NCBI GenBank assembly: GCA_963729075.1
Contig: CAVSMU010000007.1
Location: 219,543-283,542 of the forward strand
Length of the DNA stretch: 64,000 bases
Source: an uncultured Solirubrobacterales bacterium
GTDB taxonomy: Bacteria > Actinomycetota > Thermoleophilia > Solirubrobacterales > 70-9
Direction: 5' to 3'
Shown here: positions 1 to 64,000 of the stretch, one piece after another
Layout of the letters: each line of letters starts with the position of its first letter
Numbering within the stretch: position 1 is the stretch's first letter
Made by a program: the position numbers and the translations under genes
Notes under the pieces: generated by a model
Databases searched by the model: none
The model's input: the letters and a program-made list of their open reading frames with translations, nothing else
What the model was told of the DNA's origin: nothing

Positions 1-141
1 GCCATCGACGATGTGCAGGTCGGTCCGGCAGACGCCGCAGGCACGCACGCCGACGAGCACCTGCCCCGGCCCCGGCTGCGGCTCCGGCAACTCGGCGGGC
101 CGCGGGGCCTCCCGCTGGCGCCCGAGCACCATCGCCCGCAT
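1..141 (-). CDS. zinc-dependent (MDR) alcohol dehydrogenase family protein; only the N-terminal 47 codons are present, the gene runs off the left edge
   Basis: Reverse translation from ATG at 141 gives MRAMVLGRQREAPRPAELPEPQPGPGQVLVGVRACGVCRTDLHIVDG. GVCRTDLH is the catalytic-zinc motif of MDR dehydrogenases. The ATG overlaps the fbiC stop (TGATG). Confidence 0.75.
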   Translation of the reverse strand, partial: MRAMVLGRQREAPRPAELPEPQPGPGQVLVGVRACGVCRTDLHIVDG

Positions 142-2381
142 CAGTACGTCTCGACGATCTCGTAGAGCGTGGTCCGCTGCGCCGGCGCGCGGCCCGCCGC
201 CCGTGCAGCGCCGATCAGCTGCTCGGGCTCGAGCCGGACGCCGTGCTGCGAGCCGGCCATGCGCGAGATGTTCTCCTCCATCAGGGTGCCGCCGAGGTCG
301 TTGACGCCCCAGCGCAGGCTCTCCGTGGCCGCCTCGAGTCCCATCTTCACCCAGCTCGCCTGCAGGTTCGGGATGGTGCGCCCGAGCGCGAGCCTGAAGG
401 CGGCCGTGTGCTTGAGGTTCTCGGGCGCCGAGATCTCCTCGATCCCGTGCGTCCGCCCGAGCAGCGTCTGGAAGGGGATGAACGACAGCGGCACGAACTC
501 GGTGATCCCCCCGGTGCGCTCCTGAAGCTCGCGGATGACGCGCATGTGGCGGGCGAGCTCCCAAGGCTCCTCGATGTGGCCGAACATCACCGTCGAGGTC
601 GAGCGCAGACCGACCCGGTGACAGGCCTCGATGATCTCGACCCATCGGGCGGCCGGCAGCTTGTTCGGGGAGATCCGAGCGCGCACGCCGTCGTCGAGCA
701 CCTCGGCGGCCGTCCCCGGGGTCGAGCCGAGCCCGCACTCGAGCAGGTAGTCGAAGACCTGCTCGGGGGTGCGGCCCGAGCGCTCGCACATGTAGTGGAT
801 CTCCATCGGCGAGTACGCGTGCAGGTGAAGCTGCGGCGCCGCCTCCTTGGCCAGCCGCAGCCAGCGGCCGTAGTGCTCGAGCGTGTAGTCCGGATGGATC
901 CCCCCCTGCATGCAGATCTCGGTGGCGCCGAACGCGACCGCGTCGGCGATCCGGGCCTGGAAGTCCTCGGGGGTGACGTGGTAGGCGTCGGGCGATCGCT
1001 TGCCCTGCCCGAAGCCGCAGAACGCGCAACCGACCACGCACACGTTGGTGAAGTTGATGTTGCGGTTGACCACGAACGTGGCGACGTCGCCGGCGAGCTC
1101 GGCCCGCAGCGCGTCGGCAGCCACCCGCATCTCCTCGACCACCTCAGGGCGGGTCTCGGCGAAGAGCGCCGTGAGCTCGTCGTCGCTCAGCGGCTCACCG
1201 GCCCGACCGCGCTCGATCGCGCGCGGGGCGAGCTCGGGGTCGATCTGGCGCTCTGAGCGCCGGCCCGAGCCACGGCGCGGGATGAAGCTCCAGTACTTGA
1301 GCTTGACCACGTCCAGCACGCCCTGCTCGATCCATTCCGGGTCGAGGTACTGGGGGTAGGCGCAGAGGCGCTCGGTGAGCGCGTACCCGCGAGGCGCGAG
1401 GCGCTTTCGCACCTGGTGGGGGCTCGGGAACGCCTGCTCGGGCGAGATGTGGTCGCCGTTCGCCGACAGCCCGCCCAGGTCGGTGGCGCCCTCCTCGACG
1501 AGGTCGAGCCACCAGTCGGCCAGGTTCGGCGGGATCTGGATGCCGACGTCCGGCAGCAGCCGCCGGGTCTCGCGCACCAGCGATCTCATGTCGTCGAGCG
1601 TGACCTGGGTCGCCCAACCGGGCAAGTCCGCAGTCCGCAGTCCGCCGTCCGCAGTCAGCCCTTGCCCCTGCGGACTGCTGTCTGCGGACTGCGGACTCAG
1701 CCCCCACCGCTCCTGCGCCGCAGCATCCGCGATCTCAGCGACCTCACGCCCGTAGTAGCGCGGGTGCGGCACGAAGTTCTGGAGGATCAGCTCCTGGATG
1801 TGGCCGTGCTCGGCCTGGACCTCCGCGAGGGCCTCGAGCGCCGCGATCCGGTCGTCGCGGGTCTCACCGATGCCCACGAGGATCCCGCTGGTGAACGGAA
1901 TCCGCAGCTCGCCGGCCGCGCGGATCGTGGCCAGGCGCGCCTCCGGATGCTTGGTCGGTGAGCCCTGGTGGACGACGAGATCGGGATTCGCCGACTCGAG
2001 CATCAGGCCCTGCGATGCGGTCACCTCGCGCAGGCGAGCGAGGTCCTCGCGCGAGAGCACACCGAGGTTCGTGTGGGGCAGCAGGCCGCGCTCGAGCGCC
2101 CGCTCGCAGGCCCAGACCACGTAGGAGACGAAGTCGCGATGCCCGTACGAGCGCAGGCGCTCGGCGACCACCGGGTTGATCTCCGGCGCCTCGCCAGTGA
2201 GCACGAGCAGCTCCTTGGTGTTGCGGCGCACCGCCTGCTCGAGGCGCTCCTCGACCTCGTCGGGGGCGTAGAGGTGAGGCCGGTGGGTTGCGAAGGAGCA
2301 GTACTTGCAGTAGCAGCGACAGGTGCGCGACAGCGAGAGCGTGTAGTTGCGCGAGAAGGTGACCCGTCTCACGCCGGACAC
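141..2381 (-). CDS. fbiC: FO synthase (7,8-didemethyl-8-hydroxy-5-deazariboflavin synthase), fused CofG/CofH
   Basis: 746-aa ORF with two radical-SAM CxxxCxxC motifs: CRCYCKYC near the N-terminus (CofG half) and CVVGCAFC mid-protein (CofH half). Length and two-domain layout are typical of actinobacterial FbiC. Confidence 0.92.
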   Translation of the reverse strand: MSGVRRVTFSRNYTLSLSRTCRCYCKYCSFATHRPHLYAPDEVEERLEQAVRRNTKELLVLTGEAPEINPVVAERLRSYGHRDFVSYVVWACERALERGLLPHTNLGVLSREDLARLREVTASQGLMLESANPDLVVHQGSPTKHPEARLATIRAAGELRIPFTSGILVGIGETRDDRIAALEALAEVQAEHGHIQELILQNFVPHPRYYGREVAEIADAAAQERWGLSPQSADSSPQGQGLTADGGLRTADLPGWATQVTLDDMRSLVRETRRLLPDVGIQIPPNLADWWLDLVEEGATDLGGLSANGDHISPEQAFPSPHQVRKRLAPRGYALTERLCAYPQYLDPEWIEQGVLDVVKLKYWSFIPRRGSGRRSERQIDPELAPRAIERGRAGEPLSDDELTALFAETRPEVVEEMRVAADALRAELAGDVATFVVNRNINFTNVCVVGCAFCGFGQGKRSPDAYHVTPEDFQARIADAVAFGATEICMQGGIHPDYTLEHYGRWLRLAKEAAPQLHLHAYSPMEIHYMCERSGRTPEQVFDYLLECGLGSTPGTAAEVLDDGVRARISPNKLPAARWVEIIEACHRVGLRSTSTVMFGHIEEPWELARHMRVIRELQERTGGITEFVPLSFIPFQTLLGRTHGIEEISAPENLKHTAAFRLALGRTIPNLQASWVKMGLEAATESLRWGVNDLGGTLMEENISRMAGSQHGVRLEPEQLIGAARAAGRAPAQRTTLYEIVETY
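1625..1697. repeat. 73-nt imperfect hairpin built from heptamer AGTCCGC/GCGGACT repeats, inside the fbiC interdomain linker
   Basis: The outer 16-bp arms pair perfectly: AGTCCGCAGTCCGCAG (1625-1640) with CTGCGGACTGCGGACT (1682-1697). The inner 8-bp arms also pair: GTCCGCAG (1647-1654) with CTGCGGAC (1668-1675). Between them are a 6x6 internal mismatch and a 13-nt loop. Confidence 0.85.
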
Positions 2382-2405
2382 GCGTACCGCCGCGTCAGCC
2401 CGGCA

Positions 2406-3191
2406 CTACCTGTTGCGCTCGCGAACTTCCGCGTCCTTGATGGCCTGGCCGACGCCGCGCGCGTCGGAGGTCGGCGGTTCCGCGCCCTCGGCGTACTGCG
2501 GCCCGGCGATCACGAACCTGTAGACCACTAGTGCCACCAGTGCGCCGACTAGCGGCCCGAGCACGTAGACGAGCAGGTCGCTGGCGTCGATCGAGCTGCT
2601 GATCAGCGCCGGCCCGAACCAGCGCGCCGGGTTGACCGAGGCGCCGGTCAGCGGGCCGAAGATGAAGACGACGAATCCGAGCGTCGTACCGATCGCGAGC
2701 GGCGCCCACTCCTGGCGGGCGCGCGGGTTCATCGCGACCGCGAGCACCGCCATCACGAGCAGGAAGGTCCCGATCGCCTCGACCACGCCGCCGAGGAAGT
2801 TCGAGCCGAGGAGGGGCGAAACCTCGGGATTGCCGTAGTCGCTCGCGCGGCCCTCGTCGAGCAGGATGCCCTTGACGAGGAGGGCGCCGAGAACGCCGCC
2901 TGAGAGCTGGGCGAGGATGTAGACGACCGCGTCGACCGGGTCGATGCGGCGCATCGCGGCGGCCGCCACGGTGATCGCCGGGTTGAAGTGCCCGCCGCTG
3001 ACCTGCCCGAAGGCGATGATCAGCATGAAGAGGACGAACGCGTGGAGGAGGCCGACCACGGCGAAGTCCGAGCCCGTCTGCGACGTCGGGCTCGTCGACA
3101 CGTAGAGCGTGACCACCGTGCATACGGCGAAGACCAGGAGCAACGTCCCGATCAGCTCGGCGATGTAGGCCGCCAGCCCTCGATCCTGCAC
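2406..3191 (-). CDS. MIP/aquaporin family channel
   Basis: 261-aa hydrophobic ORF with both NPA boxes (HFNPAIT and SVNPARW). AGGAGGA lies upstream of the ATG. Confidence 0.9.
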   Translation of the reverse strand: MQDRGLAAYIAELIGTLLLVFAVCTVVTLYVSTSPTSQTGSDFAVVGLLHAFVLFMLIIAFGQVSGGHFNPAITVAAAAMRRIDPVDAVVYILAQLSGGVLGALLVKGILLDEGRASDYGNPEVSPLLGSNFLGGVVEAIGTFLLVMAVLAVAMNPRARQEWAPLAIGTTLGFVVFIFGPLTGASVNPARWFGPALISSSIDASDLLVYVLGPLVGALVALVVYRFVIAGPQYAEGAEPPTSDARGVGQAIKDAEVRERNR

Positions 3192-3246
3192 TGCGAAAAT
3201 CCTCCTAGGTCGGGTGCGCGCGGCAGTGTATACAGGCCCAGCGGGG

Positions 3247-3759
3247 TCAGCCGCCCCGCTCGCGCTCGAGCTGGAGCTTGCGCCCGTCGGCGATCACGTC
3301 AAGCGCCTCCTCGCGCGAGCGCCACCCCTCGACCTCGACCTCCTTGCCCTCGAGCTGCTTGTAGACCGAGAAGAAGTGGGTGATCTCGCGCTGGAGCGCC
3401 TCGGGGATGTCGTCGAGCGTTTCGGCGGTGTTCCAGCCCGGATCGTGCGTGGGCACGCAGACGACCTTGTCGTCCTCGCCCTTCTCGTCGCGCATCACGA
3501 ACAGCGCGATCGGCTTGACCGCGATCACGCACCCGGGGAACGTCGGCTCGGAGACGCACACCATCGCGTCGAGCGGGTCGCCGTCCCGTCCCCAGTGACC
3601 CATCAAATAGCCGTAATCGGTCGGGTAGACCATCGAGGACGAGAGAAAGCGATCGAGGATCACGGCTCCGATCTCCTCGTCGAACTCGTACTTGTTGCGT
3701 GAGCCCTTGGGGATCTCGATGAAGGCGAGCAGCTCGTCGGTGAGCCCATGTTCGGCCAT
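3247..3759 (-). CDS. ppa: inorganic pyrophosphatase
   Basis: 170 aa. IEIPKGSRNKYEFD and DGDPLDAMV motifs of family I soluble PPase. Confidence 0.92.
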   Translation of the reverse strand: MAEHGLTDELLAFIEIPKGSRNKYEFDEEIGAVILDRFLSSSMVYPTDYGYLMGHWGRDGDPLDAMVCVSEPTFPGCVIAVKPIALFVMRDEKGEDDKVVCVPTHDPGWNTAETLDDIPEALQREITHFFSVYKQLEGKEVEVEGWRSREEALDVIADGRKLQLERERGG

Positions 3760-3788
3760 CGCCCGGCAAGGCTATCCTGCGGCGCTCG

Positions 3789-4766
3789 ATGGCAAGGGTC
3801 GCTGCGTCGCTGGCGGCCGCCCTCGCCGCGTTCGCCCTGACGGCGTGCGGCGACGGCGGTGCTGAACCGGGCGCCTCTGACGAGGTGACCCTGGTTCTCG
3901 ACTTCACGCCGAACGCAGTCCACACCGGCCTCTACGCCGCGCTGGCCGAGGGGGAGTTCGAGCGCGAGGGGATCGCGCTCGAGGTTCGCGAGCCGTCCGC
4001 CTCGACCGACGGCCCGAAGCTGCTCGAGACCGGCCGTGCCGAGTTCGCGGTGCTCGACATCCACGACCTCGCGATCGCCCGCGAGCGGGGACTCGACATC
4101 GTGGGTGTCGCCGCCCTCGTCCAGCGCCCGCTCGCCGCCGTGATCGCGGGCGACCGCGAGGCCGTGCGGACGCCGGCGGACCTCGAGGGCGGCACGGCCG
4201 GGGTAACCGGGCTGCCGTCCGACGATGCCGTGCTCGACTCGGTGCTCGCCGCCGGGGGCGCCAACCCCGAGTCGGTCGAGCGGGTCACGATCGGCTTCGA
4301 CTCGATCGCGGCCCTGTCGGCCGGGCGGGTCGACGCCGCGACCGCGTTCTGGAACGCCGAGGGCGTCGCCCTGCGGCGCCTCGGCGTTCCGACGCGCGAG
4401 TTCCGCGTCGACGATTTCGGCGCGCCTCCCTATCCCGAGCTCGTGCTCGCCACCACCGCGCGCACCGTCGCCGAGCGACCGGAGCTGGTCGAGGGGATGC
4501 GCGCCGCGCTCGAGGAGGGTCAGCAGGCGGTACTGGCCGATCCCGACGCCGCCCTGGCGGACCTGCTCGAGGCGGTCCCCGAGCTCTCCGAGGCCGAGCA
4601 GCGCGCGCAGCTCAACGCCCTCCTGGCGGCCGACGCGATCGGCGCCGGGGTGCTCCTCGACGACGGACTGCTCGAGCAATGGGCGGAATGGGACGCAAGG
4701 CACGGCATCGTCCGCCGCCCGCCGCAGGTCGACCGCGCCTTCGCGTTCGACCTCCCCAGCGGTTAG
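3789..4766 (+). CDS. ABC-transporter substrate-binding lipoprotein, NMT1/THI5-like (NitT/TauT family)
   Basis: Lipobox LTAC at the N-terminus. LVLDFTPNAVHTGLY is typical of NMT1/ThiY-like binding proteins. No permease or ATPase gene is adjacent. Confidence 0.75.
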   Translation: MARVAASLAAALAAFALTACGDGGAEPGASDEVTLVLDFTPNAVHTGLYAALAEGEFEREGIALEVREPSASTDGPKLLETGRAEFAVLDIHDLAIARERGLDIVGVAALVQRPLAAVIAGDREAVRTPADLEGGTAGVTGLPSDDAVLDSVLAAGGANPESVERVTIGFDSIAALSAGRVDAATAFWNAEGVALRRLGVPTREFRVDDFGAPPYPELVLATTARTVAERPELVEGMRAALEEGQQAVLADPDAALADLLEAVPELSEAEQRAQLNALLAADAIGAGVLLDDGLLEQWAEWDARHGIVRRPPQVDRAFAFDLPSG

Positions 4767-4796
4767 CCAGCTCTCGAGCCCGCCGCGACGGGCCGC

Positions 4797-5159
4797 TCAG
4801 AGCGAGCGGCGGGCGCGAAACTCGCGCCTGACCGACTCCGGCCGGCCCCACATCTGCACGACCTCGGCGCGGCCCTCGTGGATGTCGCGCACGATCAGCT
4901 CGCCCTCGATCCCCTCCTCGTCGAGCAGGGCCAACGTCCCCTTGACCGTCTCGGCCGCAGCGGCGTGTCCGAACGTGTGGGCGACGTTGATCCTGAAGTG
5001 CCACTCGGCCTCGGAGTAGGGCTGTGCGTTGATCTGCGTCATCAGCACGGCGGCGTCGACGTAGAGGTCCTCGTCGCTGAGCCGCAGGTCGCAGACGATG
5101 TCGGTCCAGTCGTCCGGCAGCGAGTCGAGGACCTGCTGGAAGTCGTCGGCCAGACCCAT
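4797..5159 (-). CDS. hypothetical protein
   Basis: 120-aa ORF with balanced, non-shadow composition (MGLADDFQQVLDSLPDDWTDIVCDL...). I do not recognise a family. Confidence 0.55.
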   Translation of the reverse strand: MGLADDFQQVLDSLPDDWTDIVCDLRLSDEDLYVDAAVLMTQINAQPYSEAEWHFRINVAHTFGHAAAAETVKGTLALLDEEGIEGELIVRDIHEGRAEVVQMWGRPESVRREFRARRSL

Positions 5160-5183
5160 GGCCGGAGCCTAGTACGAGTGGTG

Positions 5184-5900
5184 CTAGTCGGCCGCCCCGC
5201 GGCGGCGGCTGACCAGCATCCGCCCGGCGAGCTCCGCGCCGATCGCGTGCGCCCGCCCGTCGACGACGATCATCAACGCGCCCCCGAACGGCTCCGCCTC
5301 GCGAACCGAGACCTCCGCGCCCGGCCGAATGCCGCGCCGATCGAGATAACGCAGCATCTCCGGGTCGGAGTCGGACACGCGCGTGAAAATGCCGGTCTCG
5401 CCCGGACCAAGCCGGCTCAGGGCAACGGCGCCGTCCTCGGCGAGCCCGAGCGCGCGGTCTGGGATCGGGTCGCCGTGAGGGTCGCGGCTCGGATCGCCCA
5501 GCGCGGCCGCGATCCGCTCCTCGAGGTCCTCGGAGATGTAGTGCTCGAGGACCTCGGCCTCGTCGTGGACCTTGTCCCAGGGCATCCCGAGCGCGTCGGC
5601 CAGATAGGACTCGAGCAGCCGGTGATGGCGGATCACCTCCAGGGCGACCTGCTCGCCCGCGGGGCTCAGCGCAACGCCGTGGTAGGGCTCGTGCTTGACC
5701 AGGCCCGCCTCGGCCATCCGCTTGAGCATCGCCGTAACGGTCCCCGGCGAGACCCCGAGCCGCTCTGCGAGCGCGGAGGTGCCGACCGGGCCGCCGGCTC
5801 GCCGGGCGAGCGCGTAGATCGCCTTCGCGTAGTCCTCGATCGCCTCGGTGTCGGCGACCCCGCGATCGCCCCGGATGTGCGGATGCGGGCGGGTGGCCAT
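5184..5900 (-). CDS. DtxR/IdeR/MntR-family metal-dependent transcriptional regulator
   Basis: The homologous part of the 622-aa track ORF starts at ATG 5900 (MATRPHP...). It has an HTH (SALAERLGVSPGTVTAMLKRM), a dimerisation/metal region (RHHRLLESYL, HDEAEVLEH) and a C-terminal FeoA/SH3-like domain. The ATG overlaps the ZIP gene stop (TGATG). Confidence 0.88.
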   Translation of the reverse strand: MATRPHPHIRGDRGVADTEAIEDYAKAIYALARRAGGPVGTSALAERLGVSPGTVTAMLKRMAEAGLVKHEPYHGVALSPAGEQVALEVIRHHRLLESYLADALGMPWDKVHDEAEVLEHYISEDLEERIAAALGDPSRDPHGDPIPDRALGLAEDGAVALSRLGPGETGIFTRVSDSDPEMLRYLDRRGIRPGAEVSVREAEPFGGALMIVVDGRAHAIGAELAGRMLVSRRRGAAD

Positions 5901-7111
5901 CAGACGGTGACCAGGAGCCCGGTCAGGTATAGGGCGAGAGCGCCCGCGGCGATCGCGACCGCGTTCGCCGCGTCGAGCATCCGGCCGGCGGAGTCGCGCA
6001 TCGCGGGCGCGATCTGGACGATCACCTGGACGATCGCGCCGACCCCCACTCCGAGCAGGAACGCCGACAGCTCGGCATTGTCGATCGACGCGCCGAGCAG
6101 CGCCCCGAGGATCGCGGGCGCGCCCGCGATCAGGCCGAGGCCCAGTAGCCGCGGCGGCGTGGCGCGCTCGCGGATCAACGGCGCGACGATCGCGATCCCC
6201 TCGGTGGTGTTGTGGATCGCGAAGCCGACGACCAGGAAGGCGCCCAGGGCGAGCTCGCCGACGGCGTACGCCGAGCCGATCGCGAGACCCTCGCCGAGGT
6301 TGTGGAGGCCGATTCCGATGGCGACCATGAGCGCGAGCTGGAATCCGCGCGACCCGGCGGCCGCCGCGCGCTCGCGGCGTCCCTCCAGGTAGCGGTCGAG
6401 GCCGGTGAGCGCGAGGAACGCGAGTCCGGCCCCCAAGAAGACGAGTTCGGCGCCGCCGAAGGCCCCGCCCGACGCGCTCGCGAGGTCCAGCCCCTCGAGG
6501 GCGCCGTCCACGGCGAGGAAGCCCAGCAGGCCGACGGTGAGCGCGAGCAAGACCCGCACCCAGCGGCTGCTGAACCGGCGCATCGCCGGCAACAGCAGCA
6601 TCCCCAGCACCACCGGGATGATCCCGACGTAGGTGCCGAGGAGCGCCATCAGCCCGAAGAAGTCGCCGTCGGCGGCCGGAGTCTCGACGGCGGCGGGGAT
6701 CTCGTGCTCGATCACCACTCCGGTCGAGGTCACCAGCGAAACGATGTACGGCTGACCGTCCTGCCAGGGGTATGCCAGCGTGATCGTCTCGGAACCCAGC
6801 CGGCCGATTCGCGTCGCGTCGGCCTGGAAGTCGACAAACGCGTCGTTCACGAACGCCTGGGAGATCTCGACCGGGTCGGGGCCCGTGTTGCGAAGGCTGA
6901 GCTCGATCCGGTTCGGCTCGAGCACGGTGCGCTCGACGGCCAGCTCCTCGACCGGCGGCCCGGTCCGCTCGGGCAGCGCGTCCCCGCCGGCGAGCGCCAA
7001 CGCCACCAGGGCCGCGGCGATCAGCGCCAGCGCACCGGCGGCGAGCGCCCACCCGGGCAGGCGGCCCAGTGCGCCGCCGACGCCGCTCGCTGTCTCGGTC
7101 CTCGCCTCCAT
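5900..7111 (-). CDS. ZIP-family metal cation transporter with an N-terminal extracytoplasmic domain of about 140 aa
   Basis: ZIP signatures GLHNLGEGLAIG and HNTTEGIAI sit in the C-terminal multi-TM half. The N-terminal half is one TM followed by a soluble domain. Confidence 0.85.
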   Translation of the reverse strand: MEARTETASGVGGALGRLPGWALAAGALALIAAALVALALAGGDALPERTGPPVEELAVERTVLEPNRIELSLRNTGPDPVEISQAFVNDAFVDFQADATRIGRLGSETITLAYPWQDGQPYIVSLVTSTGVVIEHEIPAAVETPAADGDFFGLMALLGTYVGIIPVVLGMLLLPAMRRFSSRWVRVLLALTVGLLGFLAVDGALEGLDLASASGGAFGGAELVFLGAGLAFLALTGLDRYLEGRRERAAAAGSRGFQLALMVAIGIGLHNLGEGLAIGSAYAVGELALGAFLVVGFAIHNTTEGIAIVAPLIRERATPPRLLGLGLIAGAPAILGALLGASIDNAELSAFLLGVGVGAIVQVIVQIAPAMRDSAGRMLDAANAVAIAAGALALYLTGLLVTV

Positions 7112-7115
7112 CCGG

Positions 7116-8228
7116 TCAGCCGACCTCGAAGAAGCCCATCCAGCCGAGCTCGGCGAACTCGGTCTTGTGGGCGTGGAACATGAACGCGCCCGCGTTCGGG
7201 AAGTGCAACTCGCAGATCCCCCGCTGGGCCTGTCCCTGGACCACGGTGTCGGTGAACTCGGTCGGCTCCAGCGACGTCCCGGTCGGGTAGTAGTGGAAGA
7301 AGTTCCCGTGGATGTGGAACGAGTTGATCGGGTCGTACTCGAGCACGTTGACGAGGTAGATCCGCACCAGCTCGCCGCGATCCACGTGGATCGGCTCGTT
7401 CATGTAGTGGAACGGGATCCCGTTGACGGCGTAGAACTGGTTGCCCTCGGCGTCGAAGGTCGTGTTGTAGCCGTGCTGGACCATGACCATCTCGTCCGCG
7501 TCGGGCCGGCCCTGCTTCGGGTCGACGATGAACGTCCCGTACATACCGCGCGCAATGTGCTCGGCGAGCGGGGCCACGTGGCAGTGGTAGAGATGAAGCC
7601 CGAACGGCTCGGCGTCGAACTCATAGACCGTCGACTTGCCGGGCTCGATGATCCCGGCGCCGACGCCGGGGATCCCGTCCATCGCCGCCGGGTGAAGACC
7701 GTGGAAGTGCATCGTGTGCGGATGCTCCGAGCCGTTGGTGAACCGGATGCGGAGTCGATCGCCCTCGCGACAGCGAAGCGTCGGACCCGGGACGCGCCCG
7801 TTGTACGTCCACGCCGGGAAGCTGACCCCTGGGGCAACTTCGATTTCCTTGTCGGCGCCGACGATGTCCCACTCGCGGAGCAGCCGGCCGCTCGCCAGCC
7901 GCCGGGTGCGGCCGTAGTCGAAGTCGCGCAGGATCTCGGTCGGGTTGAAGCCGTTCGCGCGGTGATCGACGGTCTCGCCGCCGCGGAACGTCGGCCCCGC
8001 GGTGCCCATGCCGTTGGCGTGGGTCGGGATGCCCGCGTGCGCCGCGTGCCCGCTCGCGGGCGCGTCAGCAGCCCGCGCCGGTGTCGGGTGCTCGCCGCCG
8101 CCGAGCGCCTCGTGCAGGCCCTGATGCGGGATCGTCTCGTGCAGGAGGGCGAGGGTCGGCGCCGCGACGACGCCGCCCGCGAGCAGCTTTCGCCGGCTGA
8201 AGCCCTTGCCGTTGTTTCGGTCGCTCAC
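7116..8228 (-). CDS. Tat-secreted two-domain multicopper oxidase family protein (SLAC/NirK-like)
   Basis: Twin-arginine leader SRRKLLAGG. Copper ligand motifs HTMHFHG, YHCHVAPLAEHIARGM (Cys...His...Met type-1 site), FHIHG and MFHAH. It ends 4 nt before the ZIP start. Confidence 0.85.
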   Translation of the reverse strand: MSDRNNGKGFSRRKLLAGGVVAAPTLALLHETIPHQGLHEALGGGEHPTPARAADAPASGHAAHAGIPTHANGMGTAGPTFRGGETVDHRANGFNPTEILRDFDYGRTRRLASGRLLREWDIVGADKEIEVAPGVSFPAWTYNGRVPGPTLRCREGDRLRIRFTNGSEHPHTMHFHGLHPAAMDGIPGVGAGIIEPGKSTVYEFDAEPFGLHLYHCHVAPLAEHIARGMYGTFIVDPKQGRPDADEMVMVQHGYNTTFDAEGNQFYAVNGIPFHYMNEPIHVDRGELVRIYLVNVLEYDPINSFHIHGNFFHYYPTGTSLEPTEFTDTVVQGQAQRGICELHFPNAGAFMFHAHKTEFAELGWMGFFEVG

Positions 8229-8236
8229 AACCGAGA

Positions 8237-8252
8237 TTTTGACAAATCAAAA
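8237..8252. promoter_or_regulatory. AT-rich palindrome TTTTGA-CAAA-TCAAAA upstream of the copper oxidase/ZIP/DtxR operon (operator candidate)
   Basis: Perfect 6-bp inverted arms with a 4-nt spacer, 9 nt upstream of the GTG at 8228, in an otherwise very GC-rich sequence. Confidence 0.4.
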
Positions 8253-8285
8253 ACCCCACCGCAAGCGCCTGTCAGAATCGGGCCG

Positions 8286-9233
8286 ATGGAGACCGCGACG
8301 TCGATCGAGCTCGACGGGCAGTATCGGGCGCTGCGCGAGAGCGCCGGCGTGCTGAGGCGCACCGAGCGGCGCGTGCTCGACGTTGGCGGCACCGAGGCAG
8401 CCGAGTATCTCCAGGGCCAACTGACCAACGACGTCGAGGCGCTCGCCGACGGCGAGGGCTGCTACTCGGCGCTGCTCGACCGCAAGGGCCGCATGCAGGG
8501 CGATATGCGGGTCCTGCGGCTCGCCGACGGGTTCGGGATCGGCACCGAGGAGATCGCCGCACCCGCCGTCATGCGCCACCTCGAGATGTACAAGATCGGC
8601 CGCGATGTCTCGCTCACCGACCGCAGCTCCGAGCTCGCGGTGATCTCGGTGATCGGGCCGGGCGCGGCGGAGATCGTGCTCGCCGGGCCGGCCGGCTCCG
8701 AGCACAGCCACCGCGAGGTGCGGCTCGGCGAGCTCCGGGCACGCGCGGTCGCCACCGACCTCGGCGTCGACCTGGTCGTTGAGGCGGCGAAGGAGTCGGC
8801 TGCGCTCGCCGCGCTGGAGGCCGCCGGCGCCGAGCCGGTGAGCGAGGAGGCGGCGGAGATCGTTCGCGTCGAGAGCGGGCGCCCGCGATTCGGTCGCGAG
8901 ATGACCACCGCGACGATCCCCGAGGAGGCCGGGATCAACGAGCGCGCGGTCAGTTTCACCAAGGGCTGCTACATCGGTCAGGAGACCGTCGCCAGGCTGC
9001 ACTACAAGGGCAAGCCCAACCGCAGCCTTCGCGGGCTGCGGCTCTCGGCCCCGGTCGCCGCCGGCGACCCTATCCGCCTGGGCGAGCGCGAGCTGGGCCA
9101 GGTGGGTACGGCGGTCCTCTCCCCCGCTCGCGGCCCGATCGCGCTCGCGATCGTCCGCCGAGAGGCCGAGCCGGGAGCAACCGTCGCGGTCGGCGACGGG
9201 GCCGACGCCGAGGTCGTCGACCTGCCGTTCTGA
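8286..9233 (+). CDS. YgfZ/GcvT-like folate-binding protein
   Basis: The in-frame ATG at 8286 begins METATSIELDGQYRALRESAGVL...GTEAAEYLQGQLTNDV. The C-terminal KGCYIGQE motif is characteristic of YgfZ. Confidence 0.85.
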   Translation: METATSIELDGQYRALRESAGVLRRTERRVLDVGGTEAAEYLQGQLTNDVEALADGEGCYSALLDRKGRMQGDMRVLRLADGFGIGTEEIAAPAVMRHLEMYKIGRDVSLTDRSSELAVISVIGPGAAEIVLAGPAGSEHSHREVRLGELRARAVATDLGVDLVVEAAKESAALAALEAAGAEPVSEEAAEIVRVESGRPRFGREMTTATIPEEAGINERAVSFTKGCYIGQETVARLHYKGKPNRSLRGLRLSAPVAAGDPIRLGERELGQVGTAVLSPARGPIALAIVRREAEPGATVAVGDGADAEVVDLPF

Positions 9234-9284
9234 GGCGACGAACCAGCGCTCGGGCGCCAGGGCTTCGGTTAGTGTTGCCCGCGA

Positions 9285-9701
9285 ATGAGCGTCGGGAGCA
9301 GGCTCATCTTGCCGGTCGCCGCGGTCGCGGCCGCGTTCGCGATCTCGGCCTGCGGCGAGGACGATTTCGAGAACAATCCCCGCCCGCCGTCGCCGATCGA
9401 GCTCACCGCGCTGATCAACGACAGCAAGGTCAAGGTCAGCCCGAGCACCGCCGCGGCAGTCGGCGCCGGGCTGGCGACCTTCACGATCTCGAACCAGTCG
9501 ACCGAGCCGGCGGCGCTGGTTCTCGAGGGCCCGACCGATGAGGCGAGCGACGAGATCCTGCCGGGCGGCACGGGCAGCATGAAGGTCGCGCTCGAGGAGG
9601 GCGACTACGTGGTCTCGACCGGGGTCTCGGACCCGCGCGAGAGCTCGCTCGAGGTCGGGCCCGAGCGGAAGAGCTCCCAGAACGAGCTGCTGCTGCCCTA
9701 G
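9285..9701 (+). CDS. hypothetical lipoprotein (possible cupredoxin-like beta-sandwich)
   Basis: Signal peptide plus lipobox (AFAISAC). 138 aa. The fold assignment is a guess from the pattern of short beta-strand-like segments. Confidence 0.6.
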   Translation: MSVGSRLILPVAAVAAAFAISACGEDDFENNPRPPSPIELTALINDSKVKVSPSTAAAVGAGLATFTISNQSTEPAALVLEGPTDEASDEILPGGTGSMKVALEEGDYVVSTGVSDPRESSLEVGPERKSSQNELLLP

Positions 9702-11023
9702 TCCGTGTCCCCCGGGCCGGCCTCGGCGGCCGCGTCGGCCACGAGCGCCTCGATCTGCGCGAGCTCGGCTTCGACGTCGGAGACAATCGCCTCGATCCCC
9801 TCGCGCGCCTTGGCGGAGCTCTTGTCGACGTTGGTCAGCGCCAGGCGTACGCTCTGCGCTCGGCTCAGGGCAGACCGCGCCGCCTCGGCCGCGTCGCGAA
9901 CGCCGGCTGCGTCGACCTCGAGCGCTCGGTCACGCGCCATCAGCACTCGCAGCCGGGCGTAGCGATAGGCGAGCTCGAGCGCCATCTCATCCGGCAGCTC
10001 GGGGTCGACCGCAACGATCAGCTTGTTGCCCTCGTACTCGAGCAGCTGCTCGCGCTTGGCGGGAATGCTCTCCTCGCCGGCGACCACAAGGACTGCGAAG
10101 TCGGCCTGGCGCTCAGCCATCGCTGCGTTCAGCTCGTTCCACGCGGCGTTGCGCGAGAGCTGGTCGTCCTTGTCCTCGAACACGATCTTGCCCAGGCAGG
10201 CACCGTCGGCGGCGCCGACCTCGACGACGGTGTCGCCCTTCTTCGAGCCGCCCTCGCCGCGCTCGTCGCCGACGTGTAGCGCGCAGTCGCCGCGCGCGAC
10301 AGCGATCCGCTCGATCGCGGCATGGACGCGATCCTCGAACGTGCGCCCCTTGGCGGTTCCACGCTGGGCCTCCTCGGCGACGCGCTGGTCGGCGTCCTCG
10401 CGCTCGAGCAGCCGGGCGAGCTCCTTGCGCAGCTCGCCCACCTGGCCGTGCATCGCGCGGGCCTCCTCGCGATGGCTCTCGCGCAGCCGTTCGACCTCGT
10501 GGCGGTGGCGCTCCTCGGCCTCGAGCATCGCCTTGCCGAGCCGGGCCTGGATCGCGACCAGCGGATTCGACCCGTCCTCGGCGGTGAGCGCGCCGAGCAG
10601 CGCCTCTCGGTGAGCGCGCGACTCGGCGCCTACGATCTCCTTGATCTGGGCCTGGACCGAGTCGCTGCGCTCTGCACCGAAGGTCGTGGCGATGCGCTCG
10701 GCGAGCGCCTCCGCCGCCTCCTCGAGCGTCCCCCCGAGCTTGCGGTCGAGCTCGCCGAGCCCGCTCTCGAGCTCGCGGCGGACGTAGTCGACATTGGCGG
10801 CGGTCTCCTCACTGTCCAGCACCCGGGCGCCGATCTCGACTGCATCGCGAACGGTTTCGGTCGCGGGGTGGCCGGCCTCGGCGCGCTCGCGGACGAGCCT
10901 CGCCGCGCGCCTGTCGTCGATCTCGAGCCGCTCGATCACGAGCCGGTCGTCGATCGCGCGCACGGACCCGTCGCCGCCGGGGCCTTCGTCGAACGGGAGC
11001 TGGGGTCTTTCGGACGCTTCCAT
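9698..11023 (-). CDS. coiled-coil protein with a DUF2130/RmuC-like putative PD-(D/E)xK nuclease core
   Basis: 441 aa with long charged helical regions. The core is GDCALHVGD...KGDTVVEV...GKIVFEDKDDQLSRNAAWNELNAAMAERQADFAVLVV, giving a D...E-x-K arrangement. Confidence 0.6.
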   Translation of the reverse strand: MEASERPQLPFDEGPGGDGSVRAIDDRLVIERLEIDDRRAARLVRERAEAGHPATETVRDAVEIGARVLDSEETAANVDYVRRELESGLGELDRKLGGTLEEAAEALAERIATTFGAERSDSVQAQIKEIVGAESRAHREALLGALTAEDGSNPLVAIQARLGKAMLEAEERHRHEVERLRESHREEARAMHGQVGELRKELARLLEREDADQRVAEEAQRGTAKGRTFEDRVHAAIERIAVARGDCALHVGDERGEGGSKKGDTVVEVGAADGACLGKIVFEDKDDQLSRNAAWNELNAAMAERQADFAVLVVAGEESIPAKREQLLEYEGNKLIVAVDPELPDEMALELAYRYARLRVLMARDRALEVDAAGVRDAAEAARSALSRAQSVRLALTNVDKSSAKAREGIEAIVSDVEAELAQIEALVADAAAEAGPGDTD

Positions 11024-11150
11024 GGGGACTCACGAAGGTAGTCGGGGCCCCGGACACAAAGCTGACGCTGCAATGACTCGCCCCTTGGCTTGGGTTCGCG
11101 ACCGAGGGCGGGGCCTGCCGCGGCGAGATCGCCCGATTTCGCGTTCACTG

Positions 11151-11183
11151 TCGTGTTAAGCACCGTATGCGTGCTTAACGCGA
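11151..11183. promoter_or_regulatory. inverted repeat TCGtGTTAAGCAC-N7-GTGCTTAACgCGA in the divergent intergenic region upstream of ccr
   Basis: 9 bp are perfect (GTTAAGCAC/GTGCTTAAC, 11155-11163 and 11171-11179). The arms extend to 13 bp with one mismatch. Locally AT-rich, about 75 nt upstream of the ccr start. Confidence 0.5.
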
Positions 11184-11255
11184 CAATCGATTCGGTGGCG
11201 GAGTCGCCGCGCCGCTACGATGCCCGCGCTCGTAGCACCGACCTGAGGGAGAGCC

Positions 11256-12524
11256 GTGGCCGTAGACGTAGCGGAGGTTTCCAAGCTCGACGTGGAGCCG
11301 GGCGCCCTGCCCGAGACGATGGCGGCCTGGGTGATCCGCCAGGACCGCGAGGGGGAGCCCAAGGACGCCTTCCAGATCGAGCAGATCGAGGTTCCCGAGC
11401 CCGGGGCGTTCGAGGTGATCGTCCGCGTCATGGCGGCCGGCGTGAACTTCAACAACGTCTGGGCGGCGCTCGGCAAGCCGGTCTCGGTGTTCAACTACGG
11501 CGACCACCCGGAGTACGGTCATCACATCGGCGGCTCCGACGCCTCCGGGATCGTCTGGAAGGTCGGCGAGGGCGTCACCCGCTGGCAGCCCGGCGACGAG
11601 GTCGTGATCCACTGCAACCAGGCCTCATACGAGGACGTCGAGGTGCACGGACTCGACCCGATGGCCGCCCCGAGCCAGGAGATCTGGGGTTATGAGACGA
11701 CCTGGGGCTCGTTCGCCCAGTTCACCAAGGTGCAGGCGCAGCAGCTGCTGCCGAAGCCCCGGAACCTGTCCTGGGTCGAGTCGTCGGCCTACGGGCTCAC
11801 CTACTTCACCGCCTACCGGATGCTGTTCGACCGCTGCAAGGTGCAGGCCGGCCACAACGTGCTGATCTGGGGCGCGGCCGGCGGGCTGGGCGTGTTCGCG
11901 ACCCAGCTCTGCAAGGCCGCCGGGGCGAACGCCGTCGGCGTCGTCTCCTCCGACGAGAAGGGCGAGCTGGTCAAGCAGCTGGGCGCCGTGGACTACGTGA
12001 ACCGCAGCGAGTTCGGCGAGATGATGCGGACCACCGACAACCATCCGTTCGTCGATCGCGACGCCGAGAAGGAGCGCTTCAAGGCGTCGCGCGGCTTCGC
12101 CAAGCGCGTCAAGGAGATCCTCGGGGACGCGCCCGACATCGTCTTCGAGCACGTCGGGCAGGCAACCTTCCCGACCTCCGTGTTCACGGTGAAGCCGTTC
12201 GGCAAGGTCGTGATCTGCGGCGCCACCTCGGGCTACACGCTCGACTTCGACGTGCGCTACCTATGGATGAAGCAGAAGGAGATCCTCGGCTCGCACTTCG
12301 CGAACGCCTATGAGTGCATGCGGGCGAACCAGCTCATGGCGGAGGGCAAGGTCCGGCCCGTCCTCTCGCAGGTGATGGACTTCGACGGCGTCCCGGAGGC
12401 CCACCAGATGCTCCACGAGAACCGGCACTCGGGGAAGATCTCGATTCGCGTCGGGGCCACCGACGACTCCCAGGGCAAGCACGAGGAGGGCGCGGGCGCG
12501 ATCTGGGCCGAGGTCGGCGCCTAG
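11256..12524 (+). CDS. ccr: crotonyl-CoA carboxylase/reductase
   Basis: 422 aa. MAAGVNFNNVWAALGKPVSVF...HHIGGSDASGIVWKVGEGV...EIWGYETTWGSFAQFTKVQAQQLLPKP is the Ccr-specific MDR pattern. GTG start preceded by GGGAGAG. Confidence 0.9.
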   Translation: MAVDVAEVSKLDVEPGALPETMAAWVIRQDREGEPKDAFQIEQIEVPEPGAFEVIVRVMAAGVNFNNVWAALGKPVSVFNYGDHPEYGHHIGGSDASGIVWKVGEGVTRWQPGDEVVIHCNQASYEDVEVHGLDPMAAPSQEIWGYETTWGSFAQFTKVQAQQLLPKPRNLSWVESSAYGLTYFTAYRMLFDRCKVQAGHNVLIWGAAGGLGVFATQLCKAAGANAVGVVSSDEKGELVKQLGAVDYVNRSEFGEMMRTTDNHPFVDRDAEKERFKASRGFAKRVKEILGDAPDIVFEHVGQATFPTSVFTVKPFGKVVICGATSGYTLDFDVRYLWMKQKEILGSHFANAYECMRANQLMAEGKVRPVLSQVMDFDGVPEAHQMLHENRHSGKISIRVGATDDSQGKHEEGAGAIWAEVGA

Positions 12525-12546
12525 CCAGGGAATAGGCTTCGCGGCG

Positions 12547-12864
12547 ATGGAGGTCCACTACATCGAATGGCACATCGTCCCGTTCCGCCGCGACCGCTTC
12601 CTCGAGATCTGGCGCCCGGCCCTCGACCGCGCGCTCGCGTTCGGCGCCAAGGGCGCCTTCCTCAGCCGCAACGAGGACGACACCCTGCACATCCGCCAGG
12701 TGACGATGTGGGAGGACCGCGCCGATCACGAGCGCTGGTGGTTCTCCGACGAGCTCTCGGCCCTGCGCGAGGAGGCGCTCGCCTATTACCACAAGCCGAT
12801 CGACGCGCACTGGCACGCGCGGATCGCTGACGCCGCCGTACAGGCGTCCAACGGCCAGACCTAG
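12547..12864 (+). CDS. small hypothetical protein, possibly ABM (ferredoxin-like alpha+beta) fold
   Basis: 105-aa ORF starting 22 nt after ccr on the same strand. The W/H-rich sequence (MWEDRADHERWWFSDEL) resembles ABM-domain proteins. Confidence 0.55.
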   Translation: MEVHYIEWHIVPFRRDRFLEIWRPALDRALAFGAKGAFLSRNEDDTLHIRQVTMWEDRADHERWWFSDELSALREEALAYYHKPIDAHWHARIADAAVQASNGQT

Positions 12865-13799
12865 GCGACGAGGCGGAGCCGCTCGCGGCTGCGCAGCGCG
12901 AACGCCTCGCCGACCTCGACCAGGATCGAGACCATCTCCTCGGCGGCCGGGGGCCGCGCGCCCTCGGCGCGGGTCACGGCCCAGACCCGGCGCTCGGGCG
13001 CGGGCGGATCGGTCGCGCGGACGACGAGATCGTCGCGCAGCGTCGGCAGGGCCAGGTCGGGTAGCAGGGTGAAGCCGAGGCCGGCCGAGATGAAGCCCTG
13101 CATCACGCCGTAGTCGTCGCTCCAGAATCCGACCTTCGGCTCGAAGCCCGCATCGCGACAGGCCCGGATGACCACCTCGCCGCACGAGCTCGCGCCCGAC
13201 CCGCAGAGCCATTCCTCGTCGGACAGCTCGGCCAGTGCGACGACCTGGCGCTCGGCGAGCTTGTGCCCACTCGGCAACGCCAGGTGCATCGACTCGGTCA
13301 GAACCAGGGTCCGCTCGAGGTCGCGCTCCTCGGACTCGGGGACCGACGGGTAATCGAACGACAGGGCGAGATCCAGCTCGCCGCCCCGCAGGCGGGGCAG
13401 CGACTCCTCGGGCTCGGCGTCCGCGATGCTCAGCCGAACCTTCGGGTGGCGCTCGTGAAAGATCGAGACGGCCTCCGTGAGCAGGGTCGCGCTCGCGGAC
13501 GGGAAGCTGGCCAGCCGGAGCTCGCCGCCCTCGAGCCCGGCGATCGACGCGAGCTCGCGCTCGGCCTCCTCGAGGCGCGCGATCGCGGCGTCGGCGTGCG
13601 AGACGAGGACGCGGCCGGCGTCGGTGAGCTTCGGGCCCTCGCGCGTGCGGTCGAGAAGCTTCATCCCGACCTCGCGCTCGAGCGTCGCGATCTGCTGGCT
13701 CACCGCCGACTGGGAGAGGTAGAGCTCGTCGGCCGCGGCCGAGAACGAGCCGCGCTGCGCGACCTCGCGCAGGATCCGCAGGCGCTTCACATCGAGCAT
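12861..13799 (-). CDS. LysR-family transcriptional regulator
   Basis: N-terminal HTH (LRILREVAQRGSFSAAADELYLSQSAVSQQIATLE) followed by a LysR substrate-binding domain. Confidence 0.92.
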   Translation of the reverse strand: MLDVKRLRILREVAQRGSFSAAADELYLSQSAVSQQIATLEREVGMKLLDRTREGPKLTDAGRVLVSHADAAIARLEEAERELASIAGLEGGELRLASFPSASATLLTEAVSIFHERHPKVRLSIADAEPEESLPRLRGGELDLALSFDYPSVPESEERDLERTLVLTESMHLALPSGHKLAERQVVALAELSDEEWLCGSGASSCGEVVIRACRDAGFEPKVGFWSDDYGVMQGFISAGLGFTLLPDLALPTLRDDLVVRATDPPAPERRVWAVTRAEGARPPAAEEMVSILVEVGEAFALRSRERLRLVA

Positions 13800-13812
13800 A
13801 AGTGGACCTTAT
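13798..13812. promoter_or_regulatory. LysR-type T-N11-A box ATAAG-N5-CTTAT overlapping the LysR start codon
   Basis: ATAAGTGGACCTTAT is a palindrome with T-N11-A geometry in the divergent region between the LysR gene and ORF 13932. Confidence 0.45.
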
Positions 13813-13931
13813 CAGGTCGGACAGGAATCGATGTTGCGCTAATAGCCACCCAGCAGGACGATGCACTTGTCACGAAACCGCCACCCCGGGCCGTTTCAGA
13901 GACAGACCACGAAGCGAGCGAGGTGAATGAC

Positions 13932-14294
13932 ATGAGGCACGACACCGCCCCCACGATCAACAGCGAGATCACGATCCGCAGGATGGATCTCGCCGATGCC
14001 GATCGCGACTCGGTCGCCGAGCTCGCCGATCTGGATTCGCGCCGTGCCCCGGACGGGCCGGTGCTCGGAGCCGAGGTCGAGGGCACGCTGCTCGCGGCCA
14101 TCTCACTCACCACCGGCGACGTGATCGCCGACCCGTTCAGCCGCACCGCCGAGCTGCGACCCCTGCTCGAGACGCGCGCCGTGCAGCTGCGCCGGCGCCG
14201 TTCGAAGCCCGGCCTGCGACTCCCGCGCCGCAGCCGCCCCGCCGTCGGCGGCGCGCCCGCCGGCTCGATCATCCGGCTCCCCCGCTGGGGCTGA
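13932..14294 (+). CDS. hypothetical protein
   Basis: The in-frame ATG at 13932 gives MRHDTAPTINSEITIRRMDLADADRDSVAELADLDS... with a basic tail. It is divergent from the LysR gene. Family not recognised. Confidence 0.5.
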   Translation: MRHDTAPTINSEITIRRMDLADADRDSVAELADLDSRRAPDGPVLGAEVEGTLLAAISLTTGDVIADPFSRTAELRPLLETRAVQLRRRRSKPGLRLPRRSRPAVGGAPAGSIIRLPRWG

Positions 14295-14325
14295 TCACGC
14301 CCCCGCCTCGCTGGGGCAGTAAGAG

Positions 14326-14355
14326 CACCGGGACGGTCACCCCGCCGTCCCGGTG
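14326..14355. terminator. GC-rich hairpin between convergent genes (bidirectional terminator candidate)
   Basis: CACCGGGACGG (14326-14336) pairs perfectly with CCGTCCCGGTG (14345-14355) across an 8-nt loop. There is no clear U-tract. Confidence 0.5.
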
Positions 14356-14360
14356 CCGCC

Positions 14361-14582
14361 TCAATGCTGCTCGAGCGGGGCCATCGTGAGCCCGGCGTCC
14401 TTGAGCTGCTGCCAGTAGAGCTCAGCCGGCTCCTGGGCGCCGGTCCAGACGATCGCCTGGCCGGTGTTGTGGATCCGGTCGGCCAACCGATGCCCCTCCT
14501 CGAGCGTCACCCCGGGGATCACGTTCGCGAGCGTCCGGGCGACGTGGTCGAAGGTGTTGTGATCGTCGTTGAGGACGATCAC
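14361..14582 (-). CDS. clpS: ATP-dependent Clp protease adaptor ClpS. The coordinates use the first canonical start (GTG 14582), but the true N-terminus probably lies upstream, possibly ATC at 14651.
   Basis: VIVLNDDHNTFDHVARTL...GQAIVWTG matches the ClpS core. Homology-like sequence (ISTETLERPKGAGPGEGLGGNWL) continues upstream with no ATG/GTG/TTG. Confidence 0.85.
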   Translation of the reverse strand: MIVLNDDHNTFDHVARTLANVIPGVTLEEGHRLADRIHNTGQAIVWTGAQEPAELYWQQLKDAGLTMAPLEQH

Positions 14583-14663
14583 GAGCCAGTTTCCCCCGAG
14601 CCCTTCACCGGGGCCTGCACCCTTGGGCCGCTCGAGTGTCTCGGTTGAGATCGCGCCTCCCGG

Positions 14664-15347
14664 CTACGGGACCGCCACGGCGACCTTCTTGACGGTCGCG
14701 GCGACACTCCCGCTCTTCTGCTTCTGGCTGCCGACGGCAAAGCGGATCTTGCGGCCGGAGACCTGCCCCGGATTGGGGTCGTCGACCCTGGCGACCTCCT
14801 TGCCGTTCACCAGTGCCCGGACCACCGCACCCGAGGCGATCACCCGGAGCTGGTTGCGCTCGTTGATCTTGGAGATTGCATTGCTCGTGCCCCGTACGGG
14901 GAACCCGCCGGCGGAGGGTCCGCGTCGGAGCTCGAAGCGCTTCTTTTGCGGGAAGACCCTGAGCGTGTACCCGACCCCGCCGCCGCCGGCCCGGACGGTG
15001 AGCTCGACGAACGCGCCGCCACGCAGACCCTTGTCGGTCCGCTTCAGGATCTTCCCCGCGACGGTCACGGAGTGGTTGGGAAGCTCGGTGTCGCCCTGGA
15101 CGGGCGGCCGGAACGAGCACGTCGTCGGGCTCCGCTTCACCGCCGCCCGCATCGACTTGCCCTTCTTGCGCCAGCTGCGGTCGCAGCGCTTGCCGCCGCC
15201 CGACTTGATGATCTCCTTGAACTCGGCACGGCTTCCGAAGCCGTTGTCGTAGACGGTCACGGCCGCCATCGCGCTACCCACGGCCGCGGCCGCAAGGGCC
15301 GCCGCCGCGAGCGCGAACACGCTTCGTGTGAGCTTGAGGTTCCTCAT
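14664..15347 (-). CDS. secreted hypothetical protein (possible DUF1080/LamG-like jelly-roll)
   Basis: Signal peptide MRNLKLTRSVFALAAAALAAAAVGSAMA. The C-terminal pattern NQLRVIASGAVVRALVNGKEVARVDDPNPGQVSGRKIRF resembles DUF1080 proteins. Tentative. Confidence 0.55.
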   Translation of the reverse strand: MRNLKLTRSVFALAAAALAAAAVGSAMAAVTVYDNGFGSRAEFKEIIKSGGGKRCDRSWRKKGKSMRAAVKRSPTTCSFRPPVQGDTELPNHSVTVAGKILKRTDKGLRGGAFVELTVRAGGGGVGYTLRVFPQKKRFELRRGPSAGGFPVRGTSNAISKINERNQLRVIASGAVVRALVNGKEVARVDDPNPGQVSGRKIRFAVGSQKQKSGSVAATVKKVAVAVP

Positions 15348-15426
15348 CGGGGCACCGGCTCCGCCGCAGCGTAGCCGTGGAGAACCCTGAACACCGCCGC
15401 GACCGCTGGGGTGCGGTCAGAGAATT

Positions 15427-16266
15427 TCAGTCGGCGCTGCCGTCCTCGCGGCGGCTCCAATAGCGCTCGAGTCCGAGCCACTGCTGCTCGGGGGGTGCCG
15501 CCTGGCGCGCCCGCTCAGCCGTCTCCGGGTCGGCGTGGGCGTCGAGCTCGGCCTCGACGGCCTCGAGGAAGGAGGCACGCCCGCGCCTCGCGAGCTCGGC
15601 GCTGCGGCGCAGGCTCTCGCGCAGGCGCTCGAGCTGCGCCCCGACGTCCTCGGCGGCGCCGAAGTGGGTCAGGCGCAGGCGGGCGGGCTCCAGGGCCTCG
15701 ATGCGGTCGACCGAGTCCAGCCAGGCCGCGACGTCGATCTCCGGCGGCGGCGTCGGCGCCAGGGTGAACCCGGTCGGCGGGATCCGTACCCCGGCCATGT
15801 CGCCGACGTAGGCGTCGCCGGTGTCCAGGTCGAGATAGCAGAGGTGGTGACTCGCGTGCCCCGGGGTGTGCAGGACGCGAAAGCCCTCCACCTCCTCCCC
15901 GCCGGCGAGCGGGATCAGGTTGCCCTCGGGCACCGGGGCGACCTCGCCCCAGAGGCGGGCCATGTTCTCCTCGCCATAGAGGCGCCCGGCGCTGCGCAGC
16001 AGCCGCGACGGGTCGGCCAGGTGCGGGGCACCCACCTCGCTCACATAGACGCGCAACTTCGGAAAGCGCCGCACCAGGACCCCGGCGGCGCCGGCGTGGT
16101 CGAGGTGGATGTGGGTGAGCACGAGCCCGCGCGGCTCCTCCTCGAGCTCGTCGATCCAGCTGTCGAGCGCCGAGGCCGGGCCGGGGTCGACGAGCAGGCC
16201 GCGGACCAGGTGGACGCCGATCACCCGGTCGCGGCCGAGGTGCAAGACGTCGATCTCGCGGACCAT
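15427..16266 (-). CDS. MBL-fold metallo-hydrolase
   Basis: THIHLDHAG (HxHxDH) motif, a later HTPGH and the overall beta-lactamase-fold spacing. Confidence 0.88.
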   Translation of the reverse strand: MVREIDVLHLGRDRVIGVHLVRGLLVDPGPASALDSWIDELEEEPRGLVLTHIHLDHAGAAGVLVRRFPKLRVYVSEVGAPHLADPSRLLRSAGRLYGEENMARLWGEVAPVPEGNLIPLAGGEEVEGFRVLHTPGHASHHLCYLDLDTGDAYVGDMAGVRIPPTGFTLAPTPPPEIDVAAWLDSVDRIEALEPARLRLTHFGAAEDVGAQLERLRESLRRSAELARRGRASFLEAVEAELDAHADPETAERARQAAPPEQQWLGLERYWSRREDGSAD

Positions 16267-16348
16267 GGCAGCAAGCTACCCGGCCCGGTCGGCGGCCATG
16301 CCCGGTGGTGGCCGACCGCCCCACGGCCCCGGCTTAGAATCTCTGCCG

Positions 16349-18343
16349 ATGACCGAGCACCGCCTGCCGGAGCGCGACCGGCCCTGGGTGATCCGCACCT
16401 ACGCCGGGCATTCCGACGCCCGGCGCTCGAACGAGCTCTACCGCCGCAATCTGGCCAAGGGCCAGACCGGCCTCTCGGTGGCTTTCGACCTCCCCACGCA
16501 GACCGGGTATGACCCCGACCACGTCCTCGCCCGCGGCGAGGTCGGCAAGGTCGGCGTCTCGATCGCGCACAAGGGCGACATGCACACGCTCCTCGACGGG
16601 ATCCCGCTCGACGAGATGAACACGTCGATGACGATCAACGCGACCGCAGCGTGGCTGCTCGCGCTCTACGTCACCGTCGCCGACGAGAACGGCATCGATC
16701 GCGCGGCCCTGACGGGCACGACCCAGAACGACATCATCAAGGAGTACCTCTCCCGCGGCACCTACGCGTTCCCGCCAGGACCGTCGATGCGCCTGATCGC
16801 GGACACCGTCGCGTTCGCGGTCAACGAGATCCCGAGATGGAACCCGACCAACGTCTGCAGCTATCACCTCCAGGAGGCAGGTGCGACCCCGGTGCAGGAG
16901 ATCGCCTACGCGATGTCGACCGCGATCGCCGTCCTCGACGAGGTGAAGGCGCGTGGACAGGTGGCCGAGGCGGACTTTCCGAAGGTCTTCGGGCGGATCT
17001 CGTTCTTCGTCAACGCCGGGGTCCGTTTCGTCGAGGAGCACGCGAAGCTGCGAGCGATGGGCGAGATCTGGGAGCGGCTCGGGCGCGAGCGCTACGGGGT
17101 GACCGAGCCGAAGTTCCTGCGCATGCGCTATGGCGTCCAGGTCAACTCGCTCGGCCTCACCGAGGCCCAGCCCGAGAACAACGTGCAGCGGATCGTGCTC
17201 GAGGCGCTCGCCGTCACCCTCGGGCGCAACGCCCGTGCCCGGGCGATCCAGCTCCCGGCCTGGAACGAGGCGCTCGGACTGCCGCGGCCCTGGGACCAGC
17301 AGTGGAGCCTGCGGATCCAGCAGGTGCTCGCGTACGAGACCGACCTGCTCGAGTACCCCGACATCTTCGAGGGGTCGAAGGTCATGGACGGCCTGGTCGC
17401 CGAGCTGGTCGAAGGCGCGGAGGAAGAGATGCGGATCGTGGCCGACCAGGGCGGCGCGGTGGAGGCCGTCGCCTACATGAAGGCGCGCCTGGTCGAGTCG
17501 CACCGCGAGCGGATCGCGCGGATCGAGCGCGAGGAGATCAAGGTCGTCGGCCAGAATTGCTTCACCGAGACCGAGGACTCGCCGTTGACGGCGGGAGCCG
17601 ACGGGGGCATCCTCAGGCCCGATCCAGAGGTGGAGCGTGAGTGCGTGGAGGCGCTGGAGGTCTGGAAGGCAGAGCGCGACCAGGCCGCCGTCGATGCGGC
17701 GCTCGGGCGGCTGGCGGAGGCAGCGGGCGATGAGTCGCAGAACGTCATGCCGGCGACGATCGAGGCGGCGAAGGCCGGAGCGACCACCGGTGAATGGGCG
17801 GGCGCGCTGCGCGAGGTCTTCGGCGACTACCGCGCTCCGACCGGCGTCTCCGGCGCCGCTGCGCCGAGCGACGAGCAGCAGCTCACGGCAGTGCGCAAGC
17901 GGGTCGACGAGCTCGCTCGCCGCATCGGACGCCGGCCGCGGATCCTCGTCGGCAAGCCGGGCCTCGACGGCCACTCCAACGGCGCGGAACAGATCGCCGT
18001 CCGCGCCCGCGACGTCGGCATGGAGGTCATCTATCAGGGGATCCGGCTCACGCCCGAGCAGATCGCCGCCTCGGCGGTCGAGGAGGACGTCGACGTCGTC
18101 GGGCTTTCGATCCTCTCCGGCTCGCACCTGGAGCTGATCCCCGAGACGGTGCGCCTGCTGCGCGAGCACGAGGTGGACGCGCCGGTCGTGATCGGCGGCA
18201 TCATCCCGCTCGCCGACGCCGAGAAGCTGCGCGCGGCCGGCGTCGCCCGCGTCTACACCCCGAAGGACTTCGACGTCACCCGGATCATGGGCGAGATCGT
18301 CGACCTCGTCGGCGAGCGCGCCGAGGCCGGCGCGCCCGCTTGA
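16349..18343 (+). CDS. ecm: ethylmalonyl-CoA mutase (B12-dependent, fused catalytic and B12-binding domains)
   Basis: Starts at in-frame ATG 16349. IRTYAGHSDARRSNELYRRNLAKGQTGLSVAFDLPTQTGYDPD is the Ecm/MeaA-type N-terminus rather than the methylmalonyl-CoA mutase type. The C-terminal cobalamin-binding domain has GLDGHSNG. Confidence 0.85.
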   Translation: MTEHRLPERDRPWVIRTYAGHSDARRSNELYRRNLAKGQTGLSVAFDLPTQTGYDPDHVLARGEVGKVGVSIAHKGDMHTLLDGIPLDEMNTSMTINATAAWLLALYVTVADENGIDRAALTGTTQNDIIKEYLSRGTYAFPPGPSMRLIADTVAFAVNEIPRWNPTNVCSYHLQEAGATPVQEIAYAMSTAIAVLDEVKARGQVAEADFPKVFGRISFFVNAGVRFVEEHAKLRAMGEIWERLGRERYGVTEPKFLRMRYGVQVNSLGLTEAQPENNVQRIVLEALAVTLGRNARARAIQLPAWNEALGLPRPWDQQWSLRIQQVLAYETDLLEYPDIFEGSKVMDGLVAELVEGAEEEMRIVADQGGAVEAVAYMKARLVESHRERIARIEREEIKVVGQNCFTETEDSPLTAGADGGILRPDPEVERECVEALEVWKAERDQAAVDAALGRLAEAAGDESQNVMPATIEAAKAGATTGEWAGALREVFGDYRAPTGVSGAAAPSDEQQLTAVRKRVDELARRIGRRPRILVGKPGLDGHSNGAEQIAVRARDVGMEVIYQGIRLTPEQIAASAVEEDVDVVGLSILSGSHLELIPETVRLLREHEVDAPVVIGGIIPLADAEKLRAAGVARVYTPKDFDVTRIMGEIVDLVGERAEAGAPA

Positions 18344-18966
18344 GCCCAAAGCCGATCGAGTTCCCGGTCGACGGGCTAAGCGACGGCGTCGTGCACCTGC
18401 GGCTGATCGCCGAAGCCGACATCCCCGCGATCGTCGACGCCGTCCAGGACCCCGAGATCCCGCGCTGGACCCGGGTCCCGGACCCCTACAGCGAGGAGGA
18501 CGGGCGCCACTTTCACCGGATGGCGACCACCGGCCGTGAGGCCGGGACCGACCTCGCGACGGTGATCGTCGACGCGGACGACGGCCACCTACTCGGCACC
18601 ATCGCCCTCCACAACATCGACCCGGAGAACGGCCGCTGCACGGGCGGCTACTGGATCGCGGCGCCCGAGCGCCGGCGTGGCGTCGCGCGCCGTGCCCTCG
18701 CCCTGCTCTGCCGCTACGGGTTCGAGGAGCTGGACGTCCAGCGGATCGAGCTCTGGATCGACCCCACGAACACCGCGTCGCTTCGGGTGGCGGTGGTCGC
18801 CGGCTTTCACCGCGAGGGCCTGCTGCGCTCGTTCGTGCCGATCCGCGGCGAGCGCCGCGACATGCTCATGTACTCACTCTTGCCGGGCGACCTCCGGCGG
18901 TCGACCGGGCTGGCACACGTCTACCTCGACCTTAGGTTTACTCTACCGAGTGAAGCGGCGCACTAG
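18340..18966 (+). CDS. GNAT family N-acetyltransferase (RimJ/RimL-like)
   Basis: TTG at 18340 overlaps the ecm stop (TTGA). The Q/RxxGxA-like motif is ERRRGVARRAL, followed by WIDPTNTASLRVAVVAGFHREGLLR. The last ~20 codons run into a lower-GC segment. Confidence 0.8.
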   Translation: MSPKPIEFPVDGLSDGVVHLRLIAEADIPAIVDAVQDPEIPRWTRVPDPYSEEDGRHFHRMATTGREAGTDLATVIVDADDGHLLGTIALHNIDPENGRCTGGYWIAAPERRRGVARRALALLCRYGFEELDVQRIELWIDPTNTASLRVAVVAGFHREGLLRSFVPIRGERRDMLMYSLLPGDLRRSTGLAHVYLDLRFTLPSEAAH

Positions 18967-19055
18967 GTGATCGTGCAGGCCTTGTTCTCGCCGACCGGCC
19001 AGGCTGACGCTGCCGTTGGCGGAGCCAGAAGCGCAGCGCGCTCTCGCAGGCCAAG

Positions 19056-19310
19056 ATGCAGCTCCTGCAGCAGCTGTTGGCGGCCGAGCTCAACGCCTCA
19101 GCGTTCGGGTCGACGCCCAACAGCGGTTCGTTCGCCACCTGGGAGGCCGCGTTCTGCGGGACCAACTCGAACGCCATCAAGAACACGCAGCAGCAGGCCG
19201 CGTCGTTCAACTCGCAGGGCGACAGTCAGACGTTCACGCCAGGCACGTCCCCGGACAGCAAGTTCGCACGGTTTATCGCCAAGCTCACGTACTGGGACAG
19301 CTGGAACTAA
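19056..19310 (+). CDS. small hypothetical ORF (84 aa, N/Q/S/T-rich) in a locally lower-GC island
   Basis: ATG-initiated ORF MQLLQQLLAAELNASAFGSTPNSGSF...KLTYWDSWN. Its composition is unlike its neighbours. No signal peptide or recognisable family. Confidence 0.3.
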   Translation: MQLLQQLLAAELNASAFGSTPNSGSFATWEAAFCGTNSNAIKNTQQQAASFNSQGDSQTFTPGTSPDSKFARFIAKLTYWDSWN

Positions 19311-19630
19311 CGAACCGGACGCCGAGCGCCGATAGATCCTGGTCTACCGGCCCGTCATGAACCGAAGATGACCGCTCCGCGCTAGCCGCGGCGGCGGGTC
19401 ACGTTCGGTGCGTGCGGGCCTCGGCTCTCCGGCTGGCGGGCGCGGCCTGACCACCTTCGGGCGGTCCCGGCGGACCCTTGCTCGTGCCGCTAGCCCGTCC
19501 ACCAGGAGGTCCCGACGATCTAGCCGAGCCCGCCGCCGGGGTCGGCCCCCGGACAGGGCGCCGGCGACCCGGTGTGCGAGTGGGCGATCCGACCTCCGGG
19601 CACGCGCCCGACGGCGCTACGCTAGGAGCG

Positions 19631-20215
19631 ATGGATCCGGGGTTCCCGCCTCCTGAGGTGAACGGCGACCGCAGCGCCTGGCTTCGCTGCTATCGGTGCT
19701 GGTCGACGCGCCTCGAGGCGCAGGTGCACTACGACGCGATCATCCGGGTCGACCCGGACTCCGGCGAGACCGCAGAGCGGGTCGAGGAGGTCCAGGAGGC
19801 GGTCGTGCAGTGCCTCGACTGCATGCACGACCAGCCCCATCTGGCGATCGAGGAGGGGCACGTGGTCCCGATCCAGGACCGCTGGGAGCGAATGGTCGCC
19901 GGCACGCCTTGGGTCGCCTCGTGCACGGTCACCGTCGACCAGGACCAGGTCGAGACCTGCTCCGGGCCGGAGGCCGCCGACAGCCTCACCTACGCCTCGT
20001 TCGGCGATCCCGGGACGCGCGAGTTCTTCACCCACGTGCGCTTCCACAAGCACGACGAGGAGCGGATCATCGTCCACCTGCTGGTCGAGCTGTACGCGCG
20101 CTCAGCCGAGGAGGCCACCGACGTGCTCGAGGGCGCCTCGCGGGGGACGCTCGAGCTCACCTCGCTCGCCGAGGAATCGCGCCCGCCGGCGCACGCCGCC
20201 GACGAGGCGCACTAG
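19631..20215 (+). CDS. hypothetical protein with two CxxC pairs (possible zinc ribbon)
   Basis: ATG at 19631 preceded by AGGAG. CYRC and CLDC lie about 50 residues apart. The ORF is open upstream to 19478, so the start is uncertain. Confidence 0.55.
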   Translation: MDPGFPPPEVNGDRSAWLRCYRCWSTRLEAQVHYDAIIRVDPDSGETAERVEEVQEAVVQCLDCMHDQPHLAIEEGHVVPIQDRWERMVAGTPWVASCTVTVDQDQVETCSGPEAADSLTYASFGDPGTREFFTHVRFHKHDEERIIVHLLVELYARSAEEATDVLEGASRGTLELTSLAEESRPPAHAADEAH

Positions 20216-20219
20216 CCGC

Positions 20220-21197
20220 TTGGCGGGTATCGGCGCCTTCATCTCCCCGGGGCGCAGGCTCCCCAGGACGCTCGAGCGGGTGGCGCTCGCCGACCGGCTC
20301 GGATTCGACGCCGCGTACACGACCCACATCGCCGGGCGCGACTCGCTCACCGTGCTGATGGCCTACGCGAGCGCGTCCGACCGGATCAGGCTCGGAACCG
20401 GGGTCGTGCCGATCTTCTCCCGCACCCCGGCGACCATGGCCCAGTCCGCGGCGACGATCGACGAGTTCTCGGGTGGGCGGATGGTGCTCGGGCTCGGCGT
20501 CTCGCACCGGGTCACCGTGGAGAACTGGCACGGAGCGAAGATCGACAAGCCCGTCACCCAGATGCGCGAGTACCTCGGTGCGGTGCGGGCGATCCTGCGC
20601 GGCGAGGAGCCGCCGGAGTCCGAGCGCTTTCCGACCCGGTTCGCGTTCATGGGCTACGAGGCGCGGGCCGACCTGCCCGTCTACGTCGCCGCGCTGTCGC
20701 CGAACATGCTCCGCCTCGCCGGCGAGCTGGCCGACGGGGTGATGCTGTGGCTCTGCTCTCCCGCCTACATCCGCGAGACGGTGATCCCGACCGTGCGCGA
20801 GGGGCTCGAGCGGGCCGGCCGCTCGCCCGACGATTTCGACGTCGTGGCCGCCGTCCCGGCCGCGCTCGCCGATGACGCGGAGGCCGCCCGCGCGACCTTC
20901 CGCCAGGAGCTGATCCCCTACGCGTCGCTTCCGTTCTACCGGGCGATGCTCGAGTCGTCGGGCTTCGGCGAGGAGATCGCAGCCTTCGACGACGGCATGG
21001 CCGCGGGCGACGTCGAGCGAGCCAAGGCGGGGCTCTCGGAGGGGATGCTCGGCGAGCTCGCCGGGATCGGGGGCAAGGAGGATGTCCACGGCGCCGTTCG
21101 CCGCTACCAGGACGCGGGGGTGACCTCCCCCTGCGTCGGCGGCGTGCCCGGGACCGACTTCGACGCCACCCTGGAGGCGGTCGCCGAGCTCCTCTAG
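20220..21197 (+). CDS. LLM-class (luciferase-like) F420-dependent oxidoreductase
   Basis: RLGFDAAYTTHI...IRLGTGVVPIFSRTPATMAQSAATIDEFSGGRMVLGLGVSH is the typical LLM TIM-barrel pattern. TTG start. Confidence 0.85.
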   Translation: MAGIGAFISPGRRLPRTLERVALADRLGFDAAYTTHIAGRDSLTVLMAYASASDRIRLGTGVVPIFSRTPATMAQSAATIDEFSGGRMVLGLGVSHRVTVENWHGAKIDKPVTQMREYLGAVRAILRGEEPPESERFPTRFAFMGYEARADLPVYVAALSPNMLRLAGELADGVMLWLCSPAYIRETVIPTVREGLERAGRSPDDFDVVAAVPAALADDAEAARATFRQELIPYASLPFYRAMLESSGFGEEIAAFDDGMAAGDVERAKAGLSEGMLGELAGIGGKEDVHGAVRRYQDAGVTSPCVGGVPGTDFDATLEAVAELL

Positions 21198-21742
21198 AGC
21201 GGCAGCTTCGAGCGCAGGCGCTGGGCGCCGACCAGCGCCCGCTCGGCGAAGCCGCCGCGCGGCGGGAACAGGCCGAGCTGGCGAGCAAGCTGGGAGAAGT
21301 CGTAGATCGCCTCGTAGCGCCAGATCAGCCCGTCGCGAAACTGCCAGACGTCGAAGCCCTTGACCTCGATCCGCTTCCCGGTGGCGGCGAACCCTGGCGG
21401 ATCGATCGGCCCGCTGTTGGTTCCGGTCATTTGCCAGGGAACGTAGGCGGCCAGTGAGTCGTCGGCGATCGCCGGCTCGCCCGGCTCGCTGAAGGTCAGG
21501 TCGGGGAAGGCCTGTACCGAGGTGCGCACGAAGTCGGCGACGCCTACGCGCCCCATCGCGGGCTCGGCAAGGGCCGGGTCGATCCAGATCACGTCCTCGT
21601 GGGCGCAGGCGGCGACCGCGGCCGCATCGCCCGAGTTCCACGCGGCCTCGTAGCGCTCGCCGAACTCCCGCAGCCATTCCATGCTCTCGATCGGCTCGGC
21701 GCCCTCGCCGATCCGCGTCCCGGTAGCAGCCTCCATCGCCAT
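21194..21742 (-). CDS. SnoaL-like/NTF2-fold protein (ester cyclase-like)
   Basis: MAMEAATG... The second ATG (21736) has better SD spacing to GAGAGGAG. YEAAWNSGDAAAVAACAHEDVIWIDP and KGFDVWQFRDGLIWRYEAIYD are typical SnoaL patterns. Confidence 0.75.
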   Translation of the reverse strand: MAMEAATGTRIGEGAEPIESMEWLREFGERYEAAWNSGDAAAVAACAHEDVIWIDPALAEPAMGRVGVADFVRTSVQAFPDLTFSEPGEPAIADDSLAAYVPWQMTGTNSGPIDPPGFAATGKRIEVKGFDVWQFRDGLIWRYEAIYDFSQLARQLGLFPPRGGFAERALVGAQRLRSKLPL

Positions 21743-21767
21743 TCTCCTCTCGTTCGCTCGCCCGAGC

Positions 21768-22724
21768 CTATCGCCGCGAGAGCCGCTCGAACAGGGTTCC
21801 GGCGGCGAGCACGAGCGCATCGCGGCCCGGGGCGCCGACGACCTGCAGCGAGCCCGCCGGACCGCCGACAGCCGCGGGCAGCGCGAGCGCCGGAGCGCCG
21901 ATGGCGTTGAACGGGACGGTGTAGCTGATCGCGCGCTCGCGCATGGTCAGCTCGTCGACGTCGGCCGGCGGGGGCGCCATTGGCACGGTCGGCGTCAGCA
22001 GGAGGTCGAAGCGCTCGAACAGCTCGTCGTACTGCTGGCGCAGCTCGTCGCGCCGGCGACAGGCCTCCCGGTAGTCGGCATCGGAAACGGCCAGGCAACG
22101 CTCGATCTTGGCCGCCACGTTCGCGCCGTAGCGCTCGCGATGCTCGGCGAAGATCGGCTCGTGAACCTCGGCCACCTCGCGCATGAAGCCGGGGTAGACG
22201 TCACGGATGGAGGGAAGCGTGATCCGCTCGGGGCGATCGAGGTCGATGTCGCCCACGACTGCGATTCGCAGCTCGTCGAGCGAGTCGAGCCGGGCGGGCT
22301 CGAAGCCCGGCACGAGTGCCTCGGTGAGCTGGACGCAGACCCCGACGTCGCGCGCCATCGGCCCCGCCGTGTCGAAGCTCGGCGCCAGCGGGAAGCAGCC
22401 GTCCATCGGCACCAGGCCGTGGCTCGGCTTGAAGCCGACCACGCCGCACCAGGCGGCCGGGATCCTGATCGACCCGCCCGAGTCCGTCCCGAGCGCACCC
22501 TCAGCCAACCCGGCGGCGACCGCCGCAGCGCTGCCGCCGCTCGATCCGCCTGCGACCCGACCGGGGGCGGCGGGGTTTGGCACGTCGCCGAAGTGCGGGT
22601 TCTGCGACGTGATCCCGTACGCGAACTCGTGGAGGTTCGCCTTGCCGACGTTTGCCCAGCCGGCCGTCTCGAGCCGCGTCACGGCCTCGGCCGTGCGCGC
22701 CGGGACGTGGTCGCGAAAGACCAA
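21768..22724 (-). pseudogene. amidase-signature family enzyme, apparently 5'-truncated. Homology continues to about 22830, but no canonical start exists upstream of the catalytic Lys.
   Basis: Amidase signature GGSSGGSAAAVAAG and GTDSGGSIRIPAAWCG. The conserved AVKDLFDTAGLTTTYGS (catalytic Lys) lies upstream of the first TTG (22724). There is an in-frame TGA at 22884-22886, and no amidase-like N-terminus in any frame beyond it. Confidence 0.6.
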
Positions 22725-22827
22725 GGAGCCATAGGTGGTGGTCAGCCCGGCGGTGTCGAAGAGGTCCTTGACCGCGAGTGCGCGGCCCTCGCCCGGCGAC
22801 GGCGGGCGCGCGAGGAAGATCCCGGCG

Positions 22828-23376
22828 TTAGTCGACGTCGGCCTCGGCCTTCGGCGAGTCGCCGCCGTCGGGGCGCTTCGGGATCAGCACCGCCCGCTTG
22901 AACTCGGCGACCAGGGTCCCGTCCTGCTTGAAGACCCGCGTATGGACCCGGACGATGCCGCGGTCGGGCTTCGAGGTCGAGGGGCGCACATCGAGCACCT
23001 CCGACTCGCAGTAGAGCGTGTCACCGTGGAACACGGGCGCGGGGTGGGAGAGCTCCTCGGTCGCCAGGTTCGCGATCGCCTTTCCCGACACATCGGAGAC
23101 CGACATCCCCAGCGCAAGCGCGTAGACCAGGGGCCCGACGACGACGTTGCGGCCCTGTTGCGACTCGGACGCGTAGACGTCGTTGATGTGCAGCGGGTGG
23201 TGGTTCATCGTGATCAGGCAGAACAGATGGTCATCTGCCTCGGTCACGGTCTTCGCCGGCCAGTGCTTGTAGATCGCACCGACCTCGAACTCCTCGAGGT
23301 AGCGGCCGTAGGGGTGGGCACCGGAGGCCTCGCGCTCCGACTGGCCAGTTGAGAGGGTGTGGTCCGTGTCGTTCAT
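22828..23376 (-). CDS. MaoC-like (R)-specific enoyl-CoA hydratase; candidate mesaconyl-CoA or itaconyl-CoA hydratase
   Basis: 182-aa single hot-dog domain: WPAKTVTEADDHLFCLITMNHHPLHINDVYA...GDTLYCESEVLDVR. This is the type found next to citE/mcl-like lyase genes in Actinobacteria. Confidence 0.78.
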   Translation of the reverse strand: MNDTDHTLSTGQSEREASGAHPYGRYLEEFEVGAIYKHWPAKTVTEADDHLFCLITMNHHPLHINDVYASESQQGRNVVVGPLVYALALGMSVSDVSGKAIANLATEELSHPAPVFHGDTLYCESEVLDVRPSTSKPDRGIVRVHTRVFKQDGTLVAEFKRAVLIPKRPDGGDSPKAEADVD

Positions 23377-23400
23377 CGGCGCGGCATCGTAGCGACGACG

Positions 23401-24492
23401 TCAGGCAAGGGTCGCATCGAGGCCCTCGAACCTACCGATGTCGTCGACCTCGGCGGCAACGGCGCGCTCGATCTCCGCGCCGAGCGGCGTGAACGGCTCC
23501 ATCGTCACCGCGAGCCGCCGCCCGCTACGCCTCGATGACCAGGTGCCGACGAACCGCCCATCGACGGTGACGGTCGGGCGGACGATCCCGCCGCCGGGGA
23601 GGATCCGCTTGGCGTCCGCCTCCGAGACGGCGAAGTCGCGGCTCACGTAACCGAGGTTGTAGTTGTCGAACGCGCCCAGCAGGCGGACGACCGGCGAGCG
23701 CAAGCGCCGGCGAGCATCGCGGGTCTCCAGGAGCACCGCGTCGCCGGCGCGCCGCTCGCGCAGCCCGGAGGCGATCCGCTCGAGCCCGAGCCGGCAGTCG
23801 CGCAGCGGCAGCCCCGCCCAGCGTGCGAGGTCGCGCTCGGACGCCGGCCCGTACGCGCGGATGTAGCGGCGGGCGAGCTCGGCGAGCGAGTCCTCGCGCG
23901 AGCGCGTCTCGAGCTCGCCGAGCCAATCGTGCGTGCGTACGAGGCACGTCTGACCGCCCCGGTCGGGGCCGAGACAGAGCTCGCCGTCGAGGGTCGCCAG
24001 CAGCCACAGGTGGACCTTGAACTCCGCTGCGGCTTCGAACCCCTCGCGCTCGAGCCGCTCGGCCAGCTCGGTCCGGGTCAGGGGGCCGTCCTCGGCGACG
24101 GCCGAGTCCAGGACTGCGAGCGCCCGGTCCTGGGCGTTGCTGTCGAGGCCGAAGTCGGCGAGCCGCTTGCGCGACCACCGGACGATGATCGGCGCGAACA
24201 GGGGCACGATCCACCCGGCGTCCTCGGCCGGGACCAGGTGAACCGTCTTGCGCATCATCCAGGCGCGCAGGAGCGAGCGCTCCTCGGTCCGTGCCGCGTC
24301 GACGTCCGCGGCCGTCAGTCCGCGGCCGCGGGCCCGGAACGCAAGCTTCGCCGCGCGCGGCTCCTGCGCCTGGATCGGCCCGGCAAGCCGCGCCACGTCC
24401 GCCGGGTGGCGCACGTCGGTCGGCCGGGCCAGCAGCTGCGCGGCGGCTCGCGCCCGCGCGAGCCCCCGCCGGTCGCTCCGTGGTCCGGCCAA
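23401..24492 (-). CDS. winged-helix DNA-binding protein, AlkZ/YcaQ-like (DUF1006) putative DNA glycosylase
   Basis: TTG at 24492 lies immediately after the upstream gene's stop. GPIQAQEPRAAKLAFRAR, TVHLVPAEDAGW and CLVRTHDWLG fit the AlkZ-like family layout. Confidence 0.7.
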   Translation of the reverse strand: MAGPRSDRRGLARARAAAQLLARPTDVRHPADVARLAGPIQAQEPRAAKLAFRARGRGLTAADVDAARTEERSLLRAWMMRKTVHLVPAEDAGWIVPLFAPIIVRWSRKRLADFGLDSNAQDRALAVLDSAVAEDGPLTRTELAERLEREGFEAAAEFKVHLWLLATLDGELCLGPDRGGQTCLVRTHDWLGELETRSREDSLAELARRYIRAYGPASERDLARWAGLPLRDCRLGLERIASGLRERRAGDAVLLETRDARRRLRSPVVRLLGAFDNYNLGYVSRDFAVSEADAKRILPGGGIVRPTVTVDGRFVGTWSSRRSGRRLAVTMEPFTPLGAEIERAVAAEVDDIGRFEGLDATLA

Positions 24493-24493
24493 G

Positions 24494-24841
24494 CTAGCCG
24501 CGCTCGATCGCCTTGCCGAGCAGGCGCCGGACGCGGGGATCGCCCTCGACCTTGAGGTGGTCGGTGTAGAACGCGTCCTTCCAGTCGGCGAGCTCGCCCT
24601 CCTCCGCGAGCAGATTGAACATCGCGCGCGGAACCGAGAGCGTGATCCGGGCGTCGTCGGCCTCCCCCTCACTCACGTCGGGGCCCGGCACCTCGATCCG
24701 GAAGTGCTCCGAGCGCTGCGGGCCGGTGAGGCCGCCGCCGGTGAGCTCGAGCGCGGCCACCAGCTTCAAGCCCGCCAGCGCCGGGACCTGCGCCTGGAAC
24801 CGCTGAACGGCGACGATGATCAGCTCGCTGGTCGGGGCCAA
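24494..24841 (-). CDS. SCP2 sterol-binding domain protein
   Basis: 115 aa. ITLSVPRAMFNLLAEEGELADWKDAFYTDHLKVEGDPRVRRLLGKAI is the SCP2 C-terminal pattern. Paralog of the next gene. Confidence 0.75.
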   Translation of the reverse strand: MAPTSELIIVAVQRFQAQVPALAGLKLVAALELTGGGLTGPQRSEHFRIEVPGPDVSEGEADDARITLSVPRAMFNLLAEEGELADWKDAFYTDHLKVEGDPRVRRLLGKAIERG

Positions 24842-24860
24842 GGCCGGTCGCTCCGGACGC

Positions 24861-25226
24861 TCAGCGGGAGCGCCGCAGCGCTCCGCGCGCCTCGGTGCGG
24901 GCGATCACCTGGCCGACGAGCCTCTGGATGTTCGGATCGCCCTCGACCTTGACGTGCCCGAGGTCGTACGCGTCATGCCAGTGCTTGATCGTCCCGTCGG
25001 CGACCAACTCGTTGAAGTGCGAGCGCGGAACCGAGACGTGGACGCGCTCGTCGTCGCCGAAGCCCTTCGAGATCTTCGGCCCCGGAAGCTCGACGCGGTA
25101 CGGCTGCACGTCGCCACGGGCGCGAATCTCGAGGCCGAATACCAGCTTCAGCTTCGCCAGGGCCGGGACCTCCTCCTGGAGGCGCTCGACGGCGGTGCGG
25201 ATCATCTCGGCCGTGCTCGTCGCCAC
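24861..25226 (-). CDS. SCP2 sterol-binding domain protein
   Basis: 121 aa, colinear with the previous gene (VPALAKLKLVFGLE..., HVKVEGDPNIQRLVGQVI). Confidence 0.75.
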   Translation of the reverse strand: MATSTAEMIRTAVERLQEEVPALAKLKLVFGLEIRARGDVQPYRVELPGPKISKGFGDDERVHVSVPRSHFNELVADGTIKHWHDAYDLGHVKVEGDPNIQRLVGQVIARTEARGALRRSR

Positions 25227-25235
25227 GTCGCGTTT

Positions 25236-25901
25236 CTACCAGGGAATCGGCTCGCGGTTGCGGAAGAACCCGCCGCTCGGCACGTCGTCCGCCATGGTCG
25301 CGAGCCAGACGGCCGTGTCGGCGCCCTCCTCGACCGATCGCGGCGCGCGCGAGCCGCCCATGTCCGTGCGCACCCATCCCGGGCAGATCGAGTTGACGCT
25401 GATTTTTGGCTCGTCGACCGCGAGTGTCCGCGTCAGCGCGTTCAGGGCGCTCTTCGAGAGCCGGTAGGCGGTGTGCCCGCCGTCCATCTCAGCGAGCTGT
25501 CCGGCGCCGCTGGAGACGTTGACGATCCGGGGCGACGCGCTGCTGCGCAGCAACGGAAGCGACGCCTGGATCAGCCGCCAGGGGCCGAAGATGTTGGTCT
25601 CGAGCACCTCGTGCGCCTCATCGAGGTCGTAGTCGGCCGCGCCCGTGGGGTCGCCGTAGATGCCGGCGTTGTTGACGAGCACGTCGAGCGAGCCCGGGTT
25701 CGCCTCGATCCCGGCGATCGCCGCGCCGACGCTGTCGGGGTCCCGGACATCGAGCCGCAGCGGGATGAGGTTCTCGTCCGCGACCACCTCGCCCGGGTTG
25801 CGCGCCCCGGCGAGCACGGTGAACCCGTGGTCGCGCACCAGCTGCCGGGCGATCTCACGGCCGATACCGCGATTCGCCCCCGTGACCAGGGCGACGCTCA
25901 G
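25236..25901 (-). CDS. short-chain dehydrogenase/reductase (SDR). The start is placed at CTG 25901, which overlaps the upstream stop.
   Basis: The Rossmann motif VALVTGANRGIG lies upstream of the first canonical start (GTG 25838). NNAG and YxxxK (YRLSK) are present. CTGA overlaps the acyl-CoA dehydrogenase stop. Confidence 0.8.
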   Translation of the reverse strand: MSVALVTGANRGIGREIARQLVRDHGFTVLAGARNPGEVVADENLIPLRLDVRDPDSVGAAIAGIEANPGSLDVLVNNAGIYGDPTGAADYDLDEAHEVLETNIFGPWRLIQASLPLLRSSASPRIVNVSSGAGQLAEMDGGHTAYRLSKSALNALTRTLAVDEPKISVNSICPGWVRTDMGGSRAPRSVEEGADTAVWLATMADDVPSGGFFRNREPIPW

Positions 25902-27094
25902 ATCTTGTTCCTCTCGAGCAGCTTTCGGCCGATCACCATCTTCTGGATCTCGGAGGTGCCCTCGCCGATCAGAAGCAGCGGCGCATCGCGGTAGATGCGC
26001 TCGATCTCGTATTCCTTGGAGTAGCCGTAGCCGCCGTGAATTCGGAGTGCCTCCTCGGCGTTCTCCTTCGCGGCCTCAGAAGCGAACAGCTTCGCCATCC
26101 CGGCCTCGATATCCGATCGCTGGCCGGCATCCTTCATCCGCGCTGCCTTCATCGTCAGCAGGCGCGCCGCCTCGACGCGAGTGCCCATCTCGGCGAGCTT
26201 GAAGGTGATCGCCTGGTGCTGGGCGATCGGCTTGCCGAAGGTCTTGCGCTCCTGGCTGTAGCGCAGCGCCAGCTCGAGGGAGCGCTGGGCTACGCCGACG
26301 CCTCGCGCGGCGACGTTGACACGGCCGAGCTCGAGCGCGTCCATCATCTGCTTGAAGCCCTCGCCGATGCCGTCGCGACCGCCAAGGACGTGGTCGTCGT
26401 CGACCTTGAAGCCGTCGAAAACGAGCTCCGTCGACTCGACGCCCTTGTAGCCCATCTTCTTGATCTTCGGCGGGATCGTCAGCCCAGGGACCTCGGACTG
26501 GCCAGGCTCCTTCTCGCAGATGAAGCAGGTCATACCCCGGTAGGGCGGGTCGGCCTTCGGATCGGTCTTCACCAGCACGAAGACGAGCCCCGAGCGCAGC
26601 CCGTTGGTGACCCACATCTTCTGGCCGTTGATCTCCCAGCCGCCGTCGACCTCGGTCGCGGTCGACTTGATGCCCTGGACGTCCGAGCCGACCTCCGGCT
26701 CCGACAGCGAGAAGGCGCCGCGAACCTCGCCGGTCGCCATCCTCGGCAGGTAGAGGTCCCTCTGCTCGTCGGTACCGAACTTCATCAACAGGTAGGAGCC
26801 GATGAAATGCGTGTTGACGACGCCGGAGATCGAGATCCAGCCGCGCGAGAGCTCCTCGACGATCATCGCGTACGTCGTCATGTCGAGGCCCATCCCGCCG
26901 TACTCCTCCGGGATCGTCACGCCGAACAGGCCGAGCTCCTTCATGTGCTCGACGATCGCCTCGGGGAACTTGTCCTCGTGGTCGAACTCCTCCGCGACGG
27001 GGATGATCTCGTTGTCGACGAACTGGCGCACCATCTCGGTGATCGCCTTCTGCTCGTCCGTCTTCTCCTGATAGGTCGCGGTGGCTACGGCCAT
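25898..27094 (-). CDS. acyl-CoA dehydrogenase
   Basis: ATG at 27094 gives MAVATATYQEKTDEQKAITEMVRQF... with typical ACAD domains and the C-terminal catalytic region RIYRDAPLLLIGEGTSEIQ. Confidence 0.9.
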   Translation of the reverse strand: MAVATATYQEKTDEQKAITEMVRQFVDNEIIPVAEEFDHEDKFPEAIVEHMKELGLFGVTIPEEYGGMGLDMTTYAMIVEELSRGWISISGVVNTHFIGSYLLMKFGTDEQRDLYLPRMATGEVRGAFSLSEPEVGSDVQGIKSTATEVDGGWEINGQKMWVTNGLRSGLVFVLVKTDPKADPPYRGMTCFICEKEPGQSEVPGLTIPPKIKKMGYKGVESTELVFDGFKVDDDHVLGGRDGIGEGFKQMMDALELGRVNVAARGVGVAQRSLELALRYSQERKTFGKPIAQHQAITFKLAEMGTRVEAARLLTMKAARMKDAGQRSDIEAGMAKLFASEAAKENAEEALRIHGGYGYSKEYEIERIYRDAPLLLIGEGTSEIQKMVIGRKLLERNKI

Positions 27095-27149
27095 GGCTCC
27101 TGTCGTTCGAGGTCTGGTCGTTCCGCGCGCGGAGGATACTGCGGGAGCG

Positions 27150-27566
27150 ATGAGCGACAACCTGGAGCTGGTGCTCCGCCTGCGGGAGGCGTTCGGGGCT
27201 GACCCGGACGCGGGCGCCGCCGGGGATCGATTGATCGAGGTCATTCGACCGGTCGCCGACCCGGAGCTGCGGTCTCGGCTGAGCGGTGGCGCGATCACCA
27301 CCGAGTACGCCGGGATCGAGGGCCTGCGCCGGGGCTGGGACGACTTCCTGCGCTCGTTCGAGAGCGTGCGGATCCAGTTCGAGGACATCATCGAGGTGGG
27401 CGACGCCGTGGTAGTCGACCTCGTCACCGTGATCGGGGTCCCCAGGGGGACCGAGCTCGAAGTCGAGCAGCCCGCAGCGGCGATCTTCGAGTTCGACGGC
27501 GAGCGCCTGGTCAGGGTCGAGCTCCACCTGGACCGCGACGAGGCACTCCGCCGCGCCGCCGGCTAG
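27150..27566 (+). CDS. SnoaL-like/NTF2-fold protein
   Basis: ATG at 27150 preceded by GGGAG. MSDNLELVLRLREAF...AAAIFEFDGERLVRVELHLDRDEALRAAG is a typical ketosteroid-isomerase-like pattern. Confidence 0.7.
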   Translation: MSDNLELVLRLREAFGADPDAGAAGDRLIEVIRPVADPELRSRLSGGAITTEYAGIEGLRRGWDDFLRSFESVRIQFEDIIEVGDAVVVDLVTVIGVPRGTELEVEQPAAAIFEFDGERLVRVELHLDRDEALRRAAG

Positions 27567-27583
27567 GGGATACTGCGCACGAC

Positions 27584-28177
27584 TTGACCATCGTCGCGAT
27601 CGCAATCGTGGTGGGCGTCATCGTGGTCGCCGGCTTCGTCTGGCTGATGTACAACCGGCTCGTCGGACTGCGGCTCAACGTCGACAACAGCTGGGCGCAG
27701 ATCGACGTCGCCCTCAAGCGCCGCCACGACCTGATCCCCAACCTCGTCGAAGCCGTGCGCGGCTACGCGTCACACGAGCGCGAGACGCTCGAGCGGGTGA
27801 CCGAGGCGCGCGGGGACGCGGTCGCGGATCAGCGCGCGGGTGCGGGGCCGGAGCGACAGGGACGCGCCGAGGGCGTCCTCGGCGCCCGCCTGGGTCGGCT
27901 GCTGGTCACCGCCGAGGCGTATCCGGACCTCAAGGCGAGCCGCAACTTCACCGAGCTCGCCGACGACCTCGGGGAGGCCGAGGACCAGATCCAGATCACC
28001 CGCCGCGTCTACAACGACACCGTCCAGACCTACAACACCCAGGTCCAGGTATTCCCGGCGGTGCTGGTCGCGAAGGCGTTCGGCTTCGCCCCGCGGGAGT
28101 TCTTCCAGATCCGCGAGGCCGAGGCCGAGGCTCCGGCCGTGACGATCCCCGCCGGCCCCGCCGGGGGCGAGACGTAG
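27584..28177 (+). CDS. LemA family membrane protein
   Basis: N-terminal TM followed by YNRLVGLRLNVDNSWAQIDVALKRRHDLIPNLVEAV...RRVYNDTVQTYN, the LemA signature. Confidence 0.9.
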   Translation: MTIVAIAIVVGVIVVAGFVWLMYNRLVGLRLNVDNSWAQIDVALKRRHDLIPNLVEAVRGYASHERETLERVTEARGDAVADQRAGAGPERQGRAEGVLGARLGRLLVTAEAYPDLKASRNFTELADDLGEAEDQIQITRRVYNDTVQTYNTQVQVFPAVLVAKAFGFAPREFFQIREAEAEAPAVTIPAGPAGGET

Positions 28178-28179
28178 CG

Positions 28180-30012
28180 ATGGCGCGCCGGGGGATCGCG
28201 GCGGCGGCGCTCGCTGCGCTGGCGCTCGTCGCGGCGCCCGCCGCCGCGGCGGCGAAGGAGGCGAAGGTCACCGACGCCGACGTGCGGCTGCGCCTGGCAC
28301 CAGACGCCAGCCTGCTCGTCAACGAGCGGCTGACCTTCGACTACGACGGCGACTTTCAGGCTTCCTACCGCGAGCTGGAGCTCAACTTCGGCGAGCGGAT
28401 CGGCGACATCGCCGTGTCGGAGCCCGGCGGACCGCAGTACCGGCCGGGCGGCTGCGCCCAGCTCGGCTGCTTCGATCCGTTCCCGAACCGGTTCGGGGTC
28501 GCGGAGCTCCCGGACGGGGTGCGCATCGTCTGGCACCACAAGGCGTCCGACGAAGAGCGCACGTTCGACATCTCCTACCGCGTCATCGACGCGGTCGTCG
28601 CCTACGACGACGTGCTCGACGTGCGGTGGCAGGTGTGGGGGTCGGAATGGGACCAGCGGCTGCCCGAGCTGACCGCGAGCCTCGCCGATCCCGCGCTCGA
28701 CCCCGACGACGAGCGCTACCGCGTCTGGGGCTACCCGCGCGAGGTGCAGAGCGGAGAGACCGAGCGCGACCCGGGCGTGGCGCGGCTGACCGCCACCGAC
28801 ATCCCCGCCGGCCAGTTCGTCGAGATGCGCGTGCTGGTGCCCCGCACGCCGGGCCAGAACGTGAGTGCCGCCCGCGTGAAGGAGGGCGACGGGCTCGGGA
28901 AGATCCTCGCCGAGGAGGGGGCAAAGGACGACGACTACCGCTACTCGTGGGCGCGCCTCGAGCGGTTCCTGGGCGAGAACGCCCCGCTGCTGTCGCTGAT
29001 CGTCGCCGCGCTGGCGCTGGGGTTCCTCGCGGTGCTCTGGCTGCGTGCGCGTGAGCGCCCGACCTCGGTGCCAAAGTACCTCCCCGGCCCGCCCGACGAC
29101 GCGACGTCGCCCGCGCTCGCCTACGCGCTTGCCGAGGAGGGCGAGGACTCCACCGACACCGTGCTCGCGACCCTGCTCGACCTCGTCGATCGCGGTTACT
29201 ACGACGTCTCCTCGGCGACGACCGAGGACGAGAAGCTCGACCTCGCGATCACGAAGAGTGAGCAGCGGCCCGCCGACGGCGAGCTCGCCACGCACGAGCG
29301 GATCACGCTCTCGTTCTTCGACGAGCTGATCGACGACAAGACCGTGGCCCTCAGCGAGATGAAGGACCTCGTCCCCAAGCACGATTCGGGCTGGCGTGCC
29401 CGCTGGACGACGATGACCAACGCCCTCGACGAGGTCGAGGGCGGCGAGCTGGAATGGGATCGAAGCTACGCCGGCTGGGAGCTGGTCGCGCTGCTGCCGG
29501 TCGGCGCCGCGTTCGTCCTGCTCGCGATCGCGTCGGTCGAGGTGCGCGGCAACCTGATCTGGCCGCTGGTGATCGGGATCCCGACCTGCCTCGCGCTGCT
29601 CGTCTATCCGTCGAAGAACCTCAAGCGCCTCAGCGCCAAGAGCAGGGAGCGAAACGCGAGCTGGAAGGCGTTCGCCCGCTGGACGGACGACTTCCCCCGC
29701 CTCGACGACGACCCGCCGGCGACCCTGGCGCTCTGGAAGCGGATCCTCGTCTACGCCGTCGCCTTCGGGACCGCCGAGCGGATGATCGAGTCGGGCCGGA
29801 TCCCGGCACCGGTCACCGCGGAGGCGACCAGCGGGGCGGGCTGGAGCGCGTACGCGTTCACCGGCAGCACGTTCCACTCGCTCGACGGCTCGAGCTTCGG
29901 CTCGAGCTTCTCGTCGCACGTGGCGCCGGAGTCCTCGTCCTCGGGAGGCGGCGGCGGCTTCTCGGGCGGTGGAGGCGGAGCCTCGGGCGGCGGTGGCGGG
30001 GGGTCGTGGTAG
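28180..30012 (+). CDS. DUF2207 domain membrane protein, the usual LemA partner
   Basis: Signal peptide, N-terminal extracytoplasmic domain (VNERLTFDYDGDFQASYRE), several TM segments and a Gly-rich tail ([25 protein letters not shown]). It starts 2 nt after the lemA stop. Confidence 0.85.
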   Translation: MARRGIAAAALAALALVAAPAAAAAKEAKVTDADVRLRLAPDASLLVNERLTFDYDGDFQASYRELELNFGERIGDIAVSEPGGPQYRPGGCAQLGCFDPFPNRFGVAELPDGVRIVWHHKASDEERTFDISYRVIDAVVAYDDVLDVRWQVWGSEWDQRLPELTASLADPALDPDDERYRVWGYPREVQSGETERDPGVARLTATDIPAGQFVEMRVLVPRTPGQNVSAARVKEGDGLGKILAEEGAKDDDYRYSWARLERFLGENAPLLSLIVAALALGFLAVLWLRARERPTSVPKYLPGPPDDATSPALAYALAEEGEDSTDTVLATLLDLVDRGYYDVSSATTEDEKLDLAITKSEQRPADGELATHERITLSFFDELIDDKTVALSEMKDLVPKHDSGWRARWTTMTNALDEVEGGELEWDRSYAGWELVALLPVGAAFVLLAIASVEVRGNLIWPLVIGIPTCLALLVYPSKNLKRLSAKSRERNASWKAFARWTDDFPRLDDDPPATLALWKRILVYAVAFGTAERMIESGRIPAPVTAEATSGAGWSAYAFTGSTFHSLDGSSFGSSFSSHVAPESSSSGGGGGFSGGGGGASGGGGGGSW

Positions 30013-30038
30013 AGGCGGCCCCGCGCCCGCGCCCGCCC

Positions 30039-30497
30039 CTAGAGCTCCCAGCCGAAGCAGGCCGACCGATAGCTCGGGCGCTCGCGCTCGTAGAAGCGGT
30101 GGGCGTCTGCGCGCGCCTCGGCCGAGTCGAGCTCCAGGTGGGTGGCGCCGCGCTCGCGGCCCCACGCCTTGGCCGCGTCGAGCAGCGCCTTGCCGACCCC
30201 CTCTGAGCGGCGCTCGGGGTCGACCGCCAGGTCCTCGACCCAGGCGCGGTAGCCGAAGCGGACCGAGTGCAGGTCCTGGTATCCGGTGCAGAAGCCGACC
30301 AGGGCGCCGTCGTCCTCGGCCACGAGCACGCACGCGTCGTGCGAATCGATCGCCTGGCGAAGCGCCACGGCCGCCCGGCGCTCGTCCCAGGCCGCGGGTC
30401 GCGAGCCCGGGGGCGCGAACAGCCACTCATACAGCGGGACGATCGCCTCCTCCTCCCCCGCTCGCGCCGCTCTGACCTCGAAGGCCACGTGGCGCAC
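30039..30497 (-). CDS. GNAT family N-acetyltransferase
   Basis: C-terminal part of the long track ORF. GTG starts are possible at 30497 or 30488. [20 protein letters not shown] (acetyl-CoA-binding motif A) and RFYERE. Confidence 0.8.
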
Positions 30498-30536
30498 GCT
30501 AGCGTTCCCGGCGCCAAACGACGACCAGGAGACCCC

Positions 30537-31586
30537 GTGCGCAACCCACGTGACTTCGCCAAGCCGCTCGCGATCGGAGCCCCCGATCCCGTGCTCGAGG
30601 TGCCGGTCAAGCCCTCGCGGATGATCCATTTCCTCGACGCCTCGAACGAGAAGATGGTCGCCAAGGTCCCCGACATGGTCGAGCAGACCGACGTCCTGCT
30701 GGGCAATCTCGAGGACGCCATCCCCGCCGACCGCAAGGAGGCCGCGCGCGAGGGCCTGGTCCGCGTCGCGAAGGAGACCGATTTCGGCCAGACCGCGCTG
30801 TGGACGCGGATCAACTCGCTCGAGAGCCCGTGGGTCCTCGACGACCTGACCACGCTGGTGGCCGAGATCGGGGACAAGCTCGAGGTGGTCATGGTGCCGA
30901 AGGTCGAGGGCGCCTGGGACATCCACTACGTCGACCGGCTGCTCGCCCAGCTCGAGGCCAAGGCCGGCCTGGATCGCCCCCTGCTCGTTCACGCGATCCT
31001 CGAGACCTCGCTCGGGGTCGTCAACCTCGAGGAGATCGCGACCGCGTCTCCGCGGATGCAGGGGATGAGCTTCGGCCCGGCCGACCTCGCGGCCTCGCGC
31101 CGCATGAAGACGACCAGGGTCGGGGGCGGGCACCCCGGCTACCGGGTGATCGAGGATCCCGACCCCGACGATCCCGAGGCCCCGCGCGTGACCGCGCAGC
31201 AGGATCCCTGGCACTACTCGATCGCGCGCATGGTCGACGCCTGCACGTCGGCCGGGATCCTGCCCTACTACGGCCCCTACGGGGACATCAAGGACGTCGA
31301 GGGGTGCGAGACCCAGTTCCGGGCCGCGTTCCTGCTCGGCTGCGTCGGCGCCTGGTCGCTTCACCCGGTCCAGATCGAGATCGCAAAGCGGGTCTTCAGC
31401 CCCGACCCGGACGAGGTGCGCTTCGCGAAGAAGGTGATCGAGGCGATCCCCGACGGCCGCGGCGTGCACATGATCGACGGCAAGATGCAGGACGACGCGA
31501 CCTGGAAGCAGTGCAAGGTGATGGTCGAGCTCGCCGAGATGCTGGCGCGCAAGGATCCGGAGCTCGCGACCGCGTACGACCTCTAG
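30537..31586 (+). CDS. mcl: L-malyl-CoA/beta-methylmalyl-CoA lyase (HpcH/CitE-like)
   Basis: GTG at 30537 with AGGAG 5 nt upstream. It is near-colinear with the Chloroflexus/Rhodobacter Mcl sequence as I remember it: [63 protein letters not shown]. Confidence 0.88.
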
Positions 31587-31622
31587 CGCGCCGGTGCGAC
31601 GCCGCCGGAGCGGACCCGCCGC

Positions 31623-33449
31623 CTACGCGTCCAGCCGCCGCTTCAGCGCCTCGAGCTGCTCGCCGATCTCGGCGGGGAGACGGTCGCCGAACTGCGCCAA
31701 GAACTCCTCGACCTGCGGCAGCTGCTCGCGGACACCGTCGGCGTCGACCCTAAGCAGCTCGCGCATCTGCTCGTCGGAGACGTCGAGCCCGTCGAGCGTG
31801 ATCTCGCCCTCCGCCGGCACCAGGCCGATCGGCGTCTCGACCGTCTCGCCCTCGCCGTCGCAGCGGCGGCAGATCCACTCGAGCACCCGGCTGTTCTCGC
31901 CGAACCCGGGCCAGATGAACTTGCCCCGTTCGTCCTTGCGAAACCAGTTGACGAGGAAGACCTTGGGGAGCTTGTCCGGGTGGGCCTTCCCGACCTCCAG
32001 CCAGTGGGCGAAGTAGTCGCCCATGTTGTAGCCGCAGAACGGCAGCATCGCCATCGGGTCGAAGCGCAGCTTGCCGACCTCGCCCGCGGCCGCCGCCGTC
32101 GTCGCGACCGACATCGTCGCGCCGAGGAACACTCCGTGTTCCCAGTCGAACGCCTCGCTGACCAGCGGCACCACCGTCGCCCGCCGGCCGCCGAACAGGA
32201 AGGCGTCGATCGGCACGCCGGCCGGGTCCTCCCACTCGGGCGCGATCGACGGGCATTGCGCCGCCGGCGTCGTGAAGCGCGCGTTGGGATGGGCGGCCGG
32301 CTCCTGGGAGTCGGGGGTCCAGTCGTTGCCGTGCCAGTCGATCGCGTGCGCCGGCGGCTCGCCGGTCATCCCCTCCCACCAGATGTCGCCGTCGTCGGTG
32401 AGGGCGCAGTTGGTGAAGATCGTGTTGCGCTCGATCGTCTCCATCGCGTTCGGGTTCGTCTTGTGGCTGGTGTTCGGAGCGACCCCGAAGAAGCCGGCCT
32501 CCGGGTTGACCGCGTACAGGCGACCGTCCTCGCCGAACTTCATCCAGGCGATGTCGTCGCCCACCGTCTCCGCGGTCCAGCCCTCGAGCGTCGGGATCAG
32601 CATTGCCAGGTTGGTCTTGCCCGAGGCCGAGGGGAAGGCGCCGGCTACGTACTTGACAAGCCCTTCCGGCGACGTCAGCTTCAGGATCAGCATGTGCTCG
32701 GCCATCCAGCCCTCGTCGTGGGCCATCGCCGAGGCGATTCGCAGCGCGAAGCACTTCTTGCCGAGCAGCGCGTTGCCGCCGTAGCCCGAGCCGTAGGACC
32801 AGATCTCACGGGTCTCGGGGAAGTGAACGATGTACTTGTTGTCCGCGTCACACGGCCACGGGACGTCCTCCGCGCCGTCCGCGAGCGGCATCCCGACGCT
32901 GTGTAGGCAGGGCACGAAGTCGCCGTCGGAACCGAGCACCTCGAGCGCGCGGTCCCCCATCCGGGTCATGATCCGCATCGAGGTCGCGACGTAGGGCGAG
33001 TCGGTGAGCTGAACGCCGATATGGGCGATCGGCGACCCCAGCGGGCCCATCGAAAACGGGACCACGTACATCACGCGCCCCTGCATCGAGCCGCGGAACA
33101 GGCCCTCGAGCTCGCCGCGCATCTCCTTGGGCTCGCGCCAGTTGTTGGTCGGCCCCGCGTCCTCCTCGCGCTCCGAGCAGATGAAGGTCCGGTCCTCGAC
33201 CCGGGCGACGTCGCCGGCATCGGACCGCGCCAGATAGGAGTTCGGCCGCTTGGCGTCCGAGAGCTTCTCGAACGTCCCCTTCTCGACCATCTCCTGACAG
33301 AGACGGTCGTACTCCTCCGCCGAGCCGTCGCACCAGTGGATCGAGTCCGGCTGAGTCAGCTCGGCGACCCGCTCCACCCATGCGCTCAACTTCGCGTTCT
33401 TGGTCGGGGCCTGGGTCGCGGCCGTGGTCTCGCTCAAGTTGTGGATCAA
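31623..33449 (-). CDS. pckG: phosphoenolpyruvate carboxykinase (GTP)
   Basis: 608 aa. [13 protein letters not shown] kinase-1a loop, [16 protein letters not shown] and [10 protein letters not shown] are typical of GTP-PEPCK. The TTG start abuts the SD, so the exact start is uncertain. Confidence 0.92.
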
Positions 33450-33631
33450 CTCCTCTCTCGCGGCGCTCGAGGCGCGTTTGGTGGGGCCACTCGTCCCGGA
33501 AGTGGGGCGCCATTGTGGCGCACGAGGCGGCGAAGTGGCGCCCGCCTGGCGCCGCCGGCGTTTGCGGCCCGGGCGAGCGGGGAACCCGGCTGGTCACCGA
33601 AATGGACTGGTTCTGGCTCATCCTCTACCTG

Positions 33632-34606
33632 CTATCTGGCGTGCGACCGGCGGCCGGCGGTACCGCGCGCTTCGGTGAGCTGGCGCAGGATTGCGACGAC
33701 TGCCTCCGGCTCATGTACGACCTGGCGCCAGGTGAACCTCAGCACGCGCCAGCCGGCGGCTACGAGCGCCGCATCGCGCCGGCGGTCCTCCTCGAATGCG
33801 CGCCGGTCGCCGTGTGTCTCCCACCCGTCTGCCTCGACGGCCAATCGCAGCGAGGGCCAGCTGAAATCGACCTCGCAGCCGTCTCCGGCAACTGCGATCC
33901 AAGCGTTGACGTCCGGCCGCGGCATCCCCGCGGCACCGAAGAGCGCTAGCGCCCGGCGCTCGAGCTCGCCCCTGGTCCATTCCCACTCGACTCGGTAGGC
34001 ACGCAGCGCCCGCCGCAGTGCGGGACTCCCCGGCGTCCGGGGCCTGCGACCGAGCAGCTCGGCGATCGCGGAGAGGTCGAGCCGCCCGCGTCGCTCGGCC
34101 CTGGCCAGCGCCCCCGGAAGCGTCGCCGGGGCCGTGGCGGCGAGGCCGAGCAGCGTTAGCGGAACGCTCGCGCAGGGAATTGCGTCGACGACCTCCCGAT
34201 CAGTCTGGGCCAGGCTTCCAAACACCCGACACGCCATGCCCCGCCGTGGGCTGAGCTTGCGGCTGGAGGTGATCTCGGCTGCGCCGGAGCGGTCGATCAG
34301 TTTCCGCAGATGGGCAGCCGAACGATGCGAGAGGACAACGCCCTCGCCGCCGGCGAGCGTCGCCGCCAGCCAATGGCCCCGGAGGGAGACGGAGGGATGG
34401 CCGGCGGCATAGACGCCTCGGTGGAGCCGGTGCAATCGCCCGCTCTGCACACGGCGAGAGACCGCACGCGGCGAGAACCCGATCGTCACCAGCTGTTCGA
34501 GCGAGACCACCCCGTGCTGGCGCGCCGCGAGATCGGCGAGCCCCCGTTCTCGACGAACGGCGACTTTGCCACCACATGCGTCCGAAAGGCGTCGTGCGTC
34601 GGCCAT
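33632..34606 (-). CDS. DUF559 (Vsr-like endonuclease fold) protein with an AbiEi-like N-terminal wHTH
   Basis: ATG at 34606. The N-terminus ARQHGVVSLEQLVTIGFSPRAVSRRVQSGRLHRLHRGVY is AbiEi_4-like. The C-terminus CEVDFSWPSLRLAVEADGWETHGDRRAFEEDRRRDAALVAAGWRVLRFTW is the DUF559 core. Confidence 0.8.
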   Translation of the reverse strand: MADARRLSDACGGKVAVRRERGLADLAARQHGVVSLEQLVTIGFSPRAVSRRVQSGRLHRLHRGVYAAGHPSVSLRGHWLAATLAGGEGVVLSHRSAAHLRKLIDRSGAAEITSSRKLSPRRGMACRVFGSLAQTDREVVDAIPCASVPLTLLGLAATAPATLPGALARAERRGRLDLSAIAELLGRRPRTPGSPALRRALRAYRVEWEWTRGELERRALALFGAAGMPRPDVNAWIAVAGDGCEVDFSWPSLRLAVEADGWETHGDRRAFEEDRRRDAALVAAGWRVLRFTWRQVVHEPEAVVAILRQLTEARGTAGRRSHAR

Positions 34607-34658
34607 GCCGGCAGCGTCGGGCCGGTCGGCGCACCGGTGGCGCGTGGATCGTGCCGGA

Positions 34659-36014
34659 TCAGTCGAGCGATGCGAGCACGGCGCGCGCCGCGTCCTCGCC
34701 CGAGCCGACGGCGCCGTCCATGTAGCCGTTCCAGACGAGCGCGGTCTCGGCACCCGCCCAGTGGATCGGGCCGATCGGTGCTCGCAGCGCCGCGCCGTGG
34801 TCCGTCCACGCGCCGGGCGGCATGAAGCCGCCGTAGCAGCCTCGCGACCACTCGTCGGCCGCCCACGCCCGGTCCACGTAGCCGATCGGCTCCGCCGCGT
34901 CGGGCCCGAAGAGCCGCCGGAAGCAGACGGCGACCGCGGCGCGGCGCTCGGCGACCGGCAGGTCGGCGTGCGCGCGGGCCGCGGCGCCCTCGAGGAACCC
35001 GAGCAGCACTCCCGGGGATCCGTCGGGCGGCGAGTTGTCGAACGCGACCGAGACCGGGCCGGTGGCGCTGATCACCGTGCCCGAGAGGCCGTGATCGCGC
35101 CAGAACGGGCGCTCGTAGATCGCCATGCACTTGACCACGCTCCCCTGGGCCATCCGCTGGCTGAGCCCGTCGCGGATCGCCGGCAGCGGCGGGTCGTAGG
35201 CGATCCGAGCCGCGAGCGTCGGGGGCACCGCGACGATCGCGCGGCGGGCCCCGACCGTGTGGCGGTCCGAGGTGACCGTGACCCCGTCGCCGTGTGCGAG
35301 CCCGCGCACCGGGGTCGACAGCTCGACGACGCCCTCGCCCAGCTGCTCGGCCATCCGCAGCGCGATCAGCTGGGTGCCGCCGACGACGCGGTCCTGCTGG
35401 GCGCCACCCTCGGTGTCCGTGAGCCGCTCGAGGGAGCCCGCCGAGCGGATGTAGAAGAGGACGTGGAGCAGCGACAGGTCGCGCGGCTCGCACGCCCAGA
35501 CGCCGATGATCGCGAGGCGCAGGATGTCGCGGGCGACCTCGGTCCGGACGTTGCGCCGCATCCACGACGCGAACGTCTCGGAGTCCCAGCGCTCCGCCTT
35601 CGGCGCCGTCCAGGGGGCGTCGAGGGGAACGGCTGACGCCATCCGGTTGAGCCGCCACATCGCCACTCCCACCTCCGCCAGCCCGACGGGGTTCGCGCGG
35701 GGGATCGTGCCCGAGTAGCGGGCCAGCTCGCCGCCGCGCTCGAAGAGGTTGGCGCCGCCCGTGTAGGTGGGGAAGGTCTCGAGCCCCAGATCGTCGATCA
35801 GCCGCAGCACCCGGTCCTGGGTGGGGCCCACCCACTGGGCCCCGATCTCGACCACCTTGCCGTCGCCGATCGGCTCGTTGAGCGTCCGCCCGCCGACCCG
35901 GTCGCGCGCCTCGAGCACGATTACCTCGCGATCGGCCCCTGCGAGGGCCCGCGCCGCCGCGAGCCCCGCAAGCCCGGCCCCGACCACCACCACGTCGACG
36001 TCCCGGCGCTCCAT
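34659..36014 (-). CDS. FAD-dependent (flavin) amine oxidase
   Basis: Dinucleotide fold VVVVGAGLAGLAAARAL...VLEARDRVGGR and a C-terminal WAGAETA motif. Confidence 0.88.
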   Translation of the reverse strand: MERRDVDVVVVGAGLAGLAAARALAGADREVIVLEARDRVGGRTLNEPIGDGKVVEIGAQWVGPTQDRVLRLIDDLGLETFPTYTGGANLFERGGELARYSGTIPRANPVGLAEVGVAMWRLNRMASAVPLDAPWTAPKAERWDSETFASWMRRNVRTEVARDILRLAIIGVWACEPRDLSLLHVLFYIRSAGSLERLTDTEGGAQQDRVVGGTQLIALRMAEQLGEGVVELSTPVRGLAHGDGVTVTSDRHTVGARRAIVAVPPTLAARIAYDPPLPAIRDGLSQRMAQGSVVKCMAIYERPFWRDHGLSGTVISATGPVSVAFDNSPPDGSPGVLLGFLEGAAARAHADLPVAERRAAVAVCFRRLFGPDAAEPIGYVDRAWAADEWSRGCYGGFMPPGAWTDHGAALRAPIGPIHWAGAETALVWNGYMDGAVGSGEDAARAVLASLD

Positions 36015-36100
36015 CGTGCGCCGAGCCTATCCCTCGATCAACTAGTCTCCCGCGCCGCCGAACCACCTGCGGCGGCTTCGCCGCCTGACATGCTCGTTTC

Positions 36101-36114
36101 GGTGCTAAAGCACC
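36101..36114. promoter_or_regulatory. palindrome GGTGCT-AA-AGCACC upstream of the sucC-like gene
   Basis: Perfect 6-bp arms, 13 nt upstream of the ATG at 36127, in a locally AT-rich stretch. Confidence 0.3.
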
Positions 36115-36126
36115 TCATCACAAACG

Positions 36127-37344
36127 ATGCGCTTCTACGAATACGAGTCACGCCGGATCGTCGAGCGGGCCGGGGTCCCGGTCACCGAGTACGGCTTCTG
36201 CACCACGGCAACCGAGGCCCGAGAGGCCGCCCAGCGGATCGGTGGCCCGACGGTGATCAAGTCGCAGGTCCTGACCGGTGGGCGGATGAAGGCCGGCGGG
36301 GTCAAGTTCGCCGACACGCCGGAGGAGTCCGAGGCGCACGCGGCCGAGATCCTGGGGCTCGAGATCAACGGCCACATGCCGGTAGGCGTCCTTGTCGATC
36401 CGAAGGCCGACGTCGAGCAGGAGTACTACGCCGCGGTGCTCTGGGACGGGCGCGCCAAGCGGCCGATGATGCTGTTCAGCGACATGGGCGGGATCGACAT
36501 CGAGCAGGTCGCCGAGCAGCACCCCGACCACGTCGGCCGCCAGCACCTCTCGAACCTCCACCCCGTCTCCGACTTCGAGGCCAAGCAGGCGGTCGCCCGC
36601 TGCGGGATGACCGGTCGCGAGCTGGGCCGCGCGACCGCGGTGCTCGCGAAGCTCGCGCGGCTTCAGCGCGAGTACGACATGACCCTGGCCGAGATCAACC
36701 CGCTCGCCCGGCTCGCCGACGGCTCGTTCGTCGCCCTCGACGCCCACATGGAGATGGAGGACGAGGCGATCGGGCGCCACAAGGCGATGCTCGCCGAGAT
36801 CGGCGTCGACCTCGAGGAGCCGCGCGAGCTCTACGAGCCGAGCGCGTTCGAGCGCAACGTGAAGGCGATCGACGCGGCTGACCACCGCGGCGTGATCCAG
36901 GGCAAGGATCACGGCTTCGAGGGCGACCTCGGCCTGGTGATCGGCGCGGGTGGCGGCTCGCTGACGCTCACGGACGCGGTGCGCAGCCAGGGCGGCAGGC
37001 CCGCCAACTACGCCGAGATCGGCGGCAATCCCTCGGTCGCCAAGGCCAAGGGGCTGGCGATGGAGGTGCTGAAGAAGGACGGGGTCGAGAAGATCGCGGT
37101 GATGATGTCGATCGTCTCCAACACCCGGGTCGACATCGTCGCCCGCGGAGTGATCAAGGCCTGCCTCGAGCTCGGCAAGGACCCGGCCGAGACGATCGCG
37201 ATCTTCCGCATCCCGGGTGCCTGGGAGGAGGAGGGCTACAAGATCCTGGACAGGTACGGGGTCGAGTACGCGGACCGCGGGACCTCGATGTGGGACGCGG
37301 CCGGGACCGCCGTTGAGAAAATTCAAGGAGGTGCGGGGCCGTGA
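36127..37344 (+). CDS. divergent succinate--CoA ligase beta-subunit-like ATP-grasp protein (citryl-CoA synthetase/ATP-citrate-lyase-like features)
   Basis: MRFYEYESRRIVERAGVPV is an ATP-grasp start. The CoA-ligase domain reads LVIGAGGGSLTLTDAVRSQGGRPANYAEIGGNPS. As I recall it, this is closer to the ACL/Ccs pattern (ANYGEYSG.PS) than to canonical SucC (NGAGLAMATMD...PANFLDVGG). Confidence 0.75.
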   Translation: MRFYEYESRRIVERAGVPVTEYGFCTTATEAREAAQRIGGPTVIKSQVLTGGRMKAGGVKFADTPEESEAHAAEILGLEINGHMPVGVLVDPKADVEQEYYAAVLWDGRAKRPMMLFSDMGGIDIEQVAEQHPDHVGRQHLSNLHPVSDFEAKQAVARCGMTGRELGRATAVLAKLARLQREYDMTLAEINPLARLADGSFVALDAHMEMEDEAIGRHKAMLAEIGVDLEEPRELYEPSAFERNVKAIDAADHRGVIQGKDHGFEGDLGLVIGAGGGSLTLTDAVRSQGGRPANYAEIGGNPSVAKAKGLAMEVLKKDGVEKIAVMMSIVSNTRVDIVARGVIKACLELGKDPAETIAIFRIPGAWEEEGYKILDRYGVEYADRGTSMWDAAGTAVEKIQGGAGP

Positions 37345-38252
37345 GCGTGTTGCTCCACGAGGACTTCACCTTCATGGTCCAGGGGATCACCGGGCGCGAG
37401 GCGGTCAACCTGACGCGCGAGTGCCTCGACTACGGCTCGCGGGTCGTGGGCGGGGTCACGCCCGGGCGGAAGGGCCGCGAGGTGCACGGCGTGCCCGTGT
37501 TCGACACGGTCGAGCAGGCGGTCGAGCACCACGGCTCCCCGCCGAACGGCGCCGTCGCCACGGTCCCCCCCGCGTTCACGAAGGACGCCGTGTTCGAGGC
37601 GATCGAGAACGGCATCAAGCTGATCGTCGTCGTCACCGAGCGGATCCCGCGCCGCGACGTCGCCGAGATGGTCGAGCTGGCGAATGAGCGCGGCGCGAGG
37701 ATCATCGGCCCCAACTGCCTCGGCGTGATCGCACCCGGGGTCGCGAAGATGGGCGGCATCGGCGGGCCGGCGAAGGATGCGCGCAAGGCGTACGAGCCCG
37801 GCCGCGTGGGAGTGATGTCGCGCTCGGGCGGGATGACGACCGAGATCTCCTCCTCGCTCACCGCCGCCGGCCTCGGCGTCTCGACCGCGGTCTCGATCGG
37901 CGGCGACGCGATCATCGGCTCCACCTACGCCGAGCTGATGCCGCTCTTCGAGGCCGACGAGCAGACCGAGGCGATCGTGATCTACACCGAGCCCGGAGGG
38001 CGCATGGAGGCGGAGCTGGTCGACTGGCGCGAGGCCAACGACTCGCGACTTCCGATCGTCGCGTTCATGGCGGGCAGGTTCATGGACGACGAGGAGATGC
38101 AGGGGATGAGCTTCGGCCATGCAGGCACCATCGTCGAGGGCAAGGAGGACTCCGCGACCGAGAAGATCGCGAGGCTCGAAGCCGCGGGGATCCCGGTGGT
38201 CGAGCGCATCCACGAGATCCCCGACGTGGTCCAGCAGAGGATCAATGCCTGA
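37341..38252 (+). CDS. succinate--CoA ligase alpha-subunit-like protein
   Basis: GTG overlaps the upstream stop (GTGA). CoA-binding N-terminus VQGITGREA, SRSGGMTTE, and the phosphohistidine loop SFGHAGTIV. Confidence 0.85.
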   Translation: MSVLLHEDFTFMVQGITGREAVNLTRECLDYGSRVVGGVTPGRKGREVHGVPVFDTVEQAVEHHGSPPNGAVATVPPAFTKDAVFEAIENGIKLIVVVTERIPRRDVAEMVELANERGARIIGPNCLGVIAPGVAKMGGIGGPAKDARKAYEPGRVGVMSRSGGMTTEISSSLTAAGLGVSTAVSIGGDAIIGSTYAELMPLFEADEQTEAIVIYTEPGGRMEAELVDWREANDSRLPIVAFMAGRFMDDEEMQGMSFGHAGTIVEGKEDSATEKIARLEAAGIPVVERIHEIPDVVQQRINA

Positions 38253-38293
38253 CATCTCCTCCGCTTCGCGTCCGGGGATGTCAGGGTTCGCCG

Positions 38294-38536
38294 ATGACTG
38301 ATGGCACGTTCATCGATGTCGAGCTCGCCCCGGAGGCTGCCGACGATCCCGAGCTCGCCCGCAAGCTCGAGGAGGTCTGCCCGGTCGACATCTTCAAGGC
38401 GACCGACGCGGGCACCGAGGTCGTACGCGAGAACCTGGACGAATGCGTGCTCTGCGAGCTCTGCCTCGAGGCCGCGCCCCCCGGGACCGTGGTCGTCAAG
38501 AAGCTCTACGACGGCACCGAGTTGCGGCGCGGCTGA
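38294..38536 (+). CDS. small ferredoxin-like protein (single Cys cluster)
   Basis: 80 aa with exactly four Cys arranged as CPVD...CVLCELC, a ferredoxin-type ligand set. Confidence 0.6.
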   Translation: MTDGTFIDVELAPEAADDPELARKLEEVCPVDIFKATDAGTEVVRENLDECVLCELCLEAAPPGTVVVKKLYDGTELRRG

Positions 38537-38577
38537 CGCCGCGGTGCCGCTCCCCGCTCATCGCTACCCTGGGGTCC

Positions 38578-39015
38578 ATGAGGTGGGGACTCGGGATCGT
38601 GGCCGGAGGCCTGGGTGCGGCGGCTGCGCTCGCCATCGCCGCGGGCGCTTTCGCGAAGCCGGATGAGCCGAAGCCGCCGCCGAAGCCGAAGCTCGAGCTG
38701 CGGACCGCGAGCCAGCAGGAGGCGCTCGCGACGCGGTCGATCAAGGTCGCGGTGAGCTCCAAGCGCGGCAGACAGGTGCGCGGCGAGGCGACGCTGGTGG
38801 TCGACCTGTTCCCCCCTCACACGCTCAAGCTCGGCCCGGAGTCCAAGCAACTCAAGCGCGGTAAGGCGAAGCTCCGCTTTCCGCTCAGCGCCCGCAAGCG
38901 CGAGGTGCTCGAGTTCGCGTCCCAGGCCTGCGACCAGGCGACGTTGGCCGTCGAGGCCCGCGCCGCGGGACAGACGGGCACGCTCAACGTGACCCTGCCC
39001 CCGGAGGGCTGCTAG
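38578..39015 (+). CDS. secreted hypothetical protein
   Basis: ATG at 38578. Signal peptide MRWGLGIVAGGLGAAAALAIAAGAFA, then a Pro/Lys-rich linker and a basic domain of about 100 aa. Confidence 0.55.
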   Translation: MRWGLGIVAGGLGAAAALAIAAGAFAKPDEPKPPPKPKLELRTASQQEALATRSIKVAVSSKRGRQVRGEATLVVDLFPPHTLKLGPESKQLKRGKAKLRFPLSARKREVLEFASQACDQATLAVEARAAGQTGTLNVTLPPEGC

Positions 39016-39044
39016 CCGAGCCTCGTGCGGAACACTGCCGTTCA

Positions 39045-40484
39045 GTGAACTTCACCGAGGACGTCCTCGAGCGCTTTCCCGCGTCGGCGCCGGCTCTGCT
39101 CGCGATCTCGCGCGACGGCGGGCGGCGCGTCTGGCATTTCGGCGAGCTGATCGCGATGTCCGCCGGGCTCTCGGGGGCGTTCGCAGCCCGCGGCATCGCC
39201 CACGGCGACGTCGTCATGACCCTCGTCGGCAACCGCCTGGAGTGGGTGCTGGCGATGCTCGCCTGCTGGCGGATGGGCGCGGTACCGCTGCCCTGCAACG
39301 CCCAGCTGCGCCGCAAGGACCTCGCGCTGCGCGCCGCGACCGCAGGCCCGGCACTCTGCGTCGGGGACGAGGACCTGCTCGGCGAACTGCCGGACGGGAT
39401 CCCGTACATGACCCTGGCCGAGGTCGGCGCCGCCTTGGACGAGGATCGCCCACAGGAGCCGCCGGCCGCCGTCGCCGACCTCGGCCCCGGCGACCCGGCG
39501 CTGATCGTCTTCACGTCCGGGACGACGGGCGAGCCCCGCGCGGCCCTGCACTCCCAGCGCTATCTGCCCGGACAGCGCGCGCAGGCCGAGCACTGGCTCG
39601 GCGCCCGTCCCGGTGAGCTGGTCTGGTGCACGACCGCCACGGGCTGGTCGAAGTCGGCGCGCAACGTCTTCGTCGCGCCGTGGCTGTGCGGCGCGGCGGC
39701 GATGATCGTCGACGGCCGCTTCGAGGCCGACGAGCGGCTGGAGCTCATCGAGCGCGAGGGCGTGGACGTGCTCTGCCAGGCACCGACCGAGTACCGGGCG
39801 CTGGCCAAGCGCACGGTACTGCGGGAGCTGCCGTCGCTGCGGCGGATGGTCTCCGCGGGCGAGGCGCTCAACCCGGAGGTCATCGAGGCGTGGCGCGAGG
39901 CGACCGGGCTCGCGATCAGCGACGGCTACGGACAGACGGAGACGGGCCATCTGACCGGCAACCTCGCCGGCGATGAGGTTCGCCCGGGCTCGATGGGCCG
40001 GCCGCTGCCCGGGTTCGACCTGCGGATCGCCGACGACGAGCTCCAGGTCCGGGTCGCGACCTGCCCGACGTTCTTTGACCGCTACCTGGACGCAGACCCG
40101 TTCGACGGCGAGTGGTGGCCGACCGGCGACGTGGTCCGCGAGGACGCCGACGGCTACCTGTGGTACGAGGGCCGCAACGACGACCTGATCCTCTCGGCCG
40201 GATACCGGATCGGCCCGTTCGAGGTCGAGTCGGCGCTGCTCACCCACCCCGCGGTCGCCGAGGCGGCCGCCGTCCCGGCGCCCGATGCCGAGCGGGGCGC
40301 GGTCGTGCGCGCGGTCGTCGTCCTGCGCGACCGTGGGCCGTCGCCGGAGCTGGTCCGCGAGCTGCAGGAGCACGTCAGGTCCGAGACCGCGCCCTACAAG
40401 TACCCGCGGATCGTCGACTTCGCCGACCAGCTCCCGAGGACCGCGAGCGGGAAGATCAAGCGCGCCGAGCTCCGCCTCTCGTAA
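39045..40484 (+). CDS. AMP-dependent acyl-CoA synthetase/ligase
   Basis: ANL motifs FTSGTTGEPR, DGYGQTE, GDVVREDADGYLWYEGRNDD and the C-terminal PRTASGKIKR. Confidence 0.88.
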   Translation: MNFTEDVLERFPASAPALLAISRDGGRRVWHFGELIAMSAGLSGAFAARGIAHGDVVMTLVGNRLEWVLAMLACWRMGAVPLPCNAQLRRKDLALRAATAGPALCVGDEDLLGELPDGIPYMTLAEVGAALDEDRPQEPPAAVADLGPGDPALIVFTSGTTGEPRAALHSQRYLPGQRAQAEHWLGARPGELVWCTTATGWSKSARNVFVAPWLCGAAAMIVDGRFEADERLELIEREGVDVLCQAPTEYRALAKRTVLRELPSLRRMVSAGEALNPEVIEAWREATGLAISDGYGQTETGHLTGNLAGDEVRPGSMGRPLPGFDLRIADDELQVRVATCPTFFDRYLDADPFDGEWWPTGDVVREDADGYLWYEGRNDDLILSAGYRIGPFEVESALLTHPAVAEAAAVPAPDAERGAVVRAVVVLRDRGPSPELVRELQEHVRSETAPYKYPRIVDFADQLPRTASGKIKRAELRLS

Positions 40485-40495
40485 CGTCAAGGGCG

Positions 40496-41809
40496 ATGCC
40501 GACCCCGCGGTCGATCCAGCGGACCTACCTGACGCTGATGCTGGGCAACACGCTGGCGGCCTCGTTCATCTGGGGCATCAACACGATCTTCCTCCTCGAC
40601 GCGGGGCTCTCGAACGCCGAGGCGTTCGCGGCCAACGCGTTCTTCACCGCGGGCATGGTGATCTTCGAGGTCCCGACCGGGGTGGTCGCCGACACGATCG
40701 GCCGCCGCGTCTCCTACCTGCTGGGCACGCTCACGCTGACCGCGTCAACCGCCCTGTACGTGCTCCTCTGGCAGATCGAGGCGCCGTTCTGGGAGTGGGC
40801 CGTCGCGTCGATGCTGCTCGGGCTCGGCTTCACCTTCTTCTCCGGCGCGGTCGAGGCGTGGCTGGTCGACGCGCTCGCGGCGACCGGCTTTACCGGCGAC
40901 CTCGAGTCGGTCTTCGGGAAGGGACAGATCGTCTCGGGGATCGCGATGCTGACCGGGTCGGTCGCCGGCGGCCTGATCGCCCAGGCCACCAGCCTCGGCG
41001 TCCCGTTCGTGGTCCGGGCCGCTGTGCTTGCGGTGATGTTCGTTGTGGCGTTCCGGCTCATGCACGATGTCGGCTTCACCCCCAAGAAAGGCGGGCGGCC
41101 GGTCGCCGAGATGCGCGAGATCACCGCCGACTCGATCGAGTACGGCTGGCGGGTTCCGGCGGTCAAGTGGCTGATGTTGAGCTCGCTGTTCAGCGGCGGC
41201 GTCGGCTTTTACGCCTTCTACGCCCTGCAGCCTTACCTGCTGGAGCTCTACGGCGACCCGACCGCGTACTCGGTCGCCGGGTTGGTGGCGGCGATCGTCG
41301 CCGGGGCCCAGATCCTCGGCGGGATCGCGGCGCCGCGGATCCGCAGGTTGTTTCATCGCCGGACCTCGGCGCTGCTCGGGATGTCGGCCCTGGGCGTACT
41401 CGCCCTGACGCTGATCGGCCTGATCGAGGTGTTCGCGGCCGTGATCGCGCTGATCGTCGTCTGGGGGCTCCTGTTTGCGGCCGAGATGCCGATCCGCCAG
41501 GCCTACATCAACGGGATGATCCCGTCGAAGCAGCGCGCGACGATCCTCTCGTTCGACTCGCTGATGGCCTCCGCGGGCGGCGTCTGGGCCCAGCCCGTCC
41601 TCGGGCGCTCGGCGGACGTCTGGGGCTACGCGCCGTCGTATCTGCTCAGCGCCGGGATCGCGGCGTTCGCTGTCCCGTTCATCTGGCTCTCGCGGCGTGA
41701 GCGCAACCCGGCCGACACGTTGGTCGGTGCCCCCACTCCGGAGGCGGAGCCGGCGCCGGGCGCAGTCGAGGCGCGGCCGGCGATCGCGGGCGCGGCGACC
41801 GACTGCTGA
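40496..41809 (+). CDS. MFS transporter
   Basis: ATG at 40496. About 12 hydrophobic segments. VADTIGRR is an MFS loop 2-3 motif. Confidence 0.85.
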   Translation: MPTPRSIQRTYLTLMLGNTLAASFIWGINTIFLLDAGLSNAEAFAANAFFTAGMVIFEVPTGVVADTIGRRVSYLLGTLTLTASTALYVLLWQIEAPFWEWAVASMLLGLGFTFFSGAVEAWLVDALAATGFTGDLESVFGKGQIVSGIAMLTGSVAGGLIAQATSLGVPFVVRAAVLAVMFVVAFRLMHDVGFTPKKGGRPVAEMREITADSIEYGWRVPAVKWLMLSSLFSGGVGFYAFYALQPYLLELYGDPTAYSVAGLVAAIVAGAQILGGIAAPRIRRLFHRRTSALLGMSALGVLALTLIGLIEVFAAVIALIVVWGLLFAAEMPIRQAYINGMIPSKQRATILSFDSLMASAGGVWAQPVLGRSADVWGYAPSYLLSAGIAAFAVPFIWLSRRERNPADTLVGAPTPEAEPAPGAVEARPAIAGAATDC

Positions 41810-41821
41810 CTCTCCGGCCGG

Positions 41822-43816
<1,995 letters not shown>

Positions 43817-43843
43817 CAGCCCTCCTCGCGTCGTCGAAACGTT

Positions 43844-43875
43844 GGGCCGCGGGCCAGACCGAAGGCCCGCGGCCC
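43844..43875. terminator. GC hairpin between the actP end and the acs start
   Basis: GGGCCGCGGGCC (43844-43855) pairs perfectly with GGCCCGCGGCCC (43864-43875) across an 8-nt loop. On the minus strand it is followed by AACGTTTCG. Confidence 0.45.
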
Positions 43876-43882
43876 GATTCTC

Positions 43883-45544
43883 CTACGTCCGGCGGTGTTG
43901 GTGCTCCGTCATCGCGGCAACCGGCTCGCGGCGACGCGTCCGCGGCGGTGGCGTTGGCGCCTCCGCCGGCCGCTCGAGCGGCGCCTCGGCGCCGAGTCCG
44001 GTCTCCGCGCGCACGTGGAGCTCGTCGAACCCACGCTCGGCCTTCGTCTCGTCACGCGAGAGCAGGGATCCGATGATGCAGCCCAGGAACCCGAGCGGCA
44101 CCGAGATGATCGCCGGCTGGGTGAGCTCGATCAGCGGGTCGGACGTTCGAACGTCGGGCCCGAGCAGCACCAGCCCGACCGAGCTGACCACTCCCAACAG
44201 CACGCCGGTGACCGCGCCGGTGGTGTTGAACCGTCTCCAGGTCAACGCCAGCAACAGCGCCGGGAAGTTGGCGCTTGCGGCAACCGCGAACGCGAGCCCG
44301 ACCATGTAGGAGACGTTGAGGTCGGAGCCGCCGACGATCGCGATCGCGATCGCGATCGCGCCGATCGCAAACGCCGCGATCCGGGCGACGTGGACCTCCT
44401 CCTTCTCCGAGTCACGGCCCTTGCGGATCACGTTGGACCAGACGTCGTGAGCGACCGCTCCGGACGCCGAGATCACGAGCCCCGCGACCACCGCGAGGAT
44501 GGTCGCGAAGGCGACCGCGGCGATGATCGCCAGGAACGCGTCGCCGCCGACCGACCCGGCTCCACCGCCGACGCTCTGCGCCAGCAGCGGGGCGGCGAGG
44601 TTCCCGGCCTCGTCGACCGCTCCGGTCGTGCCCGCCTCGCCGAGGAGCGCCCGTGAGCCGAAGCCCAGGAACGTCGTCATCACGTAGAAGGCGCCGATCA
44701 GGCCCACCGCCCAGACGACCGACGAGCGCGCCGCCTTGGCGTTCGGCACGGTGAAGAACCGCATCAGGATGTGCGGCAGCCCGGCGGTGCCGAGCAGCAA
44801 CGCGATCCCGAGCGAGATCGTGTCGATCGGGTTGGTGAAGTTGAGGCCCGGGGCGAGATAGGCCCCGCCGTCGTCGGACTGCTCCGCCGCCCGGTCGAAG
44901 ATGTCGATCGGGTTCCAGCCGATCTTGCCCAGCACGAACAGCGACAGCACGATCGTCGCCGTCATCAGCAGCACCGCCTTGATGATCTGCACCCAGGTGG
45001 TCGCCAGCATGCCGCCGAAGATCACGTAGCAGAGCATGAACCCGCCCGTGATGAGCACAGCCAGACTGAAGTCGATCCCGACCAGGGCCTGGATCAACGC
45101 GCCGGCGCCGACCATCTGCGCGATCAGATAGAAGCCCGCGACGACCAGGGTCCCGAGCGCAGCGGCGACCCGGGCGGGGCGCTCGTTGAGCCGGAACGAG
45201 AGGACGTCGGCCATCGTGAACTTGCCCGAGTTGCGCATCCGCTCCGCCAGCAGGTAGAGCACGATCAGGAATGCGACCAGGAAGCCGACCGAGTACAGGA
45301 ATCCGTCGAAGCCGAACAGGAAGATCAGCCCGGCGATGCCCAGGAACGATGCCGCCGACATGTAGTCGCCGGCGATCGCGAACCCGTTCTGCACCCCGGT
45401 GATCCCCCGTCCGGCGGCCCAGAACGTTGTCGCGTCCTTGGTCCGCTTCGAGGCCCAGTAGGTGATCCCGAGGGTGATCGCGACGACCACCGCGAAGATC
45501 GAGACCGCCTCGACATTGATCTCTGCGAGTGGGAGGAAGCTCAT
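43883..45544 (-). CDS. actP: cation/acetate symporter (SSS family)
   Basis: 553 aa. FWAAGRGITGVQNGFAIAGDYMSAASFLGIAGL is the ActP signature. Its start overlaps the DUF485 gene stop (TGATG). Confidence 0.9.
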   Translation of the reverse strand: MSFLPLAEINVEAVSIFAVVVAITLGITYWASKRTKDATTFWAAGRGITGVQNGFAIAGDYMSAASFLGIAGLIFLFGFDGFLYSVGFLVAFLIVLYLLAERMRNSGKFTMADVLSFRLNERPARVAAALGTLVVAGFYLIAQMVGAGALIQALVGIDFSLAVLITGGFMLCYVIFGGMLATTWVQIIKAVLLMTATIVLSLFVLGKIGWNPIDIFDRAAEQSDDGGAYLAPGLNFTNPIDTISLGIALLLGTAGLPHILMRFFTVPNAKAARSSVVWAVGLIGAFYVMTTFLGFGSRALLGEAGTTGAVDEAGNLAAPLLAQSVGGGAGSVGGDAFLAIIAAVAFATILAVVAGLVISASGAVAHDVWSNVIRKGRDSEKEEVHVARIAAFAIGAIAIAIAIVGGSDLNVSYMVGLAFAVAASANFPALLLALTWRRFNTTGAVTGVLLGVVSSVGLVLLGPDVRTSDPLIELTQPAIISVPLGFLGCIIGSLLSRDETKAERGFDELHVRAETGLGAEAPLERPAEAPTPPPRTRRREPVAAMTEHQHRRT

Positions 45545-45972
45545 CAGTGCCTCACCTCCCGGCCGCCGTTACCGTGGCCATCGGTGCGAGCGCCATTGCC
45601 GCCGGCCGTCCTGGTCGACGACAGTTCCACCGCCCGCTCAGCAGCCCGCTTCGCGAGCGGGTCGAACATCCGGTTGGAGCGCCGCAGGTACAGCCAGCCC
45701 AGGAACCAGGTCATCACGAACTGGGTCAGCGCCAGCGCGTAGCCGACGGTGAAGCCGTCGATCAAGCGCTCGCCCATGAAGTCGGGGGCGTAGCCCGCGA
45801 GGGCGATGAAGCCGAAGTACCAGATGAATACGAACGCCAGCACCGGGATCACGAACGAGCGGCGCCTGTGCACCAGCTCCTTGAACTCAGGGGTGCGCGC
45901 AGCGGCGCCCCAGTCGATCTCGTGATGGTGCGCGGATCCCCCCACAGCCGCCCCCACAGCTGTGTCAGCCAT
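45544..45972 (-). CDS. DUF485 inner-membrane protein (YjcH-like, ActP partner)
   Basis: Two TM segments with FKELVHRRRSFVIPVLAFVFIWYFG. Sits in the canonical position upstream of actP. Confidence 0.85.
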   Translation of the reverse strand: MADTAVGAAVGGSAHHHEIDWGAAARTPEFKELVHRRRSFVIPVLAFVFIWYFGFIALAGYAPDFMGERLIDGFTVGYALALTQFVMTWFLGWLYLRRSNRMFDPLAKRAAERAVELSSTRTAGGNGARTDGHGNGGREVRH

Positions 45973-46068
45973 CTCTGCTCCCTTGTCGGGGTTCTCACCC
46001 CGGGAGCCCCCCGGTCCTCCCGGAGTCCTCTCCCTCCCCCACTTCCCAACGGGCCGCGGGACAAACCA

Positions 46069-46086
46069 AAATCGCCGAAATCGCCG
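46069..46086. repeat. tandem direct repeat AAATCGCCG x2 in the divergent promoter region
   Basis: Two exact 9-nt units sit back to back between the DUF485-actP operon and the MFS gene at 46107. Confidence 0.4.
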
Positions 46087-46106
46087 TTCCAGGTATCCAT
46101 TCAGGC

Positions 46107-47285
46107 ATGACGGCGCTCGCGGCCCGCCTCACCCCCGCCCACATCGCGTTCGCTGGGATCTTCGTCGTGACCGGCCTCGGCCTGCTCTCGGTCGGCGCAA
46201 CGCTGCCGGTGCTGCCGCGCTACGTCACCGGCCCGCTCGGCGGCGGCGACCTCGAGGTCGGGATCGTCACGGGCGCGTTTGCGATCACCGGGCTCGCCTG
46301 CCGCCCGCTGGCCGGGCACCTGGCCGACCGGCGCGGCCGGCGCCGCGTGGTCATCCTCGGCTCGCTGGCGACCGTGATCTCCGGGTTGCTGCTGTTCGTC
46401 CCGGCGGGGGTGCCCGGCCTGATCGTCTCGCGGCTGTTCCTGGGCGCCGGCGAGGGGGCGGTCTACACGGCCGGCGCGGCCTGGATCGTCGATCTGGCGC
46501 CGCCCGACCGCCGCGGCCGCATCATCGGCCTCTACGGGCTCGCGATCTGGGGCGGGCTGGCCCTCGGGCCGCCGATCGGTGAGCTGATCCTGCAGGCCGC
46601 GAGCTTCGAGGCGGTCTGGGCGTTCGCCACCGCGGCGCCGCTCGTCGGGGCCCTCGTGGCGATGCGGATCCCCGAGCGCTTCCGCCCCAGAACGGGCCTC
46701 GACTACGAGCGCTCGCTGCTCGCCCACGAGGCGCTGCGCCCGGGCCTCGGGCTATCGCTCGCGATCGTCGGCTACGCCGCGATGGCCGCGTTCGTCGTCC
46801 TGCACCTCGACGAGCGCGCGGTGGGTCACGGTGCGGCGGTGTTCGCAGCGTTCGCCGCCACCGTGGTCGCGACGCGGGTCGTCGGCGGCTGGCTGCCCGA
46901 CCGCTACGGCCCGATCCGGTGCGCCGTCGGCGCCGGTGCGGTCGAATGCGCCGGGCTCCTCACGATCGCCGCCTCCGACAGCCTCGGGGCGGCGCTGGTG
47001 GGCGCGATCGCGATGGGGGCCGGCTTCTCGCTGCTCTTCCCGTCGCTGGCGCTGCTCGTCATCAACCGGGTCCCGATCGAGCGCCGCGGCGTCGCCATGG
47101 GCACGTTCACCGCGTTCTTCGACCTCGGCATGGGGCTCGGCGGCCCGCTGACCGGGGCCGCTGCCGCCGTCGGCGGCTACTCGGCGGCGTTCGTGCTCGC
47201 CGCGGCATGCGCGCTCGGGACCGTCACGGTCGCGCTCTCGCTCAGAAGAGCTTGGGCTGGGGTGCCGGCGACGGCCCCTCCGTAG
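46107..47285 (+). CDS. MFS transporter
   Basis: 392 aa, 12 hydrophobic segments, LADRRGRRRV loop motif. Confidence 0.85.
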   Translation: MTALAARLTPAHIAFAGIFVVTGLGLLSVGATLPVLPRYVTGPLGGGDLEVGIVTGAFAITGLACRPLAGHLADRRGRRRVVILGSLATVISGLLLFVPAGVPGLIVSRLFLGAGEGAVYTAGAAWIVDLAPPDRRGRIIGLYGLAIWGGLALGPPIGELILQAASFEAVWAFATAAPLVGALVAMRIPERFRPRTGLDYERSLLAHEALRPGLGLSLAIVGYAAMAAFVVLHLDERAVGHGAAVFAAFAATVVATRVVGGWLPDRYGPIRCAVGAGAVECAGLLTIAASDSLGAALVGAIAMGAGFSLLFPSLALLVINRVPIERRGVAMGTFTAFFDLGMGLGGPLTGAAAAVGGYSAAFVLAAACALGTVTVALSLRRAWAGVPATAPP

Positions 47286-48267
47286 CGGGCTCTGGCTCGG
47301 CCGCCGGGTTCACGCGCAGCCGGCGCGGCCGCGAGGGCCCGCGCGCGAGATCCGAGAGCCGCCGGGCCTCGTCCTTGGGCAGGTAGGCGCCGCGACGGTA
47401 CAGCTCCTCGTAGCGAGGCACGAGGTCGGGCCGATACTGGCGCAGCCAGTCGAACCAGATCTCCTTGACCTCTCCGCGCAGGTGCAGGCCGATGCCGCTC
47501 ACGCTCTCGGCGCCCGCCTCACCCAGCAGCCCGAGCAGCTCCTCGACCTGCTCAGGGTCGTCGTTGACGCCGGGGATCAGCGGGGCCACCAGCACCCCGG
47601 TCGGGATCCCGCTGCGGACCAGCTCCGCCACCGCCTCGATCCGCTTGCGCGGATGGGGCGTGTGCGGCTCGGTCGCCCGCCACGCCTTCTCCTCGAGCGT
47701 CGGGATCGACAGGTTCGCGCTGAATTCGGTCCGTTCGACCAGCTCGCGGAACACGTCGAGATCGCGCAGCAGGAGCGGCGACTTGGTCAACACCGAGCAC
47801 GGATTGGAGAAATCACGCATCGCCTCCCAGACGCCGCGGGTGAGCCGATAGCGGCCCTCGACCCACTGGTACGGGTCCGTGTTGGTGCCGAGCGCGACGT
47901 GATCGCGCTTCCACGACGGCCGCCGCAGCTCGGTGCGCAGCACCTCGGGCGCGTTGACCTTGACCACGATCTCGCGCTCGAAGTCCTCGCGGGCGTTCAG
48001 GTCGAGGTAGGTGTGAGTGGGGCGAGCGAAGCAGTAGACCTATAAGACGCACGCATGGGTGCACCCGCGGTACGGGTTGATGGTCCAGCGGAACGGCATG
48101 CGCGAGCGCTTCGGAACGTGATTGAGCGCCGAGCGCGCTTCCACTTCGTGAAAGCGAACGCCGAGCGCCTCCGGAGCGTCGAACGTGCGAACCACTGCGT
48201 CACCCACCCCGGGCAGCGCACCCTGCGTGCAGGCTCCCTTCTCGAGGTTTTCCCAACGCACGAACAC
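47242..48267 (-). pseudogene. Rv2578c-like radical SAM protein interrupted by an in-frame TAG inside the CxxxCxxC motif
   Basis: Track ORFs 48040..48267 (..[13 protein letters not shown]) and 47242..47967 share one frame. Read-through gives [41 protein letters not shown], so a 9-nt insertion carries the stop. Confidence 0.85.
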
Positions 48268-48324
48268 ATGTTCGCAGATCGCGCGGACGAACCCCGGCGC
48301 TGCAGACTGATAGCTTGCGAATAT

Positions 48325-48336
48325 ATAGCTAGCTAT
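48325..48336. promoter_or_regulatory. perfect palindrome ATAGCTAGCTAT (MarR operator candidate), with a further GATAGCT half-site at 48309-48315
   Basis: Lies in an AT-rich divergent region 22 nt upstream of the MarR ATG at 48358. GATAGCT...AGCTATC also form inverted copies. Confidence 0.55.
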
Positions 48337-48357
48337 CTATTGCTACACTCGCTCGCG

Positions 48358-48819
48358 ATGACCGCGACCGAGACCGACACGAGGACCGACTTCGACGCCG
48401 CCTGGGACGAGTTTCTCGGCGCCATGCGCCGCGCCCGCGGGCGGGCCCAGCAGGAGGCCGAGCGCGAGGGTCTCAGCATCGCCCAGTTCCAGCTGATCTA
48501 TCCGTTCGCCGACCTCGACCGGGGCGAGGGCCTCTCGGTTGGCGCCCTGGCCGAGGCCGCGGGGGTCGCGCCGCCCACCGCGACGCGGACCCTCGACGGG
48601 CTCGAGCGCCAGGGGATCGTCGAGCGCCGGCCCTCGAGCGAGGACCGCCGCAGCGTCAGCGTGCGGCTGACCGGGCGCGGCCGGAAGCTCCTGAACCGGA
48701 AGCGGGCACTGGTCGAGAAGAAGCGCGACGCCACGTACGCTTCGCTGGCGCCCGAGGACCGCGAGCGCGCCCCCGCCGTCCTGCGCGCGCTGGCCGCCGC
48801 AATCGCGGAGACGAGATGA
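48358..48819 (+). CDS. MarR-family transcriptional regulator
   Basis: ATG at 48358. wHTH region LSVGALAEAAGVAPPTATRTLDGLERQGIVERRPSSEDRRSVSVRLTGRG. Its stop overlaps the next start (ATGA). Confidence 0.88.
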   Translation: MTATETDTRTDFDAAWDEFLGAMRRARGRAQQEAEREGLSIAQFQLIYPFADLDRGEGLSVGALAEAAGVAPPTATRTLDGLERQGIVERRPSSEDRRSVSVRLTGRGRKLLNRKRALVEKKRDATYASLAPEDRERAPAVLRALAAAIAETR

Positions 48820-50268
48820 GCCACTCGCCGGGGCGCCAGCACTACGGGCTCACCCTCGGTGTGCTGCTGGTCGCCGCGCTGGCCTTCGCCCTGCAGCAGA
48901 CGATGGTCGCGCCGGCGCTGCCGGCGATCCAGGAGGAGTTCGGGACATCGACCACGACCGTGACCTTCGTGCTCACCGGCTTCCTGCTCACGGCGTCGGT
49001 CTCCACCCCGATCGTCGGCCGGCTCGGCGACATGTTCGGCAAGGAGCGCATGCTCGTGATCGCGCTCTCGGTCTTCGCGCTCGGCTCGCTCGTCTGCGCG
49101 CTCTCGCACTCGATCGAGGTCCTGATCGCCGGCCGCGCGATCCAGGGCATGGCGGCCGCGGTGTTCCCGCTCAGCCTTCGGGATCATCCGCGACGAGTTC
49201 CCGCCCGAGCGCGTCGCGACGGGCATCGGGCTGATCTCGGCCACGTTCGGGATCGGCGGCGGCGCCGGGCTGGTGCTCAGCGGCGTGATCGTCGACAACC
49301 TCGCCTACGAGTGGATCTTCTGGCTCGGGCTCGTGTTCATCGCCGTCGCGATCGTCGCCACGTTCCTCTGGGTTCCCGAGTCGCCGATCAAGAGCCCCGC
49401 CAGGATCGACTGGATCGGCGCCGGCCTGCTGTCCGCGACCCTCGTGTCGCTGCTCGTCGGGGTCAGCGAAGCGAACTCCTGGGGCTGGGGCTCGCCGCCG
49501 ATCCTCGCGCTGTTCGCCGGGGCGGTCGTGCTCGGCGCCGCCTGGGTCGCCTTCGAGCGTCGCCAGGCCGAGCCCCTGGTCGACATCGCGATGATGCGCG
49601 AGCGGGCGGTCGCGACTACGAACCTCACGGCGCTCCTCGTCGGCTTCGGAATGTTCGGCTCCTTCATCCTCATCCCGCAGCTCGTCCAGACGCCTCAGGC
49701 GAGCGGCTTCGGGTTCGGGGCGACGGTGACGCAGGCCGGCGTCTTCATGGCCCCGTCGGCGCTGATGATGCTGTTCGCCGGACCGCTCGCGGGCTGGCTC
49801 GGCTCGCGCTACGGCTCGCGTCTGCCGCTGCTGATCGGGACGGCGGTCGGATCGGCGAGCTTCGTCCTGTTGCTGCTCACCTACGACAGCCGCCTCGGGA
49901 TCTATTTCGCCTCGGCCGCGCTCGGGCTCGGGATCGGCTTCGCCTTCGCATCGATGGCGAATCTCGTGGTGGAGGCCGTGCATCCCAGCCGCACCGGGGT
50001 GGCGACCGGGATGAACACGATCATGCGCACGATCGGCGGCTCGCTCGGCGGCCAGATCGCCGCGAGCATCGTCGCGGCGCACGTCGCGCTCGCGACCGGC
50101 CTGCCGCAAGCCGCCGGCTTCGAGCTCGCGTTCGTGGTCTCCGCGGTCGGAATGGCGGGCGCGTTCGTCGCCGCCCTCGCGATCCCCAGGCGGCTGGCCT
50201 ACTCGCCCGCGAGGCACGCCCCGGCGCCCGCCGGCAGCGCGGGCGAGCCGGCGCTCGCCGCCGAGTAG
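48816..50268 (+). pseudogene. DHA2/EmrB-type MFS efflux transporter with a +1 frameshift near 49176
   Basis: The N-terminal frame (48816...) reads ...AAAVFPLS and then becomes Arg-rich nonsense. The +1 frame continues FGIIRDEFPPERVATGIGLISATFGIGGGAGLVLSGVIV..., joining track ORF 49273..50268. Removing one C at 49175/49176 restores a transporter of about 483 aa. Confidence 0.85.
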
Positions 50269-50277
50269 CCCGCCGGC

Positions 50278-51333
50278 TCAGAGCAGCGAGGTATCCAGCT
50301 CGGTCGGGACCACGGTCAGCGCGAGGACCGAGCCCTCGCGGACGAGCCTGGCGGTCGCGTCGCGGCCGATCCGCTCGGCGACCATGAGCCGCTGCAGGTC
50401 GGTGGCGGACTCGGTGGCGGCCCCGTCCAGCTCGAAGATCACGTCGCCGACGCGCAGGCCCGCGCGCTGCGCCGGGCTGCCGTCGATCACCTCGACCACC
50501 TCGACTCCCCGCTCGGCGCCGGTATCGGCACGGGCCCGCGGCGGCAGCGGGCGGGGCCCACCGGCGATCCCGACGTAGGCCCGCCGCACCCTGCCGTCGG
50601 AGATCAGGGCAGCGATGATCCGCTGGGTCGTCGCGCTCACTGGCACGGCCAGCCCGAGCCCGACGCCGGCGACCGCGGTGTTGACACCGACCACGTGCCC
50701 CCGGCCGTCCGCCAGCGCGCCGCCGGAGTTGCCCGGGTTGAGCGCGGCATCGGTCTGGATGACGTTGTCGATCACGCGCACTCCGCGGCCGGCGCGGGCC
50801 GGCAGCGCGCGGCCAAGCGCCGAGACGACGCCCGCGGTGACCGAGCCCTCGAACCCGTTCGGGTTGCCGATCGCGACCACGAGCTGCCCGACGCGCAGGC
50901 TCTCCGCGTCCCCGAGGGCGGCCGGCTCAAGCTGCGAGCCCTCGGCGCGCACGACGGCGAGATCGGAGAGCGGGTCACGGCCCTCGACCGTGAAGCGCAG
51001 CTCGCGGCCGTCGGTGAAGCGCGCCGATCCCCCCGCGTCCCTGCCGGCGACGACGTGGGCGGAGGTGAGGATGAACCCGTCGTGGGTGAGCACCACACCG
51101 CTCCCCGCCCCCGACTGCACGCGGCCGCGGCGCGTCTGGCGTTGAACCCGCAGGCTGGCGACCGAGGGCGAGAGCCGCTCGGCGACCCCGGACACGGCGC
51201 GGGAATACGCGTCGAGCGCCTCCGCCTCGCTGGGCTGGTCCAGGGCCTCGTCGGCGAGCGGAACATCGAACGCCGAGTGCGCGCTCGAGTCGTCGGCGGT
51301 GGCGGAGCCGTCGATCAGGCGGAGCGAGACCAT
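50278..51333 (-). CDS. S1C (HtrA/DegP-like) trypsin-like serine protease with a C-terminal PDZ domain
   Basis: Catalytic triad context LTSAHVV, D...V and NPGNSGGAL. PDZ-like GSPAQRAGLRVGDVIFELDG. Confidence 0.88.
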   Translation of the reverse strand: MVSLRLIDGSATADDSSAHSAFDVPLADEALDQPSEAEALDAYSRAVSGVAERLSPSVASLRVQRQTRRGRVQSGAGSGVVLTHDGFILTSAHVVAGRDAGGSARFTDGRELRFTVEGRDPLSDLAVVRAEGSQLEPAALGDAESLRVGQLVVAIGNPNGFEGSVTAGVVSALGRALPARAGRGVRVIDNVIQTDAALNPGNSGGALADGRGHVVGVNTAVAGVGLGLAVPVSATTQRIIAALISDGRVRRAYVGIAGGPRPLPPRARADTGAERGVEVVEVIDGSPAQRAGLRVGDVIFELDGAATESATDLQRLMVAERIGRDATARLVREGSVLALTVVPTELDTSLL

Positions 51334-51395
51334 CGGTCACAGGCTAGCCGGGTCGCCACTCCGGCCCGAGCGGGTCTGTCAGTTTCCAGAGGCGC

Positions 51396-53289
51396 ATGGA
51401 CCAGCTCGCCCGTCCGATCTTCGTTGTCGCGCCGCCGCAGTCGGGGGCGACGTACCTGTTCGAGGCGCTCGGCAGGTCACCGGACGCGCGCGTACTGGGC
51501 GTGCGCGGGCGCGCGGCGCTCGAGTTGGCGGAGGACCTCGGCCCGTCGGCACGCGGCTACGACAGCAACCGTCGCACGGCGGCGGACGCGACTCCGGACG
51601 TCGCCGCGCGGCTGCGTGCGGAGCTTCGCCGGCTGCTCGAGCGGCGAATCGACGATCCCGGTCAGCGGGAGCTGCGGCTGGTCGACGCGACCGCCCGCCA
51701 CGCCCTCCGCGTCCCGTTCCTGGACGCCCTCTTCCCGGATGCCGGCTTCGTCTACCTCTATCGCGAGCCCCGGGACACGCTGGCGAGCATGGTCGAAGCG
51801 TGGGAGTCCGCGGACTACGTCACCTATCCGGAGCTTCCCGGCTGGCCGGGCCCGCCCTGGTCGCTGTTGCTCATCCCGGGCTGGCGCGAGCTGGCGGGAC
51901 GGCCGGTGGCGGAGATCGCCGCGGAGCAATGGCTGACCACGACCCGGGTCCTGCTCCAGGACCTGCAAGAGCTGCCCCCCGAGCGCTGGTGCGTCGCCGA
52001 TCACGCGGCGCTCGCCGCCGACCCATCGTCGGAGGTCGCGCGGATCTGCGCGTTCCTGGAGCTCCGCGCACCCGATCGCCTCGACGAGCTGGGCGACGTG
52101 GCGAGCCACACAGCGATCCCGAGCTTGCGCGCCGCGACCGCGCGAACCGAGCTGCTCCAGGCGATCCTCCCGCGCACGACGGGCCTCGCCGAGCGCGCCC
52201 GCGACCTGCTCGCCGCTCCGGTCTCGCGACGCCCGACGCCGACCCCTGATGCCGAGTCCCCGCTGCGAAGCGTCTACACCGGCAGCGTCTCGAGCGTACT
52301 CGCGGAGCTCGGCGCCTCGCTGCTCATCAGCACCGGGGCAACCGACAGCCTGATCTGCGTTCGCCGCGACGGCGCCCGCGTCAACACGCACTTCCGCACG
52401 CTCGCCCGGCCGACCGGGATCGCCGCCGACGGCGACCGGATCGCGGTCGGCACCCGCGCCGAGGTCCACAGCTACCGCGATCGACTCTCGGTCGCCGCGG
52501 GCGGCGCTGCGGACACCGAGAACGATGCGCTGTTCCTCCCCCTCGCCCGCCACTACACCGGCGACATCGACGTGCACGAGCTCGCCTATGCCGGCGATGA
52601 GCTGTGGCTGGCGGCGACCCGGTTCTCCTGCCTGGCGACCCTCGACCGGGAGCACAGCTTCGTTCCCCGGTGGCGGCCGCCGTTCGTCTCAGAGCTCGCC
52701 GGCGACGATCGCTGTCACCTCACCGGCCTGACAACCGTCGGCGAACGAGTGGGTTTCGTCACCGCACTCGGGGAAAGCGACGCTCCCGGCGGCTGGCGCG
52801 AGCGAAAGCTCGACGGTGGTTGCGTGATCGCCGTGCCCTCCGGCGAGGTCGTCGCGCGGGGCCTCTCGCTGCCCCACTCCCCGCGCTGGCACGCGGACCG
52901 CCTGTGGTTCCTGGAGTCCGGGAGGGGCGCCCTGTGCACGCTCGATCCCGACGGCGGCGAGCAGGAAATCGTGCTCGAGCTGCCGGGCTTCGCACGCGGG
53001 CTCGCCCTCGCCGGCCGGCTCGCCTTCGTCGGGCTCTCACGGCTGCGCGAAGGCCCGGGCTACGAGGGCCTTCCGGTCGCGGGGCGCTTCGAGGAGCGCT
53101 TCTGCGGCGTGTGGATCGTCGACGTCGAGCGCGGCGAGCAGGTCGGCTTCCTGCGCTTCGAGGAGCGGATCACCGAGGTCTTCGACGTGGCGCTGCTGGC
53201 CGGAATCCGGTTCCCCGAGCTCGCGGACCCGGCGGGCGAGCTCGCCCGCGACTCGTTCGCGCTCTCCCGACCGGTCGCCCGGTCCCTAG
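51396..53289 (+). CDS. sulfotransferase-TIGR03032 (DUF4915) fusion protein. The ORF is formally open to 54548 because its stop appears lost.
   Basis: The N-terminus has PAPS-binding motifs: IFVVAPPQSGATYL (5'-PSB) and YLYREPRDTLASM (3'-PB). The C-terminal ~340 aa carry ATRFSCLATLDREHSFVPRWRPPF, DDRCHLTGL, LPHSPRW and CGVWIVDVERGEQVGFLRFE. Homology to the paralog ends at about 53285. Beyond that point the frame is antisense to the convergent repeat gene. Confidence 0.8.
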
Positions 53290-55371
53290 CGCCCCTTCTC
53301 CTTGACCACCTCGCAGTTGCGCGAGACGCGGTCGATCGAGTCGACCTTCGCGGTGTCCTTGCCGCCGCCGCAGTTGACCTTGTCGGCCGTCCGGTCGATC
53401 GAGTTGATCTTGTCCTTGCCGCCGTTGCCTTTGATCTCGTCCTTGGCGTTGCCGCCCTTGATCCGGTCCTTGCCGGCGCCGCCGGCGACCTTGTCTTTGC
53501 CATCGCCGCCCTTGACCTTGTCCTTGCCGCCCTTTCCCTTGAGGCGGTCCTTGCCGTCGCCGCCGTCCACATTGTCCTTGCCGGCGCCGCCCGTCGCGGT
53601 GTCGTTGCCGGCGTCGCCGGTGACGAGGTCGGCGCCCTCGTCGCCGTTCGCGGTGTCGTCGCCGTCGCCGCCAAAGACGCAGTCGGTGGCCGCGAGGCCG
53701 TTGAGCGTGTCGTTGGCGGCCCCGCCGATCATCAGGTCGGTCTCCGGAGTGCCGCTGAGCGTCTCGTCCACGGCGCTGGCCGGGAATGCGTGCGCGGGCA
53801 GGTCGCGGCAGGTCTGGACCTCGACCGAGCCGATGTCCGTGTCGTCCGAGCCGTTGCGGTTGGGGATCGAGGGTATCTCGACCGTGCGCGGGAAGCCGCG
53901 CTGGTCGGTGGTCAGCCCGTTGGCCACCCCCGCGTCGATCACCGGGCTCGTGAACAGCGGCTCGTGGGTCTGGGTCGGGCCGCCGTTGTTGGCCAGCGGG
54001 CCGAGCTGGGCGTCGACGCCGGTGATGTTCGTGCCCGGCGGGGTCTCGGTGATCGCCGCGCCGGCCGGGTTCTGGATCAGGCTGTAGCCGACGTTGAACT
54101 GCTCATCCGGGATCGCGTTCTCGCCGAGGTCGGGGCCAAGCGGCGCGGTGTTGGCGGCGACGATCGTGCTCGAGACGCCGAAGACGTCGTACCCCGGCCG
54201 CGCCGGGTCGTCGGCCCGGAACGCGTAGATGCCGCCTCCTCGATCCCCCGCGCGGTTGCCGACGACCGTGGAGTTGAGGATCGTCCGCGGCTTGTCGGGG
54301 TCGTTGAAGCTGCCGATTCCGCCGCCGTAGCCGCTCCCGTCGCCGTTCGAGTCCGCGGTGTTGCCCGAGATGGTCGAGTTCTCGATCCTCAGCGCGCCCT
54401 CGATCGAGCGGGCGAGGATCCCGCCGCCGCGATCCACGGCCCTGTTACCGGCGACGGTGGTGCCGCGAATCGTGACGTCGCCGATGTAGTTGGCCGTTGT
54501 AGCCGTAGAAGACCATCGCGCCGCCGTCGTTCGCCGACGAGTTGTTGACGAAGTTCGAGTGCTCGATCAGCGCGCCGCCGTCGGTGTCGTTCTGCGCGTA
54601 GAACTTGAGCGCGCCGCCGCCGTGATTCGGGCCGTTGACGGCGTTGCCGCTGAACGTGCTGTTGCGGATCGTCAACGCGGTCTTGCCGGGATCGGCGTTG
54701 TTCATGTACAGCGCCCCGCCGCCGTAGAGGGTGGCGACGTTGCCGGTCAGGGCCGAGTCGAGGATCGCCAGGGAGCCGTAGTCGACCCGGATCGCGCCGC
54801 CGCCTTCGGCCCGGTTGCCGGTCAGCACGGAGTCGGCGATCGTCACGTCGGGCGCGAAGTTGGGCGCGACGGCGCCCGTGTTGTCGCTGTAGAACGCCCC
54901 GCCCAGCCCGCCGGAGAGGCCGCGCGTCAGCGTCAGCCCCGAGATCCGCACCGGCCGGTTCGGGGTGTCGAAGTCGGTGGCGGAGAAGATCCGGTCGAGG
55001 TTGTTGCCGTCGACGGTGATCTGGTTCGCGCCCGGCCCCCGGATGTCGATGCCGTCGAAGTAGATCTCGATGTCGCTGTCGGCGCCCGTGAGTGTGATCG
55101 TCCCGCTGAGCCCCGACTGGAAGACGACGGTGTCGTCGCCGTCGAGCCGGTTCGCGTCGACTACCGCCTGGCGCAGGCTGCCCGCGCCGTCGTTGTTCAG
55201 GTTCGCGACCGTGAACAAGGCCGCGTCGGCCGCCGGAGCGAAGACGACCGTGGCGCCGATTCCCGCGCCGGCCGCGAGCGCCGCCTTCGAGTTCACACCG
55301 AGCGGTCGGCGCCGCTTCTCGTCGCGCTCGATCCGATGCCGACGGGCCCTGCGCATCTGACGCTCCGACAC
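53286..55371 (-). pseudogene. secreted right-handed beta-helix protein with C-terminal calcium-binding (GGxGxD-type) nonapeptide repeats; frameshifted near 54492-54496
   Basis: Track ORFs 54445..55371 and 53286..54437 are one gene. Frame A ends ..MVFYGYNG then nonsense (QLHRRRHDSRHHRRR*). The adjacent frame continues NYIGDVTIRGTTVAGNRAVDRGGGILARS.. N-terminal signal peptide (..VVFAPAADA), then GSLRQAVVDAN and beta-helix repeats (SGN/TGN motifs). Confidence 0.82.
53403..53672 (-). repeat. ten tandem 27-nt units encoding nonapeptides (GGDGKDRLK-type) in the beta-helix protein C-terminus
   Basis: Units read GGDGDDTAN/GDEGADLVT/GDAGNDTAT/GGAGKDNVD/GGDGKDRLK/GKGGKDKVK/GGDGKDKVA/GGAGKDRIK/GGNAKDEIK/GNGGKDKIN. 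The DNA shows a recurring ttgtccttgccgcc periodicity. Confidence 0.85.
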
Positions 55372-55532
55372 GATCCCTCCCGAACTTCAGTAGTCCTTGC
55401 CGGTCCGGCTCAGCCGACCAGCGCCTGCAAACCGACGGTACGCCGGTCCGTCGGAGGTTGTCAAGCGCGCCCGCGCGAGTAGGCTAGGCCGCGGCGACCG
55501 GGACTCGAGCCGCCGCGGGGACGCTCAGAGCC

Positions 55533-58523
55533 ATGAAGCTCGATACGGAGTTCATCAAGCTGCCGCTCACCTTCGACGTCGAGCGCATGCGCGCCGAGGT
55601 CGAGGCCATACCGGAGTCGGACTGGCGCCCGCATCCGCAGGGCCATCCGGGCAACTCCGCCCTGCCGCTGATCGCGCTCAACGGCGATCCGATGGACGAC
55701 GGTGTCGCGGGGACGATGCTGCCGACGCCGCATCTGGAGAAGTGCGAGTACCTGCGCCAGGTGCTGGCGAGCTTCGAGACCGTCTTCGGGCGCTCGAGGT
55801 TGATGCGCCTCGAGGGCAAGTCGGAGGCCACGCTCCACGTCGACACCAACTACTACTGGGCCGACCGGGTCCGCATCCACGTCCCGATCTTGACCAGCCC
55901 CGTGATCGAGTTCACCTGCAACGAGCGCTCGGTCCACATGCCCGCCGGCGAGGCCTGGATCTTCGACGCCTGGCGGCTCCACAACGTGCTCAACCCGACG
56001 GGCGACCAGCGCATCCACCTGGTCGCCGACACGGTCGGCTCAGCGACGTTCTGGGACCTGGTGGCCCGGGGCGAGCGGCCGTTCGGCGACAACGGGGACG
56101 AGCCCGCGCCGGCCCGCCACGTCCCCCATGAGCCGGGCCGCGACGCCCGGCTGGCCACGGAGCGTGCGAACTATCCGCTCGTGATGAGCCCCTGGGAGCA
56201 GGGGCTGCTCGCGGACTCCATCATCGAGGAGCTGGCCGCGGATCCCGAGCCCGGCGACGCGAGCGCCTTCGGCGCGGCGATCGATGCCCTGCGCCGCGAC
56301 TGGCGCGTCGTCTGGGCCCTGCACGGACAGTCGCGCGAGGGGTGGGACACCTACGGTGAGTTGCTGAAGCGCGCGGAGACGGCGATCGCGCCGCTCGAGG
56401 GCCGGCTGAAGCTCACGAATAGCACCGACGCGGTCGAGATCGCGCGTCAAATGCTGATCCGCCCGGCGCTCAACCCGCAGCTCGTCGACGGGGCGAACGA
56501 GTCGGCGCCACGCCCGCCCGCAGCCGCGGCCGGGCAGGCCGCCCGCGTCGGCGTCGAGCGCGGTGTCTCGCGCTCCGTGACCCAGCATCGCTTCGACCGC
56601 CCGATCTTCATCGTCGCGCCACCGCGCTCCGGGACCAGCCTCCTGTTCGAGGCCGTGGCGCGCTCGCCGAGTCTGTGGACCGTCGGCGGCGAGAGCCATC
56701 GGGTGATCGAGTCGCTGCCGGGGCTCAACCCGGCGAACCGCGGCTGGGACAGCAACAGGCTCACGCCCACCGACGCTATACCGGGGTTGGCCGAACGCCT
56801 GCGGGCGGCCTTTCTGTCGCAGCTTCGCGACCGCGACGGAAACCCGCCGCCGGACGGGGCGACCGGGCTTCGGATGCTCGAGAAGACCCCAAAGAACTCG
56901 ATCCGGGTGTCGTTCCTGCAGGCGGTGTTCCCGCGAGCGCTGTTCGTCTACCTCTACCGCGACCCCCGCCAGGGGCTGAGCAGCATGATCGAGGCATGGG
57001 AGTCGGGGCGGTTCGTCACGTATCCCGACCTGCCCGACTGGCCAGGCCCGCCCTGGTCGTTGGTTCTGACCCCGGAGTGGCGCAAGCTGGCCGGTCGGCC
57101 GCTGCCGGAGATCGTCGTCGACCAGTGGGCGAAGGCGACGTCCACCCTGCTCGCCGACCTCGACCGGCTGCCGCCTGGCCGGGTGATCGGGCTCGAGTAC
57201 GACGCGCTGGTCGCGGACCCCGACGCGCAGATCGAGCGCCTGTGCGAGTTCGCCGGGATCGAGTGGGACACCCGGCTCGAGACACCGTTGCCGACCGCGC
57301 GGCACACGGTGACCCCGCCTGAGCCGGAGAAGTGGAGGCGGCACGAGGATTTGCTGGAGCCGTTGCTACCGGCACTCGCCGAGCTCACCGAGCGGGCCCG
57401 CAGCCGCGTCGCCGACCCGCCCGCCGTACCCGCTCCGCCCCCGGAGCCGCAAGCGGCCGCGGCGGCGCGGTTTCGCAGCGTCAATACCGGCAGCGTGCCG
57501 CAGATCCTTGGACAGCTCGAGAGCTCGCTTCTCGTGAGCACCTATCAGACCGGGAAGCTGATCTGCGCCCGCCGCGCCGGGGAGGGGCTCAACACCCACT
57601 TTCGCAACCTCGAGACCCCGATGGGCATCGCGCGCGATGGCGGCCTGCTGGCGGTGGGCACCCAGTCGCAGGTGGTCGAGTACCGCAACCTGCCGCAAGT
57701 GATCGACAAGCTCGAGCGGGGGCCCGAGCCGTACGACGCCTGCTTCGTCCCTCGCCGCACCCACTACACCGGCGACGTTCGCATCCACGACATCGCCTAC
57801 GCGGGCGGGGAGCTGTGGATCGTCGCGACCCGGTTCTCGTGCCTCGCGACCCTTGACAACGAGCACAGCTTCGTCCCTCGCTGGCGGCCGCCGTTCATCA
57901 CCGCGCTGGCCGCCGACGACCGCTGCCACCTCAATGGCCTCTGCGTGATCGACGAGCGCCCCCGCTACGTGACCGCGCTCGGCGCCAGCGACGAGGCAGG
58001 TGGCTGGCGCGAGCACAAGGCGACCGGCGGGGTCCTGATCGACGTCGACAGCTCGGAGACGGTCGTCTCAGGCCTCTCGATGCCGCACTCGCCGCGCTGG
58101 TATCGCGACCGGCTCTGGATCCTCGAGTCCGGCGAGGGCACGCTCGCGACAGTGGATCTCGCCGATGGCAGCGTCGAGACGGTCGCCGAGCTGCCCGGGT
58201 TCACCCGCGGGCTCGCCTTCGCCGGGCCGCTCGCCTTCGTCGGCCTGTCGCAGGTGCGCGAGGCGACCACCTTCGGCGGCCTCCCGTTGACCGGACGCCT
58301 CGAGGAGCGTCAGTGCGGCGTCTGGATCGTCAACGTCGAGACCGGCGACGTAGTCGGCTTCCTGCGCTTCGAGGACCTCGTCCAGGAGATCTTCGACGTC
58401 CAGGTCTTGCCGGGCCTCCGCTTCCCCGAGTTCGCCGAGCACGGCAGCGACGCCGTGAACCTCTCCTACGTCGTTCCGGACGACGCCCTGGCCGTGACCG
58501 CAGCGACCAGCTCGACCGCCTGA
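55533..58523 (+). CDS. three-domain fusion: aspartyl/asparaginyl beta-hydroxylase-like 2OG-oxygenase, sulfotransferase and TIGR03032 (DUF4915)
   Basis: N-terminal cupin: LHVDTNYYWADRVRIHVPI...AGEAWIFDAWRLHNVLNPTGDQRIHLVADT. Middle: IFIVAPPRSGTSLL and YLYRDPRQGLSSM. C-terminal: ATRFSCLATLDNEHSFVPRWRPPF, DDRCHLNGL, MPHSPRW, CGVWIVNVETGDVVGFLRFE. The last two domains are colinear with the 51396 gene. Confidence 0.85.
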   Translation: MKLDTEFIKLPLTFDVERMRAEVEAIPESDWRPHPQGHPGNSALPLIALNGDPMDDGVAGTMLPTPHLEKCEYLRQVLASFETVFGRSRLMRLEGKSEATLHVDTNYYWADRVRIHVPILTSPVIEFTCNERSVHMPAGEAWIFDAWRLHNVLNPTGDQRIHLVADTVGSATFWDLVARGERPFGDNGDEPAPARHVPHEPGRDARLATERANYPLVMSPWEQGLLADSIIEELAADPEPGDASAFGAAIDALRRDWRVVWALHGQSREGWDTYGELLKRAETAIAPLEGRLKLTNSTDAVEIARQMLIRPALNPQLVDGANESAPRPPAAAAGQAARVGVERGVSRSVTQHRFDRPIFIVAPPRSGTSLLFEAVARSPSLWTVGGESHRVIESLPGLNPANRGWDSNRLTPTDAIPGLAERLRAAFLSQLRDRDGNPPPDGATGLRMLEKTPKNSIRVSFLQAVFPRALFVYLYRDPRQGLSSMIEAWESGRFVTYPDLPDWPGPPWSLVLTPEWRKLAGRPLPEIVVDQWAKATSTLLADLDRLPPGRVIGLEYDALVADPDAQIERLCEFAGIEWDTRLETPLPTARHTVTPPEPEKWRRHEDLLEPLLPALAELTERARSRVADPPAVPAPPPEPQAAAAARFRSVNTGSVPQILGQLESSLLVSTYQTGKLICARRAGEGLNTHFRNLETPMGIARDGGLLAVGTQSQVVEYRNLPQVIDKLERGPEPYDACFVPRRTHYTGDVRIHDIAYAGGELWIVATRFSCLATLDNEHSFVPRWRPPFITALAADDRCHLNGLCVIDERPRYVTALGASDEAGGWREHKATGGVLIDVDSSETVVSGLSMPHSPRWYRDRLWILESGEGTLATVDLADGSVETVAELPGFTRGLAFAGPLAFVGLSQVREATTFGGLPLTGRLEERQCGVWIVNVETGDVVGFLRFEDLVQEIFDVQVLPGLRFPEFAEHGSDAVNLSYVVPDDALAVTAATSSTA

Positions 58524-59128
58524 GGGAGGATCTCCGGCGGCAGCCAGTGGCCGGCGTCCGACTCCAGGTAGCGGACGTCGAGGCCGGCGCCGGCCAGCAG
58601 CTCCGCGGCTCGCCGGCCGAACTCGACCGGGATCACGGGGTCGTTGCGGCCGTGGTGGATGAGGACCGGCAGCCCGGCGCGGTCATCGAGCGCCGGCGCC
58701 CAGTCCTCGACGGTGGGCACGAAGCCGCTGAAGGCGAGGATCGCGGCGGGCGAGGGTCGCTCCGGCCCGAGGCCTACCGCGTAGGACATCACCGCGCCCA
58801 TCGAGAACCCGCCGATGACGGTCCGGTCCCAGTCGATCCCGCGCTCGTCGAGCAGCCGGTCGAGGAAGCCGGTCAGCAGCTCGTAGCTGTGCGCGAAGGT
58901 GGCCGGGTCCGGATAGCCGACCCGCGGCACCAGGTACCAGTGCCTACCCCCGGGCGGCACGTCCGTGAGCGGCGCGCCGGTGCTCACGCCGAGGAGCCTG
59001 CGCTCGGGGTCGAGCACGTCGAGGAGGTCGTAGAGGTCGCGCTCGTCGGCGCCCCGCCCGTGGTTGAGGATCAGCGCGCCGGCGGGTTCACCGGCCGGCT
59101 CGCGCAGCAGGTGGACGAGCTCGCTCAT
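58466..59128 (-). CDS. alpha/beta hydrolase (phospholipase/carboxylesterase family)
   Basis: Nucleophile elbow GFSMG, later D and H (DAGHW), about 220 aa. Its 3' end overlaps the convergent gene by 58 nt. Confidence 0.82.
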   Translation of the reverse strand: MSELVHLLREPAGEPAGALILNHGRGADERDLYDLLDVLDPERRLLGVSTGAPLTDVPPGGRHWYLVPRVGYPDPATFAHSYELLTGFLDRLLDERGIDWDRTVIGGFSMGAVMSYAVGLGPERPSPAAILAFSGFVPTVEDWAPALDDRAGLPVLIHHGRNDPVIPVEFGRRAAELLAGAGLDVRYLESDAGHWLPPEILPQAVELVAAVTARASSGTT

Positions 59129-59183
59129 CGCACCTGGATCGCGCTTCGCCGAACAGCACCGCTCTCTTGTGCTGGCTCCGCGC

Positions 59184-60101
59184 TCATCGCCGCATGATGG
59201 CGCGGGGGTTCTGGACCGGGACCAGCGCGGCCTCGATCTCCTCGCGGCGATCCTCGAGGAACGGCGGCAGGATGAGCTTCTCGCCCAGGTGCTCGACGTC
59301 TTCGTCGACGTCGAACCCGGGGCCCAGCGTCGCGATCTCGAACAGCACTCCGCTCGGCTCGCGGAAGTAGATCGAGCGGAACCAGAAGCGGTCGATCACG
59401 GGGGTTGGATGCGCGCCACCGGCGATCGCCCGCTCGCGCCAGTCGAGGTGCTCGTCCATGCTGGAGGCCCACGCGATGTGGTGGACCGTGCCCGCACCCT
59501 CGATCCCGGGCTCCGCGGGCGGCTCGTCGTAGTGCCAGGTGCCGCCGCGCTGGGCGCCCCGCACCTCGTAGCCGTCGCCGGTGGGGTCGAAGGCGAGGGC
59601 GTCCAGCAAAGGGGCGCTGCGCTCGGGGTCGGCGCTGTAGGCGCGCGCGAAATCGAACCCTTGGAGCGCGAACTCCGCCGGCACCTCCGGGTGGTCGGCG
59701 ATCAGTGGCTGGTCGTCGACGGTCGCGACGATGAGCTCGTGCTCGAGCCCCTCCGGGTCGGCAAAGCGCAGGCGATCGCCGTCGCGCTCGGACTCGTGAC
59801 CGGCCGCGCGAAGCCGCTCCTCCCAGAAGTCGAGCGCCTCGACCGATCCGACCCGCCAGCCGATCCTGTGGACCATGCCCGCGCCCGCGCGTCCGCGGGG
59901 GGCGCCGCGAAACTCGAAGAACGTGAGGTCCGCCCCCGGGTTGCCCTTCTCGTCCGCGTAGAAGAGGTGGTAGACCGTGGGCGCGTCCTGGTTGACCGTC
60001 TTCTTCACCATCCGCAGTCCCAGCGTCCCGGCGTAGAAGTCGATGTTGCGCTGCGCGTCGCCGGTGATCGCGGTGATGTGGTGGATGCCCTCGAGCTTCA
60101 T
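59184..60101 (-). CDS. VOC-family ring-cleaving dioxygenase (two glyoxalase-like domains)
   Basis: GIHHITAITGDAQRNIDFYAGTLGLRMVKKTVNQD...YHLFY and a second HHIAW...SIYFREPSGVLFEIAT module. AGGAG upstream. Confidence 0.85.
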   Translation of the reverse strand: MKLEGIHHITAITGDAQRNIDFYAGTLGLRMVKKTVNQDAPTVYHLFYADEKGNPGADLTFFEFRGAPRGRAGAGMVHRIGWRVGSVEALDFWEERLRAAGHESERDGDRLRFADPEGLEHELIVATVDDQPLIADHPEVPAEFALQGFDFARAYSADPERSAPLLDALAFDPTGDGYEVRGAQRGGTWHYDEPPAEPGIEGAGTVHHIAWASSMDEHLDWRERAIAGGAHPTPVIDRFWFRSIYFREPSGVLFEIATLGPGFDVDEDVEHLGEKLILPPFLEDRREEIEAALVPVQNPRAIMRR

Positions 60102-60137
60102 CGCTGCCTCTTCTCCTAGTGGAAACTGATTGCATGC

Positions 60138-60158
60138 GCAACTATATCAGATAGTTGC
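60138..60158. promoter_or_regulatory. palindrome GCAACTAT-ATCAG-ATAGTTGC (MarR operator candidate) in the divergent region
   Basis: Perfect 8-bp arms in an AT-rich stretch between the dioxygenase start (60101) and the MarR gene. Confidence 0.55.
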
Positions 60159-60186
60159 TTCATCAAGCATTGCTACCCTGAGCCGG

Positions 60187-60648
60187 GTGACGGGAACCTC
60201 CTCCTCCGCCCAGCTCTCCGCTCGCGAGCTCGCCGCCTGGCGCGGGATGCTCGCCACTCACGCGAACCTGATCGCTCGTCTCGACGCCGAGCTGGAGCGC
60301 GACCACGGCCTGCCGCTCACCTCCTACGAGGTGCTCATGTACCTCGCGGACGCCGAGGGCCAGCGCCTGCGCATGGGCGAGCTCGCCGACCGGCTCCTGC
60401 TCAGCCGCAGCGGGATCACCCGGCTCGTCGACCGCCTGGAGGGCCAGGGGATGATCGTGCGCGAGCGCTGCAAGAGCGACGGGCGCGGCTTCAACGCCGT
60501 CCTCACCCCCGCCGGCCGTGCCAAGCTCGACGCGGCGCGCCCGGCGCACCTGAGCGGCGTGCGCAGGCACTTCCTCACCCAGCTCGAGCCCGGCGAGCTC
60601 GACTCGCTCGCGGCGCTCTGGACTCGCCTGCTCGGCCAACCCCACTAG
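60187..60648 (+). CDS. MarR-family transcriptional regulator
   Basis: GTG at 60187, downstream of the palindrome (the track start TTG 60130 would place the operator inside the gene). wHTH LRMGELADRLLLSRSGITRLVDRLEGQGMIVRERCKSDGRG. Confidence 0.82.
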   Translation: MTGTSSSAQLSARELAAWRGMLATHANLIARLDAELERDHGLPLTSYEVLMYLADAEGQRLRMGELADRLLLSRSGITRLVDRLEGQGMIVRERCKSDGRGFNAVLTPAGRAKLDAARPAHLSGVRRHFLTQLEPGELDSLAALWTRLLGQPH

Positions 60649-60694
60649 CGAGGCTTGGACGAAGCGGCCGTTCGCCGCCCGCTACGCTCCCGCA

Positions 60695-62089
60695 ATGACT
60701 GTCTTCGAAGCGACCACTCAGGGTACGTCCAGCATCGATCGCGAGAAGCTCGCCGCGCTCACCGAGCGCGAGCTGAAGAAGCTCGCCGATCGAACACCTC
60801 AGTCGAAGGAGCGCTATGAGCGGGGGGTCAAGGTGATGCCCGGCGGCGTGCCCTCGTCGTTCCAGGAGAACGATCCGTGGCCGGTCTATCTCGAGCGGGG
60901 CGAGGGCGCCCGCGTCTGGGACGTCGACGGCCAGGAGTACGTCGACTTCCACAACGGCTTCGGCGTGATGTGCGTCGGCCACGCGAACCCGCGGGTGGGC
61001 GCCGCCGTCAAGGCGCGCCACGATCAGGGAACCCACTTCGCGGCGCCGACCGACGGCTCGATCGTCGTCGCCGAGGAGCTCGCCGACCGCTTCGGCCTCC
61101 CCCAGTGGCGCTTCACGAACTCCGGCACCGAGTCGACCATGGACGCCGTCCACCTCGCCCGTGGCGCCACCGGTCGCGACGTGATCCTCAAGATCGAGGG
61201 CTCCTACCACGGTCACCACGACGCGGTGATGGTCTCGGTCTATCCGGCGCTCGAGGCGCTCGGCGATCGCGACGACCCGCGCTCCGTCGTCTACGGCGAG
61301 GGCTATCCGAAGGCGCTCACCGAGCTCACGCGCGCAGTCCCGTTCAACGACGCCGACGCGCTCGAGAGCGTGCTCTCCAAGCTCGACGGCCAAGTCGCCG
61401 GGATGATCATGGAGCCGGCGATGATGAACATCAACATCATCCCGCCGGTTGAGGGCTACCTCGAGCGCGTGCGCGAGCTCTGCACCGCCCACGGCGTGAA
61501 GCTGATCTTCGACGAGGTCAAGACCGGCGCCACGATCGCGCGCGGCGGCGCCACAAGGCGTTTCGGCGTGCAGCCCGACATGGTGACCCTGGCGAAGGCG
61601 ATCTGCGGCGGGTACCCCGGCGGCGCAATCGGGATGACCGAGGAGATCGCCGCGCTCGTCGCCGACGGTCGCGTGCACCAGTACGGGACCTTCAACGGCA
61701 ACCCGCTGGTGATGGCCGCCGCGCAGGCGGCGCTCACCGAGGTCCTGACCGAGGACGCCTACGCGAAGCTCGAGTCCTCGAACGACTGGCTCCTCGCGCG
61801 CTGCGACGAGATCATCGAGAGCTACGGCCTGCCGTGCTACACGCAGGCCCTCGGCGCCAAGGGCTGCGTGATCTTCGCCCCGGAGCCGCTGCGCGAGTAC
61901 CGCGACTACCTGAGCAAGGTCGACGGCGAGCTGGCGCAGCTGGCCTGGCTCTACCACATGAACAACGGGGTGTTCATGACCCCCGGCGTCGAGGAGGAGT
62001 GGACGCTGTCGATCGCCCACTCCGAGGAGGACCTGCAGCGGTTCGCGGACGCGCTCGAGGCGTTCGCAAAGGACGTCACGGCGTCCTGA
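60695..62089 (+). CDS. class-III (GSA-aminomutase-like) PLP-dependent aminotransferase
   Basis: VDFHNGFGVMCVGHANP, FTNSGTESTMDAVHLAR, IFDEVKTG and TLAKAICGG (PLP lysine). Confidence 0.88.
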   Translation: MTVFEATTQGTSSIDREKLAALTERELKKLADRTPQSKERYERGVKVMPGGVPSSFQENDPWPVYLERGEGARVWDVDGQEYVDFHNGFGVMCVGHANPRVGAAVKARHDQGTHFAAPTDGSIVVAEELADRFGLPQWRFTNSGTESTMDAVHLARGATGRDVILKIEGSYHGHHDAVMVSVYPALEALGDRDDPRSVVYGEGYPKALTELTRAVPFNDADALESVLSKLDGQVAGMIMEPAMMNINIIPPVEGYLERVRELCTAHGVKLIFDEVKTGATIARGGATRRFGVQPDMVTLAKAICGGYPGGAIGMTEEIAALVADGRVHQYGTFNGNPLVMAAAQAALTEVLTEDAYAKLESSNDWLLARCDEIIESYGLPCYTQALGAKGCVIFAPEPLREYRDYLSKVDGELAQLAWLYHMNNGVFMTPGVEEEWTLSIAHSEEDLQRFADALEAFAKDVTAS

Positions 62090-62108
62090 CGGCGAATCGG
62101 GGAGCGTG

Positions 62109-62744
62109 ATGGCCGGGGGGCCGTCGATCCGCCTCTATCGCGCCGAGCTTTCGACCAACTGCGAGCGCGTCGGGCTGGCGCTCGCGCACAAGGGCATCGA
62201 GGCCCAGTCGGTGCTGATCAGCTACGACGATCGCGGGCCGGTCGAGGCGATCAGCGGCCAGGGCCTGGTGCCCGTTATCGAGGACGCGGGTGAGGTCGTC
62301 AACGACTCGGTCGCGATCCTGCGCCACCTCGAACGGCGCTGGCCGGAGCCCGCGCTGTTCCCCGCCGATCCGGCCGCCCGGGCCGAGGTCGACGTGTTCA
62401 TCGACTGGTTCGAGCGCGTCTACAAGGCGGCCCCCAACGAGCTCGAGGACCAGCTCGAGCGCGACGATCCCGATGAGCGCGTCCTCGAGCGCCGCGGCGC
62501 CGAGATGCGCGCGCGGCTCGACGTCTTCGAGCGGCTGCTATCCGGCCGCGAGTACCTGCTCGGGGACACTTTCGGTGCCGCCGACTGCGTCGCCTACCCG
62601 TTCCTGAAGTACGCGGCGCACCGCGACCCCGACGACACCGAGCTCTTCCACGTGATCCTCGCCGACGAGCAGCCGCTCGGCGACGACCACCCGAACCTCG
62701 CCGCCTGGATCGAGCGCGTCGGCGAGCGCCCGCGCGCCTACTGA
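62109..62744 (+). CDS. glutathione S-transferase family protein
   Basis: N-terminal thioredoxin-like fold (LVPVIEDAGEVVNDSVAILRHLE) and a C-terminal helical domain. ATG at 62109 (GTG at 62106 is also possible). Confidence 0.82.
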   Translation: MAGGPSIRLYRAELSTNCERVGLALAHKGIEAQSVLISYDDRGPVEAISGQGLVPVIEDAGEVVNDSVAILRHLERRWPEPALFPADPAARAEVDVFIDWFERVYKAAPNELEDQLERDDPDERVLERRGAEMRARLDVFERLLSGREYLLGDTFGAADCVAYPFLKYAAHRDPDDTELFHVILADEQPLGDDHPNLAAWIERVGERPRAY

Positions 62745-62745
62745 C

Positions 62746-63021
62746 GTGGACGACGAGCTCGCCGAGCTGCGCGCCCGGGTCGCCGAGCTCGAGCGACGGG
62801 TCGCGGTGCTGTTCGAGCAGACCGGCGCGAGCGACTGGGAGGCCGCGGCGGACGCGGCCCCGCCGGTCTCCGACGAGGTGCGGCTGCTGCTCGAGGCGGG
62901 TGAGCAGAAGCGCGCAGCGGAGCTCTACATGCGCGAGACCGGCGCCGGGATCGGCGAGGCCGCCGCGGCGCTGGGCGAGGTGGTCAAGGAGATCCGCGCC
63001 CGGGGGCCCGAGGCTCCCTGA
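62746..63021 (+). CDS. small hypothetical helical protein
   Basis: 91 aa. GTG start 1 nt after the GST stop. Begins with a coiled-coil-like DDELAELRARVAELERRVAVL. Confidence 0.45.
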   Translation: MDDELAELRARVAELERRVAVLFEQTGASDWEAAADAAPPVSDEVRLLLEAGEQKRAAELYMRETGAGIGEAAAALGEVVKEIRARGPEAP

Positions 63022-63027
63022 TCCGGC

Positions 63028-63417
63028 TCAGGCGAGCGCCGCGCGCGCCGAGGCGAGGTCGTCGGTGACGACTACCAGCCTGACCCCGCCGAAGGTCGTG
63101 TAGGCGAGCTCGATGTTGACGCTCGCGTCGGCGAGCGTGCGCGCGACCTCGCCGAGCGTCCCCGGGCGATCGTGGATGTCGATCACCAGCGCCTCGCGCT
63201 CGTCGGCGACCCCCATCCCGGCCTCCTCGAGGGCGCCGCGTACAGCGCTCGCGTCGGCGTCGTCGACGAGGATGTGGATAAACCCCTTGCCCTCGCCGGT
63301 CAACGCGCACATCCCGAGCAGGTTGATACCGGCGTCACCGGTCGTCTCACCGAGCCGGGCGAGCTCGCCGGGGCGGTCCGCGAGGATCACCGTGAGGTCA
63401 GTGGCCACCGCGCCCAC
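63028..63417 (-). CDS. tandem ACT-domain protein
   Basis: Two ACT-like units: [25 protein letters not shown] and [28 protein letters not shown] at 63417 or 63408 is preferred over TTG 63441, which would overlap the next gene's start. Confidence 0.75.
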
Positions 63418-63433
63418 TCTAACCTCAACCCGA

Positions 63434-64000
63434 ATGAGCAACCGCCTCGCGGCCGAGACCAGCCCGTACCTGCTCCAGCACGCGGAGAACCCGGTCGACT
63501 GGCATCCGTGGGGCCCGGCGGCGCTGGAGCGGGCGACCGAGCTCGACCGCCCCGTCCTGTTGTCGATCGGTTACTCGTCCTGTCACTGGTGCCACGTGAT
63601 GGAGCACGAGTCGTTCGAGGACCCCGAGACCGCACGCTTCATGAACGAGCACTTCGTCCCGGTCAAGGTCGACCGGGAGGAGCGCCCGGACGTCGACTCG
63701 ATCTACATGGAGGCCGTGCAGGGGATGACCGGACACGGCGGCTGGCCGCTGACCGCGTTCTGCGACCCGGAGGGCGTCCCCTTCTACGGCGGCACCTACT
63801 TCCCGCCCGAGCCCCGCCACGGGATGCCGAGCTTCCGGATGGTGATGGAGGCGGTGGTCGAGTCCTGGGCCGGCCAGCGCGAGAGGATCCGCGAGTCGGC
63901 GGAGCGCATCCGCACCCAACTCGCCGGCGTCGCCCGGATCGAGCCCTCGACCGAGCTGCTCTCCGACGAGATCGTCGGCGCCGCGGTCGAGCAGCTGCGC
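63434..64000 (+). CDS. thioredoxin-domain (DUF255/YyaL-like) protein; 5' part only, the gene runs off the right edge
   Basis: ATG at 63434 gives [67 protein letters not shown]. It is absent from the ORF track because no stop falls within the window. Confidence 0.85.

Follow-up and report, generated by a model that had tools for sequence, protein, structure and literature searches.

Enzymes with a DUF4915 propeller beside a secreted beta-helix protein gene: a candidate locus for surface-protein maturation

The region from 51396 to 58523 of the window, i.e., the whole stretch of 64,000 nucleotides that was analysed, raises the question of why two enzymes that share the DUF4915 domain should be encoded on either side of the gene for a secreted beta-helix protein, in the order G1-BH-G2. 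According to its Pfam and NCBIfam matches, G1 (51396..53289, forward strand) is a 630-residue sulfotransferase with a DUF4915 domain and a variant PPQSG loop, paralogous to G2. BH (53286..55371, reverse strand, interrupted in the window) is a secreted right-handed beta-helix protein of about 691-695 residues, and G2 (55533..58523, forward strand) is an enzyme of 996 residues. As first described in a sequence-only reading of this DNA, BH is convergent with G1 and divergent from G2. The divergent genes are separated by 161 bp (55372..55532, from the ORF coordinates), in which no sigma-70 consensus and no Rfam match were found; likewise, a search of the locus for RNA elements and promoters found none. 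The neighbouring genes of the window encode HtrA-like protease, MFS, MarR, Abhydrolase_2, glyoxalase and aminotransferase proteins.

G2 has more than 120 full-length homologs (51-73% identity) and combines a cupin hydroxylase and a helical domain with a sulfotransferase and a DUF4915 propeller. All three assignments (hydroxylase-like, sulfotransferase and DUF4915/TIGR03032), originally made by eye, scored above the curated cut-offs in HMM searches. The AF2 model (pLDDT 89.2) shows three modules, with disordered linkers at residues 324-351 and 632-645; no signal peptide is present, and the enzyme is predicted to be cytoplasmic. The 2OG/Fe(II) oxygenase region (55533..56528, forward strand) is formed by the cupin (55533-56129) and a helical subdomain (56133-56528), and residues 69-167 match Asp_Arg_Hydrox (PF05118) with 36.9 bits (cutoff 22.6; E 4.3e-9). 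Among 67 homologs no variation is seen at H102-x-D104, H150 or R160; the score, the iron ligands, the 2OG-binding Arg and the cupin fold place G2 in the Asp/Asn beta-hydroxylase family of 2OG/Fe(II) oxygenases. In Foldseek searches the best matches of the cupin were L-proline cis-4-hydroxylase (4p7x, 5.8e-10) and proline 3-hydroxylase (1e5r), and a nucleoside-antibiotic beta-hydroxylase (7v4f, TM 0.75) was matched too. Human AspH belongs to the same Pfam family, and its distal His and 2OG-binding Arg align with those of G2 (FD..H..R motif); however, AspH uses two His where G2 has the full HxD...H triad, and G2 has neither a TPR domain nor an EGF-like substrate and is nearer in fold to the proline 3-/4-hydroxylases and 7v4f.

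The PAPS-type sulfotransferase domain of G2 (56586..57389, forward strand) matches Sulfotransfer_3 (PF13469) over residues 357-493 with 94.4 bits (E 1.6e-26). Its basic 5'-PSB loop PPRSGTS and the 3'-PB residues R476 and S484 are invariant in 67 homologs, as expected of a PAPS-dependent enzyme, and the catalytic motifs of both enzymatic domains, i.e., the HxD...H triad with its Arg and the 5'-PSB and 3'-PB elements, are intact. Among solved structures the domain comes nearest to protein-tyrosine sulfotransferases (8w5z, 3.5e-6; 5wrj), although with a weak similarity of about 20% identity, and to the CurM sulfotransferase (4gbm). In a phmmer alignment that is itself a weak match, the invariant residues E387 and H389 lie at or next to the position of the catalytic Glu99 of TPST, which is offset by one residue from this pair.

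The third module (57468..58487, forward strand) is a six-bladed beta-propeller according to PF16261, TIGR03032 and the AF2 model. Residues 655-966 match DUF4915 (PF16261) with 420.5 bits (cutoff 35), and the TIGR03032 score is 411.9 bits (cutoff 251.5); in both G2 and G1 the curated cut-offs are exceeded over the whole domain of ~320 residues. The model has six four-stranded blades and one invariant His/Asp/Cys/Arg pocket, and the invariant motifs PMG, TGD..H, DRCHLNG, MPHSPR and FTRG open the first strand of blades 2-6. DRCHLNG, PHSPR and FVPRWRPPF do not vary among 67 tri-domain homologs and vary little or not at all among 57 diverse DUF4915 members, and conservation across phyla is strong and polar (50-60% identity). 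The pocket is located at the tunnel mouth and contains three His, two Asp, one Cys and several Arg, including H752, H799, H852, C798 and D796. Foldseek returned only generic six-bladed propellers (Kelch, YWTD, designer), and a PDB profile search for a specific solved relative gave only a weak first-blade likeness to soluble glucose dehydrogenase (E 0.06).

The family comprises about 4,160 clusters at 50% identity. In the literature library searched for DUF4915, TIGR03032 and PF16261, there was no paper mentioning DUF4915 and no functional study. In 57 multidomain members the fused domains include TPR (26), Sulfotransfer_3 (12), GT41 O-GlcNAc-transferase-like (8), GT2 (5), GT9 heptosyltransferase (5) and Asp_Arg_Hydrox (4). 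This is a repertoire of group-transfer enzymes, several of which are typical protein modifiers. DUF4915 may be a substrate-recognition propeller, as had been suggested, but an enzymatic role would fit the invariant pocket equally well. A role as a mere docking domain is argued against, because the TPR-bearing fusions already own a protein-binding module.

The paralogy of G1 and G2 holds, with 52% identity across 626 residues, and the sulfotransferase and paralog motifs that had been quoted for them are present. G1 matches Sulfotransfer_3 with 67.3 bits (above the cut-off), DUF4915 with 352.7 bits and TIGR03032 with 358.3 bits, and it deviates from the family motifs of DUF4915 at N801T and M850L. 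A feature that had escaped notice is that its 5'-PSB loop lacks the basic catalytic residue, with a Gln (PPQSG) at the site of the Arg that is invariant in the other 67 aligned homologs. The same Gln is present in 22 of 94 sampled proteins that carry a sulfotransferase and DUF4915, and it is kept across the whole clade. Since it replaces the catalytic-loop Arg, the transfer activity of G1 may be altered or absent.

BH starts with a signal-peptide-like region (55222..55371, reverse strand; residues 1-50) in which a basic n-region, a hydrophobic core and the motif ADA/A can be read from the sequence; the partner proteins of two other loci (L001 and L004) have equivalent N-termini. PMP-like beta-helix rungs follow, and the only Pfam matches are Chlam_PMP and HemolysinCabind. 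At the C-terminal side there is a choice-of-anchor-Q cap (53814..54014, reverse strand; NF041518, E 2.1e-19, 69.5 bits, cutoff 25) and an RTX calcium-binding tail (53412..53735, reverse strand; PF00353 HemolysinCabind, E 2.3e-19) of tandem GGxGxD nonapeptides in a strict nine-residue register. The previous description of a beta-helix protein with a signal-peptide-like start and RTX nonapeptides was therefore correct except for the number of repeats, which is 12 and not ten. We define the choice-of-anchor-Q/CSLREA type by NF041518 after PMP-like rungs, plus an N-terminal TVTN..DxGxGSLRxA cap; BH belongs to it, with NF041518 above its cut-off and an alignment with the partner proteins, and its homologs are annotated in the sources as 'choice-of-anchor Q' or 'CSLREA domain-containing protein'. 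A CSLREA-domain model was absent among the NCBIfam matches of BH at E<=0.01.

BH is homologous to the beta-helix neighbours of DUF4915 genes in other loci, and the motif DAQLGPLANNGGPTQT...SPVIDAG...DQRG...DIGSVE is kept in these partner proteins. Their N-cap, rungs and choice-of-anchor-Q cap are conserved, whereas the C-terminal module varies, i.e., RTX here and fn3, IG-like, Calx-beta or none elsewhere. The RTX tail is present in many BH relatives of this lineage, and BH-family proteins are plentiful in these phyla. BH has only four Cys and no EGF-like module of the kind hydroxylated by AspH. Literature searches for CSLREA and choice-of-anchor Q found no functional study, and the beta-helix/CSLREA family is essentially unstudied.

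The proposal that the enzymes are tied to the adjacent secreted protein gains weight from other genomes, where a homologous gene lies by DUF4915 in many phyla. A BH-family gene adjoins the DUF4915 gene within the fetched flank in 29 of 44 loci of the genome collection, in seven phyla (the DUF4915 loci cover Actinomycetota, Acidobacteriota, Verrucomicrobiota, Pseudomonadota, Cyanobacteriota, Planctomycetota and Chloroflexota). The linked genes are mostly 100-450 bp apart and often divergent, the divergent adjacent pair being the commonest arrangement. In an independent metagenome sample, BH was found beside DUF4915 in 34 of 80 contigs, and in 13 of the 23 in which both flanks measure at least 2.5 kb. 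The linkage holds for tri-domain enzymes and sulfotransferase-DUF4915 proteins, and it is likewise seen with stand-alone DUF4915 genes and with the single DUF4915-TPR-GT2 fusion that was checked. In contrast, no BH gene was found near hydroxylase-sulfotransferase genes without DUF4915 (0/39 versus 29/44; Fisher p 1.6e-11), and the hydroxylase-sulfotransferase cassette was rejected as the driver of the linkage. The linkage thus tracks the DUF4915 domain, rather than the hydroxylase or the sulfotransferase. One cassette without DUF4915 (L050) is surrounded by unrelated, mostly housekeeping genes, and another (L058) lies near genes for a probable TonB-type receptor and TPR-like proteins as well as further sulfotransferase and AspH genes, the receptor and TPR assignments being read from the sequences alone.

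Across 42 loci, BH is the sole recurrent neighbour family of DUF4915 genes, and no glycosyltransferase, flippase/polymerase or export genes recur as neighbours. A neighbourhood survey had been proposed in which either a lack of conserved linkage or a constant location in polysaccharide loci would speak against the proposal, and neither was seen. The explanation as a polysaccharide locus was rejected, as conserved glycan genes of a capsule locus were not found. On the other hand, a BH neighbour is missing in about 40% of the well-flanked DUF4915 loci, and in a reverse look-up two of four BH homologs had no DUF4915 gene within 7 kb; therefore, the BH family is broader than the linked subset.

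The best explanation, to which we give about an even chance, is that the locus is devoted to maturing one secreted surface protein of the beta-helix type. Cytoplasmic G2 would engage the BH pre-protein, encoded divergently alongside, ahead of export; its 2-oxoglutarate/Fe(II) cupin would hydroxylate a side chain, and its PAPS-dependent sulfotransferase would sulfate that new hydroxyl or an existing Tyr, Ser or Thr hydroxyl. The propeller would link the enzyme to BH-family proteins, whether by binding to a conserved portion of them or through a further step in its central pocket, and G1, from a clade that is itself conserved, would act as the second DUF4915 protein. Sec would then export the modified BH, to be displayed or released together with its RTX calcium-binding tail. 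This maturation is favoured by the linkage, the recurrence of BH alone, the independence from the fused catalytic domain and the fusion repertoire, as well as by the invariant motifs of G2 and by the fact that its nearest solved sulfotransferases act on protein tyrosines. It is also favoured because a signal peptide is present in the partner but not in the enzymes, as in known cytoplasmic modifiers of beta-helix adhesins. Further support comes from the conservation of the G1, BH and G2 set, in a 99.2% identical contig and in a further locus (L171), and from a prior concept (PMC2938197). Several observations count against it: the enzymes closest to the cupin in fold have free amino acids or a nucleoside antibiotic as substrates, PF13469 and PF05118 include small-molecule and lipid enzymes too, the cassette lacking DUF4915 is found in very different surroundings (L050, L058), the ~40% of DUF4915 loci without BH and the two of four BH homologs without DUF4915 show each partner alone, and the GT2 and GT9 fusions would suit a glycan pathway as well.

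The BH partners yielded no target motif. By raw count, Tyr with acidic residues after it was about 5-fold more frequent in the partners of sulfotransferase-bearing enzymes, but this possible tyrosine-sulfation signature was gone after composition-preserving shuffles (z about 0, p 0.12). In this respect the system differs from TPST1/2 and from RaxST, which acts on RaxX, even though these are the nearest solved relatives in sequence and fold and have the 5'-PSB/3'-PB motifs in common with G2.

Cytoplasmic modification of beta-helix adhesins before export is carried out by HMW1C/NGT with HMW1, and by the heptosyltransferases TibC/Aah with TibA/AIDA-I. As here, a dedicated cytoplasmic enzyme is encoded next to the gene of a secreted right-handed beta-helix protein, and GT9-type and GT41 domains are also among the fusion partners of DUF4915. 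However, in those systems the modification is glycosylation, with no propeller, hydroxylase or sulfotransferase involved, and the partners are Gram-negative autotransporter or two-partner-secretion adhesins instead of choice-of-anchor-Q proteins. Related, too, are the bacterial beta-hydroxylase and sulfotransferase operons for which Iyer, Abhiman, de Souza and Aravind predicted in 2010 that co-encoded secreted proteins are hydroxylated and then sulfated (PMC2938197), and the statement that no such system had been described was too strong. Those operons likewise encode an AspH-type 2OG/Fe(II) beta-hydroxylase and a P-loop sulfotransferase related to tyrosine sulfotransferases, and they too are a computational prediction (PMC2938197). 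They differ in that the enzyme genes are separate, often with a PAPS synthetase, while hydroxylase and sulfotransferase are fused here; in that the proposed substrates are collagen-like glycine-rich or phage tail-collar proteins, while the partner here is a beta-helix; and in that there is no DUF4915 propeller and no choice-of-anchor-Q partner (PMC2938197). The BH partnership and the fusions to transferases and a hydroxylase provide a first, testable functional lead for DUF4915. If BH is the substrate, this would be, to our knowledge, the first example of a bacterial surface protein that is both hydroxylated and sulfated by enzymes. The 2010 prediction would also become accessible to experiment, and soil and aquatic beta-helix surface proteins would be decorated in several chemically different ways by one enzyme family.

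In a bolder version, which we regard as a long shot, DUF4915 would be a new propeller enzyme acting on beta-helix surface proteins, and the tri-domain protein an assembly line yielding a dehydro residue or an intramolecular cross-link. The sulfotransferase-thioesterase CurM uses sulfate as a leaving group, and peptidylglycine amidating monooxygenase joins a hydroxylase (PHM) to a six-bladed propeller lyase (PAL) with a His-bound metal at the tunnel mouth. By analogy, the cupin would hydroxylate, the sulfotransferase would make this hydroxyl a leaving group, as CurM does, and the propeller pocket would eliminate or cross-link, as PAL does after PHM, so that the end product would not be a stable sulfate ester. 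The CurM sulfotransferase (4gbm) is indeed a structural match of that of G2; however, neither PAL nor other propeller enzymes were among the Foldseek matches listed for DUF4915, and DUF4915 also occurs without any sulfotransferase or hydroxylase.

Outside protein maturation, G2 and G1 could modify a sugar, a lipid or a metabolite in a glycan or small-molecule pathway, with DUF4915 as a propeller enzyme of that pathway and BH as a secreted binding protein or an enzyme of the lyase/epimerase type that binds or processes the sulfated product. The nearest relatives of the cupin, i.e., free-proline hydroxylases and a nucleoside-antibiotic hydroxylase, are in line with this, as are the CurM match, the fusions to GT2 and GT9, the enzymatic look of the invariant polar pocket and the presence of glycosyltransferase or epimerase genes <=10 kb away in three loci (L002, L171, L090). 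Moreover, secreted AlgE-type epimerases consist of a right-handed beta-helix plus RTX modules, the architecture of BH. We consider this rather unlikely, as BH alone recurs around DUF4915 and no glycan-assembly, export or polymerase gene does, the window locus has no such glycan genes, the BH family is a surface-protein type (PMP/CSLREA/choice-of-anchor-Q) with variable anchoring tails, and GT41-TPR fusions typically modify proteins. A quite improbable role for DUF4915 is that of a non-catalytic cytoplasmic holder, or export-competence factor, of beta-helix pre-proteins, the fused enzymes riding along or hitting other targets. Stand-alone DUF4915 genes do adjoin BH genes, the propellers nearest in fold, of the Kelch and YWTD types, bind peptides, and the enzymes would be cytoplasmic while the partner is exported; but 50-60% identity with invariant DRCHLNG and MPHSPR at one tunnel mouth would be unusual for a chaperone surface, and repeated independent fusions to transferases and a hydroxylase imply a substrate common to them. 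The idea that the AspH-like domain hydroxylates Asp or Asn of the RTX nonapeptides, by analogy with EGF domains, with sulfation following, is not supported and very improbable. The tail is Asp/Asn-rich and present here and in many lineage relatives, and the domain belongs to the Pfam AspH family; yet RTX is not conserved among the partners, since those of homologous tri-domain enzymes have fn3, IG-like, Calx-beta or no tails, BH+RTX paralogs exist without a nearby DUF4915 gene, the EGF-like consensus is absent, and in Foldseek the cupin resembles proline hydroxylases more closely than AspH.

Finally, the adjacency could be due to chance or mere synteny, with no functional link and with the local copies as decaying pseudogenes; the abundance of the BH family in these phyla and the state of the window genes, in which BH is frameshifted and G1 has no stop, would be compatible with this. 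It is nevertheless extremely improbable, as the adjacency recurs in seven phyla with differing orientations and no BH match was found around the 39 control genes. The interruption of BH and the missing stop of G1 had been overlooked in the sequence-only reading. BH is split in the window into two ORFs (55371..54445 and 54437..53286), with two nucleotides missing at 54495-54497, and the pair joins in-register at FYGYNG/ANYIGDV. G1 has one extra nucleotide at 53264, and its next in-frame stop is only at 54548; the authentic stop is the TAG at 53287-53289, and it overlaps that of BH within CTAG (4-nt overlap). A contig 99.23% identical to the window (L173) has intact G2 (996 residues), BH (691 residues) and G1 (630 residues), including the CTAG overlap. 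A protein 99% identical to G1 (P0271; 630 residues, ending in ...FALPDPSPGP and the stop) represents a cluster of 53 member sequences, and the whole set is present again in L171, where the G1 ortholog is 63% identical. The reading of G1 as a pseudogene in decay was rejected, since the 1-nt insertion is absent from that cluster and from L173, and the PPQSG loop kept across the clade also opposes it. Likewise, a BH pseudogene was rejected as a property of the system, as orthologs at 86-95% identity are intact (P0372, with 95% identity and 691 residues, and also P0373 and P0374). In all, four indels break reading frames here, at 54495-54497, 53264, 49175 and 47407. The indels in BH and G1 look like assembly errors, the simplest explanation, because the genes are intact in the 99.23% identical contig and unrelated genes of the window, the MFS gene and a radical-SAM gene, are likewise frameshifted.

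G2 (55533–58523, forward strand) encodes a protein of 996 residues that matches three curated families, all above their cut-offs: Asp_Arg_Hydrox at residues 69–167 (36.9 bits, cut-off 22.6), Sulfotransfer_3 at residues 357–493 (94.4 bits), and DUF4915 at residues 655–966 (420.5 bits; TIGR03032, 411.9 bits, cut-off 251.5). Its paralog G1, which starts at 51396 on the same strand, matches Sulfotransfer_3 and DUF4915/TIGR03032 and is 52% identical to residues 356–981 of G2, so that the domains proposed for both genes in the sequence-only reading are borne out by the curated HMM scores. Between them, on the reverse strand, lies the gene for the beta-helix protein BH. The N-terminus of this protein is basic, then hydrophobic, and ends in ADA|A; it also has the cap motif FTVANLNNDGAGSLRQAV, PMP-like rungs (SGN..GGG) and a choice-of-anchor-Q domain (69.5 bits, cut-off 25). 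The RTX-like nonapeptide tail noticed earlier is present (53412–53735, reverse strand), with 12 units in perfect register rather than ten. The G+C content of the region is approximately 71%, the names on homologs of the enzymes and of BH include Solirubrobacterales and Nocardioides, and no RNA families or consensus promoters were found in the locus. The stop codons of G1 and BH overlap at 53286–53289 in the palindrome CTAG, which reads TAG on both strands, and therefore there is no intergenic terminator between these genes; the same 4-nt overlap is annotated in the related contig L173. An HtrA-like trypsin/PDZ protease gene (50278–51333, reverse strand) adjoins G1, and a trypsin/PDZ gene pair (L175, 12003–13219) is found near a tandem pair of BH+RTX genes lacking any DUF4915 gene; the protease may be connected with BH proteins, or the recurrence may be plain synteny.

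In the window, BH is split over two ORFs, and the ORF of G1 extends 420 codons further, antisense to BH. Both defects are accounted for by independent assemblies. The reading frame is continuous across the BH break in the Logan contig L086 (98.85% identical), and the protein cluster P0271 (99% identical to G1, 630 residues, 53 member sequences) ends in FALPDPSPGP followed by the stop. In L173, 99.23% identical over 16 kb, the entire neighbourhood is intact (G2, 996 residues; BH, 691; G1, 630). Ten single-base indels separate the window from L173; those at 54495–54497, 53264, 49175 and 47407 break the frames of BH, G1, an MFS transporter gene and a radical-SAM gene, respectively. Since four genes are broken within 16 kb, and two of these have no relation to the system, assembly error is a more likely cause than decay, against which the intact copies in L173 also speak. 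These data point to an error-prone assembly, in which the system should be taken as intact. The MFS gene (48816–50268, forward strand) encodes 483 residues in its intact L173 form, and its MFS_1 match in the window is divided over two frames (profile positions 1–105 and 140–346); the radical-SAM gene (approx. 47242–48000, reverse strand) encodes 263 residues in L173, where it is also intact. Another assembly shows similar indel damage, since in L171 (12526–20233; ENA contig_26373) the tri-domain gene is split (876 and 230 residues) and the BH gene is in several fragments.

An alignment of 67 full-length homologs revealed that the iron triad of the G2 cupin (H102-x-D104...H150), its 2-oxoglutarate-binding Arg160, and the 5'-PSB loop PPRSG and 3'-PB residues Arg476 and Ser484 of the sulfotransferase are invariant, as are several polar motifs of DUF4915 (TYQ, PMG, TGD..H, DRCHLNG, WR, MPHSPR, ES, FTRG and S..RE). 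The AlphaFold model of G2 (pLDDT 89.2) shows three modules joined by disordered linkers, each of which was compared with the PDB by Foldseek or by sequence. Residues 1–323, a cupin with a helical subdomain, match L-proline cis-4-hydroxylase, proline 3-hydroxylase and 7v4f, an AspH-family hydroxylase of a nucleoside-antibiotic pathway; residues 352–631 match protein-tyrosine sulfotransferases and the CurM sulfotransferase. Residues 646–996 are modelled as a six-bladed propeller, matched only by generic six-bladed propellers (Keap1 Kelch, LRP6 YWTD and the designer SAKe), and a DUF4915 profile search of the PDB added nothing beyond a weak resemblance of the first blade to soluble glucose dehydrogenase. 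In this model the invariant motifs would lie where the innermost (first) strand of blades 2–6 begins, around one mouth of the central tunnel. The residues predicted for this pocket are three His, two Asp, one Cys and several Arg, a set that looks no less like an active or metal site than like a docking surface. Given this conservation pattern and the co-occurrence of DUF4915 with TPR domains, we lean towards the propeller carrying out a reaction itself, or binding a highly specific ligand, rather than docking the substrate. G1 departs from the tri-domain consensus at 24 of the 115 invariant positions, including a Gln in place of the 5'-PSB Arg. Since PPQSG is conserved across a whole clade of sulfotransferase-DUF4915 proteins (22 of 94 sampled), G1 is a stable variant and not a wreck; its sulfotransferase may or may not be active in transfer.

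Full-length relatives of the tri-domain protein number more than 120 (51–73% identity), and all are named just 'TIGR03032 family protein'. A scan of one genome per species revealed four architectures: tri-domain, sulfotransferase-DUF4915 as in G1, hydroxylase-sulfotransferase lacking DUF4915 (mainly Pseudomonadota), and DUF4915 alone (Cyanobacteriota, Planctomycetota and Chloroflexota). A fifth, hydroxylase, helical domain and DUF4915 with no sulfotransferase, was seen in L059 and L078 (Wenzhouxiangella), with no BH gene within their flanks. The whole DUF4915 family comprises approximately 4,160 clusters at 50% identity; in 57 multidomain representatives, its fusion partners are TPR repeats (26), Sulfotransfer_3 (12), OGT-like GT41 (8), GT2 (5), heptosyltransferase-like GT9 (5) and Asp_Arg_Hydrox (4).

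The first relatives to be examined were Nocardioides hankookensis, a Solirubrobacterales MAG and an 8.8-Mb genome; in all three, a gene for a large beta-helix protein adjoins the tri-domain gene. These neighbours are true homologs of BH, with the N-cap, rungs and choice-of-anchor-Q cap in common, while their C-terminal modules differ (fn3, IG-like and Calx-beta). With an HMM built from these four proteins and searched against all six-frame ORFs of the fetched loci, BH homologs were found near 12 of the 14 loci scored as tri-domain, as well as in the tri-domain locus L012, which the script had assigned to DUF4915 alone; near 7 of 12 sulfotransferase-DUF4915 genes; near 9 of 15 loci assigned to the stand-alone DUF4915 class (L012 included); and near none of the 39 hydroxylase-sulfotransferase genes lacking DUF4915. 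Overall, 29 of 44 DUF4915 loci have an adjacent BH gene versus 0 of 39 controls (Fisher p 1.6e-11), and in an independent metagenome scan, seeded with the DUF4915 domains of TPR/GT fusions, BH was present in 34 of 80 contigs and in 13 of the 23 whose flanks reach 2.5 kb or more on each side. The proposed linkage of the enzyme genes to a secreted beta-helix protein thus extends well beyond the window, and it tracks DUF4915, not the hydroxylase or the sulfotransferase. The gap is mostly 100–450 bp, with the divergent arrangement commonest, and an all-against-all comparison of 42 DUF4915 loci yielded no other recurrent neighbour family. A DUF4915-TPR-GT2 fusion gene also has a divergently adjacent BH gene; a DUF4915-TPR-GT41 fusion (L088, 5712–11927) has no adjoining BH, and is followed instead by a Big_5/FG-GAP repeat protein that may represent another type of secreted partner. 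A BH neighbour is missing for approximately 40% of the DUF4915 genes with good flanks, and in the reverse look-up 2 of 4 BH homologs have a DUF4915 neighbour, which indicates that the BH family is wider than its DUF4915-linked subset. The full twin arrangement of G1-type and G2-type genes with an RTX-bearing BH, together with the same Abhydrolase_2 neighbour, is seen again in L171, where the G1 ortholog is 63% identical. Several loci have tandem BH paralogs around one DUF4915 gene; in L040 (1–14700), L064, L084 and L012 these arrays reach up to eight beta-helix/choice-of-anchor-Q ORFs, and L012 also shows two DUF4915 genes, one tri-domain and one stand-alone, interleaved with three BH genes.

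Signal peptides are absent from DUF4915 proteins and usual in their BH partners. Every domain fused to DUF4915 is a group-transfer or oxygenase enzyme, and several are typical modifiers of proteins. On the simplest reading, DUF4915 proteins would be enzymes that mature this class of beta-helix surface proteins in the cytoplasm, with the fused domains supplying different chemistries, which for G2 would be hydroxylation and sulfation. HMW1C and the TibC/Aah heptosyltransferases, which modify beta-helix adhesins in the cytoplasm, are a precedent in kind for such maturation. The nearest folds of the G2 cupin act on free amino acids or a nucleoside, and fusions to GT2 and GT9 would be at home in glycan synthesis. 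A serious, though less likely, rival is therefore a glycan or small-molecule route in which BH binds or processes the product. The genomic data give good support to the pairing of DUF4915 with BH, which would place these proteins among the dedicated modifiers of secreted beta-helix or matrix proteins. The earlier analogy with AspH hydroxylation of EGF modules is not supported: within the partner it is the RTX tail that is not conserved, and an EGF-like module is absent. In a search for a tyrosine-sulfation signature, the raw fivefold Tyr-acidic excess in partners of sulfotransferase-bearing enzymes vanished once composition was controlled.

The literature searched does not mention DUF4915, TIGR03032 or PF16261, refers to CSLREA just in passing, and lacks 'choice-of-anchor Q'. 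The claim that no such system had been described goes too far. The component families are known, and bacterial beta-hydroxylase and sulfotransferase operons, acting by hydroxylation then sulfation, were predicted by Iyer et al. 2010 (PMC2938197) for other substrates, namely secreted proteins of collagen-like or tail-collar type encoded alongside. New here are the propeller and the conserved way in which it is paired with beta-helix/choice-of-anchor-Q proteins in different phyla and with different fused chemistries. The hydroxylase-sulfotransferase cassette lacking DUF4915 occurs in unrelated contexts. In approximately 39 Pseudomonadota genes (L026–L058, L061, L066, L073, L074, L079 and L082) it includes the helical domain and has no BH neighbour. 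Additional stand-alone genes for sulfotransferases and AspH-like proteins occur a few kb away in several of these loci, and L058, as read from sequence only, has a likely TonB-type receptor and TPR-like proteins; such surroundings resemble those described by Iyer et al. 2010 (PMC2938197).
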